Source of the DNA: Patescibacteria group bacterium
Lineage (GTDB): Bacteria > Patescibacteriota > Gracilibacteria > UBA1369 > PNNO01
Length of the DNA stretch: 58,895 bases
Direction of reading: 5' to 3'
Assembly (NCBI GenBank): GCA_042568575.1
Contig: JBHPIO010000008.1
Coordinates: 1-58,895, forward strand
Part shown: piece after piece, positions 1 through 58,895 of the stretch
Position numbering within the stretch: position 1 is the first letter of the stretch
Layout: the number at the start of each line of letters is the position of its first letter
Program-made: the position numbers and the translations under genes
Notes under the pieces: generated by a model
What the model saw: only the letters and a program-made list of their open reading frames with translations
What the model was told of the DNA's origin: nothing
The model's database searches: none

Positions 1-1
1 T

Positions 2-472
2 GTTTCCACTCTCACACCTTACAAAAAAATAGATCTTGCTGTTCAACTTTTCAATAAAATTGGAAGGCAGTTGGTGATCATCGGCGAAGGCTCACACAAG
101 CCATATCTTCAAAGTATTGCTGGCCCGAATATTTCCTTTTTAGGATTTAAAGACGACGACCTTGTTGCTGAGTATTTCATGAATGCACGTGCTTTCATTT
201 TTCCAGGAGAGGAAGACTTTGGAATTACTCCTATTGAAGCAATGGCGAGTGGGAAGCCAGTTCTTGCCTATGGAAAAGGTGGGACTCTAGAAACAGTTAT
301 TCCTGGAGTTACCGGTGAATTTTTCCATAAGCCTACTGTTTCCTCAATGGAAGAAGGCCTAGCTAAACTTCTCACAAATGAGAAAAAGTATGTAGTGAGC
401 AAAATGAGGGAGCAGGCCGAAAAGTTCTCTCAAAAAACATTTGAGAAGGAAATACGAGCAGCCTTATTGTAA
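2..472 (+). CDS. Glycosyltransferase family 4 (GT-B), C-terminal part; gene begins upstream of the window
   Basis: Frame open from position 2 (VSTLTPYKKIDLAV...); EDFGITPIEAMASGKPV GT4 signature. Confidence 0.9.
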   Translation, partial: VSTLTPYKKIDLAVQLFNKIGRQLVIIGEGSHKPYLQSIAGPNISFLGFKDDDLVAEYFMNARAFIFPGEEDFGITPIEAMASGKPVLAYGKGGTLETVIPGVTGEFFHKPTVSSMEEGLAKLLTNEKKYVVSKMREQAEKFSQKTFEKEIRAALL

Positions 473-2725
473 AGCTAAGTCTGGCTGAGCAAGTGTTTGT
501 TTAATTGCCGTTGCTAGCCTTTCAACTCTAAATGGTTTTTTTAAGGCTGTTCTGTATACTGCACTTTCATCATCACTATTTCCCATATAAATAATTTTTA
601 ACTTAGGATGCTCTTCTACTAATTGTCTTTCCCATCCATCTGGACTTGAAAGTGCTATATCCACAAGTATCAAATCTGGACTATCACCATTCATACCCAT
701 AAGTTCTTCTTCACTTTCAAAAACTACCACCGTATAACCACACCTGGTTAACATCGTTTCACATAAATTTCCAAAATCTCTACTTGTTGCTACAACGCCA
801 ATACTACCTCTTCCTTTTAATGACTCCGGGATTAGTTTCCTCATATCGATCCTTTGACTTTTTCGCACACCTTCAACTCTAGGGAAACGCATTTTCACCT
901 TAGTACCAACTCCTGGTATCGATTCTATCTCAATCTCTCCATTATTTTGCTCAATAAGTGCTTTTACTACAGAAAGGCCCATACCCTTTCCTTTCCCAAC
1001 TTCTTTTGTCGTAAAAAATGGATCAAACACCTTTGACTGATGCTCACCACTAATTCCCGCCCCGCTATCTATTACCTCTACAAGAACGTTCCTTCCTTCA
1101 TTTGAAGCTCTTAAAATCAACCTTCCTCCATCTGGCATTGCATCTGAAGAATTTAAAGCCAGACGAGAAAATGCTTCCTTCAATTGTTGGATATCGATTC
1201 TAATATTACCAATATCTTTCGGACATTCTGTTGTAATTTCTACTTCAGGCCTATTAAGATAACCTCTTATTGAAGTTGCCATTTCTCTTAAAACTTCCTC
1301 GGCAAGATTATAGACATGTGGCTCCGCATCCTGCTTCAGACTAATTTTCAAGAGTTCATCAATAATCTCCCTACTTCTATTGCATGCATCTTGAATACGT
1401 TTAATGTTTTCATCCACCTTCGCACCTTTTTCAATCAAATCGGCAGCACCACTTATTCTTGCAACAGTATTATTTAGTTCGTGTGAGATTCCTGCAGCAA
1501 GCATATTAACCAAATCCCCACGACGCCTTTCTTCTCTTTTCGCCATTTCTGTTATATCTACAACAGAAAGTAGCGTTCTTGATAAACCAGAATCGCTGTC
1601 TGGCACACTTATCAATCTAGCCATGACTTTTCTTGTATCACCTTCTGCAGTTCTTATTGTTGTTTCAGTTTCAGAAAAATCCCTTCCTTCAGATAGTGCA
1701 ACAAAAAATTCAATAAGCGCTTCGATTGTTTCTTTGGTGCAATACTCTTCAAAATCACTGACAACATCTTTCCGATCCACACCAATTATTTCCCTGGTTT
1801 TTGCATTCACTCGCATGACCTTCAGCTTCCTCACAAGATTAAAAAGCTCATCATGATGTCCACTTAAATGTTTTCTTAAATCCTCTACTCCCAATTGAAT
1901 CAAAGCATTAATAACTTCTCTCGATGCAGAAAAATCTACCTCCATTAACGCTACTGGCGTTTCTTTAAATAATTGTTCGTACTGACCTGACTTTAGTCTT
2001 GCCACTTTTTGAGAATGCCTGAGTTGCTTTTTCAAAGCAGCTTGCTTCGAATTATCCGTTATTGCAACAGCAATTTCGCCACTCGACTGTTGTTCCAAAA
2101 CTACGTTAACAGAAAATTTCTTTTGCTGATTATGTCCACAAAGAATACATTCAAATGAAACTGACTCTAAACTAGTTCTACAAATTCTTAGTATCCCCTG
2201 TTTCATTAAGCGCAAACTGCGCGGATGAAATATCTGTGACAAAGAAAGGTTATCAAGCATTTCATATGGAAGCCCTAATTCGTCCGCAAAAAACTGTAAA
2301 GTTGGAGGATCGGCTTCTACTTTTTCCGTATTGGGATTTATCATAATACTTATAGGACGAAACTCCTCGGGACCTTTTGTTGCTTCCATAGTCTCACTCA
2401 CGCCTGCTTTAAAGATTGCAGCAAGAGCAACAATTCTTATATCGATATCACCCTGCTTTCGAACTTCCGCATCAACAATTCCAAGGATTGCATTTACTGA
2501 TGGGGGACACTGCAAATCTTCAGCTGCATCTAAAATAAAGTGAGCAATTTTCCTGATAAGTGGAATCGTTTTTTGAACTCCGTCAACTTCACCATGCAGA
2601 GCCAGATAATTAATCTCGCTGGCTTCCTTACCAGACAACCACTTAACTAAAGCGTCAGCTTCTTCAATATGTTCTTTGCTCCATTTACAATCCGATACTC
2701 TTCTCAAACTATCAAGTGAATTCAT
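464..2725 (-). CDS. Soluble hybrid histidine kinase (PAS-like, HisKA, HATPase_c, degenerate receiver)
   Basis: H-box AAGISHELNN; N-box LNSSDAM; DSGAG; FDPFFTTK; GKGMGL; C-terminal DLILVD...KPF receiver-like domain; no TM segment. Confidence 0.85.
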   Translation of the reverse strand: MNSLDSLRRVSDCKWSKEHIEEADALVKWLSGKEASEINYLALHGEVDGVQKTIPLIRKIAHFILDAAEDLQCPPSVNAILGIVDAEVRKQGDIDIRIVALAAIFKAGVSETMEATKGPEEFRPISIMINPNTEKVEADPPTLQFFADELGLPYEMLDNLSLSQIFHPRSLRLMKQGILRICRTSLESVSFECILCGHNQQKKFSVNVVLEQQSSGEIAVAITDNSKQAALKKQLRHSQKVARLKSGQYEQLFKETPVALMEVDFSASREVINALIQLGVEDLRKHLSGHHDELFNLVRKLKVMRVNAKTREIIGVDRKDVVSDFEEYCTKETIEALIEFFVALSEGRDFSETETTIRTAEGDTRKVMARLISVPDSDSGLSRTLLSVVDITEMAKREERRRGDLVNMLAAGISHELNNTVARISGAADLIEKGAKVDENIKRIQDACNRSREIIDELLKISLKQDAEPHVYNLAEEVLREMATSIRGYLNRPEVEITTECPKDIGNIRIDIQQLKEAFSRLALNSSDAMPDGGRLILRASNEGRNVLVEVIDSGAGISGEHQSKVFDPFFTTKEVGKGKGMGLSVVKALIEQNNGEIEIESIPGVGTKVKMRFPRVEGVRKSQRIDMRKLIPESLKGRGSIGVVATSRDFGNLCETMLTRCGYTVVVFESEEELMGMNGDSPDLILVDIALSSPDGWERQLVEEHPKLKIIYMGNSDDESAVYRTALKKPFRVERLATAIKQTLAQPDLALQ

Positions 2726-2867
2726 TTATTTTAGTAATTTTAGTATTTGTTTTATTCTAAGGTGAATTTTGAAGAGTACGCACTAAAATTTATAAAAATT
2801 TTAAGAAAAGGAAGCTTGCCGCATTGATGTTTTTTTGCTAATTTAATCCCCCAACATAACATTTTCC

Positions 2868-4451
2868 ATGTCAGAAGTTTCATTATATAGAAAATACAGG
2901 CCACAGAACTTTCAAAACCTTGTAGGGCAGGATCATATTCGAACAACTCTTTCGAATGCGCTTCAGGAAGGGCATCCAGCTCATGCTTATCTTTTTTGCG
3001 GCCCTAGAGGAACCGGAAAAACTTCTACAGCGAGACTTCTAGCAAAAGCTTTAAACTGCCTTCAATTAACTGAAGAAGGAGAACCATGTGATACATGTGA
3101 ATTGTGTGAGGCTATCCGTGAAGGAAATTTGATTGATCTTATTGAGATTGATGCAGCTTCTAATCGCGGAATCGATGAAATTCGTGAACTTAAAGATAAA
3201 ATCAATTTTGCTCCAACTCGTTCAAAGAGCAAAGTTTACATCATCGATGAGGTGCACATGCTCACAAAAGAAGCCTTTAACGCACTTTTAAAAACTTTGG
3301 AAGAGCCACCAAGTCATGTTTATTTTGTTTTGGCCACAACTGAATCGCATAAAATTCCGGAAACAATTATTTCAAGATGTCAGAGATTTGATTTTAAACG
3401 AATCACGCAAAAGGCTATATCTACACGTTTAATGTATATTGCTCAGCTTGAGAATATTGAAATCGAACAGGAAGCAATAGATGCAATTGCGCATACAGCT
3501 GAAGGTGGCCTGCGCGACGCAATCGGATTACTTGAACAACTGACAATAGATAATAAGCTAACTTTCGATAGAGTTCGTGAAGTCCTTGGAATTAGTGGTC
3601 CATCATCGCTTGAAGATCTTTACAAACATCTAGCAGCAAACGACACACAATCTGGACTTGTAGAAATACAAAACTTGTACGCTGAAGGTCTTGATTTAAT
3701 TCAATTTACAAAGGATTTCCTAGAACATTTAAGAGTTAAACTTCTTGATGCAACTCAGCAAGGAAACATGCAGGAAACCAAAGCTTTGCTTGGAATAATC
3801 AATAATTTCCAAAAAGCTTATGACCAACTAAAAAGAACAACAATCCCTCAACTTCCGCTTGAAATAGCAATCATTGAGACAACAGGGAATTTAGAAAACG
3901 TTGTAGTTAAGGCAGCACCAAAGCAAACGGAACAAGTACAGGTTCCTGCACCTACTCCGATGCCTGCCACTGAACCACCTGAACTACAGGCACCTAAAGC
4001 AGTTCCACAAGAAGAACCTGCGCAACCTGAACGAGCTCATACTGGAATTAAAAGAAATATTTCCGAACAAGAACGTGAAGTCCCTCAAGAAAAAGTCCCG
4101 CTTACAATAAGCTACGTTAAAGAAAACTGGCCGCGTGTTCTTGATCTTATCAAGACACCTTTCCTTAAAATGAGTCTTAAAGAAGGAAAGCCGATTAGTG
4201 TTGAAAACGGAGAAGTTATGATTGAATTTACCTCGAGTTTCCATAAAGAAAAAATCAATTCCGCTGAGATTACTGTAGAAGTCGAACAAGCCTTAAACAG
4301 CATTTTTGCTGATCCAGCAAAAGTTGTTTACTCACTTCGAAAAGTTGATCTTTCAACCAAATCAGTTGATGAAGAAGAGTCTGCAGAAGATGAAGGAGAT
4401 CTTGCGGGTCAAGCTCTAGAAATGTTTGGTGGAGAACTTATTGAGGAGTAA
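2868..4451 (+). CDS. dnaX: DNA polymerase III subunit gamma/tau
   Basis: LYRKYRP, GPRGTGKTS Walker A, Cys4 Zn site, EIDAAS, IIDEVHML, SRCQ. Confidence 0.97.
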   Translation: MSEVSLYRKYRPQNFQNLVGQDHIRTTLSNALQEGHPAHAYLFCGPRGTGKTSTARLLAKALNCLQLTEEGEPCDTCELCEAIREGNLIDLIEIDAASNRGIDEIRELKDKINFAPTRSKSKVYIIDEVHMLTKEAFNALLKTLEEPPSHVYFVLATTESHKIPETIISRCQRFDFKRITQKAISTRLMYIAQLENIEIEQEAIDAIAHTAEGGLRDAIGLLEQLTIDNKLTFDRVREVLGISGPSSLEDLYKHLAANDTQSGLVEIQNLYAEGLDLIQFTKDFLEHLRVKLLDATQQGNMQETKALLGIINNFQKAYDQLKRTTIPQLPLEIAIIETTGNLENVVVKAAPKQTEQVQVPAPTPMPATEPPELQAPKAVPQEEPAQPERAHTGIKRNISEQEREVPQEKVPLTISYVKENWPRVLDLIKTPFLKMSLKEGKPISVENGEVMIEFTSSFHKEKINSAEITVEVEQALNSIFADPAKVVYSLRKVDLSTKSVDEEESAEDEGDLAGQALEMFGGELIEE

Positions 4452-6564
4452 GAAGCTTTTTAAATTTCTCTTCACTCAATACTTCAATCCCAAGTTCAGC
4501 TGCTTTTTTAAGCTTACTTCCAGCCTTTTCACCAGCAACAACATAATCTGTTTTTGCGCTTACGGAACTGTGAACATGCCCACCGCCTTCTTTTATCAGA
4601 GTCTTTGCCTGGTCGCGAGTCATGGTTTCTAAAGTACCAGTTAGAACAAAACTCTTATTAGTAATCGCTGTTTTCTTTTGTTCCTTTGGAAGAATCAAAG
4701 TTAAACCAACGTCATAAAGTTTCTTAAATAATTTTCGATTCTGTTTTTGCGAGAACCATTCCATCACTGCACCAGCTACTTTTCCTCCAACGCCTTCAAC
4801 ATTTTCAAGTTCTTCAATATTGATAGAATCAATAGTTTCAAGAATATCTATCGGGGTGATCAAATCATCCTTGGACATTTTTTCTATAACTTCTTCTTCT
4901 CCAAACAAACTAGCTTGCCCTTTCTTCTCAATCTTCACAGTCTTTAATTTTTCTGAGCTCCTTTTCAAATGTTGTTTAACAAATTGAGCTAGGTCGCTAC
5001 TGGCCTTCTCTCCAAGGTATCTAAGTCCAAGTCCAAACAAGAACCTTTCAAGTTCTATCTGTTTTTTTGTCTGAATCGCCTCGTAAACTTTTTGTGCACG
5101 TTTTTCTTTGAACAAAGCCAAATTATAGAAATCGGCAACCTGAAGAATGAAGATATCTGCAGGATCTTTTATCAAATCAAATTCAACAAGTTGATCGATG
5201 ACTTTGATTCCCAGGCCATCAATATTAAATGCCGCCTTCGAAACAAAATGATAAAAATTTCGCAGAGTTTTTGCAGAACAATCCGGATTTATACAACGAT
5301 AAGCAGCCTCACCTTCTTTTCGATCAACTTCTCCATCACATACCGGACACTCCTTTGGGAAATGAAACTTCCTTTCTTTTCCAGTTCGAAGATTTGTCAT
5401 GACTTCAACAACTTCCGGAATTACATCTCCAGCTTTCTGAATGATCACCGTGTCCCCTATTCTAACGTCCTTTTTAGCTATTTCGTCCTCATTATGAAGA
5501 GTTGCACGTGAAATTGTGGAACCAGCAACTAAAACCGGCTTTAAATGCGCTACAGGCGTTAAGGCGCCTGTTCGTCCAACCTGAATTTGAATGTCTTCAA
5601 CCAAAGTAGTTGCCTGTTCCGCTGGAAATTTATACGCGAGCATAAAGCGAGGAAACTTTGCCGTGAATCCCATCTTTTTTTGCTGATTCTTATTATTCAC
5701 TTTAATAACAATGCCATCCACTTCGTATGGCATGTCATGTCTTTTATCATGCCAACTTTCGCAAAATTTAATAACTTCATCAATTGATTTAAATGTATGC
5801 CACTCGGGATTAACTTTTAGCCCGATTTTCGTAAATTCTTCAAGGATTTGCTCCTGTTTTTTTGGTTCTTCCTTCAAATCTGAAGCGCCAAGTTCATAGA
5901 AGAACGCGTCAAGCTTGCGGGATGCTGCCACTTGCGGATCCAACTGCCTTATTGTCCCTGCCGCAGCATTACGAGGATTTGCAAATGGCTCTTCTCCTTT
6001 TGCCTCCTGCTCTTTGTTAACTTTTTCGAAACTCTTCTTTGGCATATAAACTTCTCCCGAAGCCTCAATTGTTATTTTTTCATTTAGCTCAAGAGGTATG
6101 CTCTCGATTGTTTTAATTGTATGTGTGACATCTTCACCCTCAACACCATTTCCACGAGTAATAGCTCGCACAAATTTGCCGTCTCGATAATGAACAGTGA
6201 TATTCAAACCGTCTATTTTCAGTTCACATGTAAAGGCAATATTCTCCCCAGGAACAAGTTTAGTAACTCTCCCTCCCCATTCACGTACTTCTTCAGCAGA
6301 GAAGGCATCTTGGAGACTCTTTTTTGGCGAAATATGCTTAATTTTTGCAAATCTCCCTGACAAAACACTCCCAACACGTTGAGTTGGAGAATCAGAAGTA
6401 ATCAAATCAGGATAATGGTTTTCAAGCTCAATTAACTCCTTTTTTAAAGAATCACGAACAGCCTCCGAGACATCAGATTTATCTAAAACAAAATAATCGT
6501 AGTTACGTTTTTTTATCTCTTCACGAAGTTTTTGAATTCTTTCTTTTGCTTGCTTTAAGTCCAT
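4438..6564 (-). CDS. ligA: NAD-dependent DNA ligase
   Basis: ELKIDG adenylation motif, TRGNG, NPRNAAAG, Zn finger CPVC, HhH, C-terminal BRCT (FVLTGTL...AGSKL). Confidence 0.97.
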   Translation of the reverse strand: MDLKQAKERIQKLREEIKKRNYDYFVLDKSDVSEAVRDSLKKELIELENHYPDLITSDSPTQRVGSVLSGRFAKIKHISPKKSLQDAFSAEEVREWGGRVTKLVPGENIAFTCELKIDGLNITVHYRDGKFVRAITRGNGVEGEDVTHTIKTIESIPLELNEKITIEASGEVYMPKKSFEKVNKEQEAKGEEPFANPRNAAAGTIRQLDPQVAASRKLDAFFYELGASDLKEEPKKQEQILEEFTKIGLKVNPEWHTFKSIDEVIKFCESWHDKRHDMPYEVDGIVIKVNNKNQQKKMGFTAKFPRFMLAYKFPAEQATTLVEDIQIQVGRTGALTPVAHLKPVLVAGSTISRATLHNEDEIAKKDVRIGDTVIIQKAGDVIPEVVEVMTNLRTGKERKFHFPKECPVCDGEVDRKEGEAAYRCINPDCSAKTLRNFYHFVSKAAFNIDGLGIKVIDQLVEFDLIKDPADIFILQVADFYNLALFKEKRAQKVYEAIQTKKQIELERFLFGLGLRYLGEKASSDLAQFVKQHLKRSSEKLKTVKIEKKGQASLFGEEEVIEKMSKDDLITPIDILETIDSINIEELENVEGVGGKVAGAVMEWFSQKQNRKLFKKLYDVGLTLILPKEQKKTAITNKSFVLTGTLETMTRDQAKTLIKEGGGHVHSSVSAKTDYVVAGEKAGSKLKKAAELGIEVLSEEKFKKLLTPQ

Positions 6565-6643
6565 TGAAAATAACTTAGAATTTTGGTATAATAATAGGAA
6601 AACTCATGAATTACCACTCTGCATTATAACTAAAATAATTCAA

Positions 6644-7057
6644 ATGGACGAGCAACAATTCACACAAGGAAAAAAATTAGTTGATGAATCCCTTATGAAT
6701 CAGGGAATAGACGAAAATGTTCAACAAATGATCAACCAGCCACAGGCAGATCCTACTGGTGTTGATGATGCTGATAAAGAGTTCATGAAACTTGTTATGA
6801 AGCTAATTGAAGATGGGGCTATCGACCTTTATCGTCCTGAAACGCTCATGAACAAGGAAGTTTATGATTCTTTAGATGAAGCTAATAAGGGGAAAGCAGA
6901 CACAAATGCTGTCCCTCTTCTTGGTGACATTCGAAATATAAAGAAGCTTTATGAAGCAGGCGACAGAGAAAGTTATCAGATTCAAAATTTAATACATCGT
7001 GTTCGTTTAACCAAAGAACGTTTGGAAAACGAATGCGGCAATGTATATATTATTTAA
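6644..7057 (+). CDS. Hypothetical protein (137 aa, acidic, helical)
   Basis: ATG-started ORF with genome-typical codon usage, divergent from ligA. Confidence 0.75.
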   Translation: MDEQQFTQGKKLVDESLMNQGIDENVQQMINQPQADPTGVDDADKEFMKLVMKLIEDGAIDLYRPETLMNKEVYDSLDEANKGKADTNAVPLLGDIRNIKKLYEAGDRESYQIQNLIHRVRLTKERLENECGNVYII

Positions 7058-7066
7058 TAGTTCCAG

Positions 7067-7978
7067 ATGGAAGGAAGCATAAGAAAAAGCGGCACACCGA
7101 AAGGAGCTCCACAAAGAGGATCAAAAGAAGGAGCTGGCACTTCTCCTGCACCACTAGATGCAAAGGCTGCACAGCGAACTGAAGCAGCAAAAAAACATGC
7201 TGCAGGCAAAGAAGAGGTAATTGCTGGGACAAAAAAGAAAAAGAAAGATTTACTTTCTAATGTCAGAAAATCATTGGGATACGCTCATACATCAGGTTTA
7301 GGAAGAACTTTGAAAACTTTTATCGAGAGACTCCAGTTAGTTTCAGCAAGCTTTAAAGGATTAGGAAATTATGATTTTGGAGAGCTTGTTTATGGTTACA
7401 ATGGGCCTCTTAAAAAGAGTATGAAACAATTGGAAACACAGCTCAAAAAGCATGTTAAAAAAGTTCCGGAGGCAGAGTTAGCAAAACTTGCTTCAAAACA
7501 AGAAGAACTTGATAAAGTGGTTGCAAATGAAACTGCGGGTGCATATTTGTTTAGAGCACTTGGATTCATGCCACCAGCTACACCTAAAGGAATTGATAAA
7601 AACACATTTCTTCTTCAGGCAATTTTAGTGAAATTAAAAATATCTGATTCACAAAAAAAGCATAGTCTAATCGGACGAAAAGAGATTTTCAAAGGGATTA
7701 ACCCACCAGAAAAGGGATACAAGGGTCCAACTCTCCATAAAAACGATGTAATACTTTTTATGGTGAAAATTAAAGGCGTAAGAACACTTGTTGGTGGCTT
7801 ATATCAAGACGAACCAACTACAAACAATATACGTATTAAAACTCGTGAAAATGGGAAGCTAGTATATAAAACATATCATATGCGAGATGCATTTTTTGCA
7901 TTTGCAGCTCCAGGGAACACAGAGGCAGTCGCTAAGAAAACACCCAAAAAACCTAAAGCAAAGCAAAAGCAGAGTTGA
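7067..7978 (+). CDS. Lys-rich hypothetical protein, possibly with a degenerate NlpC/P60-like C-terminal domain
   Basis: 303-aa ORF, 9 nt after the previous gene; low-complexity basic termini. Confidence 0.7.
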   Translation: MEGSIRKSGTPKGAPQRGSKEGAGTSPAPLDAKAAQRTEAAKKHAAGKEEVIAGTKKKKKDLLSNVRKSLGYAHTSGLGRTLKTFIERLQLVSASFKGLGNYDFGELVYGYNGPLKKSMKQLETQLKKHVKKVPEAELAKLASKQEELDKVVANETAGAYLFRALGFMPPATPKGIDKNTFLLQAILVKLKISDSQKKHSLIGRKEIFKGINPPEKGYKGPTLHKNDVILFMVKIKGVRTLVGGLYQDEPTTNNIRIKTRENGKLVYKTYHMRDAFFAFAAPGNTEAVAKKTPKKPKAKQKQS

Positions 7979-8004
7979 CGGCACCCCTACTTTTTCAGTA
8001 TAAT
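7975..8004 (+). promoter_or_regulatory. Sigma70-type promoter for the 8031 gene
   Basis: TTGACG-18-TATAAT. Confidence 0.55.
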
Positions 8005-8030
8005 AATATAAACACATTAATCAAAAACAA

Positions 8031-8558
8031 ATGCCACAAGACGATGATAACAACATTATAGACTTATCGGGTAATGGATCTACAGAGGAAGAAGATATTC
8101 TTTTAAGTGAAGCAGAACTTCTTGGGACTCCTGCTGGAAATTCAGGGGCAGGAACAGGAACAACAACAGGAGGAACTACAAAGAAACAAACTGCTACTTC
8201 AAAATTTCATATACCTGCAGCCGTTCAAGAAAAATATCCAAATCTTGTTCCGCTAATCCTTGAAACAGAATCAATGGATGATGAAGAACGAGAATATTGG
8301 TTTCAGATTTTACCAATAATGACTCCTGAGCAGGTTGGAAAGTTTAAGGACATTCTAATCAGCGAGAAAGAACAACTTGCAAAACTAGATGCTGAATATG
8401 AGGATGAGCTTGCTAAGATTAATGAAAAACACGTTTCTGAATGGCAAGATTTTGAAACAAAGCAAGAACGTGCACAACGCATGGAAGCCGAAGTTGCTTA
8501 CGAAGAACAAGAATCATCGACAGAAGAAGATCTTCTAAGTAAACTTCAGAATCTTTAA
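8031..8558 (+). CDS. Hypothetical acidic coiled-coil protein (paralog of 19088-19462)
   Basis: 175-aa ORF; helical C-terminal half aligns by eye with the 19088 protein. Confidence 0.8.
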   Translation: MPQDDDNNIIDLSGNGSTEEEDILLSEAELLGTPAGNSGAGTGTTTGGTTKKQTATSKFHIPAAVQEKYPNLVPLILETESMDDEEREYWFQILPIMTPEQVGKFKDILISEKEQLAKLDAEYEDELAKINEKHVSEWQDFETKQERAQRMEAEVAYEEQESSTEEDLLSKLQNL

Positions 8559-8565
8559 AGAGTTT

Positions 8566-9459
8566 TTATATGGGCCTTGCAAGAACTACAAGCCTTTTTA
8601 GGTTTGTCCCGACTGGAGTACATGTAATTAATGTAAGCCTTTCATCGCCGGCTTGAGTAAGAACATCAACCTGGGTTGGCAAAACAACTTTAGTTTCGTA
8701 TACCTCGTATTCATACTTCTCCTGTTTGTGATAAACATATATTTTGTCTCCGATGTTTACATCGTGAAGAAGTGCAAATACATCTTTAAACCTTCCTGGA
8801 TCCCACGGGAAATAAGAACTGTGACCAGTAACAACAATGTTTCCCTCATCACCCGGAAATCCTGTTCCAGGATAATGTACCACTCCGTCCTGTAAGGCAC
8901 TCTGGATTTCTTGCTCAAGTCGAGTCCAATCTCTGTTAATAAGAGCCTCTGTACTCACAGTAACAATTGGTACATTTTTATTTATTCGAGGAATAATAAT
9001 TCTTGTATCTGGCGGAGTGACATCTAAATCAAGATCAGGAATTTGCGTTTTTTGTACTTCTGGATCTTTGCTTAGTGCCATTAGGTCCTGTTCTTGCCCT
9101 GGGTCTCCATGAACAGGAAGCTTAACAGTTTGAACAGGATGCTCCTCGCTATAGTCACTTCCATCTGTATATTCACTTGCAGGCTTAATAAAGCCCAATT
9201 TATTCATAATAATCGTGCTGTACGCATTCCAGTTCATAACAAAAAACAAAACAATAAAGATTGTTGCTGAGGTTGAAATAAAACGTACAGTACTCCAAAG
9301 CTTCTCTCCTTTCACAGGAGCCTTTTTGGGAGCTTCATCTTCAGGTAATTTTTTATGAAACTTCTCAAGTTTTGGTTTTTCCTGATGATTAATTTCCGGA
9401 CCTATGTGCAATTTAAAGGTCTCTTTCTTGTTGTTTTGATTTATATTTTCTTCGGGCAT
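8566..9459 (-). CDS. Sortase
   Basis: N-terminal TM; catalytic triad His (GHSSY), Cys (TLITCTP) and Arg (KRLVV). Confidence 0.92.
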   Translation of the reverse strand: MPEENINQNNKKETFKLHIGPEINHQEKPKLEKFHKKLPEDEAPKKAPVKGEKLWSTVRFISTSATIFIVLFFVMNWNAYSTIIMNKLGFIKPASEYTDGSDYSEEHPVQTVKLPVHGDPGQEQDLMALSKDPEVQKTQIPDLDLDVTPPDTRIIIPRINKNVPIVTVSTEALINRDWTRLEQEIQSALQDGVVHYPGTGFPGDEGNIVVTGHSSYFPWDPGRFKDVFALLHDVNIGDKIYVYHKQEKYEYEVYETKVVLPTQVDVLTQAGDERLTLITCTPVGTNLKRLVVLARPI

Positions 9460-9504
9460 GTAAATTTATTAGTTCCTGTCTTAACATTATACTGGTTTTG
9501 CAGC

Positions 9505-10635
9505 TTATTTACTATATGTAATGCTTTTTATTATACCTCCACCAAGCACCCGTTCTTTGTCATAAAATACAACCGATTGACCTGGAGTAATAGCTCTTTG
9601 CGGCTTCAGGAAACGAATTCTGGCATTATCGCCATTTTTGGTAAGTACTGCCTTTTGAGGTGGGAAACGATACCTTATTCTGGCTCGCACTTCGTGCTCG
9701 CCATCCTCCATCTCCTCCTCTGTAAAAGTCATCTTATGAATTTTGAAATCATTCTGAAAAACCTCATCATCCTTACCTACAACAAGAGTATTCTTTTCAT
9801 AATCAAGACGAGCAACATACCAGGGATCCTTTTCTCCTCCTATATCTATCCCCTTCCGCTGACCAACCGTAAAGCATTGAAGCCCTTTATGAGTTCCTAT
9901 ATTTTCGCCTTTGGTTGTAACAATCGGCCCCTCTTTTAAAACACTCTTTGGGAAATACCTCTTAAGAAAATCCGTATGCTGTTTATCCGGGAAAAAACAT
10001 ATCCCCTGACTTTCCTTTTTCTCCAGAGGCTCAAGCAAGCCTCTTTTCTTCGCCTCTTTTCGCACCTTGTCTTTTGTCATCCCACCGACTGGAAACATAA
10101 CGTGCTTCAGCTTATCCTGCCCAAGTGTATATAAAAAATAGCTCTGATCCTTAACTTTATCCTTCCCCATCCACAGTTCATAAACCGTATTCCCCTTCTT
10201 TTTCTTCTTTTTAACACGAACAAAATGGCCAGTAGCAACATAATCGGCTCCAAGCTGCTTCATTCTCTCAAGAAGAAATCCAAATTTAATACTTCGATTA
10301 CATTCAACACAAGGATTCGGTGTGTGGCAAATTTTATAAGTATCAATGAAATAATCTACTATTTCCTTTTTAAAACGGTCTTTAACATTCAAAACATAAA
10401 ATGGCATGTTGAGCTTAGAGGCAATACGTCTCGCAGTATTTAAAGATTCAATTGAACAACACTTGTTCTGAGGGAAGTTATCTTGTTCATCCTGTTCAAA
10501 AACGGTCGGATCGCTCCAAAAATTCATGTAAACACCAATACATTCATATCCTTTTTCACAGAGCAGAGCAGCAGTTACGGAGGAATCCAAACCACCTGAC
10601 ATTGCAACCAGAACTTTCCCTTTTGATTGAGACAT
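9505..10635 (-). CDS. mnmA: tRNA 2-thiouridine(34) synthase
   Basis: SGGLDSS, TPNPCVECN, ATGH, KDQSYFL, ESQGICF, TVGQRKG, AITPGQ. Confidence 0.97.
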   Translation of the reverse strand: MSQSKGKVLVAMSGGLDSSVTAALLCEKGYECIGVYMNFWSDPTVFEQDEQDNFPQNKCCSIESLNTARRIASKLNMPFYVLNVKDRFKKEIVDYFIDTYKICHTPNPCVECNRSIKFGFLLERMKQLGADYVATGHFVRVKKKKKKGNTVYELWMGKDKVKDQSYFLYTLGQDKLKHVMFPVGGMTKDKVRKEAKKRGLLEPLEKKESQGICFFPDKQHTDFLKRYFPKSVLKEGPIVTTKGENIGTHKGLQCFTVGQRKGIDIGGEKDPWYVARLDYEKNTLVVGKDDEVFQNDFKIHKMTFTEEEMEDGEHEVRARIRYRFPPQKAVLTKNGDNARIRFLKPQRAITPGQSVVFYDKERVLGGGIIKSITYSK

Positions 10636-10640
10636 TTTCG

Positions 10641-10669
10641 TTGACGTTTAGCGACTTTTATGCCATTAT
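10641..10669 (+). promoter_or_regulatory. Sigma70-type promoter for the RelA/SpoT gene
   Basis: TTGACG-17-CATTAT with extended -10 TG. Confidence 0.5.
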
Positions 10670-10706
10670 TGAAGTCCGAAATAATCGACATTTACTTTAC
10701 AATGAT

Positions 10707-13088
10707 ATGGCAAATAACCAAAAAGTAAATATAGAAAAAACGCTTGATGAGATTATTAAAAAGATCAAGGAATACCTTGACGATTTCAATGAGGAAAAAT
10801 TCACTAAAGCATTCAAATTTGCCAGGGATGCTCATGAAGGCCAATATCGTAAAGATGGGGTAACGCCATACATCGTTCATCCGCTTCAGACAGTCAATAT
10901 TCTGACTGACCTTCACATCGATGAAGACTCGTTAATTGCAGCCTTGGTTCATGATGTCCCTGAAGACACAAAAAAAACTATCCGTGATGTTGAAAGACTT
11001 TTTGGGAAAAAGGTTGCATTTTTAGTTAACAGTATTACGAAATTATCGAAAGTTTACTATAGACACGACATGGCAGAACGTCAGATTGAATCATTGAAAA
11101 AACTGCTTATTCATAGTGCGAAAGACTCGAGAGTAATTTTGATAAAACTGGCAGACAGACTTCATAACATGAAGACTCTTGAATATGTTAGGCCAGAAAA
11201 ACGCGTAAGAATTGCGAAGGAAACACTTGAGATTTATGTTCCGATTGCAAATCTACTTGGTATCGATCAATTGAAAAAAGCACTTGAAGACTTGTGTTTC
11301 AAGCATATCTTTCCAAAAGAATATAAAGGCATTGAGCAAAAATTGGCTGAGACCAAGATTAGACAAGCGAACTTACTTGATGAGACCAAACGAGTAGTGA
11401 ATAAAGCGCTAAAGCAAGAGGATCTTGGGAATTTCGAGATAACAGGCAGAGAAAAAAGTAGATACAGCGTTTATAAAAAAAGTCTTAGAAAAGAAAAATC
11501 TCCAGATGAACTTGAGGATTTGCTTGCAATGAGAATCATGGTTGATGAAATAAAAGACTGCTATGTAGTGTTGGGGCTTATTCACTCTTTATTTAAGCCA
11601 AAACCAGGAAGGTTTAAGGACTATATTTCTGTCCCTAAAACTAATGGATATCAAAGTCTCCACACAATTGTATTTGGAATAAAAGGGCAGATTACAGAAT
11701 TCCAGATTCGTACGCATAGCATGCATATTGAAGCAGAATATGGAATTGCCGCACATTATTTTTACAGAAGCCATCAGGGAATAAGTGGTGCATTAAATGA
11801 AAAACAGTCTAAGTGGGCAAAAAAAATCCTCTCTTATCAAAAGACAAATTTTGATAGTGAGAACTTTATTGAAGCTTTAAAAATTGATATTTTCCAAGAC
11901 AGAATTTTCACATTCACTCCAAAAGGTGACACCATAGATCTTCCAAGAGGAGCTACGGCAATTGACTTTGCATACACAATCCATACGGAAGTTGGGAACA
12001 ACGCTTTGAAAGTAGAAATTAATGGAGAAATTTCTCCACTTACGACACAACTCAAGACAGGAGATATTATTAGTGTTATCACAGCCCCACATCCAAAAGG
12101 GCCAAATAGAGAATGGCTTATTTTTGCTAAAACAAATCTGGCAAAAAATAAAATAAGAGATGCATTAAAAACTATTAGTCGAAAAAAGAAGATTGAAATT
12201 GGGCGTAGACTGCTTCAAAAAGAGTTCGATAGAGCTGGCGTTGGCTTGCTTGAAGAATTATCAAATAAGAAGCTTAAAATTCTTGTTGCAACATGTGGGA
12301 AACCACATCAGTGCCGAACTTTCCAAGACCTTCTCATGGCTATTGGAGAAGGAACTATTAATCCTGTAGACATTATTAGAGTTCTCTTTCCTCAGAAAGC
12401 ACTGTTAAAATCTGATCCTTTCCGGTATGTAAAAAAATTGTTTCATATGCCACAGCTTAATAAAAAACGGGTTGGGCTAAAGATAAGGGTTTTGGATAGA
12501 ATTGGAGCGGCAAGAGATGTTTTAAATATACTTACTGAAAACAAAGTTAACATTGCAAAACTTGGAGTTAGCGCTCGTGGACTCAATAATACATTCTCCA
12601 TGACCATTGTCTTGGAAGTGGAATCATTTGATCAATTCAGTTATATCTGCGAACAGATGGAACAAATTGATGAAATTATCGAAGTAAGAAGGGAATTTCA
12701 TTTAAAACGTATTCCGTTCTATATTCTTGCCGGTTGCACGATTGCTTTATGGGCTGCACATCCTTTTGTGACTTATTATTTTTCACAAAGCGGCTTTCTA
12801 AACATTCCTGAAAATTTTGCTATTTATGGAGGAATAGTGATGCTTTTCTTCCTTGTGTATCAACTAAAACGCGCTACACAAAGAAGCTTTCCGGAATTAC
12901 GAAATACTGGAAAAATACTGTGGCTCTTAACATTTCTGATTGGTAATTTCGCGCTTTTCACAATTATTGCGGAGATCTATTTCTATGAACTCCACTTTAA
13001 CTGGATTGTCGTATTTGGATTGATTTTGTTTATTTACGCTTATCTTGCATCCGAATACATGGAATATAAACATCCAACAAAGAACTAA
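10707..13088 (+). CDS. rel: Long RelA/SpoT (p)ppGpp synthetase/hydrolase with extra C-terminal membrane domain
   Basis: HD domain (PYIVHP, HDVPED, KLADRLHNM), synthetase (RFKDY, GYQSLHT, EFQIRT), TGS (FTPKGD...DFAYTIHTEVG), ACT-like domain, then about 4 hydrophobic helices. Start moved to ATG 10707 because the 10452 start overlaps mnmA. Confidence 0.92.
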   Translation: MANNQKVNIEKTLDEIIKKIKEYLDDFNEEKFTKAFKFARDAHEGQYRKDGVTPYIVHPLQTVNILTDLHIDEDSLIAALVHDVPEDTKKTIRDVERLFGKKVAFLVNSITKLSKVYYRHDMAERQIESLKKLLIHSAKDSRVILIKLADRLHNMKTLEYVRPEKRVRIAKETLEIYVPIANLLGIDQLKKALEDLCFKHIFPKEYKGIEQKLAETKIRQANLLDETKRVVNKALKQEDLGNFEITGREKSRYSVYKKSLRKEKSPDELEDLLAMRIMVDEIKDCYVVLGLIHSLFKPKPGRFKDYISVPKTNGYQSLHTIVFGIKGQITEFQIRTHSMHIEAEYGIAAHYFYRSHQGISGALNEKQSKWAKKILSYQKTNFDSENFIEALKIDIFQDRIFTFTPKGDTIDLPRGATAIDFAYTIHTEVGNNALKVEINGEISPLTTQLKTGDIISVITAPHPKGPNREWLIFAKTNLAKNKIRDALKTISRKKKIEIGRRLLQKEFDRAGVGLLEELSNKKLKILVATCGKPHQCRTFQDLLMAIGEGTINPVDIIRVLFPQKALLKSDPFRYVKKLFHMPQLNKKRVGLKIRVLDRIGAARDVLNILTENKVNIAKLGVSARGLNNTFSMTIVLEVESFDQFSYICEQMEQIDEIIEVRREFHLKRIPFYILAGCTIALWAAHPFVTYYFSQSGFLNIPENFAIYGGIVMLFFLVYQLKRATQRSFPELRNTGKILWLLTFLIGNFALFTIIAEIYFYELHFNWIVVFGLILFIYAYLASEYMEYKHPTKN

Positions 13089-13795
13089 GCCGAAAATTCT
13101 CTCAAAGACTCTTCGAGAGAAAGGTTTCTATCATAAAAAGCCCTTCCAATAACGGCACCTTTAACTCCTATTTCTTTTAAGGTTTTTAAATGCTTTTTTG
13201 TTCCTATACCACCTGAAGCATAAACCTGAAGCGGCGTCATGTTTAGGATACGATCAACTTCATCATAATTTGGATGGATCTCTGTTCCTTCTTTCCAAAC
13301 GTCTTTATAAAGCACCTGGGTAACACCAAACGAAGGGAGCTTTTCAGCAAAATCAATCACTCTTAAAGGAAAATCGAGTTTTTGATCAGTTAACACCTCG
13401 TCCCCTTTTGCCTTAATACCTACAATAATTTTATCTGCTCCGTATTTTTTTATACTTTCAATGTAAACTGGCTCCGCGGAAACACCAAGACACACCTGAT
13501 TCATCCCCATTTCAAAGGCATGCGCAATCCCCTCCATACTTCTAATCCCGCCCGCCAAGACTAAATGCGCATCAGTTTCCCGCCTTACTCTTTTAACAAT
13601 TTCAAGATTCACATCAGTTCCGAATTCTGACTTATCAAGATCCACAATTAGAATCTTCGTTGCACCTTGCGAAATAAACCTTTTTGCATATTCCAAAGGA
13701 GACCTATTATAAACTTCTTTTTGCTCAAAACTTCCCTTGTAAAGGGCAACACACTGCTCGCTTAAAATGTAAATTGCCGGTATTATTTCCATCAA
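13085..13795 (-). CDS. HisA/HisF-family TIM-barrel protein, catalytic residues apparently altered
   Basis: IIPAI..., VDLD, GGIRS, ASGGIG, GAVIGRAFY phosphate-binding motifs. Confidence 0.85.
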   Translation of the reverse strand: MMEIIPAIYILSEQCVALYKGSFEQKEVYNRSPLEYAKRFISQGATKILIVDLDKSEFGTDVNLEIVKRVRRETDAHLVLAGGIRSMEGIAHAFEMGMNQVCLGVSAEPVYIESIKKYGADKIIVGIKAKGDEVLTDQKLDFPLRVIDFAEKLPSFGVTQVLYKDVWKEGTEIHPNYDEVDRILNMTPLQVYASGGIGTKKHLKTLKEIGVKGAVIGRAFYDRNLSLEESLREFSA

Positions 13796-13802
13796 ACTTT
13801 AA

Positions 13803-14897
13803 TTATTGACTGAAACGAAAGTGCATTATGTCTCCGTCTTGTACAATATACTCTTTTCCTTCAAGTCTCATCAAACCTTTTTCGCGAGCCTTTATCTCTC
13901 CTTCGTTCTCAACAAAGTCACTACAATTAATAACTTCTGCGCGTATAAAACCTTTTTCAAAATCAGTGTGAATTGCACCCGCCGCCCTTGGAGCAGAATC
14001 ACCATTGTTGATAGTCCAGGCATGAACTTCTTTTGGTCCAGCAGTAAAATAAGTTATCAAATTGAGCAATTTGTATGAAGCTTTAATCAGCTGATTTAAG
14101 CCGGTTTCTTTAAGTCCAATAGTTTGCAAAAATTCTTTTGCCTCTTCTTCAGAAAAACTTCCTAGCTCCTCCTCTGTTCTCGCAGAAATAGGAATCAATG
14201 TTTTTTCATCGGAGATATCGAGCTTCTTTCTAATCTCTTCAACATCGGTGCTTGCAACTTCATCCTCATGAACATTCGCAATATAAAGGAGAGGTTTTGC
14301 AGTTAATAAATGAAGATCTCTAATTGCCGCTTTCTCCTCTTTTGATAAATCCATATTGGAAACAAGTTGACCCTGGTGGAAATATGCCTCAATTTTCTTT
14401 AGTAGATCCGCATATTCTTTTTTCTTTTTATCGCCCGACTTCGACTCACTTTCGGCTTTATGAAGCCTTTTTTCTAACGTCTGCAAGTCAGCGAAAATAA
14501 GTTCTGCTTCAAGAATCTCTCTATCTTTCTGTGGCACCACTTCACCATGAACATGAATTACATCAGGATCTTCGAACACGCGAATAACTTGGGCAATAGC
14601 ATCACATTCACGAATATGAGAAAGGAACTGATTACCAAGACCCTCTCCTTCGCTTGCACCTTTTACAAGTCCTGCAATATCAACAAATTCAATAACGGCT
14701 GGGATTATTTTTTCGGGGCTAACAACCTTTGCAAGTGCATCTATTCTTTCATCCGGAACCTCAACAATTCCAACATTTGGATCAATTGTACAGAAAGGGT
14801 AATTCGCTGATTCCGCTGTTTTTGAACGTGTAAGCGCATTAAATAGCGTTGATTTTCCTACGTTCGGAAGCCCGACTATACCAATTTTAAGAGACAT
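13803..14897 (-). CDS. ychF: Redox-regulated ribosome-binding ATPase YchF
   Basis: GIVGLPNVGKST, NYPFCTIDPN, DIAGLV, TYFTAG, IHTDFEKGFIRAE. Confidence 0.98.
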   Translation of the reverse strand: MSLKIGIVGLPNVGKSTLFNALTRSKTAESANYPFCTIDPNVGIVEVPDERIDALAKVVSPEKIIPAVIEFVDIAGLVKGASEGEGLGNQFLSHIRECDAIAQVIRVFEDPDVIHVHGEVVPQKDREILEAELIFADLQTLEKRLHKAESESKSGDKKKKEYADLLKKIEAYFHQGQLVSNMDLSKEEKAAIRDLHLLTAKPLLYIANVHEDEVASTDVEEIRKKLDISDEKTLIPISARTEEELGSFSEEEAKEFLQTIGLKETGLNQLIKASYKLLNLITYFTAGPKEVHAWTINNGDSAPRAAGAIHTDFEKGFIRAEVINCSDFVENEGEIKAREKGLMRLEGKEYIVQDGDIMHFRFSQ

Positions 14898-14947
14898 ATT
14901 CTTTCGAGTAAATTACATGTGCGCATCTCATTTAAACACAGATACGT

Positions 14948-15574
14948 TTAAAACTTCAACTTTTTTCTAAGGTCTTCCCATTCACTAAGTTCAATCTGCC
15001 CTTCCGCCGTTTTCCATTCTGCATTTGGCGGCACAAAATTAATCATATTTCCAAACGATGCCGAGATAATTCTGCTCAATCTCCCCTTCTCACTCATACA
15101 AAAAGAAACAAGTGGAAGCCCCATTGTTTCGCTCTCTGCAAGCAGTCTAAGTGGGATAAGATTATCCTCCACTTTCTCTGCCGTCATAATTATTTTGCCA
15201 ATATCCGCTCCAAGTGCTTTCATCTTCTTTGCTATTTCAAGAGCACCGCTATAAAGATGCGTTCCTGTAAAATTGTGAAAAGAAAGAATCAGTTTCGTAT
15301 TTTTCTTTTTCGAAATTAAATCAGGATCAAAAGAATCAAGATCAATATCAAGATATGCCGGATCGTGTGCTAATACTTCATCTATTAATTCTTGATTTGA
15401 TGTGTCGGTGATTTTAATCAGAAGGGGTTTGTTGGCTTTCTCTAGTAACTTTCCAACATCCACGTTTTGGATTTCATTAATCCATATTTCAATTAAATCG
15501 TAATTCCCAGGAACCTCTTGGAGCTTCTGCAAGACAGTGTCCATTTGGTTTTCTTTGATTGATGCTGCAATCAT
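14948..15574 (-). CDS. aroD: Type I 3-dehydroquinate dehydratase-like protein
   Basis: ILSFHNF (His), ADIGKI (Schiff-base Lys), CMSEKGRLSR, TAEGQI; N-terminal half divergent. Confidence 0.75.
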   Translation of the reverse strand: MIAASIKENQMDTVLQKLQEVPGNYDLIEIWINEIQNVDVGKLLEKANKPLLIKITDTSNQELIDEVLAHDPAYLDIDLDSFDPDLISKKKNTKLILSFHNFTGTHLYSGALEIAKKMKALGADIGKIIMTAEKVEDNLIPLRLLAESETMGLPLVSFCMSEKGRLSRIISASFGNMINFVPPNAEWKTAEGQIELSEWEDLRKKLKF

Positions 15575-15645
15575 CTCTTTATATTTATTAAAAAATATCT
15601 TATTGTAGTGAATGGAAATCTTATCCGTAATTTCAAATTTATATT

Positions 15646-16716
15646 ATGCCTTATTTTGAATTTCTTCAATATTCGTATTTTGGGAATACGCTTGAACGAT
15701 ATCTCCTTGCTATTGGAATTTTTGTTTTATTTATTTTTGGTGCAGTTATTCTAAACTTTCTCGTAAAGCGAGTTTTTCAAAAATACGCCATTAAGACAAA
15801 AACGAAGCTGGACGATACTGTTTTGCACATTTTCCAGCGAGTTGTTGTTTATATCCTGGCACTTGCAGGTTTGTATTTTGGGATTAAAGCACTTGTTTTG
15901 CCTGACAATTATGCCGATTTTTTAAACAAGGCATTCCAGGTAATCCTTATATTTAAAGTATTCCAGGGAATCACAATCCTTTCGGATTTTGTTATTAAAA
16001 CTTATTTCTGCAAACTCCTTAAGTCTCAGGGAGGATTTGAAATTCAGCTAACAAGGCTTATTAGCCGAATTGCGAACATTGCATTATGGGTAATTGGACT
16101 CAGTATGATTCTGCAAGTTTTCGATTACAACATAACCGCACTTGTTACAGGACTTGGAATTGGAGGTTTAGCGATAGCTCTTGCAGCACAAGATACTCTT
16201 GGAAACTTTTTCAGTTCGCTTGCGATAATGACGGACAAGCCATACAAAATTGGAGACATTGTGAAATTTGCCGATTACGAAGGGTTTATTCGCGATATTG
16301 GACTTAGAACAACTCGTATTGAGACCTTTAAAGGTACTTTTATTTCTGTACCTAATAGTGAGCTTGCAAAGTCAGCTGTAGAAAATCTTTCTAAAATGAG
16401 AGCACGTAGATACGACGGAGCCATTGGTCTGGCCTACGATACCAAGACGGCAAAAATCAAAAAAGCTCTCGCTCTAATGAGAGCAATGATTAAAGAAGAC
16501 AAGAGTACCACCTCAGAGTTTCGTGTACATTTTACCGATTATGATGAGTCTTCGCTTAGGATTGAATACACTTATTTCGTCAAAAAACCGGAAGATTATG
16601 AGTTTTATATGAAGACTAGGACAAAACTCAACATAGCAATAAAAGATGCTCTTGAAAAAGAAGGGATTGAAATGGCATTCCCAACTAGAACTGTTCATCT
16701 CATAAACGAGAGCTAG
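15646..16716 (+). CDS. mscS: Small-conductance mechanosensitive channel (MscS family)
   Basis: GLGIGGLAIALAAQDTLGN, IGLRTTRI, VPNS, GIEMAFPTRT; 5 TM. Confidence 0.93.
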   Translation: MPYFEFLQYSYFGNTLERYLLAIGIFVLFIFGAVILNFLVKRVFQKYAIKTKTKLDDTVLHIFQRVVVYILALAGLYFGIKALVLPDNYADFLNKAFQVILIFKVFQGITILSDFVIKTYFCKLLKSQGGFEIQLTRLISRIANIALWVIGLSMILQVFDYNITALVTGLGIGGLAIALAAQDTLGNFFSSLAIMTDKPYKIGDIVKFADYEGFIRDIGLRTTRIETFKGTFISVPNSELAKSAVENLSKMRARRYDGAIGLAYDTKTAKIKKALALMRAMIKEDKSTTSEFRVHFTDYDESSLRIEYTYFVKKPEDYEFYMKTRTKLNIAIKDALEKEGIEMAFPTRTVHLINES

Positions 16717-16735
16717 AAGGTGTTTTTTTAAGGTT

Positions 16736-16760
16736 GGACCTCTTTACAGCGAGGTCTTTT
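16736..16760 (+). terminator. Probable intrinsic terminator after mscS
   Basis: GGACCTC/GAGGTCT stem followed by a short T run. Confidence 0.45.
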
Positions 16761-16797
16761 CGTGGTATCATTGTATAATTAAATAAAAACAAAAATA

Positions 16798-19071
16798 ATG
16801 GATAATTTATTTTCTGAAAAAAGACTTATTTTCCTATCGCCTGCCGAAGGTGGGCCTAAGCCTAAACCGTCAAAACAAGAAACTCACGAGTCTATAGAGA
16901 AGTCTTCTTTAAAGGTTGAAAAGACTCCCGAAGCGCTTAAAACAGAAGTAGAGCGAACTCGAGAGTCAATTCAAACTTTGAAAGATCATATTAAAAAAAG
17001 AACAGAAAGAAATCCTGCATTAAAGAAAGTTCTAGCAAGACTCGATCAAATTGATGATGAGTTTTATCGTTTAACTCAAGGAGGCGAAGGCGTTAAATTG
17101 AAAGCATTACAGAAAATCCAGACAATGATTTATAAACCTGGAAGCGAGCTTAACAAACAACGGATTGTAGTTGCACAAAATATACTTGAAAAATCTGTTG
17201 GTGATTTTGAAAATGGAAATGTTGCTCGTTTGGTTGATATGGCTTTGTTACTTAAATCTGATGGCATACCACTTAAAGTTGGAGGGTTTAGCGTAGAGAG
17301 AAGAGGACATAACATTGTTCTTAGGAATGGAAAAGCTACAAACGTCTTCAAGCTTGTAATTCAGGGAGATAATTTATCATTGAATCAGGTTGGAATTTCA
17401 CAAGGCAAACGTACAGAAACTGTCTTAGATAAGGATAAAACAGAACCATATTCATTGAGAGGCCTTTTTGGAAAAAACGCATATAAACGTCCATTTTATG
17501 CTAATAAAGGTACTGCAACAAAAGATGTATACGATTATTCACATATGCCTAAGGCGAAACCAAAACAAACTGTTGCAGCCAAAAAAGCACCTGAAAAACA
17601 AAAAACTCAGGCTCAAGTTATTGGCGCTCAACTTACACAAGCATTTAAACTTATTAAAGAACATAAAGCACTTAACGCTACCGCAAAGAAAGGACTTTCA
17701 ACGATTGCAACACTTTTGCAAAAATCAGATGAAGCTGGACAGCCAACACATTTAGATTATAAGGGTGTAAAAATTGCACTTACCCACGATGGTCAACACT
17801 TACAAATCTCACTCCCAAAACAACGTGGAAAACATGGAGCAACCAGTGAAGTTGCAGTTTATTCTATAAATGATAAAGTCTTGGCTAATCGTGAAACAAC
17901 AAAAGAAGTTACAACTAAAGAAATTATTCATAAAAGATGGCAGAATTTAGAGAAAAGAGTAAGCAAATTAAAACCTGGAGAGCAAGTATCCATTACTGTT
18001 AAAGTTGGTGAAAAAACAGAAAGATTTGATATCAAGAAAACAAAAACAGGTTTAAGCATCCACGTAGATGGCGTACTAAACAAAAATTTGAACATGGCAA
18101 ACATGACCATGATTAATACTGCTGATCTTGCAGATTACAAGATTGTTACAGCAACAAAACCTAAAGTTGCTGCTAAAGCTAAACCTGCAAAACCTCATAA
18201 GTTTAAGAAAGGTAGCACTGGAGATCTGGTAAGACAGGCTTCAGAAGGTGTAACAGAAGGACCTGATGCAAAATGGAAGGCAGCAATGAAACAAAATCTT
18301 GATGCAAAAGTCAAACAACTGTCGTCTCATTCTAAAAGATTCGCTCTAGCACAGCAAATTATTAAAGTTCTACGAGCAAAAACTCCAAATAAACCAAAGA
18401 ATACTGTATATGCTGAGGCAGGGCGAAGAGTTGCAAATCTCATGACTCGCTTACAAAATACGCTATCAAGGGTTGATTCTCAAACAAAAGCCCAAACAGA
18501 GGGTGATATCAACAAAGCTTTAGCATTGCTTCCAATCGGAAATAAAAAAGAGGGTCCGCTTTATGCATTTGCTAAAGATTTACAATCTACTCCAGATGTA
18601 AAACAGGCTGCACCTGCAAAAACTGTTGCGGCAAAGCCTGAAGTTAAATTTGATAAAGTTGCATTAAAAGACTGGCCAAAACAAATGCAAACTAACGTGG
18701 CAACTGTTCTTGTTCAACTTTTAAAACATCCAAGCATTAGTAAAGCTTACAATGCTAAATTCAATTCTGTTGCAACGATACTAATGAAAAAAGCGCCTGG
18801 ATCACAATATTTAAATGCTTTAAAACAACACAAAGCAGTAAGGAAATTATTCCAAGATTTGGCTAGGAATCCTGCTGTAAAAAAATATCTAAAACGATAT
18901 AATAAGAAGGCTTTACTTGGACAAATCAAAAAGCTTGCATTAGCACCATACCCATCTGAACCAAAGAATCCTACAGCTGCCGAAAGTACAAGGATAGCTG
19001 AACTTAAAAAAGGACGAGAAAAGATGAAAAAATGGACTGTAAAAGTAAAAAATCGTGACATTTCCACATAA
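16798..19071 (+). CDS. Large Lys-rich hypothetical protein with N-terminal FSEKRLIF motif
   Basis: 757-aa ORF with K/A/P-rich linkers; no TM or classical signal peptide. Confidence 0.8.
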   Translation: MDNLFSEKRLIFLSPAEGGPKPKPSKQETHESIEKSSLKVEKTPEALKTEVERTRESIQTLKDHIKKRTERNPALKKVLARLDQIDDEFYRLTQGGEGVKLKALQKIQTMIYKPGSELNKQRIVVAQNILEKSVGDFENGNVARLVDMALLLKSDGIPLKVGGFSVERRGHNIVLRNGKATNVFKLVIQGDNLSLNQVGISQGKRTETVLDKDKTEPYSLRGLFGKNAYKRPFYANKGTATKDVYDYSHMPKAKPKQTVAAKKAPEKQKTQAQVIGAQLTQAFKLIKEHKALNATAKKGLSTIATLLQKSDEAGQPTHLDYKGVKIALTHDGQHLQISLPKQRGKHGATSEVAVYSINDKVLANRETTKEVTTKEIIHKRWQNLEKRVSKLKPGEQVSITVKVGEKTERFDIKKTKTGLSIHVDGVLNKNLNMANMTMINTADLADYKIVTATKPKVAAKAKPAKPHKFKKGSTGDLVRQASEGVTEGPDAKWKAAMKQNLDAKVKQLSSHSKRFALAQQIIKVLRAKTPNKPKNTVYAEAGRRVANLMTRLQNTLSRVDSQTKAQTEGDINKALALLPIGNKKEGPLYAFAKDLQSTPDVKQAAPAKTVAAKPEVKFDKVALKDWPKQMQTNVATVLVQLLKHPSISKAYNAKFNSVATILMKKAPGSQYLNALKQHKAVRKLFQDLARNPAVKKYLKRYNKKALLGQIKKLALAPYPSEPKNPTAAESTRIAELKKGREKMKKWTVKVKNRDIST

Positions 19072-19087
19072 TCAATAATCTAATCAT

Positions 19088-19462
19088 ATGACTAATATTG
19101 ACCCTGCAGACCTAAAAGCTCGATTACAAGAACTAATTAACAACTCAGCCGCTCTAAAAAGTCTTCCACCAGAAGCACGTAAAATGCGAGCAGATGCAAT
19201 GCTGTCTTCAAGCCCAACATTAATGCAGAACTTTATTAACGTTTTAGAGGAAGAGGCAACCGAGCTAAAGAAAATTGATGAAGATTTCGTGAAAAATGCA
19301 GCTCATATTGGTGATTTAGTAGCAGAGGCAAAAGAGCTTGAGAAAGAGGCAAACCGAGAAATTAGAAAAGAAGACGAAGCAGTAGGACGTAAACAAGAGG
19401 AAAAAGAAGCCGCAGCTCTACTTGCAAAACTCGACGACATTCAAGACGAAGGGCCTAAATAG
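19088..19462 (+). CDS. Hypothetical coiled-coil protein (paralog of 8031-8558)
   Basis: 124-aa ORF 16 nt after the 757-aa gene. Confidence 0.8.
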   Translation: MTNIDPADLKARLQELINNSAALKSLPPEARKMRADAMLSSSPTLMQNFINVLEEEATELKKIDEDFVKNAAHIGDLVAEAKELEKEANREIRKEDEAVGRKQEEKEAAALLAKLDDIQDEGPK

Positions 19463-19464
19463 AA

Positions 19465-20685
19465 TTACCAGCTAACTTTAACTTCGGAAGGACTTACGTT
19501 TACCATAGTCACTCCATCTGGGAGACTAAAGTGATTTGAACCTAGCTGAATTTTGGCTTCATCTTTTTCATTTTCATAATCGGAGATATCCAACTCAACA
19601 GTAAGTTTCGAAGACAGCTTATTTAAAGCATCTTCGGCACCTTCAGCAACCAAGGTCACAGAAGGAGGAGACACGCTTTTGCTATTCTGATCAGTTCTAA
19701 ACCGCATAATTACAATTGGGACATTCACAGTTTTCCTATTAATTGAACTAGCTTCTGTTGCATATTTCTCAACTTCAACAGACACTGTGACCTGGCTTCC
19801 ACTCTCAATAGAAACACCATCAGGAATTCCTGTAAGTGAAACCGTATAAGAATTGCTTTCTGTTAAACTATCAACTTGAATTTCCTCGGTTGAAACAAAC
19901 TCAATAGTGTTTATTTTTTCCGGATCGCCAGAAAGAACAATCACCGAAGGCTCAACATTAATAGATTTAATCCATACATTTTCTGGTGGTGTACCAATAA
20001 CGCTTGGTTGCACACCAACTATTTTTTGGCCTGTAGAAGGCCCTATCTCGACTTCGACTTCAATTTCTTTTGGATCTACAAGGATATTCGAGAGCTCCTC
20101 GCCTTCTTCATCAAAAACCTTTAAAGGATATAATTGCCTAATATCTTTGCTCTCAGAATCAAGAGCAATAACCAGAGATACTTCATTTAAATCGTTAAGT
20201 GCTTTTTGAGGACCTTTTAAAATCGCATTTTCTTCAACAAAATCTATATTCTTAATTACATAGCCTTCTTTAACGTCCCCTTCTACTTTCTGCACAATTG
20301 GCACTTCTTTCTCCGCCTTTTTCTCTATTTTAACGCGAATACTCGAAGGCTCTATTTTAAGAACACTCACATCAGAGTTCTTTGAACTCACGGAAACTTC
20401 TATATCGCGTTCACCTTCTGAGACACCCTCCAAGTCTATATAAGCATCAAAATCTCCAGGCTTAACGCCTTTAGCTGCCTCTTGAGTGTTTAGTTTAAGC
20501 CTTAATTTGACATTTCCCAAATCTTCAGCAACAACAAATTCTTCTGGCACATTAAATGCCTTAACTCCAATTTCATCCGGCAAAGTGTAAAAATTATTTT
20601 CTGTTCCCACAATCAAAAACCAGAAGATTACCGCTGCAAGTATAGCGAGTATTTTAAGTTCAAAATTTCCTAGGAGCCTTTTCAT
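19465..20685 (-). CDS. cdaR: CdaR/YbbR-family regulator of diadenylate cyclase
   Basis: N-terminal KILAILAAVIFW TM; repeated YbbR-like beta domains (AYIDL, P..V...G); ATGA overlap with cdaA. Confidence 0.88.
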   Translation of the reverse strand: MKRLLGNFELKILAILAAVIFWFLIVGTENNFYTLPDEIGVKAFNVPEEFVVAEDLGNVKLRLKLNTQEAAKGVKPGDFDAYIDLEGVSEGERDIEVSVSSKNSDVSVLKIEPSSIRVKIEKKAEKEVPIVQKVEGDVKEGYVIKNIDFVEENAILKGPQKALNDLNEVSLVIALDSESKDIRQLYPLKVFDEEGEELSNILVDPKEIEVEVEIGPSTGQKIVGVQPSVIGTPPENVWIKSINVEPSVIVLSGDPEKINTIEFVSTEEIQVDSLTESNSYTVSLTGIPDGVSIESGSQVTVSVEVEKYATEASSINRKTVNVPIVIMRFRTDQNSKSVSPPSVTLVAEGAEDALNKLSSKLTVELDISDYENEKDEAKIQLGSNHFSLPDGVTMVNVSPSEVKVSW

Positions 20686-21560
20686 AATTTCCGCTTTTTA
20701 AAGATCTGCTTGCTTCTGCTTCGAAGTGACTTTTTCTTTGGAGCATAGAATTCTTCAAGAAACTTCTGAAGACGTTCTGGTTCAATAGCACGCTCTAACC
20801 TTCCATTATGAGCGTATGAAATGGTTCCACGCTCTTCTGATACAACAATTACGTGTGCGTCTGTATTTTCAGCCAAACCGATAGCAGCTTTATGTCTTGT
20901 TCCAAGCATTCTGTCTCCTGAAAGTTTGTATGAATGAGGAAGAACGCATGCAGCAGCCACAATCTTGTCGCCCTCAATAATCACCGCACCATCATGCAGA
21001 GGTGATTTTGGGAAGAATGTGCTTAACAGTAGCTCTTTGCTGATTTTCCCGTTAATAGGGACGCCTGTTTCTGCATATTCAGTTAATGAAACTTCTTTTT
21101 TAAGAACAATCAACGCTCCAATCTTTTGTTTTGCCATAATCACGCTTGCCTCAACAAGATTGCCTATTAAAATATCCGACCCACCAAATTCACTATTAGT
21201 AAAAATCCTTGTTTGACCCAGTTTTTCAAGACCTCTACGCAACTCCTGCTGAAAAATAACCGGAATTGCAACCAGAATTAATGTGAGGAAACGATCAAGA
21301 AGCCATCCTGTAGCGAATAACTGTAGTGCCTTACTAAACAAAAAGACAAACGCCAGAATCACAAGACCTATGAGAATATGAATAGCGCGACTCCCCTTAA
21401 GGAGTAGGAATACATAATAAAACACAATGGAAACAAGAATTATATCGATAATTACTTGTGGCCATGAGAACTGCAAAAGCCCCAGATTCTCCCAAAAAGT
21501 CCCCGCCTCGCGGGATATAAATAGAAGGAATTCCGAAACTGCATTATTGATATATTCCAT
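20682..21560 (-). CDS. cdaA: Diadenylate cyclase CdaA (DacA)
   Basis: 3 TM; IFQQELRRGL, SPLHDGAVII, GTRHKAA, VVSEERG. Confidence 0.95.
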   Translation of the reverse strand: MEYINNAVSEFLLFISREAGTFWENLGLLQFSWPQVIIDIILVSIVFYYVFLLLKGSRAIHILIGLVILAFVFLFSKALQLFATGWLLDRFLTLILVAIPVIFQQELRRGLEKLGQTRIFTNSEFGGSDILIGNLVEASVIMAKQKIGALIVLKKEVSLTEYAETGVPINGKISKELLLSTFFPKSPLHDGAVIIEGDKIVAAACVLPHSYKLSGDRMLGTRHKAAIGLAENTDAHVIVVSEERGTISYAHNGRLERAIEPERLQKFLEEFYAPKKKSLRSRSKQIFKKRKL

Positions 21561-21628
21561 AATAATAAGGCCTTTTTTTGCGCTACTTTAGGGTACACCA
21601 AAAGAGGTAAAAATCAAGTTTTTACTAT

Positions 21629-21658
21629 AAAAAAACCGGCCTCTTAAAAAAGGCCGGT
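21629..21658 (-). terminator. Intrinsic terminator of the cupredoxin-like gene
   Basis: ACCGGCCT/AGGCCGGT 8-bp stem with T tract on the minus strand. Confidence 0.8.
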
Positions 21659-21673
21659 CTAATAAATATTTGT

Positions 21674-22516
21674 TTACTTATTCATTCCAAATCTCTTGTT
21701 CATTCTCCATCCCATAAACCCTGCTACTAAAGCAAGAAACCCATAGAATACCTCAGCAGGCCCTGAATCAGCTAAATCGCCATCAGATCCTAGTGCTGCA
21801 CCAGCAGTTGATGTAACTGCAACACCATCGTCAAACATTGCAGATTCTGCAGGTGGCACTGTTGGTGTAGGTGGAATAAATGTAGGAACTTCTTCTTCCT
21901 CTTCTTCAGCAGCTTCTTCAAAATCTTCATCTGCTGCAGGAGATAAGTCCTCTTCTTCTTCCTCGGGAAGCACTTCCTCATCCTCTTCTGGAAGAACCTC
22001 TTCTTCTTCCTCCACAACTGGCTCTTCTTCTAAAACTTCTTCTTCAGCAAGTCCGCCTTCTCCTTCTGTAACTTCAATTGCGCATTCGTCATCTAAGATT
22101 TCAGATACGTCTCCTACACAAACTTTTCCTGTCATAAACGGATAGAATGAACTGTTGTAGTAATAGACCCCTTCTTCATCAAATGTATTGCTAAAGGTGT
22201 CTCCAAGCGACATCACGTCACTTTCAAAATCTATTCCTGAATTTGATGTGTCTTCTGGATCATACGATGTCACAGTATGTTGTACATCAGCATTCCCATC
22301 AGATTCATCATGAAGCCAACTAATAGTTGTATCGGTTTCAATTCGAATCACATCCGGATCAAAAGCAAAGTCCTGAAGACGTACTAAAACCGTATCAGTA
22401 TCAATAACTTGTGCTTTTAAGTCCTCAGTAGGCAGTTGCACCCAGTATGCAAGCGCTGCAATAAGTGTAACGAGCACTATTGAGATTATTGTGTGTATTT
22501 TTGTTTTTATATCCAT
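21674..22516 (-). CDS. Cupredoxin-fold surface protein with acidic stalk and sortase-like sorting signal
   Basis: N-terminal TM; FAFDPDVIRI...HTVTS...FDEEGVYYY...PFMTGKV; Glu-rich linker; LADSGP + TM + basic tail. Confidence 0.8.
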   Translation of the reverse strand: MDIKTKIHTIISIVLVTLIAALAYWVQLPTEDLKAQVIDTDTVLVRLQDFAFDPDVIRIETDTTISWLHDESDGNADVQHTVTSYDPEDTSNSGIDFESDVMSLGDTFSNTFDEEGVYYYNSSFYPFMTGKVCVGDVSEILDDECAIEVTEGEGGLAEEEVLEEEPVVEEEEEVLPEEDEEVLPEEEEEDLSPAADEDFEEAAEEEEEEVPTFIPPTPTVPPAESAMFDDGVAVTSTAGAALGSDGDLADSGPAEVFYGFLALVAGFMGWRMNKRFGMNK

Positions 22517-22643
22517 TTTTACGAGATTATATCGATAAAATATCTTGTTATAATACCATAATTTAAGGAATAATTAAAGCCCCAAGATATAGACGCAGCC
22601 GTGTTTTTAGGGTATAATAACATAAGCTCCTAAAAGACAATTT

Positions 22644-25022
22644 ATGCACATAAAAACACAAAATAAAGAAAATACTCCTTCTCTACCTGAAAATTTGTTT
22701 ATTTTACCTATAAAAGAACTTGTTGTTTTCCCTTCAATGGTAATTTCTGTTTACGTTAAGAATCAGGAGTTTATTAAGATTCTTGATGAAAAGATGAATT
22801 CCAACGAGCTGATTGGAACTATTACACATAAAGACGCTTCAAAATCTGTTCCTCCACTGGAAAACCTTTATAACGTCGGGACGGTTTGTAATATCCTGCA
22901 AATTATTAAAGGTGAAGGTGATGAAGCAATGATTTTAGTTGAAGGTATTTCGCGTTTTTCTGTAGCCAAGTTCACACAAGAAAAACCATCTATTGAAGCA
23001 CAAATCGAAGACATCAAACCTAGCTTAACTAAATCTGAAGAAGGAGATGGTCTTGCACTTGAAATTAAAAAACTTCTTGAGGTGTGTAATTCTCTCGGCA
23101 AGCCTCTTCCTGAAGAAATTCTTGTTAGTCTGCCAAATCTTTCAAATTATGAAGAACTTTGTAACCTTACATCTTCGTATTTAACAATGCCAATTCCGGA
23201 AAAGCAGTATCTTCTTGAAATGAAAGATACGATCCAAAGAATGAAAGAAATTGTTAAACAGTTATCTCGTGAAATTCGAATGCTTGAAGTAAGAAGCAAA
23301 ATTCACTCTGAAGTTGAAAAAGAAATGACTAAAACAGAAAAGGACTTTGTTTTAAAACAGGAACTTAAGGCTATTCAAAAAGAACTTGGAGAAGAAGATG
23401 GCGAAACAGCAGCAGCAATGAAAGAAATCAGACATCTTAAAAAGCTTATTAAAGCGGCAAATATGCCAAAAGATGTTGAGAAAATTGCTCTTGATGAGCT
23501 AAAGCGTTTGGAAAGGATTTACCCTATTTCTCCTGAATATAATGTTGTTCACAATTATATTGAATGGCTTTATGAAATGCCATGGGACAAAAGTAGTAAG
23601 TCAAAAATCGACATTAAAAAGGCTAGAAAAATTCTTGATGAAGACCACTACGGACTTGAACAAGTCAAGGAACGTATCCTTGAATATCTTGCTATTTGCG
23701 AGATACAGGACAAACCTGGCGCAACAATTATGTGTTTTGTTGGTCCTCCAGGTGTTGGGAAATCTTCTCTAGGTAGAAGTATCGCACGTTCTCTTGGACG
23801 AAAATTCATTCAAATGTCTCTTGGTGGAATGCATGATGAATCTGAAATTAGAGGTCATAGACGTACTTATGTAGGTGCTATGCCTGGAAGTATTATTCAA
23901 AATCTTAAACGAGCAGAAGAAAATAATCCTGTATTTATGCTCGACGAAATCGACAAACTTGGCATCGGAAACTTTCAAGGAGATCCAGCTTCTGCATTAA
24001 TTGAAGTACTCGATCCTGAGCTTAATTTCTCATTTAATGATCATTATCTTGATGTCCCTTTTGACCTTTCTAATGCGCTTTTCATAACAACAGCAAACAT
24101 ACTGGATCCAATTCCTCCTGCTCTTTTAGACAGGATGGAAATCATTGAACTTCCGGGATATACGGAAGAAGAAAAAGTTCAAATTGCGAAGAAATATCTC
24201 GTTCCTAAACAAATCAAATTAAATGGTCTAGAAAAGAATCCTTTTGTTATTGATGATGACGCTCTTTCTCATATTATTCGTCATTATACGAGAGAAGCAG
24301 GTTTACGTGATCTTGAACGAGAAATCGCTAAATTATGCCGAAAAACAGCCAAGAAAATGCTTGAAAAAGGTACTAAAACAAAGAAGATTACCAAGAAGGA
24401 AATTTCGCAGCTACTTGGAGTAGAAAAATTCATTATTGATTTGAAGCAGGAAAAAGATATGGTTGGTGTTTCAACTGGTCTTGCATGGACCCAGGCAGGT
24501 GGAGAAATTATTTTTATTGAGGCGACAAAAATGCCGGGACAAAACCAACTGATTCTAACTGGTCATTTGGGAGAAGTGATGCAGGAATCAGCAAAAGCCG
24601 CTTTAAGTTACATCCGAAGTAATGCAAAGAAATACAAAATCAAAGCTGATGCATTCAAGGATGTTGATATTCATGTGCATGTTCCTGAGGGAGCAACTCC
24701 AAAAGATGGACCTTCCGCTGGTATTACAATTGGCACTGCTCTTCTTTCTTTATTCACGGGAAAAAAGGTAAAAAGAGATGTTGCTATGACTGGAGAAATG
24801 ACTCTACAAGGACGAATTCTGCCTATCGGAGGATTAAAAGAAAAAGTGCTTGCAGCTAAAAGATCTGGAATTAAAACAATTATTATCCCAAAAGAAAACG
24901 AAAAAGACCTAACAGAAATTCCAAAACATCTATTAAAAGGAATTAAATTTATCACCGCAAAATCTTTGGACGATGCAGTTGCTATTGCCTTGAAAGCAAA
25001 ATCTTCTAAACGATCAAAATAA
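22644..25022 (+). CDS. lon: Lon protease
   Basis: LON N-domain; GPPGVGKSS; RGHRRTYVGAMPG; PKDGPSAG; IGGLKEK. Confidence 0.98.
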   Translation: MHIKTQNKENTPSLPENLFILPIKELVVFPSMVISVYVKNQEFIKILDEKMNSNELIGTITHKDASKSVPPLENLYNVGTVCNILQIIKGEGDEAMILVEGISRFSVAKFTQEKPSIEAQIEDIKPSLTKSEEGDGLALEIKKLLEVCNSLGKPLPEEILVSLPNLSNYEELCNLTSSYLTMPIPEKQYLLEMKDTIQRMKEIVKQLSREIRMLEVRSKIHSEVEKEMTKTEKDFVLKQELKAIQKELGEEDGETAAAMKEIRHLKKLIKAANMPKDVEKIALDELKRLERIYPISPEYNVVHNYIEWLYEMPWDKSSKSKIDIKKARKILDEDHYGLEQVKERILEYLAICEIQDKPGATIMCFVGPPGVGKSSLGRSIARSLGRKFIQMSLGGMHDESEIRGHRRTYVGAMPGSIIQNLKRAEENNPVFMLDEIDKLGIGNFQGDPASALIEVLDPELNFSFNDHYLDVPFDLSNALFITTANILDPIPPALLDRMEIIELPGYTEEEKVQIAKKYLVPKQIKLNGLEKNPFVIDDDALSHIIRHYTREAGLRDLEREIAKLCRKTAKKMLEKGTKTKKITKKEISQLLGVEKFIIDLKQEKDMVGVSTGLAWTQAGGEIIFIEATKMPGQNQLILTGHLGEVMQESAKAALSYIRSNAKKYKIKADAFKDVDIHVHVPEGATPKDGPSAGITIGTALLSLFTGKKVKRDVAMTGEMTLQGRILPIGGLKEKVLAAKRSGIKTIIIPKENEKDLTEIPKHLLKGIKFITAKSLDDAVAIALKAKSSKRSK

Positions 25023-25425
25023 GTCCAGCTATTACTACTCCCATTCCAACAATCTGTTTTATTGAAAGGGCCTCTTTAAACGAAAGGTAAGCAAGAACGG
25101 TAACCAAAATAAAGTTTAGATTCAGAATCAATGTAACTATTCCGGCTTTAGCATCTAAGGATGCGAAGGCCTTTCCAAGGAAAAGAACTCCAATCCCAAG
25201 CGATAATCCAGCTATCAGTACGATGATGACCCCTTTCCAGCTTGAAGCCATGTCAATTGAAGTACGAGTAGCTATAAAAAAGATTCCCACAACCAAAAGC
25301 TGAGCTAAAACCAAAAGTAGAACTGCCGCATTCGAATTAAGATTGAAATGCGTAGAAAATTCCAAACCAAAATTACTAAGGCCAATAAATAGAAATGCGC
25401 CAAACGCAAGTAATATCCAATGCAT
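25006..25425 (-). CDS. EamA/DMT-family small membrane transporter
   Basis: 5 TM; ...LAYLSFKEALSIKQIVGMGVVIAGLILI EamA C-terminus. Confidence 0.8.
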   Translation of the reverse strand: MHWILLAFGAFLFIGLSNFGLEFSTHFNLNSNAAVLLLVLAQLLVVGIFFIATRTSIDMASSWKGVIIVLIAGLSLGIGVLFLGKAFASLDAKAGIVTLILNLNFILVTVLAYLSFKEALSIKQIVGMGVVIAGLILIV

Positions 25426-25464
25426 AATTATTTAGGGGTTATATCCCCATAATTATAACATATT

Positions 25465-25848
25465 TTATCTGTACCCTCGTTCTTTAAGAAAGACTTTTAA
25501 ATGCTCACTTTTCACTAATCTCCTCATATCATCCAATTGAGCCTTACATAAAGGGCAATGCTCTAAATGAATATCCTGTTCTGGAGTTGCTTTCCCTCTA
25601 AGGATAGAAACAAATTCTTTTCCAGTCGGATGTTGTCTTTGAATTTCTTCAGCCTTGCTAAACGCACTATTAAGACGTCGTATAAGTTGCTTATCTTCCT
25701 CTTGTTGAATAGTCATTGGCCTCTCTCCAATCGCATGTATTGTAGCTATTTTATCCGCTTTATCTGCAACTGGAGTTAAATCTTCTAATGGAAGATCACC
25801 ATCTTCTTGCAAAATTGTAGTAGGTGCTTCTTCTCCGCCTATATCCAT
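25465..25848 (-). CDS. Hypothetical protein with zinc-binding anti-sigma (zf-HC2/ZAS)-like motif
   Basis: HPTGKEF...HLEHCPLC. Confidence 0.65.
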   Translation of the reverse strand: MDIGGEEAPTTILQEDGDLPLEDLTPVADKADKIATIHAIGERPMTIQQEEDKQLIRRLNSAFSKAEEIQRQHPTGKEFVSILRGKATPEQDIHLEHCPLCKAQLDDMRRLVKSEHLKVFLKERGYR

Positions 25849-25981
25849 AATTTTAGTTGATTAAATGACAAGATTATAATTTTAATGATTTTTGACTTTT
25901 TGTCAACCCCTTGTGTTCCAATTACGTAATAAAACTGATAAACTGCGAAGTAGAATTTTGGCATTAATAACCACATATCTC

Positions 25982-26431
25982 ATGTCACTTAAAGAAAAAA
26001 TCCAAGAGGATCTAACAACAGCAATGAAAGCTCAGGAATCCCTAAAAGTAAGTACACTTCGCATGCTCAAGGCAGAAATTATGAAGTTTGAGGTGTCTGG
26101 AGGTGCAAAGAAAGAAGCATCAGACGAAGATGTACTAACGATTCTTCAGAAACAAGTTAAGCAGCGTAAAGATGCTGCACAGCAATATAAGGATGGTGAT
26201 AGAGCCGAGCTTGCCCAAAAAGAAGAAGAGGAAGCAAAAATTTTGCAGGAATATCTACCAGAACAAATGGGTGAAAAAGAATTACGTGAAATTGTTAAAG
26301 CCACTATAGAAGAGGTCGGAGCAACATCTAAAGCCGACATGGGCAAGGTTATGGGCTCTGTAATGGGCAAAACCAAAGGTCAAGCCGACGGGAAATTGGT
26401 CAACAAATTAGTAATGGAACTTCTGCCTTAA
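25982..26431 (+). CDS. yqeY: GatB/YqeY domain protein
   Basis: MSLKEKIQEDLTTAMKA, KQRKDAAQQY, EYLPEQM, DMGKVMG, ADGKLV; start set at ATG 25982. Confidence 0.93.
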   Translation: MSLKEKIQEDLTTAMKAQESLKVSTLRMLKAEIMKFEVSGGAKKEASDEDVLTILQKQVKQRKDAAQQYKDGDRAELAQKEEEEAKILQEYLPEQMGEKELREIVKATIEEVGATSKADMGKVMGSVMGKTKGQADGKLVNKLVMELLP

Positions 26432-26443
26432 ATAAATGTGCAT

Positions 26444-26474
26444 AAAAAAGAGCCCCGATTTCTCAGGACTCTTT
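26444..26474 (-). terminator. Intrinsic terminator of the 26493-27599 gene
   Basis: Minus strand GAGTCCTGA-GAAA-TCGGGGCTC followed by T6. Confidence 0.8.
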
Positions 26475-26492
26475 CATAATTTGTTTCAAGAT

Positions 26493-27599
26493 CTATTTAA
26501 ACTGAATTGTTTTGTTTGGAGTTCCAACAACAAATAAATCAGTTATGTTATGGATATTATCACCTTGGTCAACGAATTCAATAGCATTTACGTTAACAGA
26601 ACCAGTAATATCGCTATAACTATTCATAATTAATGGAATAAAATCTGCAGAATTCCATAAAATGGCAAATACTTTTTCTTCACCAGCATTTACTCTAGTC
26701 CAACTTCTATTTACAAACTCAGAAGATGTGAACATATCATCACCAATTTCAGAATCATGCTCAGCAATAAGAGTTACATTGTTTACAAAATTTCCAATGT
26801 AATTAAGTCTTACAAGTTTACCAAATCTCCCAAGTTGGAAATTTGCAAGACCACCATGATTCACGCTTAGTGGATCAACTGAACCTAATTCAAGTTCATC
26901 AAGTTCTACCCATGCACCAGCATCACCAATAACTTCAACTTTAAAAGCCATCATAACATCATTTGAATGAGGGGTTTGTTGACCGTAAATTGAATCATCA
27001 ACGAAACCACCACCTGTATAATCTAGAAATGTTATTTTAACCGTAGGTTTCCCAGGAAGAGTCGGAGGAAGTGAAACCACAGCTGGTATTTCTTCTATTG
27101 TAGCAAAATCGTCTTTATCCTTAGGTACCACAACTTGAAGATCGTCTCTATCAAAATCTTCAGTTACTAATTTATCTACTTCCTTAGCAACTACTTCTTT
27201 TTCAATTACTTTAACTGCATCAAGCTCTTTAACAGATAATTCCTTATCAAGCATTGCATGTTTGTCAGAAGAATCAAACTTTTTATCAACTGGTGTAACT
27301 GTTTCAAGTTGTGTAACTGTTTGAATAGGTGCTACAGTTTTAAGTTTAGACCTACTAAACATATTCCCCTGAAACCACCCACCTTGTGCTCCAAACACTA
27401 CCAGTGCTGCAACCACACCAATTAGCACAATTGCTATTAGAAGCTTAAGTAATAGTCCCCCTTTTTTCTTCCCTTTAGGTTCAGCCTTTCCGGCTCCTGG
27501 CTCTGGCATTTCTGGCTGAGCTTGCTCTGGAGCTGGTGTCTGCGGTGCTTCCGGAGCTGGAGCTCCTTCTGGCTGATTAACTGGTTGATTTTCTTCCAT
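26493..27599 (-). CDS. Membrane-anchored hypothetical protein with beta-rich extracellular domain
   Basis: Pro/Glu-rich N-terminus, KKKGG + TM, then FQG. Confidence 0.75.
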   Translation of the reverse strand: MEENQPVNQPEGAPAPEAPQTPAPEQAQPEMPEPGAGKAEPKGKKKGGLLLKLLIAIVLIGVVAALVVFGAQGGWFQGNMFSRSKLKTVAPIQTVTQLETVTPVDKKFDSSDKHAMLDKELSVKELDAVKVIEKEVVAKEVDKLVTEDFDRDDLQVVVPKDKDDFATIEEIPAVVSLPPTLPGKPTVKITFLDYTGGGFVDDSIYGQQTPHSNDVMMAFKVEVIGDAGAWVELDELELGSVDPLSVNHGGLANFQLGRFGKLVRLNYIGNFVNNVTLIAEHDSEIGDDMFTSSEFVNRSWTRVNAGEEKVFAILWNSADFIPLIMNSYSDITGSVNVNAIEFVDQGDNIHNITDLFVVGTPNKTIQFK

Positions 27600-27632
27600 T
27601 TTGAAATTTGGTTAAAAGATACAGAAAGAAAT

Positions 27633-28268
27633 CTATTTTAAATTTATAAATAGTGGTACTGGATCAAGCATTCCATTTACTCCTACATTCGTAATCTCTT
27701 TGTTTGAGTTAACTCCTTGCGCAATTACTTCAACAAAGTGGAACCCTGCTCTCTTTTCTGATGCATTTTCCGCAATATCTGCAAACAGCTCAATTTCTCC
27801 ATATTCAACAACCTCAAAAGGAACACCAACAAGATCAATGAAAAGCGACGTTTTTGAAAGCCATACAAATTCAGCTTTTTCAACTTTTTCGTTATTAAAA
27901 TTGAGTGACATGCCCTCAAACATCTCTGGACTTGCATCCCCTTCTAATTCAAGTGTTATTCCGCTTACTTCTACAGATTCTTCCCCTACTTTAAAGGCCA
28001 ATTTACCCAAAGATATAGCGCTAGATCCCGATTTCACCTCTATTTCATCGCGTTCTTTAAGATATTCAACAACAATACTACCCGCTTCTATTTCCTGAAC
28101 CTCAATTGGCTCCTCTACAGGTCCTTTTGTCTGTATTAACGAACCTTTAAATAGATCCGTTCTAGGTAAAAACAATACAAAAACAGCGGCCACAAGAACA
28201 ATAGCTATTAAAATGCCTTTAAATAGCGAATTTGTAGAAATGCATATATATTTCTGCTTTTTTTCCAT
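27633..28268 (-). CDS. Membrane-anchored hypothetical protein with beta-rich extracellular domain
   Basis: N-terminal TM followed by LFKG; tandem with the previous gene. Confidence 0.75.
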   Translation of the reverse strand: MEKKQKYICISTNSLFKGILIAIVLVAAVFVLFLPRTDLFKGSLIQTKGPVEEPIEVQEIEAGSIVVEYLKERDEIEVKSGSSAISLGKLAFKVGEESVEVSGITLELEGDASPEMFEGMSLNFNNEKVEKAEFVWLSKTSLFIDLVGVPFEVVEYGEIELFADIAENASEKRAGFHFVEVIAQGVNSNKEITNVGVNGMLDPVPLFINLK

Positions 28269-28352
28269 ATTTGTTTTTGTTTTACTACTTATATTCTACA
28301 ATAATTTACGCGTTTTGTAAATAGCCTGACTGTAAATTAGCCCTTTCTTCCT

Positions 28353-28381
28353 TTGACTACGCCATTAATTCATAGTATAAT
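28353..28381 (+). promoter_or_regulatory. Sigma70-type promoter
   Basis: TTGACT-17-TATAAT. Confidence 0.7.
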
Positions 28382-28427
28382 GATTTATAGCCTCGGAGCA
28401 CGGGACTTTGTGCTCTAATTAATAAAA

Positions 28428-30098
28428 ATGAAAATAAAATTCGATCCGAAGAATCCTCTAGTTTATCGCTTTTTGATAGCGATAGGAGCACTCTGCCTTA
28501 TGGTATCCCTATATCAATTGGGACCATACGTAGTTAAAAGAGGCATTCATTTCCAACCTCAGGAACAAGTTTTAGGCGTAAGAACCGAGAATACTTCTGC
28601 AGTACTCAGATCCGCCCCTGTAACACCAGAAATCACCATTAATGAGGATGGTATTCCGGAGATAACTGTTTATATAGAAGCAGAAGACACATACATAGAT
28701 AATTTCGAAGAATTTGACTTTGAAAAATTCAAAGGGGTTGCTTTGCATCCACATCTAGACGACAACAAAGTAGCAAAAATCATGAACGGTGAAGGCGGAA
28801 ACGAATTCGCTGCCCGTCTTTTAGTTGAAACAAATCCGGAAACTTATTCTGAAGAGGGAGGAAATGCCAGAGTCCTCGGTATGCGAACAGAAAAAAGATC
28901 AACAGATTCACTCATAATCGGGTCGATTATATTTGCAATACTCGGACTTATTGCAATCAGATATCGATACAAAAGATCACAAAGACTTCTAAGCCTGCTT
29001 CTGGCATTATCGCTAATTGGAGGCATGTCAGGATCATATACTGCATACGGACAAAGCCTAAATGCACCTTTAGATTTCTCTGATCAAAACGTGCAAGTTC
29101 GACTTGGCGATGTTATTACATACAAAATTCAATATTTTAATCCCGATCCTTCAAAAAAAGTAAGTGATGTAAAATTCAATTTCCAAATACCAAAAGACAC
29201 CATATATAAGCTACATTCAACAAAAGTTGAACTAGACGACTACGATCCACTCATTCATGTTTTAGATGGATATCCTGTTACAGATGCAAAAGATGGTGAT
29301 GAAGTATATTTCCAAAACGACAGAATGATAATTAACTTAGGTGACGTTCCGGCAAGGACATGGGGAAACATTGTAATTCAAGTGGTTGCAGAAGGTGACA
29401 GTTACACACTTGCAAAAACGATCATGGAACATGACGGAACTCAAGAACGATTACTAACTGTCAAAAATCCAATTTTGAAAAACGACGTTGATAACGACGG
29501 AATTAATGATTTTAATGACTGTGATGCCAATAATGCTGATTCTCTTTTCTGTGATAAATTCACGGGAAACGACGGAATTATAATTGATGACAGAGCGGAT
29601 CTTTTATGGATTGGGGAAGATAAAAATGGCTCAAATAGTTCATATTTATTCACCAATAAAGCCGCGATAAATACTACTGAATCCATTAGAACAAAGCCAC
29701 ATTTCACAAATAACAAAGATGACTATTTACATTTCGAAGCTAAAATCTATAAGGGAAGTTTGTTAGCTTTGGAGGATCGTAAAGAGCAAGTTGGTGTAGG
29801 AATTCATTATGATGGAGTGGATTTGGTAACAGTTGAATCAAATAATTTAAAAGATGATGTTGAAATCAAGGCCGCAAATCAATCAATTACAGCTCATATT
29901 TTTGTTAAAAATAACGAGTCTATAGTCTTTATTGAAGATGCTAATGGCAGTGTTTCCCAAGTAGGGCCTTACGAAAATGATAAATTTGATATCAACAACG
30001 AATGGTATATGTATTTGGACAGCGCAAATTATACTAATGCAACTTTTGATGACATCTCAGTTACAAGAGAGACGGATGCTGTGGTATTAAGCCTTTAA
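28428..30098 (+). CDS. Membrane/surface protein with DUF11-like domain and Ca-binding Asp repeat
   Basis: Three hydrophobic segments; VRLGDVITYKI...N DUF11-like motif; DVDNDGINDFNDC. Confidence 0.75.
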   Translation: MKIKFDPKNPLVYRFLIAIGALCLMVSLYQLGPYVVKRGIHFQPQEQVLGVRTENTSAVLRSAPVTPEITINEDGIPEITVYIEAEDTYIDNFEEFDFEKFKGVALHPHLDDNKVAKIMNGEGGNEFAARLLVETNPETYSEEGGNARVLGMRTEKRSTDSLIIGSIIFAILGLIAIRYRYKRSQRLLSLLLALSLIGGMSGSYTAYGQSLNAPLDFSDQNVQVRLGDVITYKIQYFNPDPSKKVSDVKFNFQIPKDTIYKLHSTKVELDDYDPLIHVLDGYPVTDAKDGDEVYFQNDRMIINLGDVPARTWGNIVIQVVAEGDSYTLAKTIMEHDGTQERLLTVKNPILKNDVDNDGINDFNDCDANNADSLFCDKFTGNDGIIIDDRADLLWIGEDKNGSNSSYLFTNKAAINTTESIRTKPHFTNNKDDYLHFEAKIYKGSLLALEDRKEQVGVGIHYDGVDLVTVESNNLKDDVEIKAANQSITAHIFVKNNESIVFIEDANGSVSQVGPYENDKFDINNEWYMYLDSANYTNATFDDISVTRETDAVVLSL

Positions 30099-30165
30099 GC
30101 CTTGAATTAAATAGAATGGTGCAGTAAAGTTACACTGTTTGAAAATTTTAACTTATGCACCTTTT

Positions 30166-31461
30166 ATGATAGTTCCAATTAGTGATGTCAAAAACCATGT
30201 TGATAAAGAAATAACGGTAAGAGGATGGATGTATAATAAGCGAGGTAGCGGAAAAATCCACTTCTTGCAACTTCGTGACGGCACGGGAATGATTCAAGGA
30301 ATCGTTTTTAAAGACGATGTGACTGACGATGTTTTTGATAAAGGTGAGAAATTAACAATGGAATCTACCGTTTCTGTTACTGGAACAATTACAAAACACC
30401 CAAAGTTTGAGGATGTTTTTGAAATGCAGGTAAAGGATATTGATATTCATCATTTAAATGACGACGAGTATCCGATTTCTAAAAAAGAACATGGACCGGA
30501 CTTCTTATTGAACAACCGCCATTTATGGCTTCGTTCAAGCAAACAATGGGCGATCCAGAGAGTTAGAAATACTATTATTAATGCAACATACGAATACCTG
30601 AACAAGGAAGGATTTATTAAGATTGATTCACCAATTTTGACTCCTAATGCGTGTGAAGGAACTACAGAACTATTTGAAATTGATTATTTTGATGAAGGAA
30701 AAGCATACCTTTCTCAGTCAGGGCAGCTTTATTTAGAGGCAGCAATATTTAGTGTTGGCAGATGTTTTGATTTCGGTCCGGTTTTCCGTGCAGAAAAGTC
30801 GAAAACACGCCGCCATCTAACGGAATTCTGGATGATGGATGCGGAGGCTGCTTTTGTTGAGCACGAAGAAAATATTAAAATTCAAGAAGAGTTGGTTACA
30901 TTTATTGTAGAGCAAGTTCTTGAAAAGAACGCAACTGAATTGAAGGTTTTAGAAAGAGACATTGAACCTTTGAAAAAGATCAAGCCGCCGTTTATTCGAA
31001 AGACGCATGCGGAGGTTGTGGCAGAGCTGCGAGAGATGGGTTCTGATATTGAGGAAAATCACGATTTAGGCGGCGATGATGAAACAATTCTAACTAAAAA
31101 ATATGATAAACCTATTTTCGTTGAAAAATACCCTGCGGAAGTTAAGGCATTCTACATGAAACGCGATCCAGAAGACGATTCTCGCGCTTTGTGCTGTGAC
31201 CTTCTTGCACCTGAAGGATATGGAGAAATTATCGGTGGAAGCCAACGTGAAGACGATTACGAAGTATTATTGGGAAGAATTAAAGAGCACAAGCTGCCAC
31301 TTGAGGCATTCCAATGGTATTTAGATCTGCGAAAATACGGATCAGTTCCACACAGCGGATTCGGATATGGACTCGAAAGGCTAACTGGTTGGATTTGCGG
31401 GACAAAGCACATCCGCGAAACTATACCGTTTCCAAGAATGATTTCAAGAATCACGCCTTAA
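30166..31461 (+). CDS. asnS: Asparagine--tRNA ligase
   Basis: RGW..NKRGSGKIHFLQLRDGTG, YLSQSGQLY, FRAEKSKTRRHLTEFWM, GEIIGGSQRE, PHSGFGYGLER; start set at ATG 30166. Confidence 0.97.
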   Translation: MIVPISDVKNHVDKEITVRGWMYNKRGSGKIHFLQLRDGTGMIQGIVFKDDVTDDVFDKGEKLTMESTVSVTGTITKHPKFEDVFEMQVKDIDIHHLNDDEYPISKKEHGPDFLLNNRHLWLRSSKQWAIQRVRNTIINATYEYLNKEGFIKIDSPILTPNACEGTTELFEIDYFDEGKAYLSQSGQLYLEAAIFSVGRCFDFGPVFRAEKSKTRRHLTEFWMMDAEAAFVEHEENIKIQEELVTFIVEQVLEKNATELKVLERDIEPLKKIKPPFIRKTHAEVVAELREMGSDIEENHDLGGDDETILTKKYDKPIFVEKYPAEVKAFYMKRDPEDDSRALCCDLLAPEGYGEIIGGSQREDDYEVLLGRIKEHKLPLEAFQWYLDLRKYGSVPHSGFGYGLERLTGWICGTKHIRETIPFPRMISRITP

Positions 31462-32629
31462 TTATCCTACGAATAGTTGGAGCAATATTAATCCAAAGCA
31501 CATAAGGAATTGTTTTGCTTGTATCAGCCATCCATCTGATGCAGTTTTTCTTTGAACGATCATTCCCAACCACCTCAATAGGATCCCATTTTTTCGGACT
31601 CTTAACATTAGAAAGATCAACCACGGTTAGATTCATACAGACACGTCCAAGAATTTTGCATGGTTTATTTTTGAAATATAAATACCCTTTATCACTTAAA
31701 CGCCTATCGATTCCTTCGTAATATCCGGCAGGAACAATGCCGATTTTCATTTTTTTTGGAGCAATAAAAGTGCAGCCATAACTCACACAGTCCCCTTTTT
31801 CTAAATCTTTTATGTCTATGATTGTTGATTGAAAAGTCATCACTGGTTTTAGTTTTTCAAAATGATGCTTTTTGAAATGTTTGTCTTTTGTATCTAAAGA
31901 CGATTCACCGTAAATACCAAGACCCAATCGAACCATGTTGAATTCTTTTGTGAAAACTTTGCCTGCTCCGGCTGTAGCAGAGATGTGCTTCCACTTAGGT
32001 TTAAGATCTAGTTTTTCCGCTATTTTAAGGACCTTTTTAAACTTCTTAACTTGCTCCTGAGTAAAATTATTCTTATTTCCATTATCCGCATCCGCCAAAT
32101 GAGTACAAATCCCTTCAAGTTCAAGATTCTTATAAGTTTTAATAAGTCTTAGTATTTCTTCCACATCATCAAATGGAACACCCTGACGGTGCATCCCTGT
32201 ATCAACTTTTAAATGAACTTTAATTTTTCTACGCAATTTCCCAAGGGCGATAACCGTCTCTTTATCCATCATTGTCACAGCAACATCTTTAAACTTCATA
32301 TATTTGTAATTCTTCGGATGAGTGTAGCCAATAATAAGGCTCGGCGTTTTCACACCCGCCTTCTGGAGCTCAAAGGCTTCATAAAAACTATCCACAACAA
32401 AATATGGAGGATCCAGTGGATCAAGCATTTTCGCAATCTCAATTAGCCCATGTCCATATGCATTACTCTTTAAAACCGGGCAAATTTTGGCTTCTTTGTG
32501 CAGTTTCTTAAAATACCGATAGTTATATCGAAGTGCATTTTTGGAGAGCGTGATTGTATTCAAAACCCTCAGTTTGCGACTCATCTTCCTCCTTAGCCGT
32601 TGCTGATAATAGAAAAATTTTGCAAGCAT
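31451..32629 (-). CDS. alr: Alanine racemase
   Basis: VLKSNAYGHG (PLP Lys), HLKVDTGMHRQG, VSYG, GRVCMN. Confidence 0.96.
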   Translation of the reverse strand: MLAKFFYYQQRLRRKMSRKLRVLNTITLSKNALRYNYRYFKKLHKEAKICPVLKSNAYGHGLIEIAKMLDPLDPPYFVVDSFYEAFELQKAGVKTPSLIIGYTHPKNYKYMKFKDVAVTMMDKETVIALGKLRRKIKVHLKVDTGMHRQGVPFDDVEEILRLIKTYKNLELEGICTHLADADNGNKNNFTQEQVKKFKKVLKIAEKLDLKPKWKHISATAGAGKVFTKEFNMVRLGLGIYGESSLDTKDKHFKKHHFEKLKPVMTFQSTIIDIKDLEKGDCVSYGCTFIAPKKMKIGIVPAGYYEGIDRRLSDKGYLYFKNKPCKILGRVCMNLTVVDLSNVKSPKKWDPIEVVGNDRSKKNCIRWMADTSKTIPYVLWINIAPTIRRIIKA

Positions 32630-32671
32630 GCCCTTATTAAACCGTATCCTGCTTCCGAAGGCAAATGTATA

Positions 32672-34288
32672 TTATGAGACATCACCGTTCGCTTCGTCAG
32701 ATACTTCTTCAGGCACATCTGCCTCAATTGTGATTTCTTGCGCAGGCTCTTTTTTCTGTGGACTAATGTCAATCAATTCCAAAACACAATCAGCCGATAT
32801 CCGAAATGATTTTCTATTTGTGGTTATACTATCAATAGACACACCCATTGGTTTTCCAACATTAAAGCAAATTCCATCCTCACTCTTTATTCCTTCTCTT
32901 GGTATACAAATAACAATTTCTACATTCCCTTCTTCGGATGACTGAAACGACAAATCTCCATGCATCTCCTGGACATATTTTCTAGAAACATATGCCCCTA
33001 ACCCTCTATGATCACTCCCATCATCTCCATTTACCTGTACCGAAACACCTCTTTGCGTTAGAAAATCTGTTAAAGCTTCAGTTGATTGAACAGTTCCCAT
33101 GGATTGCCTCTGAATCTCTTCCATATTATATGGAGCACCCTTATCCGCTATAACTATAGTCACAACTTCCTCACCATCTACTACTTCATTTATAGCTTTA
33201 AGACTAAGGTATGGTTCTTCACTATCACGAAACTCTTGCAGGGTTTCTAGAGAGACTTTCTCATGCTCCAAAGCGCCTTTCGCTAGTTCCAAGCAAAGCT
33301 GTATTAACTTATGACGATTAACATTAAGAATTCTTACATCTGGATCACAATCAATATCAATTGGTAAATCCTTCATATCATCATGATCTTGAGAGACTCT
33401 TGAATTCAATAGTGCTTCAACTTTGAACAATGTTTCCATGACATTTGCCTCACCTACTTCACACACACCCAATAACTCTTGTTGATATCCTGTTAAAATT
33501 TCACAAAACGCATCAAGAGCACGAAGTTGATGCTGAATTGAGTGTAAATCTACCGGAGGATCATCAACGTAGGCCAACTCACCATTTGGTAAAACAATCT
33601 TCTTGAGGAAATCTTCAAATATTGTTGCAATACTAAAAATATTACGTAATGCATGCCCAAAACGTCGTGACATAGTCACAAGTTGTCTCCACTCATCACT
33701 TTCAAGATCAGCCTCATCAAATGGTGGCGGATATTTCTCCTGCTCATCACTTCCTGATGGAACACTTTGAAGCACAAAAGATTTTAGAATATTCCTTAAA
33801 CTTATCATTGAATTAATACTTTCTTCTAGCCTTTTAAATGCGTCACCACCAATACGCTGCATTTCCAATCTCATCATATCAATACTCACATTTTTAGGGC
33901 CATCCATCTCACCTGATTGAATTACATTTAAAAGTGCTTTTAACTCCATATCTTCAAAACCCTCTTTAATTGATTCGATTGTATGGGCTGCAGTATAACG
34001 AAAAAGTCGAGTTAAGAATGCTTTCCTATCTTCTGGATCTGAATACTGTTTCGGAATTTCACTCTGTAAATGCAAATATGCAAATGATATTCTCCCTGCT
34101 AAATCACTACGTTTCAAAAATTCAGTTTGTACATGCCTTCTGGAATTCTTTAAGCATTTAATTTTCTCATGTATACTTGCCTCCCCTTCACCTAAATGAA
34201 GGATAGCTTCTGCCTCAAGAAACGCCTTAAACATAGGGCGATCGTCTATTTCAGTATATTCTTTTTGTGTAGGTTCTTGTTCTGACAT
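32672..34288 (-). CDS. Orphan, degenerate histidine-kinase-like protein
   Basis: FGHALRN H-box-like, IADKG G1, HRGLGAYVSRKYVQEMHG G2; N-box Asn missing. Confidence 0.65.
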   Translation of the reverse strand: MSEQEPTQKEYTEIDDRPMFKAFLEAEAILHLGEGEASIHEKIKCLKNSRRHVQTEFLKRSDLAGRISFAYLHLQSEIPKQYSDPEDRKAFLTRLFRYTAAHTIESIKEGFEDMELKALLNVIQSGEMDGPKNVSIDMMRLEMQRIGGDAFKRLEESINSMISLRNILKSFVLQSVPSGSDEQEKYPPPFDEADLESDEWRQLVTMSRRFGHALRNIFSIATIFEDFLKKIVLPNGELAYVDDPPVDLHSIQHQLRALDAFCEILTGYQQELLGVCEVGEANVMETLFKVEALLNSRVSQDHDDMKDLPIDIDCDPDVRILNVNRHKLIQLCLELAKGALEHEKVSLETLQEFRDSEEPYLSLKAINEVVDGEEVVTIVIADKGAPYNMEEIQRQSMGTVQSTEALTDFLTQRGVSVQVNGDDGSDHRGLGAYVSRKYVQEMHGDLSFQSSEEGNVEIVICIPREGIKSEDGICFNVGKPMGVSIDSITTNRKSFRISADCVLELIDISPQKKEPAQEITIEADVPEEVSDEANGDVS

Positions 34289-34311
34289 TAAATAAGATTA
34301 GCAAGGCAGAT

Positions 34312-34339
34312 ATACTACTCCTTATTTAAATTTTGTCAA
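34312..34339 (-). promoter_or_regulatory. Sigma70-type promoter for the orphan kinase gene
   Basis: TTGACA-16-TAGTAT on the minus strand. Confidence 0.5.
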
Positions 34340-34352
34340 CTTATGGACGCGA

Positions 34353-34832
34353 TCACATCTCTTCAATTCTCATCTCATTCCCGCACCATTTAATGAACTT
34401 TTCAAAATCATCACGAGAAATTTCTAATGTAGCCGTATTTACGTTTGGGTGGAAATTCAAAGTATCATGATTCCAGACTTCTTTGTCTACCACCACTACC
34501 ACATCATGACTTTCGTTATTAATAAGGCCAAAAGGAGACACTGCACCCGGGGTAAGTCCTAAGTGTTTTTGCAATCGTTCCTCTGATGCAAAACTCAATT
34601 TAGATTCATTCAAAATTTTTGCCAATGTTTTTAGATCTGCCCTTTTCGAACTCAACATTATTAGCAAATAATGCTTATTCCCTTTTTTATTTCTTAGAAA
34701 AAGATGCTTACTACTTGCACCTTTGAGTTTTATACGCAAATTATCAGCCTCCTCACATGTGTAGACTGGTGGATGCTCGTGTTTCGTGTATTTCACACCT
34801 ATTTTATCGAGAATTTCGTAAAGATCTTTCAT
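34353..34832 (-). CDS. YbaK/ProX-family (ProXp-ala-like) tRNA editing protein
   Basis: HPPVYTCEEA, KHLFLRNKK, LSFASEERL, PGAVSPFGL, FHPNVNTAT. Confidence 0.92.
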   Translation of the reverse strand: MKDLYEILDKIGVKYTKHEHPPVYTCEEADNLRIKLKGASSKHLFLRNKKGNKHYLLIMLSSKRADLKTLAKILNESKLSFASEERLQKHLGLTPGAVSPFGLINNESHDVVVVVDKEVWNHDTLNFHPNVNTATLEISRDDFEKFIKWCGNEMRIEEM

Positions 34833-34884
34833 ATTTGCATCTTATCATAGTAGAATGGCTACACATATTACTAATCTAATCATT

Positions 34885-35106
34885 ATGAATGCAGTCATCG
34901 CCGGAATAGTTGGATTCCTAGTAGTTATTTTTGTTCTTGGACTTATCTTTGCAATTCCAACATGGCTTCTTTGGAATTGGTTAATGCCTGTTATTTTTGG
35001 ACTCCCAGCTATTAGTTTACTACAAGCTTTGGGATTAAATTTGCTTGCAGGATTTCTATTCAAAAGCTCAACTAAGGTTGAAAAGTTTTCTTCACGATGG
35101 GATTAA
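34885..35106 (+). CDS. Small membrane protein
   Basis: Hydrophobic, LWNWLMPVIFGLPAIS..QALGL; start ATG 34885 preferred (alternative 34855). Confidence 0.7.
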   Translation: MNAVIAGIVGFLVVIFVLGLIFAIPTWLLWNWLMPVIFGLPAISLLQALGLNLLAGFLFKSSTKVEKFSSRWD

Positions 35107-35131
35107 TTATTTCCTGTAACGATACGCACAA

Positions 35132-36478
35132 ATGAAACGAAATCTTACCGAAGGATCGATTGTTAAAGCACTACTTGCTCTGGCACTTCCGATCATACTC
35201 GCAAACATTTTCCACACTGTTTATCAGTTAACTGATACTTTTTGGGTTGGAAGACTTGGCGCAGAGGCAGTGGCTGCAGTTAGCTTGAGTTTCCCTATTA
35301 TTTTTTTATTGATTTCACTTGGGGCGGGTTTAGCTATTGCTGGATCTATCCTTGTTGCTCAATACAAAGGAAAAGTCAATCAAGGAAAGATTGATTATGT
35401 TACTGCACAAACTCTCGCCTTGATGACTTTTATCTCATTGATTCTAGCTGTTTTTGGTTATGCAATTTCTTCACTCTTTATTGAGTCTATGAATCAAGAA
35501 CCAATGGTTGCTAGAGACGCAATTTTGTACATGAGGATTTCTTTTATTGGTGTGCCGTTTATGTTTCTATTTTTTGTATTCCAGGCAGTTATGAGGGGAA
35601 TTGGAGATGTCAAAATCCCGCTTTATATAGTTATCACTACCGTTTTATTGAATTTCATTTTGGATCCTCTATTCATATTAGGATGGGGGCCAATTCCTGC
35701 ATATGGAGTTTTGGGTGCTGCCGTATCAACGGTGAGCACTGAAGCGCTATCAGCAATCATCGGGATAACACTTCTTCTCCGTGGGAATAGAGGAATTCAT
35801 TTACGATTAAAAAACTTGAAACCAGATTTTTCTCTTATAAAAAAGATGTTCAAACTTGGGTTCCCTGCTTCTATTGAACAAAGCACAAGATCATTTAGTA
35901 TGGTTGTTATGACATTCCTTGTAGCAACTTTTGGGACTTCTATTGTCGCCTCTTACGGACTGGCAACACGAATCTGGAGTTTCATCATAATTCCCGCTAT
36001 TGGGCTTGCAATGGCCACATCTACATTGGTGGGGCAGAACATGGGCGCGGGAAAAATTGAACGAGCAAATCAAACAATGAAACAAAGTGTGAAAATTGGA
36101 TTTTTCGCATTAACAATAGTTGGAATTTTATTCTTCATTTTTGCTGAACCAATTTCAGCTGCTTTTGTTCCAGGAGAGGAAGCAGTTATCGCCGAAAGCA
36201 CGTTATTTTTAAGAATACTGTCGTTAACATTTGGATTTGTGGGCATGCAAATGGGAATAATTGGAACTTTGAGAGGATCGGGCAATACGAAAACCGCAAT
36301 GAATCTTTCGATTTTCGTCCTGGTTGTAATGCTTTCTATCGCATACATACTTTCAAAACACACATCGCTTGAACATCTTGGGATATGGATTGCTTATCCA
36401 ATATCCAATGTTGCTGGTGCACTTGCAGGACTCTATTTTATTGTGAGAGGCAAGTGGAAAGAAAAGGAAATTACATAA
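35132..36478 (+). CDS. MATE-family efflux transporter
   Basis: LTEGSI..LALP, DTFWVGRLG, RGIGD, NFILDPLFI, VGQNMGAG; about 12 TM. Confidence 0.95.
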   Translation: MKRNLTEGSIVKALLALALPIILANIFHTVYQLTDTFWVGRLGAEAVAAVSLSFPIIFLLISLGAGLAIAGSILVAQYKGKVNQGKIDYVTAQTLALMTFISLILAVFGYAISSLFIESMNQEPMVARDAILYMRISFIGVPFMFLFFVFQAVMRGIGDVKIPLYIVITTVLLNFILDPLFILGWGPIPAYGVLGAAVSTVSTEALSAIIGITLLLRGNRGIHLRLKNLKPDFSLIKKMFKLGFPASIEQSTRSFSMVVMTFLVATFGTSIVASYGLATRIWSFIIIPAIGLAMATSTLVGQNMGAGKIERANQTMKQSVKIGFFALTIVGILFFIFAEPISAAFVPGEEAVIAESTLFLRILSLTFGFVGMQMGIIGTLRGSGNTKTAMNLSIFVLVVMLSIAYILSKHTSLEHLGIWIAYPISNVAGALAGLYFIVRGKWKEKEIT

Positions 36479-36488
36479 CAGTTTTTAC

Positions 36489-36517
36489 TTGACTTTTTTA
36501 AGCTTCGATGTCATAAT
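36489..36517 (+). promoter_or_regulatory. Sigma70-type promoter with extended -10 driving the structured cassette
   Basis: TTGACT-17-CATAAT with TG at 36509-36510. Confidence 0.7.
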
Positions 36518-36539
36518 TCTATCCTTTTTATAAGGATTA

Positions 36540-36552
36540 TGTTCTTTGATAA
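36540..36552 (+). promoter_or_regulatory. boxA-like antitermination element
   Basis: TGTTCTTTGATAA resembles the rrn boxA (TGCTCTTTAACA / GTTCTTTGAAAA) and lies just after the predicted start site. Confidence 0.45.
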
Positions 36553-36718
36553 ATATGATTCATTTCTAATAACCATCAGCTTGGCTTTGCCAATGCTAGA
36601 GGTTTGAAATAGCAATCATATAATAATATCCTGCCAGCTAAGGCATTCCTGTTAGTCACCTGTTTATGAAAGTCTCATAGTCGGATTACTAACAGGAAAC
36701 CAACAAAGGAGGCAACTC

Positions 36719-36916
36719 ATGTTCTGGCTCATAGTAACTGGCCTCGCAGTGGCAGCCATCGCTGCCAACGTACTTCTCATCGTCCGGATGATCAAGTACC
36801 GCGAAGTGAAAATGACGTGGCTCAAGTACGTGTACGTGGCGTCGTTCTCGTACGCAATCAGCATCGTGCTGCAAAGAGGGGCAGCGTTCTGGAACTACAT
36901 AACGTCCCTTTTCTAG
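36719..36916 (+). CDS. 65-aa hydrophobic (1-2 TM) peptide with perfect SD and atypical codon usage
   Basis: AAGGAGG at 36706-36712, 6 nt before ATG; 49 of 65 sense codons end in G/C. Confidence 0.75.
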   Translation: MFWLIVTGLAVAAIAANVLLIVRMIKYREVKMTWLKYVYVASFSYAISIVLQRGAAFWNYITSLF

Positions 36917-36997
36917 GGGCAGGATATTAACCCGTCGAGGCAACTCGACACTACCGGCGGCGGCGAGGATTCACATTCTCGTCGTCGCCAAAGATTT

Positions 36998-37429
36998 TTA
37001 TTCAGAATAACAGTCTTCAGTCATATCAGCAGGGAAGTTGTATGGCTCTATTTCGACGCATGTGTATGCACCATGGCCATCAACCACAATCACCCATTTT
37101 CCTTCCACTTTTGCTACTAAAAATATTCCACCATCACCAATCGCTTCACCTAACACAACTGCGCCACGCATGTGATTTTCACTTTCATGAGTTGGTGAAA
37201 CAGTTATTGATTCAACATCTTTATCGTATTTTTCTGCAAATGCAGCTTGGACTTCTAAAACACTTATGGATATTAGATCAGTTTCAACTTCAGGAGTATC
37301 AACAACCTGTTCTTGAACAGCTTCAACTGGTTCTGCATAGCTTTCGCCAGTTTCTTCCATACATCCGGTCATAGCAAAAAGCGAAACTAAAATAATAACA
37401 CCTGAAAGGAGTGACAATTTAGCTTTCAT
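36998..37429 (-). CDS. Lipoprotein of unknown function
   Basis: Signal peptide with lipobox-like AMTGC; C-terminal Cys pair. Confidence 0.75.
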   Translation of the reverse strand: MKAKLSLLSGVIILVSLFAMTGCMEETGESYAEPVEAVQEQVVDTPEVETDLISISVLEVQAAFAEKYDKDVESITVSPTHESENHMRGAVVLGEAIGDGGIFLVAKVEGKWVIVVDGHGAYTCVEIEPYNFPADMTEDCYSE

Positions 37430-37499
37430 AAAGGAGAGATTACTTATAAAAGTCGTTTATATTATAATTAATCCCCGCAACATTGCAATAAATACACAC

Positions 37500-38372
37500 T
37501 TATTCTTCCTCTTCTTCTCTGACTTCTTCTTCTATTTTATTGAGTTTTTTTCTATGAGTCTGTAGATAAATCCCAGATAAAACAAGAAGGCCACCACCAG
37601 CCAGGATCTGCATATTAAAAGGCTCTTCTAGGATAAATAGTGCAAGTGTGACCGCAACCATTGTGCTTACAATCATAAGGATTATTGAACTTGTTTCAGC
37701 TTCAATTTTTTCCAGGGCGAGATTTTGAAATAGATAAGCAATCCCGGTGGAAAGGACACCAAGGAATATCAAATGGACTGAGAAATCTCCAAATCCATAT
37801 ATAAATGGGAATGGAAGTAAGAAGAATACTGCAAAGAAGAAAAACCAAAACACATCTCCTATTGAGTGTGTCTTATCTACCATGCGCATCACTGGAACAA
37901 GTAATCCATAAACGGCTGTTGATAGGATAGCAAGCACACTTCCAAGCATTCCTTCTGACCTTAATGGATTCATTATAAATAACCCTACACCCGCTATGAC
38001 AAGCGCAATAACTTTAACTGCAGTAATTTTTTCGTTTAATAGGAAATAGGCGAATATAAATACAAAAAACGGGAACATTGAGATAATGAATGCCACATTC
38101 TGTACCGGTGCAAATATAAATGCCAGATTTGTTAGTGAGATCGTAATCGCAATCATTAACCCAATCGGAATATATAATTTCAAATCCTTTTTTTTCACTT
38201 TAAAAGTCTTCTTGTCCAAAACGGGACACAGGAATAACAATGTCACAAAGCCAAAAAATGCTCGATAGAAATTAATAACCATTGGATGAACTGAATCTCC
38301 AATGAGCTTAATAAATATGCCTATTGTTCCAAATAACGCAGCCGCGAGTATGATAAAAATGTAGTTTTTCAT
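37500..38372 (-). CDS. EamA/DMT-family transporter (10 TM)
   Basis: Two EamA repeats; PFFVFIFAYFLLNEKIT; GVLSTGIAY. Confidence 0.9.
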   Translation of the reverse strand: MKNYIFIILAAALFGTIGIFIKLIGDSVHPMVINFYRAFFGFVTLLFLCPVLDKKTFKVKKKDLKLYIPIGLMIAITISLTNLAFIFAPVQNVAFIISMFPFFVFIFAYFLLNEKITAVKVIALVIAGVGLFIMNPLRSEGMLGSVLAILSTAVYGLLVPVMRMVDKTHSIGDVFWFFFFAVFFLLPFPFIYGFGDFSVHLIFLGVLSTGIAYLFQNLALEKIEAETSSIILMIVSTMVAVTLALFILEEPFNMQILAGGGLLVLSGIYLQTHRKKLNKIEEEVREEEEE

Positions 38373-38429
38373 TTTGTTTTAGCCAAAATTCTACATATAT
38401 TTTACCACATTTTTGGCACTAAGTACACT

Positions 38430-39521
38430 TTACTGATGCCCAGGCGCTTTAGGTTTTTTGGTATTAGCTTCCTGTTTTTTCGTATTCAGGTAAAGTCCTA
38501 TCAAAACAACCACTACAGCTATGGCAATTAGGCCACCAACACCATTCAAAATACTCAAAACAAACGAAGCTATTGCTGTAAGGATCAACGCAGTAACAAA
38601 CGCAATTACTGCAAGTGTTGATTTCCCTAAATTGGCAACAAATGGAATAACCTCTAAAGAAACACTCAACGGCTTTAAGATAAGCATCAATCCAATCCAC
38701 ATAACAATAAATCCGAAGATTCTTCCCATCCATCCTGCAGCTTTATATTCTCCTTTTAATGTAGAGATTGCATCATATTTAGTTCCTTCAAAAACACGAT
38801 AAAGTCCAGATTCCTTCTCCCCATGATGCTGTCTTAATTTATCTCCATCGGGTCTTCCAAAAACAGTAACTTCATCAATAGGTTCTAAAACCGAATAGCT
38901 AATACGCACATCCCCTATCTCAGGATCTCCATATTCACCATATCCATCAAATATATAATCTTTATCACCATCCGAAACTGAGTCGATGTATAAATATGAA
39001 TCGATAATTTCCTCAGAAACTTTGTGAGGACTTAGGCCAGGCAATCTTACTTTTTTCATATCTAGCTCATACTTACCCACTTTCCCTTCAGAAACTGTTT
39101 CGCGAATGCTATCAAATGCCTTTGTAGTGTTTTCGTGATGCCTTGGTTGATCAAACTCTGAGCTATTTGGCACTTCATCAACCCATTTTGTATCATAAGT
39201 ATAATAATCATCTCCTTCATCAGTATGTTTATCTTCCACCCACGCAAACATTTCAATTGTACGGTTAAACGCAATATAATCACCTGGTTCTAAATATAAA
39301 TCATCTCCCAATCTTTCTAAAGAGTTCAATCCGTCCGTTACAAAAACAAAAGCTTCCTCATCGACTTCACCTTCAAGTTCAATAGCCTTATCTGCAAGAA
39401 TACTATAATCAGTGCGCCCTTCCGAATAATACAAAATCACTAGTGATCCTATAAAAACAAGAACACCAACAAGGAGCAACCCAATAGAGCCAACAAGCCT
39501 GTCTCCGAAGTTTTTAGCCAT
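38430..39521 (-). CDS. TMEM43/DUF1625-family membrane protein
   Basis: N-terminal TM + EGR, RTIEMFAWVE, PEIGDVRISY, three C-terminal TM. Confidence 0.8.
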   Translation of the reverse strand: MAKNFGDRLVGSIGLLLVGVLVFIGSLVILYYSEGRTDYSILADKAIELEGEVDEEAFVFVTDGLNSLERLGDDLYLEPGDYIAFNRTIEMFAWVEDKHTDEGDDYYTYDTKWVDEVPNSSEFDQPRHHENTTKAFDSIRETVSEGKVGKYELDMKKVRLPGLSPHKVSEEIIDSYLYIDSVSDGDKDYIFDGYGEYGDPEIGDVRISYSVLEPIDEVTVFGRPDGDKLRQHHGEKESGLYRVFEGTKYDAISTLKGEYKAAGWMGRIFGFIVMWIGLMLILKPLSVSLEVIPFVANLGKSTLAVIAFVTALILTAIASFVLSILNGVGGLIAIAVVVVLIGLYLNTKKQEANTKKPKAPGHQ

Positions 39522-39580
39522 GGTTTGAAAGATTAAATAATTAAATCGTTTCTAAATTTAGCACATCCAAAGAAACATTG

Positions 39581-40360
39581 TTATCTCTTTGAAAAAACAA
39601 CAACATTCGGCACCTTCACAAGACTGTCGTGCATTTCTTTGTAGCTTCCATGTTTCACCGAAATTCCTGTAGAAGTTCCACCATCAAGATTTAGTACGTG
39701 AACAAAATCTATATCTGTTTTAATTAACTCAACCATTAGATCGTAAAGAGTAATCCTGTGATCGTCTACGATTATGATGTAAATAAGGCCTTCTTTGTCA
39801 GTCCCGACGGCTGTTCTTCGAGCCACTTTCCCGGAATCTTCTTGAAATCCTCGTAAAGAATCCTTAACTAAGAATGGATAACTCTGTAAACCAAATTCTA
39901 ACTTTTCACCACTTTTTAGTGGGTTCACACTTAAATCCCGAATCATTAAAATATTGTTTTCAATCTCCAAAAGACCAGACAAGTTTTGATCAAAAATGCG
40001 CTCTCCAATACGATTATAATCAATTTTTAGATATCCTGAAGGTGTGTAATCCTCATGAAAATATGCACCATTAATAATCAGTTCCGCACCTCCAATTGAT
40101 TCATCCCATTCGGAAACATATTTTGGATTTGCCGAAGAATATTGCATTGAAATATTAAAATCACCAGGACTTAATCTGAATATCTTAATCACTTCAGTTT
40201 CTTTGTCCCTTTGATATTCCCAATCAAGAAAAGCCAGAGAGTCATCAACCTTGTACCAACTATCACTATGTGGATAGTTTGCTGTAGGGATTAACTCATC
40301 GCATCCCGAAGCCAATAATATGAGTGACACACTAAACGCCACTAAAATTAACTTTCTCAT
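39581..40360 (-). CDS. Phosphodiester glycosidase (NAGPA/DUF2233) family lipoprotein
   Basis: LASGC lipobox; INGAYF, ARRTAVG, LNLDGGTST. Confidence 0.85.
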   Translation of the reverse strand: MRKLILVAFSVSLILLASGCDELIPTANYPHSDSWYKVDDSLAFLDWEYQRDKETEVIKIFRLSPGDFNISMQYSSANPKYVSEWDESIGGAELIINGAYFHEDYTPSGYLKIDYNRIGERIFDQNLSGLLEIENNILMIRDLSVNPLKSGEKLEFGLQSYPFLVKDSLRGFQEDSGKVARRTAVGTDKEGLIYIIIVDDHRITLYDLMVELIKTDIDFVHVLNLDGGTSTGISVKHGSYKEMHDSLVKVPNVVVFSKR

Positions 40361-40390
40361 TATAAATTCTTACAAGCCGTAAGAATTCTA

Positions 40391-41053
40391 TCACAATTTC
40401 TTCAGCTTTCTATACAAAATATATGAATATACTATCGGTCCTATTGCTGCAATTGCTATAACGGCAATCATTACAGGGACAAGCTGCCATTTTACAAAAC
40501 CATTTATCAAGATAACGATACCAGCAAACATAAATGCCCAGCCTCCAACACGCTGAGTTTTATTCCAGACTTCCTCACTGTTTAAAGTCCACGGAGTTTT
40601 AATTCCGACAAAATAATTCTGACGAACTTTCCCAAGATAATTTCCGATAATGATAAATAAGACTCCAATTCCTCCAAGAATGAATGGAGTAATTAAAATC
40701 TCAGGATTTAGAGCAAGATAAACGCTCACAAAATACATATAGGCAAAGAACAAAACTATAACTATCTGAAGAATAAGCCACGGACGACGAAAGAGAACAT
40801 ATTTCTCTTTACGTGGGTCAATCATGCTTAAAAGCGGAAAAAGAAGCGTAACCGCCAAAGTAATCCCAGGGAAAAGCAAAATCGCACTACCCTTTGGCAT
40901 ATACGCGTCCACCTGCCCTTCAATATTCCAATGAGTTGGCATCTGATCGGGTAGTTGATCAAACAAGTACCATCCAGTTCCAAGCATAGCGGCAACTATT
41001 AGAAGTTGCAGAATAAATACTGGCGACGAGAATTTCATAGATTTCTTTTTCAT
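40391..41053 (-). CDS. sdpI: SdpI-family immunity membrane protein (DUF1648 + SdpI)
   Basis: LPDQMPTHWNIEGQVD; QNYFVGIKTPWTLNSEEVWNKTQR. Confidence 0.9.
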   Translation of the reverse strand: MKKKSMKFSSPVFILQLLIVAAMLGTGWYLFDQLPDQMPTHWNIEGQVDAYMPKGSAILLFPGITLAVTLLFPLLSMIDPRKEKYVLFRRPWLILQIVIVLFFAYMYFVSVYLALNPEILITPFILGGIGVLFIIIGNYLGKVRQNYFVGIKTPWTLNSEEVWNKTQRVGGWAFMFAGIVILINGFVKWQLVPVMIAVIAIAAIGPIVYSYILYRKLKKL

Positions 41054-41058
41054 GATGA

Positions 41059-41319
41059 TTATTTTTTAAAGAATTTTAAAAATGTCTTCATTACTTCCTC
41101 GAAGACGGAGGTATTTAGTGAATAGTAGATCATTTGACCTTTTCTTTGCGCTATCACTAAATTTGCACGTTTCAGGATATCAAGATGATGAGATAAAGAC
41201 GCGAGAGTGATCTCGAAGTGCTGCGCAATATCCTTCACTGGCATGTCCCCTTTTTTAAGAATTGAAAGGATTTCTCTTCTATTTGAATCCGATAGTGCTT
41301 TGAATACTGAGTCCATCAT
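41059..41319 (-). CDS. sdpR: ArsR-family repressor, SdpR-like
   Basis: FKALSDSNRREIL, SLSHHL..LK, RKGQMIYYSLNTSVFEE; directly upstream of sdpI. Confidence 0.9.
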   Translation of the reverse strand: MMDSVFKALSDSNRREILSILKKGDMPVKDIAQHFEITLASLSHHLDILKRANLVIAQRKGQMIYYSLNTSVFEEVMKTFLKFFKK

Positions 41320-41327
41320 AATTAGAT

Positions 41328-41347
41328 ATTTAGATGTTTATCTAAAT
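41328..41347. promoter_or_regulatory. Probable SdpR operator
   Basis: ATTTAGAT-N4-ATCTAAAT inverted repeat overlapping the start site of the minus-strand promoter TTGACT(41369-41374)-17-TAAGAT(41346-41351). Confidence 0.65.
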
Positions 41348-41384
41348 CTTAAAGGGTTATACGACAAAAGTCAACCCTGTTTAT

Positions 41385-41413
41385 TTGACACATGGTCAAA
41401 TTACACTTATAAT
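41385..41413 (+). promoter_or_regulatory. Consensus sigma70 promoter
   Basis: TTGACA-17-TATAAT, perfect match. Confidence 0.85.
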
Positions 41414-41433
41414 CGCTATCCTATTTTTAATTT

Positions 41434-41799
41434 ATGTTTATGTCTCAAGAAAAACCAACATACGTAGCTGAAGAAGCTTCAAAACGCATGAAAGATGTTA
41501 AGGTTGCTGATGAAGCACTTCAAAGTTTTTCAAAAAGGCTTGCAGCCTGTGAAAACAACAAGCAATTAAGAAATGGGCTTTTAGAGGGATTATATACAGA
41601 GGCTATTACTAAACCGCATACTCCAGAATATTTGCGACAAGTTGCTAAAATTCTTATCGATAACCAAGCTGTAAATCCATCAATGATGCTAAAAGCTGTG
41701 AGAATAGAAAGAAAGGCTAAAGAAGGAAGCGCGCAAGTTCAAGAAACAGTTGAAGTTATATCAGAGGGCATACAGGAAGGAACAGAAGAGACAGTATAA
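41434..41799 (+). CDS. Hypothetical protein (alternative start 41440)
   Basis: ORF downstream of a perfect promoter. Confidence 0.7.
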   Translation: MFMSQEKPTYVAEEASKRMKDVKVADEALQSFSKRLAACENNKQLRNGLLEGLYTEAITKPHTPEYLRQVAKILIDNQAVNPSMMLKAVRIERKAKEGSAQVQETVEVISEGIQEGTEETV

Positions 41800-41824
41800 A
41801 AAAACGCAAAACTCGCTACTACTT

Positions 41825-41899
41825 TGGTGCCGCGGGGCGGAATTGAACCACCGACACGAGGATTTTCAATCCTCTGCTCTACCACTGAGCTACCGCGGC
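41825..41899 (-). tRNA. tRNA-Phe (GAA), CCA encoded
   Basis: GCCGCGG acceptor stem, GCTC/GAGC D arm, GAGGA-TTGAAAA-TCCTC anticodon arm, GGTGG-TTCAATT-CCGCC T arm, ACCA end. Confidence 0.98.
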
Positions 41900-41968
41900 A
41901 AATATTTTTCGCATAAAGCGATCAAAAAAGAGTATAACCTTAGGGCCTCAAAGATGGCAAGAAAAAAT

Positions 41969-42520
41969 CTAACCAGTCATTAAATCTTGGCCAGATTCTC
42001 TTTGCATATCTTGATTAAATCCATCCTGAATAAACACTTTAACATCTCGAATTTTTCCGAAAAAATACCTGCGTACTATTGGAGTCATTTCATGCACAAA
42101 TTCTCTACCTTCTTGCTCTAGTATTGCTGCTTGCACAGCTTTTAATTCTTGTTCAATGTCGCCGGCCTTTCCTTGAAGAACATACATTTCAGCTTCCAAC
42201 ACAGCTAACCTCTCTTCTTTTGTTTTAATTTCTTCATCAAGCCCTGGGATCTTTTGGGCCTGCAATGATGAAGGATCCCATGGGACATTTTCAAGTGGTT
42301 GCACATAACTTTCCGCAATAGACGCCGACAAGGTTACTCCTAAAACTTCAAGATTCCTCCTCATCGTTTCTATTTGTGTTGCATAAACAAGCATCTCCTG
42401 CTCAAGAGCAGAATTCTCTTCATTAAGACGATCAGAATAGGCACACAACCATGAAAATAAGTCTTCATGAACTGCTTCATTCTCTTGGTCTGTGGGATTT
42501 GCTCCTTCTCCCTCCAACAT
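41969..42520 (-). CDS. Hypothetical acidic coiled-coil protein
   Basis: 183-aa ORF with heptad pattern. Confidence 0.7.
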   Translation of the reverse strand: MLEGEGANPTDQENEAVHEDLFSWLCAYSDRLNEENSALEQEMLVYATQIETMRRNLEVLGVTLSASIAESYVQPLENVPWDPSSLQAQKIPGLDEEIKTKEERLAVLEAEMYVLQGKAGDIEQELKAVQAAILEQEGREFVHEMTPIVRRYFFGKIRDVKVFIQDGFNQDMQRESGQDLMTG

Positions 42521-42550
42521 ATTTAAATTAGTTTTGGTGTTAAATAAAAT

Positions 42551-43303
42551 TTAAAACAAAGTCTGATCACCTTTAATGAATGTATCAGCCTCTTCTTTAG
42601 TCCAGATTTTTAGCTTTTTAAGGTCATTTTCGCCAACAGTCTCTCCGCGCTCTTCTTTAATTTTCACAACTTTTTCCATTTGCGCTTTTGACAACAAAAC
42701 TCTTTTACGAGCACGCTTCATATTTTCCGGATTGTTCTCGGCAAACATTATGTACTTTCCACAATTTGCACAATCAACACGGATCATTTCTGAATCTGGC
42801 AATAGACTCAAGACTCCTTCAGTTTCTTTCTCACATTTATCACAATAATAACCGTTTCCTGTTTTTTGTGACTTCACTGATAGATCTGCCGTTGGCTGTT
42901 TCATCGATTCTTCGACAGCAATCTTATCAACACGCTGGTTAAATTTATTATCTGAGTGCCCTTTCACCCAATTCCATTCAATATTCACATCTTTCAAATT
43001 TCCAAATGACTTATCCATCTCCTCCCAAATATCAAGATTTTTCTTTCGCTTCCAACCTTCTTTCATTGAATTAATAACTAGACTTGAATCACTAAAAATC
43101 TGCACATCTTGCCCTTCTCCATTTTCCGAAAGCCATTTCAATGCCTCAACAACCGCTATCATCTCCATACGATTATTGGTTGTTTCCGACTCTCCTCCGC
43201 GCAGAACAACCTCCTTGCCTTCTGTCATAATTAAAGTCCCCCATCCTCCAGCACCTGGATTTCCAAGACAACTTCCGTCAGTATAAATTACAATTTTTTT
43301 CAT
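42551..43303 (-). CDS. rnhA: Ribonuclease HI with C-terminal Zn-ribbon extension
   Basis: YTDGSCLGNPGAGGWG, TTNNRMEM, SDS, WVKGH, N.RVD; then CDKC...CANC; start set at ATG 43303. Confidence 0.93.
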   Translation of the reverse strand: MKKIVIYTDGSCLGNPGAGGWGTLIMTEGKEVVLRGGESETTNNRMEMIAVVEALKWLSENGEGQDVQIFSDSSLVINSMKEGWKRKKNLDIWEEMDKSFGNLKDVNIEWNWVKGHSDNKFNQRVDKIAVEESMKQPTADLSVKSQKTGNGYYCDKCEKETEGVLSLLPDSEMIRVDCANCGKYIMFAENNPENMKRARKRVLLSKAQMEKVVKIKEERGETVGENDLKKLKIWTKEEADTFIKGDQTLF

Positions 43304-43385
43304 AATGCTTCTTTCGTAGTTTCTGGTAAAATTGCAGTAACGTAACTTCTCACAAGATAGTAGAAATTCGTAAATCCTGCAAACT

Positions 43386-44333
43386 ATGTATATCAATTTT
43401 ATCATTCTGATGTTGATCTCGATCGCTCCGATTGTCATTCTACTTTGGTATTTTGATCATCTAGATAAAGAGCATAAGGAGTCCAGAAGATTTTTGTGGT
43501 CAATATTTTTGTGGGGGGTTTTGATTACTCTTATTGCCGGAGCTATCGAACTTGTTCTTGAACTGTTGTTTTCAGATTTGTTCTTTATTCCGATGGTTCA
43601 AGTTTTCTTTACGGCATTTATATTTGTTGCTGTAACTGAAGAAACTCTTAAATACTGGGTTGTTAAAAGGAAAGCATACGATCATCCCGCCTTTAACGAA
43701 CATTTTGACGGGATTGTTTATGGAGTAGTTGCAAGTCTTGGCTTTGCGGCTCTGGAAAACATTCTATATGTAATGGAAGGAGGGATTTATATTGGAATTA
43801 TCAGGGCTCTTCTTGCTGTTCCAGCGCATGCTCTTTTTGGAGCAATCATGGGTTACTATATCGGGCTTGCTAAGTTTGCTAAGCATCCCGGCGAAGAAAA
43901 GTTACTACTTAGAAAAGGTCTTATTCTTGCGATTATCTTCCATGGACTATATGACTTTTTACTATTCACCCTTTCGCCTATTGCGATCTTTGTTATTCCG
44001 CTACTTCTTGGACTAGCTCTTAATGTGCGTCGAAAAATTATACATCTTCATTTCTTGGATAAGATCAAAAATGCGATTATGCTTCCTAAGTGGACTTGGT
44101 GGAATTACGTTAAAACAGGCATTGGGATGGTCTTTTTTACGACGGGAGTATTAATGACATTTACCATCCTCCTTTACTTAACGGACGATCCAATTGGTCA
44201 GGAAATTTTTACGGGAGTTGAATTTGATATGTGGAGTTCATGTATAACTATTGGCATAATGTGGTTAATCGCGTATGGTCTTATTCGTGACAAAAGACTT
44301 AAGAAAGCTAAAATTAAATCTAAAAAAGCATGA
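43386..44333 (+). CDS. prsW: PrsW-family intramembrane glutamic protease
   Basis: TEETLK, DGIVYG, GFAALEN, PAHA, HGLYD; two extra C-terminal TM. Confidence 0.9.
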   Translation: MYINFIILMLISIAPIVILLWYFDHLDKEHKESRRFLWSIFLWGVLITLIAGAIELVLELLFSDLFFIPMVQVFFTAFIFVAVTEETLKYWVVKRKAYDHPAFNEHFDGIVYGVVASLGFAALENILYVMEGGIYIGIIRALLAVPAHALFGAIMGYYIGLAKFAKHPGEEKLLLRKGLILAIIFHGLYDFLLFTLSPIAIFVIPLLLGLALNVRRKIIHLHFLDKIKNAIMLPKWTWWNYVKTGIGMVFFTTGVLMTFTILLYLTDDPIGQEIFTGVEFDMWSSCITIGIMWLIAYGLIRDKRLKKAKIKSKKA

Positions 44334-44569
44334 GTTTTTTAAAGAAAATATGGAACGGCTTTAAGAAAGGCTGGATGAAATTTGCCCATGTGCTAGGCGT
44401 AATCAATACGACGATTCTTTTGACGATATTTTATTTTGTGCTTATTGGTGTGTACGCGATTATCACGAATATTTTTAAATTAATTACTTTCCCTTTTCGC
44501 AAAAAATCAGATACTTATTGGATCCCTCGTAAAGAACTTGATCCTGAAGGTCATAAACATCCATTTTAA
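44330..44569 (+). CDS. SxtJ-like small membrane protein
   Basis: WMKFAHVLG.INTTILL...TYWI pattern; coupled to the carbamoyltransferase gene. Confidence 0.75.
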   Translation: MSFLKKIWNGFKKGWMKFAHVLGVINTTILLTIFYFVLIGVYAIITNIFKLITFPFRKKSDTYWIPRKELDPEGHKHPF

Positions 44570-46323
44570 TGAACGAAGAAAAAGACACTTACATCCTTGG
44601 GATTTCCTGCTTTTACCACGACTCTGCCGCTGTTCTATTAAAGAATGGTGAAATTATTGCCGCGGCTCAAGAAGAACGTTTCACACGTAAAAAACAAGAT
44701 GACAATTTCCCAACAAAGGCTGTGGAATATTGTCTTTCTTATGCCGGAATTCAAGTGGAAGATTTACACTCGATTGCATATTACGAAAAGCCATTCGTGA
44801 AATTTGAAAGGCTTTTAACAACATATATAAAAACATGGCCTCGAAGTTATATCTCCTTTTTAAAGGCGATGAAAGTCTGGCTTAAACAAAAACTTTGGAT
44901 TCCTTCTATAATCCGAAAAGAACTTGGATACAAAGGAGATGTTTTTTATGTTGAGCATCATCTTTCTCACGCAGCGAGTTCTTTTTTCGCTTCACCATAC
45001 GAAAAAGCAGCAGTACTTACAGTTGATGGCGTTGGAGAATGGGCAACTGCAACTTACGGAATTGGCGACGGAAATTCTTTAAAGATCTCAAAAGAAATCC
45101 ATTTCCCTCATTCACTTGGACTGCTTTATAGCGCTTTCACATACTATCTCGGATTTAAAGTAAACAGCGGAGAGTATAAAGTTATGGGTCTAGCGCCTTA
45201 TGGAGAACCAAAATATGTTGAACAAGTTCGTAAACTTATTGATGTTAAAGAGGATGGAAGCTTCCATTTAAATATGAAATATTTTGGGTACGAATATGGC
45301 CTCAGAATGACAAACAAAAAGTTCGACAAACTATTTGGTGAACCTCCACGAAAACCAGAAACGAAACTAACTCAGCGAGAATTTGATATAGCACGCAGTC
45401 TTCAATATGTTCTTGAAGAAATTTTATTGAAGATGGTTGAACATATTCATAAAGAAACAGGTGAAGAAAAACTCTGCCTAGCAGGTGGTGTTGCTTTAAA
45501 CTGTGTTGCAAATGGAAGAATCCTCAGGGAATCATCATTTAAAGAATTATACATTCAACCTGCTTCTGGAGATGCAGGTGGTGCTCTTGGAGCTGCTCTT
45601 TTTACTTACAACACTGCGCTTAAGAAGAAAAATAACTATGATATGAAAGACGTTTATTTGGGTCCTGACTTCAAAGGAAGTGAAATTGCAGAACTTCTCG
45701 ATAGCAACAAAATCAAATATGAAAAACATGGAGAAGAAACTCTTTTTGAAACGGTAGCAAATTTTATAGACGATCAAAAAGTGATTGGATGGTTTCAGGG
45801 ACGAATGGAATATGGGCCTAGAGCACTTGGTAATCGAAGTATTGTTGCGGATGCACGAAACAAGGAAAACTGGCAGCGTGTAAATTTGAAGATTAAATTC
45901 CGTGAAAGCTTTAGACCGTTTGCTCCTTCGGTAATTGAGGAAGATATTTCTGAATATTTTGACCTGGATGTTCCAACTCCGTTTATGCTTCTTGTGGCAC
46001 AGGTTAAGAAGGACAATATTCCAGCTGTTACTCACAAGGACAATTCAGCGCGAATTCAGAGCGTGAGCAAAGAAGAGAATTACCGCTATCACAAGCTAAT
46101 TTCGGCTTTCAAAGAAAAGACCGGAACTTCGGTTATTATTAATACTTCATTTAATGTTCGCGGAGAACCTATTGTGTGTACTCCTTTGGATGCGCTAAAG
46201 TGTTTCTTGCGTACTGACATGGATATTCTTGTTATGGGCGACTATGTTGTCAACAAAAACGATATAGATAAAGAAGCTCTAAAGGATTCCATCGATTACG
46301 AACAGACTTTTGAAAAAGACTAA
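44569..46323 (+). CDS. O-carbamoyltransferase (NodU/CmcH/SxtI family)
   Basis: ILGISCFYHDSAA, QEERFTR, EHHLSHAAS, GEYKVMGLAPYG, AGGVALNC, EYGPRALGNRS, FRPFAP, NTSFNVRGEPIV. Confidence 0.96.
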   Translation: MNEEKDTYILGISCFYHDSAAVLLKNGEIIAAAQEERFTRKKQDDNFPTKAVEYCLSYAGIQVEDLHSIAYYEKPFVKFERLLTTYIKTWPRSYISFLKAMKVWLKQKLWIPSIIRKELGYKGDVFYVEHHLSHAASSFFASPYEKAAVLTVDGVGEWATATYGIGDGNSLKISKEIHFPHSLGLLYSAFTYYLGFKVNSGEYKVMGLAPYGEPKYVEQVRKLIDVKEDGSFHLNMKYFGYEYGLRMTNKKFDKLFGEPPRKPETKLTQREFDIARSLQYVLEEILLKMVEHIHKETGEEKLCLAGGVALNCVANGRILRESSFKELYIQPASGDAGGALGAALFTYNTALKKKNNYDMKDVYLGPDFKGSEIAELLDSNKIKYEKHGEETLFETVANFIDDQKVIGWFQGRMEYGPRALGNRSIVADARNKENWQRVNLKIKFRESFRPFAPSVIEEDISEYFDLDVPTPFMLLVAQVKKDNIPAVTHKDNSARIQSVSKEENYRYHKLISAFKEKTGTSVIINTSFNVRGEPIVCTPLDALKCFLRTDMDILVMGDYVVNKNDIDKEALKDSIDYEQTFEKD

Positions 46324-46325
46324 AC

Positions 46326-47453
46326 ATGAAAACACTTAAAAACATTGCTGTTAATATTGGTATTTTGCTTGCGGTTTGTTTGATACTTATTCTCGTAGCG
46401 GAAATAGGATTCCGTGTACTAATACAGTACAAAGGCGCTCCAAACGTTGTAGACATGCAAATTTTCGAAGAGAACGACATTTATGTTTGGGGACATCATC
46501 CAAATACTGTTTACGACAAAAATTCCCCTGTAATATCAATCAACTCTTTAGGATTTAGGGACGAAGAAGTTGAAATTGCAAAACCAGAAAATACAAAACG
46601 AATCTTAGTATTAGGCGACTCTTTCACATTCGGAATAAAAGCTGAACAGGAATGGATTTTCACAGAAGTTCTTGAAGACAAATTAAATGGTCTTGATGAC
46701 GACTTTAACTATGAAGTTATTAATGCTGGAACAATCGGATATACAATCGACAATCAATATTTGCTTTTAAAGGAAAAAGGACTACAGCTAGATTTAGACA
46801 TGGTCATTATCATGTTTTTTGTAGGAAATGACGTAACTGAACTGCGTAGACATGAATGGGTGACTGATGACAATGGAGACCTTCTTAAAATTGCCGACAA
46901 CCAGCATTATGTAGACGAAAAACGAAGGCTTAGATCAACTGAAAACGACGAACCGCTTTCGTATTTCCTTAATTTTGTCCAAAAAAGACTCTTAATTTTA
47001 CAGAAGAAACTTGGACTTTATAATGATCCAGAAGGCAAACCTACATTAACTTGGCCAGCCTTCCTGGAACCGGATGATCCAAACGGTGATCCACGTCTAC
47101 CAATATTCTGGGATCAAATTGATTCGACATTAGGTAAGATTAAAAACGAACTTGATTCAAGAGAGATTGAACTTGCTGTTGTTGCTATTCCTATGGATGT
47201 TCAAACAGACAAGAGATATTGGGGCAAGTATCCTGAAATGTATTTTGATGATGAAGCTTACGAAAAAAACAGACCTCAGGTAGCACTCAAAAATCTTACA
47301 GATAAATACGAAATTGATTTTATTGACCTTCTGCCTTATTTTAGAAAAGTGGAAAATCATATTTGGCTTTATTTTGAAGACGAAGATCCGCACTTCACTT
47401 TTGATGGCCATAAACACACAGCCGAAATAATATTTGACCACCTACAGTTATGA
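46326..47453 (+). CDS. Membrane-anchored SGNH/GDSL hydrolase (AlgX/AlgJ-like)
   Basis: N-terminal TM; INSLGFRD, LGDSFTFG, NAG, GND, DPH. Confidence 0.88.
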   Translation: MKTLKNIAVNIGILLAVCLILILVAEIGFRVLIQYKGAPNVVDMQIFEENDIYVWGHHPNTVYDKNSPVISINSLGFRDEEVEIAKPENTKRILVLGDSFTFGIKAEQEWIFTEVLEDKLNGLDDDFNYEVINAGTIGYTIDNQYLLLKEKGLQLDLDMVIIMFFVGNDVTELRRHEWVTDDNGDLLKIADNQHYVDEKRRLRSTENDEPLSYFLNFVQKRLLILQKKLGLYNDPEGKPTLTWPAFLEPDDPNGDPRLPIFWDQIDSTLGKIKNELDSREIELAVVAIPMDVQTDKRYWGKYPEMYFDDEAYEKNRPQVALKNLTDKYEIDFIDLLPYFRKVENHIWLYFEDEDPHFTFDGHKHTAEIIFDHLQL

Positions 47454-47608
47454 GTAAAATGAGAACTATAAAAGATCTATTTCTGTTTATTTGGAAACGA
47501 AAAAAATGGTGGCTAGCACCATTACTTATATTATTACTTCTTCTTGGAGCGCTTATTGTATTCACAGAAGGTTCAGCTCTCGCCCCCTTCATCTACACCC
47601 TCTTCTAG
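47450..47608 (+). CDS. SxtK-like/DUF5989 small membrane protein (52 aa, absent from the ORF track)
   Basis: MSKMRTIKDLFLFIWKRKKWWLAPLLILLLLLGALIVFTEGSALAPFIYTLF; ATGA overlap with the SGNH gene. Confidence 0.9.
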   Translation: MSKMRTIKDLFLFIWKRKKWWLAPLLILLLLLGALIVFTEGSALAPFIYTLF

Positions 47609-48031
47609 TGCTAAAACAGGGTTTTCAAAACGCATATCCACAATTGAGAGATCATAGGTTTCGAGGTGAATAAGTTCTTTTATTAAATCCAGATAAGCCT
47701 CTTTTACTTTTTCGATTGAAGGATATTGTTCATTTCGCAGTTCATCAAATATTGTCACTATTTCTTCTATCGTCTCAAGTAAAGACCTAAATCTTTGGTC
47801 GTCTAATCTAGCAACTGCAAATCTATAATTACGCAGGGCATCATCAAAATCTAACACCACTTTAGACCATAAAATTTCCAAAACTTCGAACCTGCCTGGA
47901 GATTCTTCATGAATATATTTATCAATATATCTTGTAAGACCCTGCAAATTGATCTTTGCAGTCCCAACAAATTCTTTGAATGATATTGTGTCGCCCTCAC
48001 GCATTTCTTCATATTTCTCACTCATAATCAA
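47573..48031 (-). CDS. Hypothetical acidic helical protein
   Basis: 152-aa ORF overlapping the stop of the 48028 gene. Confidence 0.6.
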   Translation of the reverse strand: MIMSEKYEEMREGDTISFKEFVGTAKINLQGLTRYIDKYIHEESPGRFEVLEILWSKVVLDFDDALRNYRFAVARLDDQRFRSLLETIEEIVTIFDELRNEQYPSIEKVKEAYLDLIKELIHLETYDLSIVDMRFENPVLALEEGVDEGGES

Positions 48032-48378
48032 TTGGCAAAAGAATTTAATGCTTCAAGTAATTTCTCTCTAGAAGGATACCCTAGAGGCAAGCTTTCAATA
48101 AGCTCAACAATTGCGCTTACTTTAGGTAAAGCCTCTGTTGCTTCCAGTGTATCTATCGCCCTTAACTTTGTTTCTGCTCTACATGCCCTCAAATACATTA
48201 ATCCCAATTCTTCAGCGATATATCCTGTCAGAAAAAACCTTCCATCCCTTTCCTCAATAAATCTTTCTGCACTACCACCTCTAAGGAGTTTTTCTAGATT
48301 CTCAACAAATTTCAAAGAAGGCATATCTGGCTTTGTTCCGTGCTCACTATCTGATGCCCCATGTTCAACAGCATTCAT
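48028..48378 (-). CDS. Hypothetical protein
   Basis: 116-aa ATG ORF. Confidence 0.6.
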   Translation of the reverse strand: MNAVEHGASDSEHGTKPDMPSLKFVENLEKLLRGGSAERFIEERDGRFFLTGYIAEELGLMYLRACRAETKLRAIDTLEATEALPKVSAIVELIESLPLGYPSREKLLEALNSFAN

Positions 48379-48462
48379 AGTATTAGGTTAATTTATCATC
48401 GAATTATACCACGAAAAAGCCCTTTTGGGAAGACGCCTAGTTAAAAACTATCCAACATTTTC

Positions 48463-48831
48463 TCATGCAGCCTTTTCTGCCGCTATATCTTGATCACTAA
48501 TAATTCTTATATTTCTTGAGACAACTCTTCGCATTAAAACTATTGCATTTGGACTAAGGCGTTCATGTAGTCGCATCATATCATCATCACTATCAATAAT
48601 TTCACAACCCAAAACAGCTATTACTCTATTGCGAAATTGAGGATCCGCATACAGTCGATCTCTATTTGCTTCAAACCATTCGTTTTGAGCTGCAGCATTT
48701 CCAACTATTCTATCTTTCTCCCTTAGTGCAATATTATCTATGTTATTTGGGATCTCAGGTGCTAGCCAGCCATCTCTCTCCCTCTTTGGGACTAAACTTA
48801 ATCCTCGATCCGCTTTTCCTTGTACGACCAT
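48463..48831 (-). CDS. DUF5678-like protein
   Basis: WFEANRDRL...FRNRVIAVLGCEIIDSDDD pattern. Confidence 0.55.
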   Translation of the reverse strand: MVVQGKADRGLSLVPKRERDGWLAPEIPNNIDNIALREKDRIVGNAAAQNEWFEANRDRLYADPQFRNRVIAVLGCEIIDSDDDMMRLHERLSPNAIVLMRRVVSRNIRIISDQDIAAEKAA

Positions 48832-48859
48832 CGTAAAGTATTAAAGTTTTCAAGCGTGG

Positions 48860-48888
48860 AGTCTAATAAGTAATTAATTCAATGTCAA
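48860..48888 (-). promoter_or_regulatory. Sigma70-type promoter
   Basis: TTGACA-17-TAGACT on the minus strand. Confidence 0.6.
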
Positions 48889-48941
48889 GATTGAGATTTT
48901 TCAGATAAGTTTTATAATAAGACCATTAAGAACCATTTTGT

Positions 48942-50231
48942 ATGAATCAAGATGAAGCACGTCTCCCATTAAAAGAAATTTATTTCTCAAGCAAATTCCC
49001 TTTTACAGAAGGGCAGAAAAACATTTTTAAAGAAGTGATTGAATGGCAAACCCAGCCGCCTCTTGTTAAGACAGGGCGCAGCTCTTTTTTGCTTATTAAA
49101 GAAGAAACACTACCATTCAAAGGCATTAAAATTAAAGGTTGCGGGTATTTTGATATAGAAAAAAACATCGCTTCTCAACCATCGGATGAAGAAGGATACG
49201 ATGCCCACATCCAACGTGCACCTGATGGTGTGAAGGAAATTCATTATCAAATCGAAGTGGATGACAAAGATGAACTAGTTTACTCCGTCCCTGAAAAAAG
49301 ACCTTACGGAGCACAGCTTTCGAAAAAAGCAAAACTTGAATACGAAGTAAATAAATATTTGTTTGAAAAATGGGAAGGAAGCACAAAAGACTTTCCATTC
49401 TATTTCCCGCTTGGGTATGCGGAATATCAAGATCTCGCATATAATAATGAGCCACTTGGTGCAACTCTTCTGGGGATGCAAGGAGATGCTGAGATTCCAC
49501 TCGGACAATACTTTGAAGGCAAGCTCGAAGATGAAGGAATTAGAATTAATCCGCATCTATTAACTTATTGGCAAAATCACACTTCGGTTGTTGGAAGCAA
49601 TAATCCGGATTTCTTTGATCTAATTTCAACTCTCAAAAAACTGTGTTTTGAATTTGGGAGAAGTCTTTCAGATCTCCATGATCATTTTGTTGATTTTGAT
49701 AGCCATTTGTTTAATGCAACTGTGAATTTAGAAAATGGGAGAGTAATCCTATATGATTTAGACCATGTTTATGGGAAAAACAAGGTTTCAGATCAAGCTT
49801 ATTTTTACTATGCGTTAAAGGATTTCGAAGTTGCCCTGGTTGCAATATTGAGCAACTTTATGCTCAGTGGTCTTATTGAAGGAGCTGATTTGTTTTCGAA
49901 AATTGATCAACCTCTTAATGATTTCAATATTGTTGAAGGGTTTTACGAAGGATATTTCCACAAACTATCAGATGCGGCAAAAGAACATGCGAAATCAACG
50001 TGGGAACGCCTTATTACTTACGCCTCAAATCAACTCTTAAATTCACCTTTAGAAAAACGGTTTAATATGGTTTACGATTTCTGTGAAAAAGAACGAGAGG
50101 AATCGTTTATTAATGCTATGCCTTATTTATCAAAGAAATACTCATTTGAAATTGATAAGGAAAAACATAAAAAGATAATTTCAGCTTTTATTGATCAGAG
50201 AAAATCGCTTGAAAAAGCAAAAGAGAAGTAA
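48942..50231 (+). CDS. Protein-kinase-like (possibly SelO-related) protein
   Basis: GRS, IKIKGCG, PYG..AKLEY, DSHLFN catalytic-loop-like and YDLD Mg-binding-like motifs. Confidence 0.5.
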   Translation: MNQDEARLPLKEIYFSSKFPFTEGQKNIFKEVIEWQTQPPLVKTGRSSFLLIKEETLPFKGIKIKGCGYFDIEKNIASQPSDEEGYDAHIQRAPDGVKEIHYQIEVDDKDELVYSVPEKRPYGAQLSKKAKLEYEVNKYLFEKWEGSTKDFPFYFPLGYAEYQDLAYNNEPLGATLLGMQGDAEIPLGQYFEGKLEDEGIRINPHLLTYWQNHTSVVGSNNPDFFDLISTLKKLCFEFGRSLSDLHDHFVDFDSHLFNATVNLENGRVILYDLDHVYGKNKVSDQAYFYYALKDFEVALVAILSNFMLSGLIEGADLFSKIDQPLNDFNIVEGFYEGYFHKLSDAAKEHAKSTWERLITYASNQLLNSPLEKRFNMVYDFCEKEREESFINAMPYLSKKYSFEIDKEKHKKIISAFIDQRKSLEKAKEK

Positions 50232-50291
50232 CATATAGCTTATAATTACGTTTTTAGATGTTTGGATGGCAATATTTAATAACCCCTACCT

Positions 50292-51560
50292 ATGAAACAC
50301 ACGTTCATGCGAGGCATTGCTGTGTTTGCTTTAAGCTCGTTGCTTTTCGCGAACATTGCTAACGCAGTCGTAACAGAAGAACCTTCTGAGTACGTTGACA
50401 ATGAAGCCCTTGCGGTAGCACTTGAAGGTACCGAAAATGCAGAAGGCAAAGTAGATCTTTCTTGGACAGCTTTTGAAGGGTCAGATTTTCTTTATTACAA
50501 AGTTGTACATTCTCAAACTATTGAAACACCAAAATACCCTGACGATGGGTATATTCAAGCAATAAGTGATGTTTCGACTACTACTTATACGCATACTGAC
50601 GTTCCTGCTGGAACAAATTATTACAGCCTTTGTGTCGTAGTTTCAGGTAAAGAAAGAGGGTGTAGCACTGTGACTGTCGAAGCTGCAGGAACAGTTTCAG
50701 AAGAAACACCGAAAGAAGAACCTGTTAGCGATCCTTATACAGATGACGAAACTATCCAAATCACATTAACAGGACAACTAAACGATCTTGGTAAAGCTGA
50801 TCTGCAGTGGACAATGTATGAAGGCGGTGACCTTAAATGGTACAAAGTCGTACATTCTCAAACTAACGACGCTGCATACTATCCAGTAGACGGATATGTA
50901 GCTGTCCATAGTGATCCGGCTGAAAATACTTACACACACACAAGCGTTCCGGAAGGAACCAACTATTATCGAATTTGTGTAATTACAGACACAGACATGC
51001 GTGGTTGCAGCAATACAGTTACTTTAGAAAAAGGTTATGTAACAACCGATCTTTCTTTCAAAGATACTGAAACTCACTGGGCAAAACTTTACATTGAAGA
51101 CCTTGCTGACAAGGGAATCGTAGAAGGTTATGAAGATGGATCGTTCCTACCAGACGCCAAAGTTAAAAGAGCTGAAGCTATTAAAATGATTATGAATAAT
51201 CAGGAAAAAGAATGTGACGCATCACTATTCCCTGATTTAGATTCAGGTCATTGGTTCTGCGGAGTTGTAACAAAAGCATACTTCGTTGGGGCAGTAGAAG
51301 GAGACAACGGGAAACTTTACCCAGACAAAGAGATGTCTCGTGCTGAAGCAGTTAAAGTACTTCTGTCAGTACAAGGAATTACACCTCCTGAAGTAAATAC
51401 AGATCCTTTCACTGACGTTTCAAAAACTCAGTGGTATGCAGGATATGTATACAAGGCTTCTGTCCTTGGATACATCGAAGGAGAAGATGGAGCATTTGAT
51501 CCAGACAGGCCAATCTCACGCGCTGAACTTGCAAAAATAGTTTCACTTGCTTGGCAGTAA
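50292..51560 (+). CDS. Secreted protein with two FN3-like repeats and C-terminal SLH domains
   Basis: Signal peptide ending ANA; FKDTETHWA, GYEDGSFLPD...RAEAIKM, RAELAKIV SLH motifs. Confidence 0.88.
   Translation: MKHTFMRGIAVFALSSLLFANIANAVVTEEPSEYVDNEALAVALEGTENAEGKVDLSWTAFEGSDFLYYKVVHSQTIETPKYPDDGYIQAISDVSTTTYTHTDVPAGTNYYSLCVVVSGKERGCSTVTVEAAGTVSEETPKEEPVSDPYTDDETIQITLTGQLNDLGKADLQWTMYEGGDLKWYKVVHSQTNDAAYYPVDGYVAVHSDPAENTYTHTSVPEGTNYYRICVITDTDMRGCSNTVTLEKGYVTTDLSFKDTETHWAKLYIEDLADKGIVEGYEDGSFLPDAKVKRAEAIKMIMNNQEKECDASLFPDLDSGHWFCGVVTKAYFVGAVEGDNGKLYPDKEMSRAEAVKVLLSVQGITPPEVNTDPFTDVSKTQWYAGYVYKASVLGYIEGEDGAFDPDRPISRAELAKIVSLAWQ
50430..51030 (+). repeat. Tandem ~345-nt domain duplication inside the SLH protein
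   Basis: TACAAAGT(T/C)GTACATTCTCAAACTA at 50496 and 50841; YKVVHSQT...YP.DGY...TYTHT.VP.GTNYY..CV...RGCS occurs twice. Confidence 0.85.
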
Positions 51561-51577
51561 ACTTTAGTTAAATACGG

Positions 51578-51613
51578 AAGGTGTCGGTCTATCTAAAAGA
51601 CCGGCACTTTTTT
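51578..51613 (+). terminator. Intrinsic terminator after the SLH gene
   Basis: GTGTCGGTCT/AGACCGGCAC stem followed by T6. Confidence 0.85.
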
Positions 51614-51614
51614 A

Positions 51615-52253
51615 TTATTCAAAATATGGATCACTAAAGACTTCTGGAATTCCGTACAAATAATGCATGTAAATATACTTCGATCTAATATCTTCATCTT
51701 CCGAATTAACCTGACTAAACTTAAGCTGAATACTATTCAAATCGTTATCGACAACTGTAAACTGCGCATCCGGTGTTGAGTACATTATTCTAAAATCATT
51801 ATTATCAAATGTAACACTTACATTTTCCGAACCATTCTGTTTAATAGCAATTGCTTCGATTTTCATATTTTCCAACAGCTCAACTTCATCAATTAGTTTA
51901 TCTTTTTTCTCTCCCGGATCTAGCTGACCTATATCAGAACTGTATACATCAGCATACAAAGAAACGATTGTAGGATCTCCAAGTTTGAAATTCAATATAT
52001 ATCCATTAGCAAGAATCTCATCACCATCATTAGAGAAAAGCCCATCATTGTCATAGTCCGTATAATCCGGGTAGGCCTGACCCGAAAGTGCAAGATTTCG
52101 CGCCTGCTGAAGCAACCCAACAACTTCACTAGAAGAGTTATTAAAAGTTGTAAGATCTCGTGAGCCAAATTGCGTCCCAAGAACAAACGTAGCAATAGCC
52201 ACGATAATCGAGACAACAATAATAATTTCTACAAGTGAAAATCCTTTACGCAT
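51615..52253 (-). CDS. Type IV pilin-like (FimT/GspH-type) protein
   Basis: MRKG/FSLVEIIIVV prepilin cleavage and methylation motif; LQQARNLAL. Confidence 0.88.
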   Translation of the reverse strand: MRKGFSLVEIIIVVSIIVAIATFVLGTQFGSRDLTTFNNSSSEVVGLLQQARNLALSGQAYPDYTDYDNDGLFSNDGDEILANGYILNFKLGDPTIVSLYADVYSSDIGQLDPGEKKDKLIDEVELLENMKIEAIAIKQNGSENVSVTFDNNDFRIMYSTPDAQFTVVDNDLNSIQLKFSQVNSEDEDIRSKYIYMHYLYGIPEVFSDPYFE

Positions 52254-52265
52254 ATTTTATTTATA

Positions 52266-52928
52266 TCATTTTCCAAGAATCACTACAAACTCACCCTTAG
52301 GTTTGCGCTTTTCAAACTCATTTTTAACCTCGCTAATCGTTCCCCTCACAAACTCCTCGTGAAGTTTGGTTAGCTCTCTCGCTATTACCATTTTACGATC
52401 CCCACCCAATATTTCTTCCATTTGATTCAAAGTCTTTTGAATTCGATGCGGTGATTCATAAAAGACAATCGTTCTTTTTTCATCTTTGAATGATTCAAAA
52501 AGTGTTTGCCTCCCTTTCTTTGTAGGCAAAAAGCCAAGATAAACAAACTGATTCATTGGTAGTCCGCTTGCAACTAATGCTGTTAAGAAAGCGGTTGGCC
52601 CTGGGATAGGAACGATCTCGATTCCTTCTTTTAAGACTTCCTGAATTAGAGAATAAGCAGGATCTGAAATTCCAGGAGTTCCGGCATCAGAAATTAAGGC
52701 ACATGTTTTCCCCTCTTTTAAAAGACCAACAATTTTCTCAAGTTTCATTTGCCCACTATGAGCGTGATAACTTAGGAGTTGCTTTTGAATATCATATTTT
52801 TTAAGAAGAATCAGTGAATGACGCGTATCTTCTGCTGCAATAAAATCAACTTCTTTTAGAGTTTCCAGGGCACGCAGAGTAATATCTCCCAGATTTCCAA
52901 TTGGTGTTGCGACAATGTATAGCTTCAT
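52266..52928 (-). CDS. rsmI: 16S rRNA C1402 2'-O-methyltransferase
   Basis: LYIVATPIGNLGDIT.RA, AEDTRHS, SDAGTPGISDP, YESPHR, ARELTKLHEE. Confidence 0.97.
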   Translation of the reverse strand: MKLYIVATPIGNLGDITLRALETLKEVDFIAAEDTRHSLILLKKYDIQKQLLSYHAHSGQMKLEKIVGLLKEGKTCALISDAGTPGISDPAYSLIQEVLKEGIEIVPIPGPTAFLTALVASGLPMNQFVYLGFLPTKKGRQTLFESFKDEKRTIVFYESPHRIQKTLNQMEEILGGDRKMVIARELTKLHEEFVRGTISEVKNEFEKRKPKGEFVVILGK

Positions 52929-52934
52929 AACTTA

Positions 52935-53540
52935 TTATTTATATGCTTTTTTACTTTTGGTAATGTGTGGCGGCGCAAAATATAGCGGCTCGATTAAAGA
53001 TTTTTCTTCGTAGTCCTCTTTAAGATTGCTGATAAAAGAACCAAATGTCGGGAGCTCATTTTCATCAACCCACTCTGCACCCTTTTCCGTTAATGCTTCT
53101 ATTTGATTTTCTCTAAGATGGCCGGAAAGTTTTGCATTGGGCTCAATTGTTTCAAGGACATCATCAAAACTTTCAAGATTACCCCTAAAATGGACCCTAT
53201 TTAGACCTGCATACAGAACGAAATCGCCATCCAAGCGGTATTTCCAGTAATCTACCACTGGAATGCCTATAATTGGTATTTTAAGGCCATACGAGAGCGC
53301 ATTTACTGCCGCAATTGATACACGAAGGGCTGTAAATGGGCCTGGCCCCTGAATAACAACAAGTTTTTCAAGATCCTTCCATGTTTTCCCGTTTTCATTA
53401 AGCATTTTCTGGAGTTCTGGCAGAAGTGTCTCGGATTCGTTTTGTTCGGAAGCCCATGAATTTTCAGCAAGAATCAACTCGTTTTCAACAAGTGCGATCT
53501 GACTAATTGATGTTGCTGTATTAACGCCTAGAACAAGCAT
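52935..53540 (-). CDS. tsaB: tRNA threonylcarbamoyladenosine biosynthesis protein TsaB
   Basis: LGVNTAT, SETLLP, GPGPFTALRV, EPLY. Confidence 0.9.
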   Translation of the reverse strand: MLVLGVNTATSISQIALVENELILAENSWASEQNESETLLPELQKMLNENGKTWKDLEKLVVIQGPGPFTALRVSIAAVNALSYGLKIPIIGIPVVDYWKYRLDGDFVLYAGLNRVHFRGNLESFDDVLETIEPNAKLSGHLRENQIEALTEKGAEWVDENELPTFGSFISNLKEDYEEKSLIEPLYFAPPHITKSKKAYK

Positions 53541-53605
53541 AAAATTATGTTAAATGCGTTAAGGATTATACGACAGTTCGATGTAAAATGATATAATAGT
53601 TTTGT

Positions 53606-54013
53606 ATGAATATTGAATTCCCAATCGAATTAAAACCAGACACAGTTAAAAAGGCTCAGAACCTCGAAATAAATCCTGAAGATATTGATGAACAATTTGT
53701 TCGCGGCAGCGGAAAAGGCGGACAAAAAATCAATAAAACTTCAAGTGCTGTGCGTCTTAGACATATCCCAACCGGCATTGAAGTGAAATGCCAAAGACAT
53801 CGTGAACAAAACAGAAATCGCCTCTCGGCATACAAGCTTTTAATCAACAAAATTGAAGAAATCGTGAAAGGTGAGGAATCTGAGAAAGCTAAAAAGATTC
53901 ATAAAATTCGCAAACAAAAACAACGCAGATCCAAAAAAGCTAAGGAGAAACTTCTTGAACTCAAGAAGAAAAGAAGCGAGATTAAGGAAACAAGAAAAAA
54001 GGTTATTCGCTGA
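53606..54013 (+). CDS. Short GGQ peptidyl-tRNA hydrolase / ribosome rescue factor (ArfB/MTRFR-like)
   Basis: FVRGSGKGGQKINKTSSAVRLRHIPTG plus highly basic C-terminal tail. Confidence 0.88.
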   Translation: MNIEFPIELKPDTVKKAQNLEINPEDIDEQFVRGSGKGGQKINKTSSAVRLRHIPTGIEVKCQRHREQNRNRLSAYKLLINKIEEIVKGEESEKAKKIHKIRKQKQRRSKKAKEKLLELKKKRSEIKETRKKVIR

Positions 54014-56567
54014 ATTCAACAACTATTCCACGTCCAACATCGCTATTATTCATATACATTTCTGCAAGCATCTTTTTCATCTGATCCATCGCAACATATA
54101 ATCTTGGATTTATCGTCTGGTCGTCTAAAATATCAATTAAATAAATCATGTATTTCCAATGCCATTCATTTCCTACAACGTTGTATGGAAGGAAAGTGAA
54201 CTGAGGACTGTAATCTTCCTCATCCATATTTAACGCATTAAACATGATCTTTGATGCTTCAGCATAATTTATAAGATCGTGTGGACGTAAACTGTCTGTA
54301 TGAGGATATCCGTTCAAGATCCCGTAGTCATAAGCCGAATACATTACAATAGCTGCATGGTTCTCTTCAGAATCTGAATATATTTTCCTTGGGAAGTCAT
54401 CAAACGATTTACCGTTTAGAGGAATCCTGTCCGGTATTTCAAAACAATTAGCCATCAGCATTAGTTCGGTAAACTCATATCGTAATATGAAATTCCTTCC
54501 TTCGTATGGCTTATCTATTGTGATAACACGTCGAATCTCGTCATAGTCGAAACAGAATTCTTTTGGCATTTCTTCTTCAACGATCTCTTCAACAACCTCT
54601 TCTTCTTCAACAATTTCAGGTATATCCAGCTCTAGTTCAACCTCTGGAGTTGCTCCTTCATCGAATTCTGGTGCAACCTCATCAGCAGCAGAAGAGCGAC
54701 TTCCACCAGCGTTATTCTCACGAGGGCAAGGAACCGCCACATCTACGTTTGCGCTATCGTTTGAGTTATCAGTATCGTACTGATCAACATTAGTTATTGA
54801 AGCCGTATTTGCTTTAATTCTACAGTCGATAGCCGAAGCTGTAACTGTAAGTTCTGCTGTAGCAGCACTAGCCAAATCTCCAATATCCCAAATTTCTGTT
54901 CCTGAATCATAAGTTCCCTGTGTCGGTGTATCAGAAGCGTACTCGAGATCATCGTGCATATCATCAAGAAGCTCAATATTAGTTGCTGTATCTGGTCCGT
55001 TATTTGTAACTGTAATTGTATAAGTTATAATTTCTCCAATTTCTGGACTACTCCTATCTGCATCTTTTGTAACTTCAAGATCTACCATTTCCAAAGTACT
55101 GAACTCTGAAGTATTTCCTGTAGGATCAGTAGCATTCGATGTAATAAACGATTTTGCATAATCCCCTGCCACATCAACTGAAAAAGCTGCATCACCAAGA
55201 ACTCCATCTGTAGCTACGGTCTCGGTTGCAAGATATGTCTGACCTTCACCATAATCTGAGACATCAGCCTCATCATTTGCAAAGAATTCAATATCGAAAG
55301 TTGTACTTACTGTACTGTTTAAATTACCTGCAATAGTTGTAGTATCGGCACCTGAGTCGTATCTTACTGAATCAATAACTGGATAATTCTGAGTATTGTT
55401 AGAATTTCCGTCTCCATCTAAATTATCGTTTGCAGTAACACCATTGTTTCTAAGGTCGATTCCTAGAGAATCATTAGAGAATATTGAGTTTTGACGTATT
55501 TCGTTATCAACAGATGAACTACCATTCACAACAACACCGTTTGATCCATTAAATGCGATTATATTTCCAGCGTCTGCTGCTGTTCCACCTACCATATTTC
55601 CAACTGCAGTATTACTCATGTGAACACCATTTGAATCGTTTCCAAGATCAAGTTCTCCTGTGATATCAGTTCCAATATAGTTACCTTCAACAGTATTGCT
55701 GTCTGCACCTGTATTTCTAATTAACACACCATGTCCACCATTTCCTGAGATCAAATTCCCTTCGCCTGATCCGCTTCCACCAATCATATTACCCGGACAT
55801 TCGTTTACACGCACACCAGGACCTGAATTTCCAAGATCTACTGTTCCTGTGACATCTGTACCTATAAAGTTTCCGTGAACTTCATTTAAAGTAGCTCCAT
55901 TTGTGAATCGCACACCTTGTCCGCCGTTTGCAGAGATAATATTTCGCGCGCCCAGATCTGATCCACCAATAGTATTGCTGTTTTGACCGTTAACAAAAAC
56001 ACCATGCGATGCATTACCATCAGCCACGGTTCCGCTTGCATCAGTTCCAATGTAGTTACCTTCAATAATATTTGAGCCATTGTTTGCAATTCTAATCCCC
56101 GTATTCCCAAATCCGTTTATTACGAGTCCTCGCACCGTGCTATCTCCTCCGTTTACTCTAAGTCCATGACCGCCAACAGCACTACCATCAAGTTCGATTA
56201 AAAGAACTGCATTTGATTCGCCCGGTGCAGCTTTTGTGTTTTCACGAGCTCCTGATTGTGTATAACCATCAATAATTATCGGGTCTGAGATTGTTGGCAA
56301 TGCTGATAATAGTGAAATTGTCTGCACGCCGTCTCCTGGGATATCAAAATCAATCGTATCCAATCCGGCATCACCGTTAGCGTCATTAATTGCCTTCCTC
56401 AGAGATCCAGCGCCACTATTGTCGGTATTTGTTACCGTATAAGTTGCTCCAAGTCCGAAAGACGTCATGTAGATTGCAGCGAGACAAAGTACTAGTGCAG
56501 CTGCAAATAGTATTTTACTTTGCTGAAAAACCGTCGTTTCACGAATAGATGTTTTTGTTTTTTTCAT
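54003..56567 (-). CDS. Large surface protein: beta-helix repeats, DUF11 domain, acidic linker, SLH-like C-terminus
   Basis: TVTNTDNSGAGSLRKAI; repeated GN(Y/F)IGTD.TG; DLEVTK...ITYTITVTNNGP; GILNGYP...LRP..INYAEASKI. Confidence 0.85.
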   Translation of the reverse strand: MKKTKTSIRETTVFQQSKILFAAALVLCLAAIYMTSFGLGATYTVTNTDNSGAGSLRKAINDANGDAGLDTIDFDIPGDGVQTISLLSALPTISDPIIIDGYTQSGARENTKAAPGESNAVLLIELDGSAVGGHGLRVNGGDSTVRGLVINGFGNTGIRIANNGSNIIEGNYIGTDASGTVADGNASHGVFVNGQNSNTIGGSDLGARNIISANGGQGVRFTNGATLNEVHGNFIGTDVTGTVDLGNSGPGVRVNECPGNMIGGSGSGEGNLISGNGGHGVLIRNTGADSNTVEGNYIGTDITGELDLGNDSNGVHMSNTAVGNMVGGTAADAGNIIAFNGSNGVVVNGSSSVDNEIRQNSIFSNDSLGIDLRNNGVTANDNLDGDGNSNNTQNYPVIDSVRYDSGADTTTIAGNLNSTVSTTFDIEFFANDEADVSDYGEGQTYLATETVATDGVLGDAAFSVDVAGDYAKSFITSNATDPTGNTSEFSTLEMVDLEVTKDADRSSPEIGEIITYTITVTNNGPDTATNIELLDDMHDDLEYASDTPTQGTYDSGTEIWDIGDLASAATAELTVTASAIDCRIKANTASITNVDQYDTDNSNDSANVDVAVPCPRENNAGGSRSSAADEVAPEFDEGATPEVELELDIPEIVEEEEVVEEIVEEEMPKEFCFDYDEIRRVITIDKPYEGRNFILRYEFTELMLMANCFEIPDRIPLNGKSFDDFPRKIYSDSEENHAAIVMYSAYDYGILNGYPHTDSLRPHDLINYAEASKIMFNALNMDEEDYSPQFTFLPYNVVGNEWHWKYMIYLIDILDDQTINPRLYVAMDQMKKMLAEMYMNNSDVGRGIVVEFSE

Positions 56568-56625
56568 TTTTTGTTTTTTTTAGGATGTGTTTTGCTCCTA
56601 AATATATAGTTTTTCACATTATTTA

Positions 56626-56892
56626 TTATACCATCTTTTTGGCGCTGCGTCTAGCGACCAAACTCTCCTTATCTTCTTTTTTAAGGCGTTTTAATTGGTA
56701 TTCGCGTTTCATTGCTTCTGATTTTGTCTCAAATTCCTCAAAGTACACGATCTTTATTGGCCTACGCATACGAGTGTAGCGAGCGCCCTTACCTTCGTTA
56801 TGTTTGGTTTCACGCTCTTTTATGTTGGCTGTATAACCTGCATACAAACTATTGTCGTTGCAGCGAGCTAAATAAGCATAGTATTTTTGCAT
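56626..56892 (-). CDS. GIY-YIG nuclease (UPF0213/YazA-like)
   Basis: YAYLARC.DNSLYAGYT...HNEGKGARYT...AMKREYQLK. Confidence 0.92.
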   Translation of the reverse strand: MQKYYAYLARCNDNSLYAGYTANIKERETKHNEGKGARYTRMRRPIKIVYFEEFETKSEAMKREYQLKRLKKEDKESLVARRSAKKMV

Positions 56893-56927
56893 GCTTATAT
56901 TTTAACATACTGCGCCGTACTGGAAGT

Positions 56928-58292
56928 TTACTTCTTACCCCGTTCATCATAAGACTTAAATGCAGAGTGAAATGCTGACATAACTGTTATAGTTCCAACA
57001 GGAAAATCAAGTCTACGATACCCCTTATCAAGAGTTTTGGCCCAATCCACTCCACGAGAATAAGCTTTATTAATCGCTGCGACATCAGGAGACTCTTGTG
57101 CGAACTCTTCTTCAGCAAACTTTACTCGATTAATGCACTGAAGAGCCAAAAGATAACCATGCATTGCATCAATCTCAGGGGGCTCTTCAGCTCCTTGCAT
57201 CATATATCCAGCAAGTACCTGCGCAACATTAGTAGTATGGGGCATAATATCTTCAAGATTTTCTGAAGGGTTTTCAATAAGCGCTATTGCTTCCCTAACG
57301 ATCTTTTGATCTACGTCATCTTCAATACCACCTTCTTCAAGTAATATCGCAATATCACTTAAAATCTTTTCTTTCTGTAATTCCAACTCAAGCAAAAGAT
57401 CCGGAGAAATGGGAGCTTCTCTATAATAAACGTCACCTTTACGATAAACTACCGTTGACGCTTTTTTGATCCCTTCCATTATCTCACCTATATCATCTTC
57501 TTCAGTTTCAACATCCAATTTTTTTCTAAAATGAACAAGAGCAGAATCATCAATCCTAACATTTTCAGGTTCCTCACCTTTTCCATCAAAATATGACCCT
57601 TCATGTTCTTCAGGAAAAACATACATGTAAGGTCCAACTAGATAATCTTCGTCTTCGTTCTCTAGAGACATCAAAACATCATCAATATTGTGAACTTTGA
57701 TAGGATTTTCACCCGGATGAACTGGAACAGGATCCATTGTAGTTTCGAAACCGTTTCTATCAAACCATTTAAGCACATCTAATTGTGCTGCATTGGCTTC
57801 GATAACTGCCTCTCTACCTGGGACTTTTCGTGAAATTTCTTTAACAAATTCCTCCATAGCGTTCATGGCAGCAGTAGCAATTCCATTTCCACGATAATTT
57901 GGATCAACTTTCCGATGACTAAACCTGAACTCATCTCCATAATCTCGAAGTGCAAATTCTGCAACATTCTTTTCTTGTCCTTCCTTTTTTATTTCAAGGA
58001 ATAACGCATTGCAAACATGTTGGCCATCTTCTGCGGTTTTGGAACCTCTGGAAATATGTAAATATAGAGGGACTGATTCATCAATTTTTGCTCTCATTAG
58101 CAACTCGTCTTCTTCTGCTTGAAGGTAATAACTAACCGAATCTCTTACTGCAGCAATAAGATTTCTACTAAAGCTATATCGACCTTCAATTTTCACAGGC
58201 TCTTCAAGGCTATCATTCTGAGTTAACTCGGGATGATCCTCTAGGTATTGGCCGATTCTGTCTGCCGGAGATTGTCCTTCCTTTTCTGTCAT
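56928..58292 (-). CDS. Acidic hypothetical protein with GNAT acetyltransferase domain
   Basis: VDPNYRGNGIAT motif A; WFDRNGF. Confidence 0.7.
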   Translation of the reverse strand: MTEKEGQSPADRIGQYLEDHPELTQNDSLEEPVKIEGRYSFSRNLIAAVRDSVSYYLQAEEDELLMRAKIDESVPLYLHISRGSKTAEDGQHVCNALFLEIKKEGQEKNVAEFALRDYGDEFRFSHRKVDPNYRGNGIATAAMNAMEEFVKEISRKVPGREAVIEANAAQLDVLKWFDRNGFETTMDPVPVHPGENPIKVHNIDDVLMSLENEDEDYLVGPYMYVFPEEHEGSYFDGKGEEPENVRIDDSALVHFRKKLDVETEEDDIGEIMEGIKKASTVVYRKGDVYYREAPISPDLLLELELQKEKILSDIAILLEEGGIEDDVDQKIVREAIALIENPSENLEDIMPHTTNVAQVLAGYMMQGAEEPPEIDAMHGYLLALQCINRVKFAEEEFAQESPDVAAINKAYSRGVDWAKTLDKGYRRLDFPVGTITVMSAFHSAFKSYDERGKK

Positions 58293-58367
58293 AATAAAAT
58301 AAATAAATTCGCATTATTGTCTTATTGTAGCATAAAATAGTGTGTCTACACAAGTGTTGAACATAAA

Positions 58368-58796
58368 CTACTCCTCCGTTTCTACTGCTGCGTTTGGATC
58401 TTGTGTCTTTCCTTCAAGAACCCAAAGCAATTGCTCTCTGTACGGATAAAGGTCATTTGAAAAAGGACGTCTACTCGGGACACGCATCCTTTCCCTGTAT
58501 AATTCTTTAATTCTATCCATAGTAACCTTAAGCGTTGCGTTAGTTATTCTTTCTCCTGTATTTCCATTAGTAAGTCCTTTTCTACTATGTATGGCATTTA
58601 CGAAGCGTCGTTGTCTATCATGCAAACTGTTAAAACCCATTTTTTGAGGTAATCCAAGAAGCCACAATAAATCTTTCCAGTGTCCATTTTCTCCTTCATG
58701 CATTCCTTCAAAAAATTCATCCAACAGCCTATCAGTCTCAGCTTTTGGCCATTTCATTCCAGGCATAGCTTGTGGCATCGGCTCTTGTTTTCGCAT
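58368..58796 (-). CDS. Hypothetical protein
   Basis: 142-aa ATG ORF with its own promoter. Confidence 0.7.
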   Translation of the reverse strand: MRKQEPMPQAMPGMKWPKAETDRLLDEFFEGMHEGENGHWKDLLWLLGLPQKMGFNSLHDRQRRFVNAIHSRKGLTNGNTGERITNATLKVTMDRIKELYRERMRVPSRRPFSNDLYPYREQLLWVLEGKTQDPNAAVETEE

Positions 58797-58830
58797 AATT
58801 AATTATTAGCAATACAGGACACAGAGTGAT

Positions 58831-58859
58831 ACTATAGCTCGCTGTCTGGCATTTGTCAA
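58831..58859 (-). promoter_or_regulatory. Sigma70-type promoter
   Basis: TTGACA-17-TATAGT on the minus strand. Confidence 0.7.
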
Positions 58860-58895
58860 TATCGTGGAGCTCCTTAGTGACGCTCTGCGTACTCG

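What the first reader, a model, noticed from the sequence alone, without database searches (positions are those of the whole stretch)
36489..36990. Self-contained structured RNA cassette whose small ORF sits exactly inside a long-range helix
Seen, in order: extended -10 promoter; small hairpin (ATCCTT/AAGGAT); boxA-like site; interrupted hairpin 36553-36621 (ATATGATT/AATCATAT, ATTTC/GAAAT, AACC/GGTT, AGC/GCT, TTGGC/GCCAA); TAATATCCTGCC (36624-36635) pairing perfectly with GGCAGGATATTA (36918-36929), which begins 2 nt after the TAG; an 11-bp stem (36646-36656/36688-36698) just 5' of the SD; then GTCGAG-GCAA-CTCGAC and a 15-bp GC-rich hairpin ending in GCCA. G-U pairs show that folding is on the + strand. 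Nearly all non-coding nucleotides are paired, while the SD and ORF are looped out. I recognise no known family (not tmRNA, RNase P, SRP, 6S or a riboswitch). Inference: an RNA chassis carrying a peptide cargo. Candidate roles are a stabilised or exported mRNA of an epibiont, a type I toxin mRNA with a 5'-3' long-distance interaction (as in hok or aapA1), or a domesticated RNA-replicon fragment.
Basis: partly seen in the sequence, partly recalled or inferred. Interest (0 to 1): 0.9.

Follow-up and report, generated by a model that had tools for sequence, protein, structure and literature searches.

The report
Orphan small-gene cassette with closed mRNA
A 519-base, promoter-to-terminator insertion in a tiny bacterial genome carries a foreign-looking gene for an orphan 65-residue membrane protein, and its messenger RNA is laid out somewhat like a ribosomal-RNA precursor, with a helix that closes around the coding part.

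Summary
The + strand folds far better than shuffles (z -8 to -9), and the excess lies in the UTRs, not the ORF (z -1.45). The "paired UTRs, looped-out SD/ORF" claim is overstated: 73% against 69% paired, and the SD core is predicted paired.

The whole 519 nt (36479-36997) is missing from the same-genus genome, where the two flanking convergent genes lie 4 nt apart. The 65-aa ORF has foreign codon usage (GC3 0.76 against 0.22-0.31). It matches about 20 other GC-rich accessory genes of this 38%-GC, 1.2-Mb bacterium. No homologue of the protein, leader or DNA was found anywhere searched.

The 12-bp closing helix is rare: about 0.1-0.2% of genes have one hugging the stop codon. One unrelated GC-rich gene of the same genome has a 14-bp one, but this did not recur in a second family genome (0 of 31).

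The leader copies the host's own 16S leader order: hairpin, boxA-like site, then leader strand.

Type I toxin criteria are mostly unmet. Best reading: a moron-like acquired membrane-protein gene with a pre-rRNA-like closed mRNA. Expression and function are untested.

The parts
36479..36997 (+). Whole cassette: a 519-nt stretch present here and replaced by 4 nt (AATT) in the same-genus genome G001
   Evidence: In G001 the MatE stop and the stop of the convergent 148-aa gene are 4 nt apart on one contig. Flanks align on both sides.
36489..36517 (+). Sigma-70-type promoter with extended -10: TTGACT, 17 nt, TG-n-CATAAT. Predicted start near 36524.
   Evidence: 10 of 12, TG present. The region as a whole has no excess of promoter-like sites (4 found, 3.6 +/- 2.0 expected). 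The -35 context CTTGACTT is shared with the host's 16S promoter.
36521..36537 (+). Small A/U-looped hairpin (ATCCTT / AAGGAT), in the boxB-like position
   Evidence: The host 16S leader has a hairpin in the same position, 3 nt before its boxA.
36540..36551 (+). BoxA-like site TGTTCTTTGATA
   Evidence: It fits GTTCTTTRAYA, of which the genome holds 11 copies on both strands. Three of them lie in leaders: 16S, the C4 operon and this one. It is 9 of 12 identical to the host 16S boxA CGTTCTTTAACA. NusB is encoded.
36539..36607 (+). Possible 22-codon upstream ORF with AAGGA 3 nt before its ATG. It overlaps the boxA-like site and hairpin 1.
   Evidence: Not tested further, and it may be chance.
36553..36621 (+). 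Leader hairpin 1, interrupted, 28 pairs
   Evidence: z -3.7, 0 of 200 shuffles.
36624..36635 (+). 5' (leader) strand of the closing helix, TAATATCCTGCC
   Evidence: It stays mostly unpaired if the 3' arm is absent.
36646..36698 (+). Leader hairpin 2: an 11-bp stem with an inner stem-loop holding two G-U pairs
   Evidence: z -5.1, 0 of 200 shuffles.
36706..36712 (+). Shine-Dalgarno AAGGAGG, 6 nt before the ATG. Its GAG core is predicted paired, either with GCCUC 36741-45 or with CUC 36716-18 across a GCAA loop.
36719..36916 (+). ORF of 65 aa: a strong N-terminal TM helix (res 2-22), a basic loop, and a weaker second hydrophobic segment (res 37-51)
   Evidence: GC1/2/3 is 0.46/0.36/0.76. Codon log-likelihood is +0.46 per codon, the value of the GC-rich gene class, reached by 0 of 3000 native 65-codon windows. 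The antisense ORFs score 0.11 and -0.04.
36918..36929 (+). 3' (trailer) strand of the closing helix, GGCAGGATATTA
36934..36949 (+). 6-bp hairpin with GCAA (GNRA) loop. It holds a 10-nt direct repeat (GAGGCAACTC) of the SD-to-ATG spacer 36709-18.
36956..36999 (+). Terminator-like 15-pair hairpin and distal T run, which overlaps the stop of the convergent gene
   Evidence: 3'UTR z -6.2. Three G-U pairs make it specific to the + strand.

Best explanation
This is a small accessory-gene cassette, self-contained from promoter to terminator. It sits between two convergent chromosomal genes in this species but not in its congener. It encodes a real but orphan 65-aa membrane protein whose codon usage is foreign to the genome and matches about 20 other GC-rich accessory genes there. 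In form it is a 'moron' in a chromosome.

Its mRNA, predicted to run from about 36524 to 36995, has strongly structured UTRs arranged like the host's own pre-16S rRNA. After the promoter come a small hairpin, a boxA-like site, a leader hairpin, and then a leader strand. That strand pairs with a trailer strand starting one base after the stop codon, so the RBS and ORF sit inside a closed loop. A GNRA hairpin and a terminator follow.

Inferred mechanism. The closing helix and flanking hairpins protect and close the message, covering an otherwise single-stranded A/U-rich stretch and blocking 3' exonucleases. Each terminating ribosome would have to open the helix. The boxA-like site may recruit NusB/NusE and keep the leader at the polymerase until the trailer emerges, as is proposed for rRNA.

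My odds. Real acquired coding cassette: 0.8. Closing helix functional: about 0.45. BoxA-like site functional: about 0.3. The protein's function is unknown. My guess is a small envelope or exclusion-type membrane protein.
For: Indel. MatE and the lipoprotein-like gene are 4 nt apart in G001 (88% and 70% protein identity) and 519 nt apart here.

Coding and foreign. GC3 is 0.76, against 0.31 and 0.22 in the neighbours. Codon LLR is +0.46. The GC-rich class scores 0.448 +/- 0.097 and native genes -0.46 +/- 0.11. None of 3000 native windows reaches it. AAGGAGG lies 6 nt before the ATG.

Orphan. The protein found only itself in 5.8e9 clustered proteins. HMMER over 1.84e9 representatives gave itself plus three long repeat proteins at 23-26% identity. 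No match at E<=0.001 in 60 relatives. Nothing in metagenome, viral or genome contigs, phages or plasmids.

Structure.

Closing helix is rare. A perfect complement of >=12 nt between the 300 nt upstream and the first 18 nt after the stop occurs in 1 of 1070 crude gene calls in this genome and 3 of 1304 in G006. The one case in this genome is another orphan GC-rich gene, C1:11953-13770. It has 14 bp, a 5' arm directly after a large leader hairpin, and UTR z scores of -5.2 and -5.1. Both hits fall among about 39 GC-rich calls (Fisher p 0.0013, post hoc).

rRNA-like order. The host 16S leader reads promoter, hairpin, 3 nt, CGTTCTTTAACA, then at once a leader strand that pairs with the trailer 93-118 nt after 16S. 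NusB and RNase III are encoded side by side. No Rho RNA-binding domain was found in this 82%-complete assembly.

BoxA-like sites (<=1 mismatch) are commoner upstream of GC-rich genes: 3 of 16 against 3 of 124 here, and 3 of 9 against 0 of 196 in G006.

Literature. The boxB-boxA-boxC order, the leader-trailer helix and the tethering model are from PMC10250234 (abstract and passages). BoxA regulation of non-rRNA genes is from PMC5725501 (abstract and passages).
Against: There is one sequence and no homologue, so covariation cannot be tested. There are no expression data.

The 12-bp helix alone could be chance. The genome has 45 perfect inverted repeats of >=12 bp with 100-500 nt spacing, about 0.02 per 500 nt. 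With a looser window (300 nt up, 150 nt down), 9 of 992 native genes reach 12 nt.

The class-wide idea failed its replication. None of 31 GC-rich genes in G006 has >=11 nt, while 9 native genes do. Pooled p is only 0.008.

The helix is shorter than the more than 17 bp needed for the E. coli 16S leader-trailer helix (PMC10250234).

The boxA count is confounded. The motif overlaps the -35 hexamer: two of the six GC-class hits contain TTGACA, and no exact match exists in G006. The boxA-like site also overlaps a possible upstream ORF.

The T run of the terminator starts 5 nt after the stem.

Whether the indel is a gain here or a loss in G001 is not resolved. Other genera have different genes after MatE.

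The 5'UTR z score is within the range of native intergenic regions.
Confidence: 0.5

Rival explanations
1. An ordinary orphan gene picked up by horizontal transfer, with a normal promoter and terminator. On this reading the 12-bp long-range pair and the boxA-like site are chance, and the leader hairpins have no special role.
For: Background rates are not negligible. The 5'UTR z score of -3.6 lies inside the native intergenic range, minimum -5.0. There was no replication among the 31 GC-rich genes of G006. GTTCTTTRAYA occurs 11 times in the genome, mostly inside genes. About 105 GC-rich islands and about 20 GC-rich genes show that such acquisitions are common here.
Against: A stop-hugging perfect helix of >=12 bp occurs in only 1 of 1070 and 3 of 1304 genes. 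The only other case in this genome is another GC-rich orphan with the same hairpin-then-arm layout. The hairpin, 2-3 nt, boxA order copies the host 16S leader. The 3'UTR is the most structured downstream region among those tested.
Confidence: 0.3
2. A type I toxin-antitoxin-like locus. On this reading the small hydrophobic protein is toxic, its mRNA is kept untranslatable by folding (SD sequestration plus 5'-3' pairing), and an unrecognised antisense RNA or a processing step controls it.
For: The protein is small and hydrophobic, with an N-terminal TM helix and a basic stretch. It is an orphan at an intergenic, patchily present locus. The leader is long and structured. The SD core is predicted paired with p >= 0.98 summed over partners. 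There is a 5'-3' long-distance pair and a terminator stem-loop, which are the descriptors used to find such mRNAs (PMC8594479, passages).
Against: 65 aa and about 470 nt exceed the ranges of 20-60 aa and 150-400 nt (PMC8594479). No credible antisense promoter lies inside the unit, and the best minus-strand candidates score 3+5 of 12 and point out of it. The long-distance arms contain no anti-SD. SD and AUG accessibility are the same with the 3' arm removed, with the 5' arm removed, or in the nascent RNA. There are no hits to PADLOC or any toxin family.
Confidence: 0.12
3. The 12-bp inverted repeat is a DNA-level feature: terminal inverted repeats of a miniature mobile element, or the two halves of a palindromic site split by an insertion. 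On this reading it is not an RNA helix.
For: The arms are perfect and Watson-Crick only, so they are equally good as DNA. The locus is an indel.
Against: The arms (36624, 36929) do not coincide with the indel boundaries (36479, 36997) or with the G+C step near 36700. No target duplication abuts them. The only flanking direct repeat (10 of 11 nt, 36475-85 and 37007-17) lies partly in native coding sequence, 9 nt from the boundary. There is no second copy of the arms in this genome, and gapped-pattern scans of the metagenome and genome contigs gave 0. No transposase or integrase is nearby.
Confidence: 0.05
4. The unit is mainly a regulatory or dual-function structured RNA, and the ORF is incidental or secondary. 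A more remote version is a DNA copy of an RNA-replicon fragment.
For: Its size and the density of hairpins recall dual-function RNAs such as RNAIII (recalled, no call). The 3' stem ends in GCCA.
Against: The ORF has a clean coding signature in one frame only and a strong SD. The ORF region is not more structured than shuffles. There is no Rfam match. A covariance model of the leader found nothing in 100 relatives. Nothing links it to any RNA virus.
Confidence: 0.03

Closest known systems
Pre-rRNA leader/trailer architecture with boxB-boxA antitermination signals (rrnTAC). PMC10250234: abstract and passages read.
   Same: The order after the promoter is the same: hairpin, boxA-like site, leader helix, then a leader strand that pairs with a trailer strand just beyond the cargo. 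The host's own 16S operon shows this order. NusB and RNase III are present.
   Different: The cargo is a 198-nt protein-coding ORF, not rRNA. The helix is 12 bp (plus 3 after a 2-nt loop), against about 24 bp in the host 16S and more than 17 bp required in E. coli. A 69-nt hairpin lies between the boxA-like site and the leader strand. Nus binding and RNase III cleavage are untested.
Phage 'morons'. Definition as quoted in PMC2920897, passages read; the original source, Hendrix et al., is recalled.
   Same: It is inserted between two genes that are adjacent in a relative. It has its own promoter and terminator. Its G+C differs from the surroundings.
   Different: The neighbours are ordinary chromosomal genes (MatE, EamA, tRNA-editing protein, aminoacyl-tRNA synthetase, alanine racemase), not phage genes. 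It was not found in any other genome or phage.
Type I toxin mRNAs with 5'-3' long-distance interaction: hok/sok and aapA1/IsoA1. PMC8594479 passages read; PMC5416894, PMC6733600 and PMC9841398 seen only in the search listing; details of hok are recalled.
   Same: A small hydrophobic protein, a long structured leader, a partly sequestered SD, a 5'-3' pair and a terminator stem-loop.
   Different: The arms are internal, about 100 nt from the 5' end and about 65 nt from the 3' end, and hold no anti-SD. Removing them does not free the SD. No antisense RNA gene is evident. The protein and mRNA are longer than the stated ranges.
BoxA-regulated non-rRNA genes: suhB and a ParE-like toxin gene. PMC5725501, abstract and passages read.
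   Same: A boxA-like element in the 5'UTR of a protein-coding gene.
   Different: In those cases boxA lies close to the start codon and represses translation. Here it is 179 nt upstream. The organism's boxA consensus is inferred from one rRNA leader only. That paper's Supplementary Table 2, which gives the consensus, could not be seen.
Bacterial mRNAs whose 3'UTR pairs with the 5'UTR, such as icaR of Staphylococcus aureus (recalled from memory; no call)
   Same: Intramolecular 5'-3' UTR pairing in an mRNA.
   Different: In icaR the 3'UTR pairs with the SD region and promotes RNase III decay. Here the pair lies 72 nt upstream of the SD and hugs the stop codon.

Membership tests
Type I toxin-antitoxin system | Toxin of 20-60 aa encoded on an mRNA of 150-400 nt (PMC8594479) | tested here: not met
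   65 aa, and about 472 nt from the predicted start to the terminator. The miss is marginal.
Type I toxin-antitoxin system | Cis- or nearby-encoded antisense RNA antitoxin of 60-200 nt | tested here: inconclusive
   No minus-strand promoter inside the unit at standard stringency. Only weak ones at relaxed stringency, and they point outwards. There are no RNA data.
Type I toxin-antitoxin system | SD sequestered by an anti-SD, locally or through the 5'-3' long-distance interaction | tested here: inconclusive
   The SD core is predicted paired locally: p 0.53 with GCCUC 36741-45 and 0.27 with CUC 36716-18. The long-distance arms contain no anti-SD, and removing them changes nothing.
Type I toxin-antitoxin system | Toxicity of the protein when expressed | not testable with these tools
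   Needs an expression assay.
Phage moron | Extra DNA between two genes that are adjacent in relatives | tested here: met
   519 nt against 4 nt.
Phage moron | Own promoter and/or terminator | tested here: met
   Consensus scans only. Not shown to be active.
Phage moron | G+C different from the surroundings | tested here: met
   ORF 52.5% and 3'UTR 58%, against 38% for the genome. GC3 0.76 against 0.22-0.31.
Phage moron | Lies in a phage or prophage genome and is found in more than one phage | tested here: not met
   The neighbours are cellular genes. There is no copy anywhere else searched.
rrn-type antitermination / leader-trailer unit | BoxA matching the organism's rRNA boxA, placed after a boxB-like hairpin just downstream of the promoter | tested here: met
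   TGTTCTTTGATA against CGTTCTTTAACA, 9 of 12. Both fit YGTTCTTTRAYA, and both lie 2-3 nt after a hairpin. Function is untested.
rrn-type antitermination / leader-trailer unit | Long leader-trailer helix enclosing the product (more than 17 bp needed in E. coli, PMC10250234) | tested here: not met
   The helix encloses the ORF but has 12 bp, or 15 with a 2-nt interruption. The host 16S helix is about 24 bp.
rrn-type antitermination / leader-trailer unit | NusB (and NusE) available | tested here: met
   NusB at C3:29299-29688, 110 bits. NusE was not searched for.
Any Rfam family (riboswitch, tmRNA, RNase P, SRP, 6S, leaders) | Score at or above the family's gathering threshold | tested here: not met
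SieB superinfection-exclusion protein (PF14163) | Pfam score at or above the gathering cut-off | tested here: not met
   19.6 bits against a cut-off of 26. The match is to the N-terminal membrane part only.
Class II holin | Two TM helices and a highly charged hydrophilic C-terminus (definition recalled) | tested here: not met
   The only charge after residue 36 is R53, and the C-terminus is ...NYITSLF. The best PHROG hit has E 0.024 and unknown function.

The most novel reading that the evidence does not exclude
Ultra-small bacteria of this family carry a pool of mobile, GC-rich, promoter-to-terminator gene cassettes. Some of their messages are packaged like ribosomal-RNA precursors, with a boxA-type leader and a leader-trailer helix closed around the coding region. 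The foreign gene would thereby borrow the host's rRNA antitermination and folding machinery (NusB/E, perhaps RNase III) to be transcribed, closed and stabilised. This cassette would be the smallest example, and C1:11953-13770 a second one.
Probability: 0.15. Interest if true: 0.75.

Novelty: new variant of a known kind. Interest (0 to 1): 0.45.

Why it matters
If the closing helix and the boxA-like leader are functional, this is a bacterial mRNA built on the plan of a pre-rRNA. That would extend Nus/boxA biology and leader-trailer closure from stable RNAs to a protein-coding message. It would also suggest how newly acquired genes get expressed in a reduced genome in which no Rho was found.

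The cassette is also a clean, minimal case of gene gain: 519 nt, with both ends defined to the base against a congener. It belongs to a lineage where about 20 GC-rich accessory genes, many with lipoprotein-type signal sequences, sit in a 38%-GC genome. That makes it useful for asking where such genes come from and how they insert without any visible recombinase signature.

If the helix and the motif are chance, it is an ordinary orphan gene with a good terminator.

Tried and rejected
Homologue hunts that found nothing:
- Own-genome DNA search: self only.
- blastn-short of the 5' and 3' parts against the genome. The best hit, 20 of 21 nt in C25, lies inside a Gly-rich coding stretch and is chance.
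- DNA and protein searches in 60 relatives. The 38-nt match in G017 lies inside a 335-aa ORF.
- Phage and plasmid blastn.
- The 5.8e9-protein word search in 'near' lengths only. The 'longer' and 'shorter' options were not run, but the HMMER search of all lengths stands in for them.
- The search for related loci in the metagenome, viral and genome contigs.
- Gapped closing-helix pattern in the metagenome and genome contigs, and a 32-mer in the viral contigs: 0 each.
- Covariance model R1 of 36550-36716: only the window itself among 101 genomes.
- Protein families. PHROGs best E 0.024, PADLOC none, NCBIfam E 0.05. The Atlas gave scores <=0.86 to unnamed two-helix proteins, which is a lead only.

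Expression. The look-up of sequencing runs listed no run, so no RNA holder is listed.

Tests that were uninformative:
- RNAduplex z scores of upstream against downstream sequence. Long loose duplexes swamp the signal. Native genes gave 6 of 86 at z <= -3 and the GC class 1 of 39.
- The looser 300 x 150-nt complement test showed no enrichment: 1 of 23 GC-rich against 19 of 992 native at >=11 nt. The cassette ORF and the C26:48038 gene were not in that crude gene set.
- The search for the flanks of the C12:5980 cassette in G001 ended at a contig end.

Ideas dropped:
- The G017 match as a conserved leader element: it is coding.
- A flanking 11-nt direct repeat as a target duplication: it does not abut the boundary.
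- The three long HMMER hits as relatives: they are repeat proteins with no fitting Pfam family.
- Archaeal origin: the SSU scores 1516 bits as bacterial against 1062 as archaeal.

Gene sets are crude: the longest non-overlapping ORFs of >=60 aa, not a gene finder. They include some spurious ORFs, for example over the 16S gene and antisense to the cassette. The Fisher tests are post hoc on these sets.

Supplements were closed. T1TAdb Table S1 (descriptor details) and Supplementary Table 2 of PMC5725501 (BoxA consensus) could bear on the membership rows and were not seen. Structure prediction, complex prediction and fold search were not used, because an orphan without an alignment would give a poor model.
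Full report
WHAT IS THERE

The window is contig C30 of a 1.20-Mb, 31-contig assembly. It is 82% complete with 0.2% contamination and has 38.3% G+C. The SSU gene scores 1516 bits as bacterial and 1062 as archaeal, so this is a small-genome bacterium.

- Promoter TTGACT, 17 nt, TG-n-CATAAT at 36489-36517.
- A small hairpin at 36521-37.
- TGTTCTTTGATA at 36540-51.
- An interrupted hairpin at 36553-36621.
- A perfect 12-bp pair between 36624-35 and 36918-29. The 3' arm starts one base after the TAG.
- An 11-bp-stem hairpin at 36646-98.
- AAGGAGG at 36706-12.
- A 65-codon ORF at 36719-36916.
- A 6-bp GCAA-loop hairpin at 36934-49.
- A 15-pair terminator-like hairpin at 36956-89 with a T run.

IS IT MORE THAN CHANCE

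The + strand RNA 36524-36995 folds at -175.9 kcal/mol. Shuffles average -125.8 +/- 6.2, giving z -8.0 with 0 of 100 as good. Because the 5' part is A+T-rich and the 3' part G+C-rich, I also shuffled each segment on its own. That gave z -8.9, 0 of 150.

The excess lies in the UTRs. The 5'UTR has z -4.1 (-5.8 without the SD stretch) and the 3'UTR z -6.2. The ORF has z -1.45, with 19 of 200 shuffles as good.

The minus strand is 18 kcal/mol worse. Five G-U pairs in the UTR helices would be A-C mismatches on it (read).

The closing pairs have probabilities of 0.87-1.00.

UTR and ORF bases are paired to the same extent in the MFE, 73% and 69%. The SD core is predicted paired, not looped out.

Against this genome's own intergenic regions the 5' side is in the tail but not unique: z -3.6, native minimum -5.0, n=60. 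The 3' side is the most extreme seen: -8.0, native minimum -6.0, n=60.

No Rfam family reaches threshold, and there is no tRNA or tmRNA.

THE DECISIVE CONTEXT: AN INDEL WITH FOREIGN CODONS

The unit lies between a MatE transporter gene (35132-36478, +) and a convergent 143-aa lipoprotein-like gene (36998-37429, -). The same-genus genome G001 has both genes on one contig, at 88% and 70% protein identity. There the two stop codons are separated by 4 nt. So all 519 nt, promoter and terminator included, are present here and absent there.

In three other genera the gene after MatE is different, so the polarity of the indel is not formally settled.

The ORF has G+C of 0.46/0.36/0.76 at codon positions 1/2/3. 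GC3 in the neighbours is 0.31 and 0.22. A codon-usage log-likelihood puts it at +0.46 per codon. That is the value of the genome's GC-rich genes (0.448 +/- 0.097, n=19) and far from native genes (-0.46 +/- 0.11, n=939). None of 3000 native 65-codon windows reaches it, and the two antisense ORFs score 0.11 and -0.04.

This codon signature, together with the strong SD, makes the + strand ORF a real coding sequence of foreign type.

The product has one strong TM helix (residues 2-22), a basic loop and a weaker hydrophobic segment.

The cassette is not alone. The genome holds 105 islands of >=200 nt with >=50% G+C and about 20 GC-rich genes. These have A+T-rich upstream regions with strong promoter-like sites and G+C-rich 3' ends. 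Many begin with lipoprotein-type signal sequences, and 10 of them have no Pfam family above threshold.

One such gene is shared and syntenic with G001. Another has a 51%-identical, equally GC-rich homologue in G006 at a non-syntenic place. G006 has 31 GC-rich gene calls of its own. So this is a family-wide, patchy accessory pool.

The neighbourhood of the cassette is ordinary chromosome, not prophage.

ORPHAN STATUS

Neither the protein, nor the leader as sequence or as structure, nor the DNA was found anywhere else. See, and for families 9 and 47-50. Details are under Tried and rejected.

HOW SPECIAL IS THE CLOSING HELIX

Taken loosely it is not rare. The genome has 45 perfect inverted repeats of >=12 bp with 100-500 nt spacing. 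Nine of 992 native genes have a 12-nt complement between 300 nt upstream and 150 nt downstream.

Only 1 of 1070 crude gene calls in this genome reaches 12 nt, and 3 of 1304 in G006.

The single other case here is striking. C1:11953-13770 is a 605-aa, GC-rich gene that is an orphan in 100 relatives. It has a 14-bp perfect pair. The 5' arm follows directly after a large leader hairpin, 120 nt before the ATG, and the 3' arm starts at the first base after the stop. Both its UTRs are strongly structured, z -5.2 and -5.1.

Two hits, both among about 39 GC-rich calls, give p 0.0013 (post hoc). But the prediction that this is a class feature failed in G006. None of its 31 GC-rich genes has even 11 nt, while nine native genes do. 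Pooled p is 0.008.

I therefore put the odds that the helix is functional at about even.

THE rRNA-LIKE LAYOUT

The host's 16S operon reads as follows: CTTGACTT-type promoter, a hairpin (GGTTC...GAACC), 3 nt, CGTTCTTTAACA, and then immediately a leader strand. That strand pairs over about 24 bp with the trailer 93-118 nt past the 16S 3' end.

The cassette reads: CTTGACTT-type promoter, hairpin, 2 nt, TGTTCTTTGATA, hairpin 1, then 2 nt later the leader strand that pairs with the trailer. Hairpin 1's closed base brings its two ends together, so the leader strand sits next to the boxA-like site.

GTTCTTTRAYA occurs 11 times in the genome. Three copies lie in leaders: 16S, a GC-rich two-gene operon on C4, and this cassette.

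NusB and RNase III are encoded next to each other. No Rho RNA-binding domain was found, though the assembly is incomplete.

In E. coli, boxB, boxA and boxC follow the promoter in that order. BoxA suffices to form the antitermination complex. The leader-trailer helix is essential for 30S formation. BoxA tethered to NusB is proposed to hold the leader at the polymerase until the trailer emerges (PMC10250234, abstract and passages). BoxA elements also regulate protein-coding genes (PMC5725501, abstract and passages).

BoxA-like sites with <=1 mismatch are commoner upstream of GC-rich genes than of native genes with free upstream regions. The counts are 3 of 16 against 3 of 124 here (one of the three native hits is the 16S leader itself), and 3 of 9 against 0 of 196 in G006.

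The caveat is serious. The motif overlaps a -35 hexamer, two of the six hits contain TTGACA, and G006 has no exact match. In the cassette the site is downstream of the promoter and has no -10 at the right distance (read), so there it is not a promoter.

WHY NOT A TYPE I TOXIN

The resemblance is real: a small hydrophobic product, a structured leader, a partly sequestered SD, a 5'-3' pair and a terminator. But the arms carry no anti-SD. I folded the full RNA, a form cut before the 3' arm, a nascent form and two 5'-shortened forms. The SD core stayed paired in all of them, with unpaired probability 0.01-0.25, and mean SD accessibility was 0.42-0.60. So the helix is not an SD lock of the hok or aapA1 kind.

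No antisense promoter is evident. Sizes are above the stated ranges (PMC8594479). I leave this reading at about 0.12.

MECHANISM PROPOSED (inferred, not shown)

Transcription starts near 36524. The leader folds. If the boxA-like site binds NusB/E, the leader stays near the polymerase. When 36918-29 is made, it closes on 36624-35. Without that partner, the A/U-rich 5' arm is 85-98% unpaired, which would leave it open to endonuclease attack.

The GNRA hairpin and terminator cap the 3' end. Because the trailer arm lies within a ribosome footprint of the stop codon, every terminating ribosome must open the helix, and it can re-form afterwards. The 10-nt repeat GAGGCAACTC, at the SD spacer and in the 3' hairpin, is unexplained.

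VERDICT

The unit is best described as a moron-like, recently acquired orphan membrane-protein gene whose message has a pre-rRNA-like closed layout. It is a new variant of known kinds rather than a new class. Its more novel reading rests on one paralogous example and one failed replication.

Noticed in passing
G000 contig C1:11953-13770 (minus strand) with flanks, = L044: A second ORF-enclosing helix. This 605-aa GC-rich orphan gene has TGTGGATGTCTAAA 120 nt before its ATG, right after a large leader hairpin. The exact 14-nt complement starts at the first base after its stop. Its UTRs fold with z -5.2 and -5.1. In the isolated leader the 5' arm can instead pair with an upstream TTTAGTC, which may be a switch.
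   Followed up: partly
G000 genome-wide, e.g. C1:129901-131493, C1:152487-153648, C2:29115-29675, C2:36570-39020, C3:35853-37634, C4:19078-21470, C12:5980-6534, C12:17378-19462, C26:83100-85643, C31:20932-29211: About 20 genes with 53-62% G+C (GC3 0.66-0.85) sit in a 38%-GC genome. Each has an A+T-rich promoter region and a G+C-rich 3' end. Many have lipoprotein-type signal peptides and most have no Pfam family. Three large ones carry Cys-rich CGNG..GE.CD repeats and a hydrophobic-basic C-terminal tail. G006 has 31 such gene calls. One gene is syntenic with G001, and another is non-syntenic with its 51%-identical G006 homologue.
   Followed up: partly
window 36539-36607 (+): A 22-codon upstream ORF with AAGGA 3 nt before its ATG. 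It overlaps the boxA-like site and the 5' half of leader hairpin 1. Its translation would open that hairpin.
   Followed up: no
window 36709-36718 and 36937-36946: A perfect 10-nt direct repeat, GAGGCAACTC. It occurs once as the SD-to-ATG spacer and once as the core of the 3' hairpin. Each copy can form a GAG/CUC stem with a GCAA (GNRA) loop. Roughly 0.1 such repeats would be expected by chance in 500 nt (my arithmetic).
   Followed up: no
G000 C1:203531-203790 and C1:201770-202066 (16S flanks, = L015): The 16S leader shows promoter, hairpin, boxA CGTTCTTTAACA, and a leader strand pairing with the trailer 93-118 nt after 16S. The trailer is followed by a hairpin with a T run and a new TTGAC promoter-like site. 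The 16S gene may therefore be transcribed apart from 23S.
   Followed up: partly
G000 C3:28826-29221 and C3:29299-29688 (minus strand): The RNase III gene and the nusB gene are immediate neighbours on the same strand.
   Followed up: no
G000 C1:51800-55900 and C12:65700-70600: Two regions of 4-5 kb hold clusters of perfect 12-20-bp inverted repeats spaced 150-480 nt apart, eight and nine of the genome's 45. They may be repeated or invertible segments.
   Followed up: no
G006 C1:1349537-1351156, 1186343-1186609, 1128783-1130153; also 1183379-1183957 and 1201064-1201642: Native (A+T-rich) genes of G006 with 12-14-nt perfect complements between the leader and the first bases after the stop. Two identical 192-aa genes 17.7 kb apart mark a repeated region around 1.18-1.20 Mb.
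   Followed up: no
window 36479-36489: There is no terminator between the MatE stop and the cassette promoter. In G001 the two convergent genes have no room for terminators at all. MatE read-through into the cassette, and antisense read-through from the 143-aa gene, are both possible.
   Followed up: no

Follow-up and report, generated by a model that had tools for sequence, protein, structure and literature searches.

A probable horizontally acquired orphan membrane-peptide gene with a perfect Shine-Dalgarno sequence in an SD-poor Patescibacteria genome

The window is the whole stretch of 58,895 nt that was analysed (contig JBHPIO010000008.1), and all features described below lie on its plus strand. 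A cassette of 519 nt (36479-36997) occupies the space between the stop codon of a MatE gene on the left (36476-36478) and that of a convergent gene of 143 amino acids on the right (36998-37000). It was delimited as an indel relative to G001, a genome of the same genus, where the orthologues of the two flanking genes (88% and 70% amino acid identity) are 4 nt apart (L033, 2845-2847 and 2852-2854). Since the spacer is 4 nt there and 519 nt here, the promoter, the structured leader of about 200 nt, the ORF and the terminator make up one indel. The ends of the indel carry no inverted repeat (the one of 12 nt described below is internal), and no integrase, transposase or tRNA was found at the site. 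The six neighbours scanned encode tRNA_edit, MatE, EamA and TMEM43 proteins and two ORFs without a family. No comparable GC-rich cassette was seen 3' of the MatE gene among 11 other loci of the family that carry this gene. A precise deletion in G001 could instead account for the difference, and the imperfect direct repeat TTTTTAYT present at both junctions would be in keeping with it. BLAST against the genome itself gave a copy number of one; the only notable match was 76% over 54 nt in the promoter region of another cassette (C2:28987-29040). An AAGGAGG before position 43792 was considered as a second cassette in the window and rejected, as it precedes an out-of-frame ORF within a native gene.

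The cassette begins with a sigma-70-type promoter (36489-36517) that consists of a -35 element TTGACT (36489-36494), a 17-nt spacer and an extended -10 element TG-n-CATAAT (36509-36517). The consensus scan gave it 10/12 with TG. Promoters of the same type occur at native genes, in agreement with the first-pass annotation, which had called this one native-looking. The transcript would start near 36521-36525. Leader hairpin 1 (ATCCTT/AAGGAT, 36521-36537) is present in both the MFE and the centroid folds. The boxA-like motif TGTTCTTTGATAA (36541-36553) stands 4 nt past it and is regarded as a lead only. Its layout agrees with the rRNA leader of the genome, in which CGTTCTTTAACATT follows a hairpin, and a NusB gene is present. 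Promoter-proximal matches to the motif number 6 genome-wide against an estimated 4 or so by chance, a weak enrichment that is not significant. Rho was not found in the genome, which is 82% complete. A long, imperfect hairpin 2 (36553-36621) was predicted in the 5' UTR fold, and hairpin 3 (36646-36698), with 24-nt arms of 79% complementarity, was found by both the repeat search and the folds. The fold of the 5' UTR (36521-36718) had z = -5.05, and 0/200 shuffles were equally stable. AT-rich sequence, with a GC content estimated by eye at about 33%, makes up the promoter and the initial 220 nt of the indel.

The ORF is bracketed by a perfect 12-nt inverted repeat that was found by repeat search, its 5' arm TAATATCCTGCC at 36624-36635 and its 3' arm GGCAGGATATTA at 36918-36929, 2 nt past the stop codon. 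The transcript fold model gave pair probabilities of 0.87-1.0 for this helix. No covariation or other comparative support was found for it, and 11% of non-cognate 5' UTR and 3' UTR pairs had a duplex energy as good. The 5'-3' pairing as a trait of the GC-rich gene class described below was rejected (permutation p = 0.11). Downstream, the repeat search and the folds agree on a hairpin GTCGAG-GCAA-CTCGAC with a GNRA-type loop (36934-36949), which repeats the 10-mer GAGGCAACTC of 36709-36718; by our estimate, such a repeat within 700 nt is compatible with chance. The terminator scan and the folds placed an intrinsic terminator at 36956-36999, with a stem of 15 pairs (36956-36989) followed by AAAGATTTTT. 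Its T run extends into the convergent gene's stop codon.

The ORF (36719-36916, stop codon TAG at 36914-36916) has 65 codons and encodes a small membrane peptide. A perfect Shine-Dalgarno (SD) sequence, AAGGAGG, lies at 36706-36712, 6 nt before the ATG at 36719. This reading and the peptide agree letter for letter with the first-pass annotation. In the fold model, the SD core GAGG (36709-36712) pairs with CCUC (36742-36745), and its probability of being unpaired is 0.01-0.02 at 36709-36711 and 0.46 at 36712. The hydropathy profile shows a strongly hydrophobic segment (residues 2-22, mean 2.2-2.5), a basic loop (residues 23-36) and a moderately hydrophobic segment (residues 37-51), which bears out the transmembrane helix, basic loop and second hydrophobic segment described earlier. 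The net charge is +5, and the C-terminus QRGAAFWNYITSLF carries one charge. The values of GC1, GC2 and GC3 are 0.46, 0.37 and 0.75, and the coding score is positive in the frame of the ORF alone among the six frames. The ORF alone folds with z = -1.64, and 9/200 shuffles were as stable. A frame-specific coding score together with an unremarkable fold indicates a gene and not a structured RNA.

The third bases of the ORF are C in 27 codons, G in 22, A in 12 and T in 4, so that 49/65 codons end in G or C. All Phe codons are TTC (4/4), all Tyr codons TAC (5/5) and both Asn codons AAC (2/2). The totals of codons ending in G or C and in T and the counts for Phe, Tyr and Asn are the same as in the first-pass annotation, which had contrasted them with an SD-less, AT-rich genome. 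The contrast was confirmed and exceeds chance by far: the median GC3 of the genome is 0.30 (978 non-overlapping ORFs of at least 100 amino acids), and GGAGG or AGGAG occurs at -16 to -5 of the first ATG in 5/932 ORFs with GC3 below 0.45, as against 6/22 ORFs with GC3 of at least 0.60 (Fisher p = 3e-8). When any start within the first 40 codons was allowed, the counts were 21/932 and 13/22, respectively. For EF-Tu, S10 and the ORFs in the ribosomal-protein cluster behind them, GC3 values are 0.19-0.38 and the leaders are A/T-rich, with no GGAGG or AGGAG seen there; the ribosomal-protein genes do not share the SD use and codon bias of the ORF. Codon usage was also compared by a log-likelihood ratio between two tables, one for the native genes and one for the GC-rich class. 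In favour of the latter, the ORF scored +29.8 nats, while the maximum of 3854 native windows of 65 codons was +5.1. Windows of the GC-rich class had a mean of +35 (sd 13, n = 116), and the value of the ORF falls within their range. An automated sorting of 105 GC-rich islands was left aside as too noisy, as it chose the antisense ORF at the cassette.

The 3' end of the 16S rRNA reads GATCACCTCCTTTCT and retains the CCUCC anti-SD. Inspection of this end had been proposed earlier. The genome is SD-poor, yet its ribosome is not SD-blind. The tRNAs present include Phe-GAA, Asn-GTT, Leu-GAG, Ile-GAT, Ala-GGC and Lys-CTT, which read TTC, AAC, CTC, ATC, GCC and AAG. With its own anti-SD and its own tRNAs for the C-ending codons, the cell does not need a foreign ribosome for this message. 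The genome has 1.2 Mb, and a gene is missing between the ORFs recognised by eye as S5 and L15, so that the organism looks CPR-like. No match to a TLC nucleotide transporter was found here or in any control genome.

About 22 other GC-rich genes, mostly SD-led and scattered through the genome, share the codon usage of the ORF. They are ordinary enzymes, lipoproteins and secreted proteins, and the same signals are found on beta-oxidation enzymes, a GT87 glycosyltransferase and lipoproteins with bacterial signal peptides. Of ten class proteins scanned, three contain TIGR02232 (myxo_disulf_rpt), and one scored 22 bits for MYXO-CTERM, above the cut-off of 15.85. The thiolase of the class matched 26 loci at 55-62% identity, of which 14 carry the names of myxobacterial taxa, 7 of Deltaproteobacteria and 1 of Proteobacteria, 3 were unnamed, and 1 was from a Magasanikbacteria MAG. 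The identifiable members of the class point to Myxococcota. Other GC-rich islands are strain-specific as well: two of the island sites of contig C12 are unoccupied in G001, and both GC-rich islands of a 13.5-kb stretch of C31 lie within its first 11.3 kb, for which G001, G002 and G005 gave no match. In G006, the C31 stretch gave three short matches of up to about 90 nt, all outside the islands. Judging from likeness to the many lipoprotein and secreted sister genes, we infer that the product of the ORF is a small membrane or envelope accessory protein.

Relatives of the peptide were sought widely. In a search of 5.8 billion clustered proteins that was limited to near lengths, it matched only itself. 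HMMER against 1.84 billion representatives without a length limit returned the peptide and three tandem-repeat translations, which were dismissed as homologues on inspection. The 204 other genomes of the order gave 7 chance-level matches (best E = 0.009, 5/7 with internal stops). No match was found in IMG/VR, in metagenome contigs, in three myxobacterial MAGs and one Magasanikbacteria MAG, or in 401 genomes from the phylum of a Polyangiaceae MAG (0/401). ESM Atlas returned generic two-helix look-alikes only, with scores of at most 0.86. At the DNA level, 36600-37000 matched the query alone among 60 relatives. The leader (36479-36720) gave only matches of 19-39 nt in 205 genomes of the order, in unrelated contexts and partly inside coding sequences. 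Neither a homologue of the peptide nor a near-identical copy in a high-GC donor appeared in any collection searched. Recent horizontal transfer, named earlier as the simpler alternative, gains from these results: the cassette is absent from the syntenic site in G001, neither the peptide nor its DNA was found in relatives, and the codons match those of myxobacterial-looking genes. For the 65-codon ORF itself, codon usage is the one line of evidence that suggests a Myxococcota origin.

We consider it probable that the cassette is a horizontally gained orphan membrane-peptide unit from a Myxococcota-like, high-GC, SD-using donor and that the cell uses its own ribosomes to translate it. A lineage-specific, self-contained cassette of 519 nt would have entered the 4-nt spacer between two convergent native genes. 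Its product would be an orphan inner-membrane peptide of 65 residues with a strong TM helix, a basic loop and a weaker second hydrophobic helix. Both the preference for G or C at third positions and the perfect SD would be the unameliorated mark of the donor, most likely of the same kind as the source of the about 22 other GC-rich genes. Transcription would run from the native-type sigma-70 promoter through the 200-nt structured leader to the strong intrinsic terminator, and translation would be carried out by ribosomes whose 16S still has CCUCC. The SD may have been kept because a GC-rich, structured start would be unable to use the native route of unstructured A/U-rich leaders. The AT-rich promoter and leader portion is not accounted for if the unit came from a high-GC donor in one step.

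The ORF could also be a remnant of foreign DNA, once coding and now a neutral, perhaps untranslated, passenger that has so far neither decayed nor ameliorated. An orphan without relatives, present in a single copy and with its SD core predicted to be paired, would look much like this. However, the cassette has a full expression kit (the 10/12 promoter with TG, the perfect SD at an ideal distance from the start, an intact ORF and a strong terminator), and its 65 codons are free of stops with clean periodicity. We regard a remnant as unlikely for these reasons.

In a more far-reaching version of horizontal gain, a CPR-like cell would repeatedly take envelope genes from Myxococcota, its probable host, as single-gene cassettes, and the peptide would be a component of the contact between epibiont and host. 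The genes taken would be lipoproteins, MYXO-CTERM and cysteine-repeat surface proteins and small membrane peptides, each driven by a native promoter and fitted with a long leader that is structured and boxA-like. With the donor SD kept, two regimes of translation initiation would exist side by side. We hold this reading to be unlikely.

The first-pass annotation had likened the peptide to small membrane toxins, holins and single-gene lysis proteins. In such a case, the peptide would be a small membrane toxin akin to type I toxins or of phage type (like a holin or SieB), and translation of its mRNA would be silenced by the 5'-3' helix and by SD sequestration until the mRNA is processed or triggered. 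The small, hydrophobic and basic peptide, the stable 200-nt leader, the perfect 12-bp helix around the ORF (pair probability about 1), the paired SD core (p about 0.99) and the strain-specific intergenic location are all compatible with it. Pfam SieB (PF14163) matched with E = 7e-4, but its 19.6 bits are below the gathering cut-off of 26 bits, and the match is confined to positions 1-56 of the 147 in the profile, at the hydrophobic, transmembrane N-terminus. PADLOC had no match for the peptide, and the best PHROGs match (E = 0.024) is of unknown function, so the likeness comes down to a two-helix hydrophobic profile. Furthermore, the consensus scan, which weak or atypical promoters may escape, found no promoter-like site on the minus strand in 36300-37200. 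The C-terminus is not charged as in a holin, a lysin or phage gene is absent among the six neighbours scanned, and the gene is single-copy. The figures for the non-cognate UTR pairs and the class-wide permutation also weaken the helix as evidence. We hold a toxin to be quite unlikely.

A structured non-coding or dual-function RNA, in which the ORF would be incidental, is very unlikely. The whole region 36560-37000 folds on the plus strand with z = -8.3, and the stable leader and the hairpin with the GNRA-type loop might be taken in the same sense. However, the z of the whole region is probably inflated by shuffling GC-rich together with AT-rich segments, and the ORF part alone is unremarkable. 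The leader is not conserved in the 204 other genomes of the order. In 36400-37100, Rfam 15 gave four matches only, with E values of 3 to 9, and no family; tRNA-Phe (41825-41899) is the sole Rfam family in the window at gathering score. The lack of an Rfam family, the strong three-base periodicity and the sole positive frame indicate that the ORF is coding. That the message is tuned for the ribosomes and tRNAs of the host of an epibiont, as the first-pass annotation had proposed from the contrast in SD use and codon usage and as a possible identity of the host with the donor lineage of the class might hint, is highly improbable, since the cell has its own anti-SD and its own tRNAs for these codons, the same signals stand on ordinary enzymes, GT87 and lipoproteins with signal peptides for export by the cell itself, donor ancestry explains all of this more simply, and we know of no mechanism of mRNA export between bacteria.

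Taken by itself, the ORF would be an ordinary orphan gene gained by horizontal transfer, and its value comes mostly from its class. As the native genes of this genome are nearly free of SD, an SD combined with high GC3 is a clean marker of foreign genes here. The Myxococcota hallmarks of the flagged set lead to a testable prediction of the partner organism of an uncultivated bacterium with a small genome. The class also provides a natural test of whether, in a lineage poor in SD, ribosomes given an SD still make use of pairing with it. Among the papers listed for SD in Patescibacteria and for horizontal transfer, CPR and Myxococcota, the titles and abstract openings held nothing relevant, and novelty at the level of the class is not claimed.

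Several known systems share some of these features. In hok/Sok and AapA1/IsoA1, the mRNAs of type I toxins have long-distance 5'-3' pairing. The cassette is like them in its small hydrophobic peptide, long structured leader, predicted 5'-3' helix and predicted occluded SD; unlike them, it has no antisense promoter that we could find, no homologues and one copy, and its helix is unsupported by covariation or by the class test. The rRNA operons have boxB-boxA antitermination leaders that act with NusB and NusE. Here, too, a hairpin, 4-5 nt and GTTCTTTRA come just past a strong promoter in a genome with a NusB gene, but they precede a tiny protein-coding gene, and the number of motif matches is close to chance. 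The Bacteroidota are an SD-poor lineage in which the 16S anti-SD has been kept. Similarly, the native genes of this genome, including those for ribosomal proteins, stand behind A/T-rich leaders without SD while the 16S ends with CCUCC; unlike in the Bacteroidota, a minority class of foreign genes with strong SDs is present. Horizontally acquired ORFan genes and islands of atypical composition are also similar. Lawrence and Ochman reportedly described the amelioration of horizontally acquired, compositionally atypical genes. The atypical GC3 and codons, the presence or absence between close relatives and the intergenic insertion site are shared with such islands. Unlike typical islands, this one is very small and comprises a single gene of 65 codons together with a promoter, a long leader and a terminator of its own; it comes without integrase, transposase or tRNA, and the half that contains the promoter and leader shares the AT-richness of the recipient. 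As the genome of the recipient is also almost free of SD, the SD itself is here a mark of foreign origin.

The target ORF (65 codons, 36719-36916, forward strand, stop TAG at 36914-36916) is preceded by the Shine-Dalgarno (SD) sequence AAGGAGG at 36706-36712, with the ATG 6 bases downstream. Its third bases are C in 27 codons, G in 22, A in 12, and T in 4. All Phe codons are TTC (4/4), all Tyr codons TAC (5/5), and both Asn codons AAC (2/2), and GC1/GC2/GC3 is 0.46/0.37/0.75. The peptide, SD, 6-nt spacing, and every codon count in the first-pass annotation were correct on re-reading. With a codon table from the other GC-rich genes of the genome and a base-composition null, the coding score was positive (+8.3 nats) in the target frame alone among six. 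The codon log-likelihood ratio of the target (+29.8) fell within the distribution of the GC-rich gene class (mean +35, sd 13, n = 116 windows) and far beyond that of the native genes (mean -35.5, sd 10, maximum +5.1, n = 3854 windows). Because this is the sole positive frame and the three-base periodicity is strong, a protein-coding origin is the best reading.

The assembly (1.2 Mb, 31 contigs, 37-40% GC, 82% complete), of which the window is contig C30, was represented by 978 non-overlapping ORFs of at least 100 aa, chosen by length, with a mean GC1/2/3 of 0.50/0.34/0.31 and a median GC3 of 0.30. GC3 exceeded 0.5 in 37 of them, which form gene-sized GC-rich islands with native sequence on both sides, and 22 of the 37 were curated as the class. 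Because this list and some of its starts came partly from an SD-led scan, the SD statistics rest on dividing all 978 ORFs by GC3 without that bias. The motif GGAGG or AGGAG, placed at -16 to -5 of the first ATG, was found in 5/932 ORFs with GC3 <0.45, 2/24 with GC3 0.45-0.60, and 6/22 with GC3 ≥0.60 (p = 3e-8). With starts anywhere within the first 40 codons admitted, the counts in the same bins were 21/932, 5/24, and 13/22 (p = 5e-15).

On contig C12, S10 was found by Pfam amid EF-Tu and a ribosomal-protein cluster; EF-Tu, L15, SecY, Adk, and Map in this neighborhood were named by eye from N-terminal sequences, S10 alone being Pfam-tested. The ORFs of this cluster have a GC3 of 0.19-0.38, and neither GGAGG nor AGGAG occurs in their A/T-rich upstream 25-mers, so the ribosomal-protein genes do not share the SD use and codon bias of the target. 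These native high-expression genes without SD lie at C12:106388-126234. The 3' end of the 16S rRNA gene (C1:202067-203530, reverse strand) reads GATCACCTCCTTTCT (also given as CCTCCTTTCT) and carries the canonical anti-SD with its CCUCC run. With the anti-SD retained by its ribosome, this SD-poor genome is therefore not SD-incompetent. The first-pass annotation had called the genome SD-less, which holds for the rarity of SD in native ORFs but not for the 16S rRNA; the contrast between target and genome is real and stronger than could be seen from the window. The ORFs recognized as S5 and L15 are 20 nt apart with no uL30 gene between them, and uL30 seems to be absent from this genome. We take this absence to be a trait of the candidate phyla radiation (CPR), which the small genome and the S5-L15 gap fit.

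By Pfam, the class encodes accessory functions rather than housekeeping ones: enoyl-CoA hydratase, 3-hydroxyacyl-CoA dehydrogenase, thiolase, zinc alcohol dehydrogenase, OPT transporter, GT87, and DUF4215. No Pfam family was found for 11 of the 20 class proteins scanned. By eye, many class proteins have lipoprotein-like or signal-peptide-like N-termini, and a kit of TTGACA/TATAAT promoter, long leader, SD, and hairpin terminator recurs in many class genes. A second small cassette, at C5:21129-21620, runs from a promoter through a leader of 85 nt and GAAAGGAGG to a 93-aa lipoprotein ORF (GC3 0.73) and a terminator. The leaders at C2:28985-29116 and C5:21126-21250 have a common 38-nt stretch (92% identity), made up of the hairpin GGCAGCCC...GGGCTGC and then TAATTGAAA, directly ahead of two SD-led lipoprotein ORFs with high GC3 (185 aa on C2, 93 aa on C5). 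This stretch may be a cis-regulatory leader element.

The target cassette begins with a sigma-70-type promoter at 36489-36517 (forward strand; TTGACT, 17 nt, TG-n-CATAAT) in the promoter scan. It resembles the promoters ahead of native genes, which agrees with its earlier description as native-looking. Native promoters lie just 25-35 nt ahead of the ATG, with A/T-rich, unstructured leaders, whereas the cassette leader is about 200 nt long and contains three forward-strand hairpins (36521-36537, 36553-36621, and 36646-36698) and a boxA-like motif TGTTCTTTGATAA at 36541-36553. Downstream of the ORF on the same strand are a GCAA-loop hairpin (36934-36949) and a terminator of 15 pairs (36956-36989) with a T run after it. 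The 10-mer GAGGCAACTC, which spans SD core and spacer (36709-36718), is repeated at 36937-36946 inside the GCAA-loop hairpin; by our estimate, chance can account for such a recurrence in 700 nt.

The 441-nt region folds at z = -8.3. The 5' UTR (36521-36718) gave z = -5.05 and the ORF alone z = -1.64, with 9/200 shuffles equally stable; the structure signal resides in the leader and not in the ORF. A non-coding RNA, the initial suspicion for a GC-rich intergenic patch, is improbable: no Rfam family matched the target region even at E up to 10, the ORF alone is weakly structured, and the coding score is frame-specific. In the fold model, CCUC at 36742-36745 is the predicted partner of the SD core GAGG. 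The ORF is enclosed by a perfect 12-nt inverted repeat (36624-36635/36918-36929), with a predicted pair probability of 0.87-1.0. Over 19 genes (18 curated class genes and the target), cognate UTR duplex energies were compared with non-cognate ones (permutation p 0.11), and 11% of non-cognate UTR pairs were as good as the target's own duplex. Pairing of the 5' and 3' UTRs was thus rejected as a class property, and the 12-nt helix stands as a fold-model prediction for the target.

The boxA-like motif follows a hairpin, like CGTTCTTTAACATT in the rRNA leader of this genome. The degenerate motif occurs 466 times genome-wide, and 6 of these fall no more than 90 nt past a TTGAC-type promoter, against about 4 estimated by chance, a weak enrichment. 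GC-rich sequence is found downstream of 5 of these 6 (rRNA leader, target, C2:41466, C23:109328, and C23:39825), an association that is suggestive and post hoc. A NusB gene lies at C3:29299-29688; the 82%-complete assembly yielded no Rho RNA-binding domain.

Two native genes enclose this unit, which is complete from promoter to terminator and foreign in its codon usage. In G001, a genome of the same genus, the orthologues of both flanking genes are on one contig (MatE transporter, 88% aa identity; convergent 143-aa protein, 70%), and the stop-to-stop spacing is 4 bases ('aatt') versus 519 bases in the window (36479-36997). Therefore, the whole unit, including the AT-rich promoter and leader, is one presence/absence difference. 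No comparable GC-rich cassette was found within the 1.5-kb downstream flank at any of the 11 other MatE-bearing family loci. The six neighboring ORFs scanned had tRNA_edit, MatE, EamA, or TMEM43 domains or no family, and no integrase, transposase, or phage gene was among them. Gain in the lineage of the studied genome is the more parsimonious reading of these sequences. The alternative, a precise deletion in G001, is less parsimonious; an imperfect TTTTTAYT repeat is present at both indel junctions.

Other loci of the genome show strain specificity too. On C12, two islands have empty sites in G001 (94 nt versus 2385 nt; 38 nt versus 849 nt), and the first 11.3 kb of a 13.5-kb C31 stretch, with both GC-rich islands inside, matched nothing in G001, G002, or G005 and gave only three short matches in G006 (to ~90 nt, outside the islands). 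In the G001 counterpart of C12:20940-21090, promoter and leader of the C12:21092 cassette are retained, with a different hairpin sequence, and the 249-aa GC-rich ORF is missing (the 38-nt site); therefore, cargo and leader are separable. Other class genes are older: G001 has a nucleotide match of 65-68% to the C2:29115 cassette, and G006 has one of 65% to the C12:5980 gene as well as a multi-copy region that matches the repeat proteins. G001 also has short multi-copy elements of 49 nt (on its C97, C85, C34, and C10), matching C2:43611-43659 of the studied genome at 90%, and of 47 nt (C92, C87, and C3, contig ends), matching C2:42669-42715 at 85%; often at contig ends, they may be assembly-breaking repeats.

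For the class, a Myxococcota-like donor has good support. NCBIfam found myxo_disulf_rpt (TIGR02232) in 3/10 class proteins scanned, and MYXO-CTERM (TIGR03382; 22 bits, cut-off 15.85) at the end of the 833-aa protein of C26:83100-85604. This island and those at C2:36570-39020, C12:17378-19462, and C31:24403-29211 (GC3 0.70-0.80) contain MYXO-CTERM, myxo_disulf_rpt repeats, a beta-oxidation operon with thiolase, and a GT87 glycosyltransferase. In a species-representative genome collection, the C31 thiolase had 26 relatives at 55-62% identity, and the remaining 24 loci were at 34-42%. By name, 14 of the 26 are myxobacterial (Polyangiaceae, Polyangiales, Polyangia, Myxococcales, Kofleriaceae, Haliangium), 7 'Deltaproteobacteria', 1 'Proteobacteria', 3 without a name, and 1 a Candidatus Magasanikbacteria MAG. 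In that MAG (0.7 Mb, outside the order's 205 genomes), the thiolase is 58% identical and lies in a 52-65% GC stretch, and the ends of the 7-kb locus are 36-47% GC. Within the target's order, this thiolase was found in the studied genome alone, and a second genome has a 38% relative (2/205 in all). For the 65-aa ORF itself, codon usage suggests that the donor may have been of the same kind.

The peptide found only itself in 5.8 billion clustered proteins (near lengths only), and itself and three matches in 1.84 billion representatives without length limit; on inspection, the three were translations of tandem repeats and were rejected as relatives. A six-frame search of the 204 other genomes of the order gave chance-level matches only, and no match came from IMG/VR or metagenome contigs, from three myxobacterial MAGs and one Magasanikbacteria MAG, or from 401 genomes sampling the phylum of a Polyangiaceae MAG. 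Pfam SieB scored 19.6 bits (cut-off 26), covering only the hydrophobic N-terminus; PHROGs and PADLOC gave nothing usable. ESM Atlas returned generic two-helix hairpins only (scores ≤0.86), and the peptide's own model had a pLDDT of 0.66. Hydropathy gave a strong transmembrane segment at residues 2-22 and a moderately hydrophobic second stretch at residues 37-51, with five of the six basic residues in the loop at 23-36. The product would be a membrane helical hairpin with a cytoplasmic basic loop. The role we would guess, which fits the envelope bias seen in the sister genes, is that of a small accessory protein of the membrane; a toxin-like peptide is improbable.

We believe that the target would be transcribed by the cell's own RNA polymerase, and that its translation on the cell's ribosomes would rely on SD:anti-SD pairing. 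This SD may persist because a GC-rich, foldable start region could not use the native, unstructured A/U-rich route. In bacteria generally, Phe, Tyr, and Asn each have a single G34 tRNA, for which C-ending codons are cognate. Among the 24 tRNAs found in the incomplete assembly, those reading favored codons by Watson-Crick pairing were Phe-GAA, Asn-GTT, Leu-GAG, Ile-GAT, Ala-GGC, Thr-GGT, Lys-CTT, and Gln-CTG; Tyr was not among them. The first-pass annotation preferred a message tuned for the ribosomes and tRNA pool of another cell, possibly its host, a reading that is not needed and has no support, since the cell has its own anti-SD and cognate tRNAs, including Phe and Asn, and the same 'foreign' signals also accompany metabolic enzymes and proteins whose export signals direct them to its own membrane. 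Its fallback, horizontal transfer, is supported. SD with high GC3 in this SD-poor genome marks a Myxococcota-type gene set. This hints at a myxobacterium as partner or gene donor and suggests a testable partner for an uncultivated lineage. The target itself is a horizontally acquired orphan small membrane-protein gene, which is a known kind.
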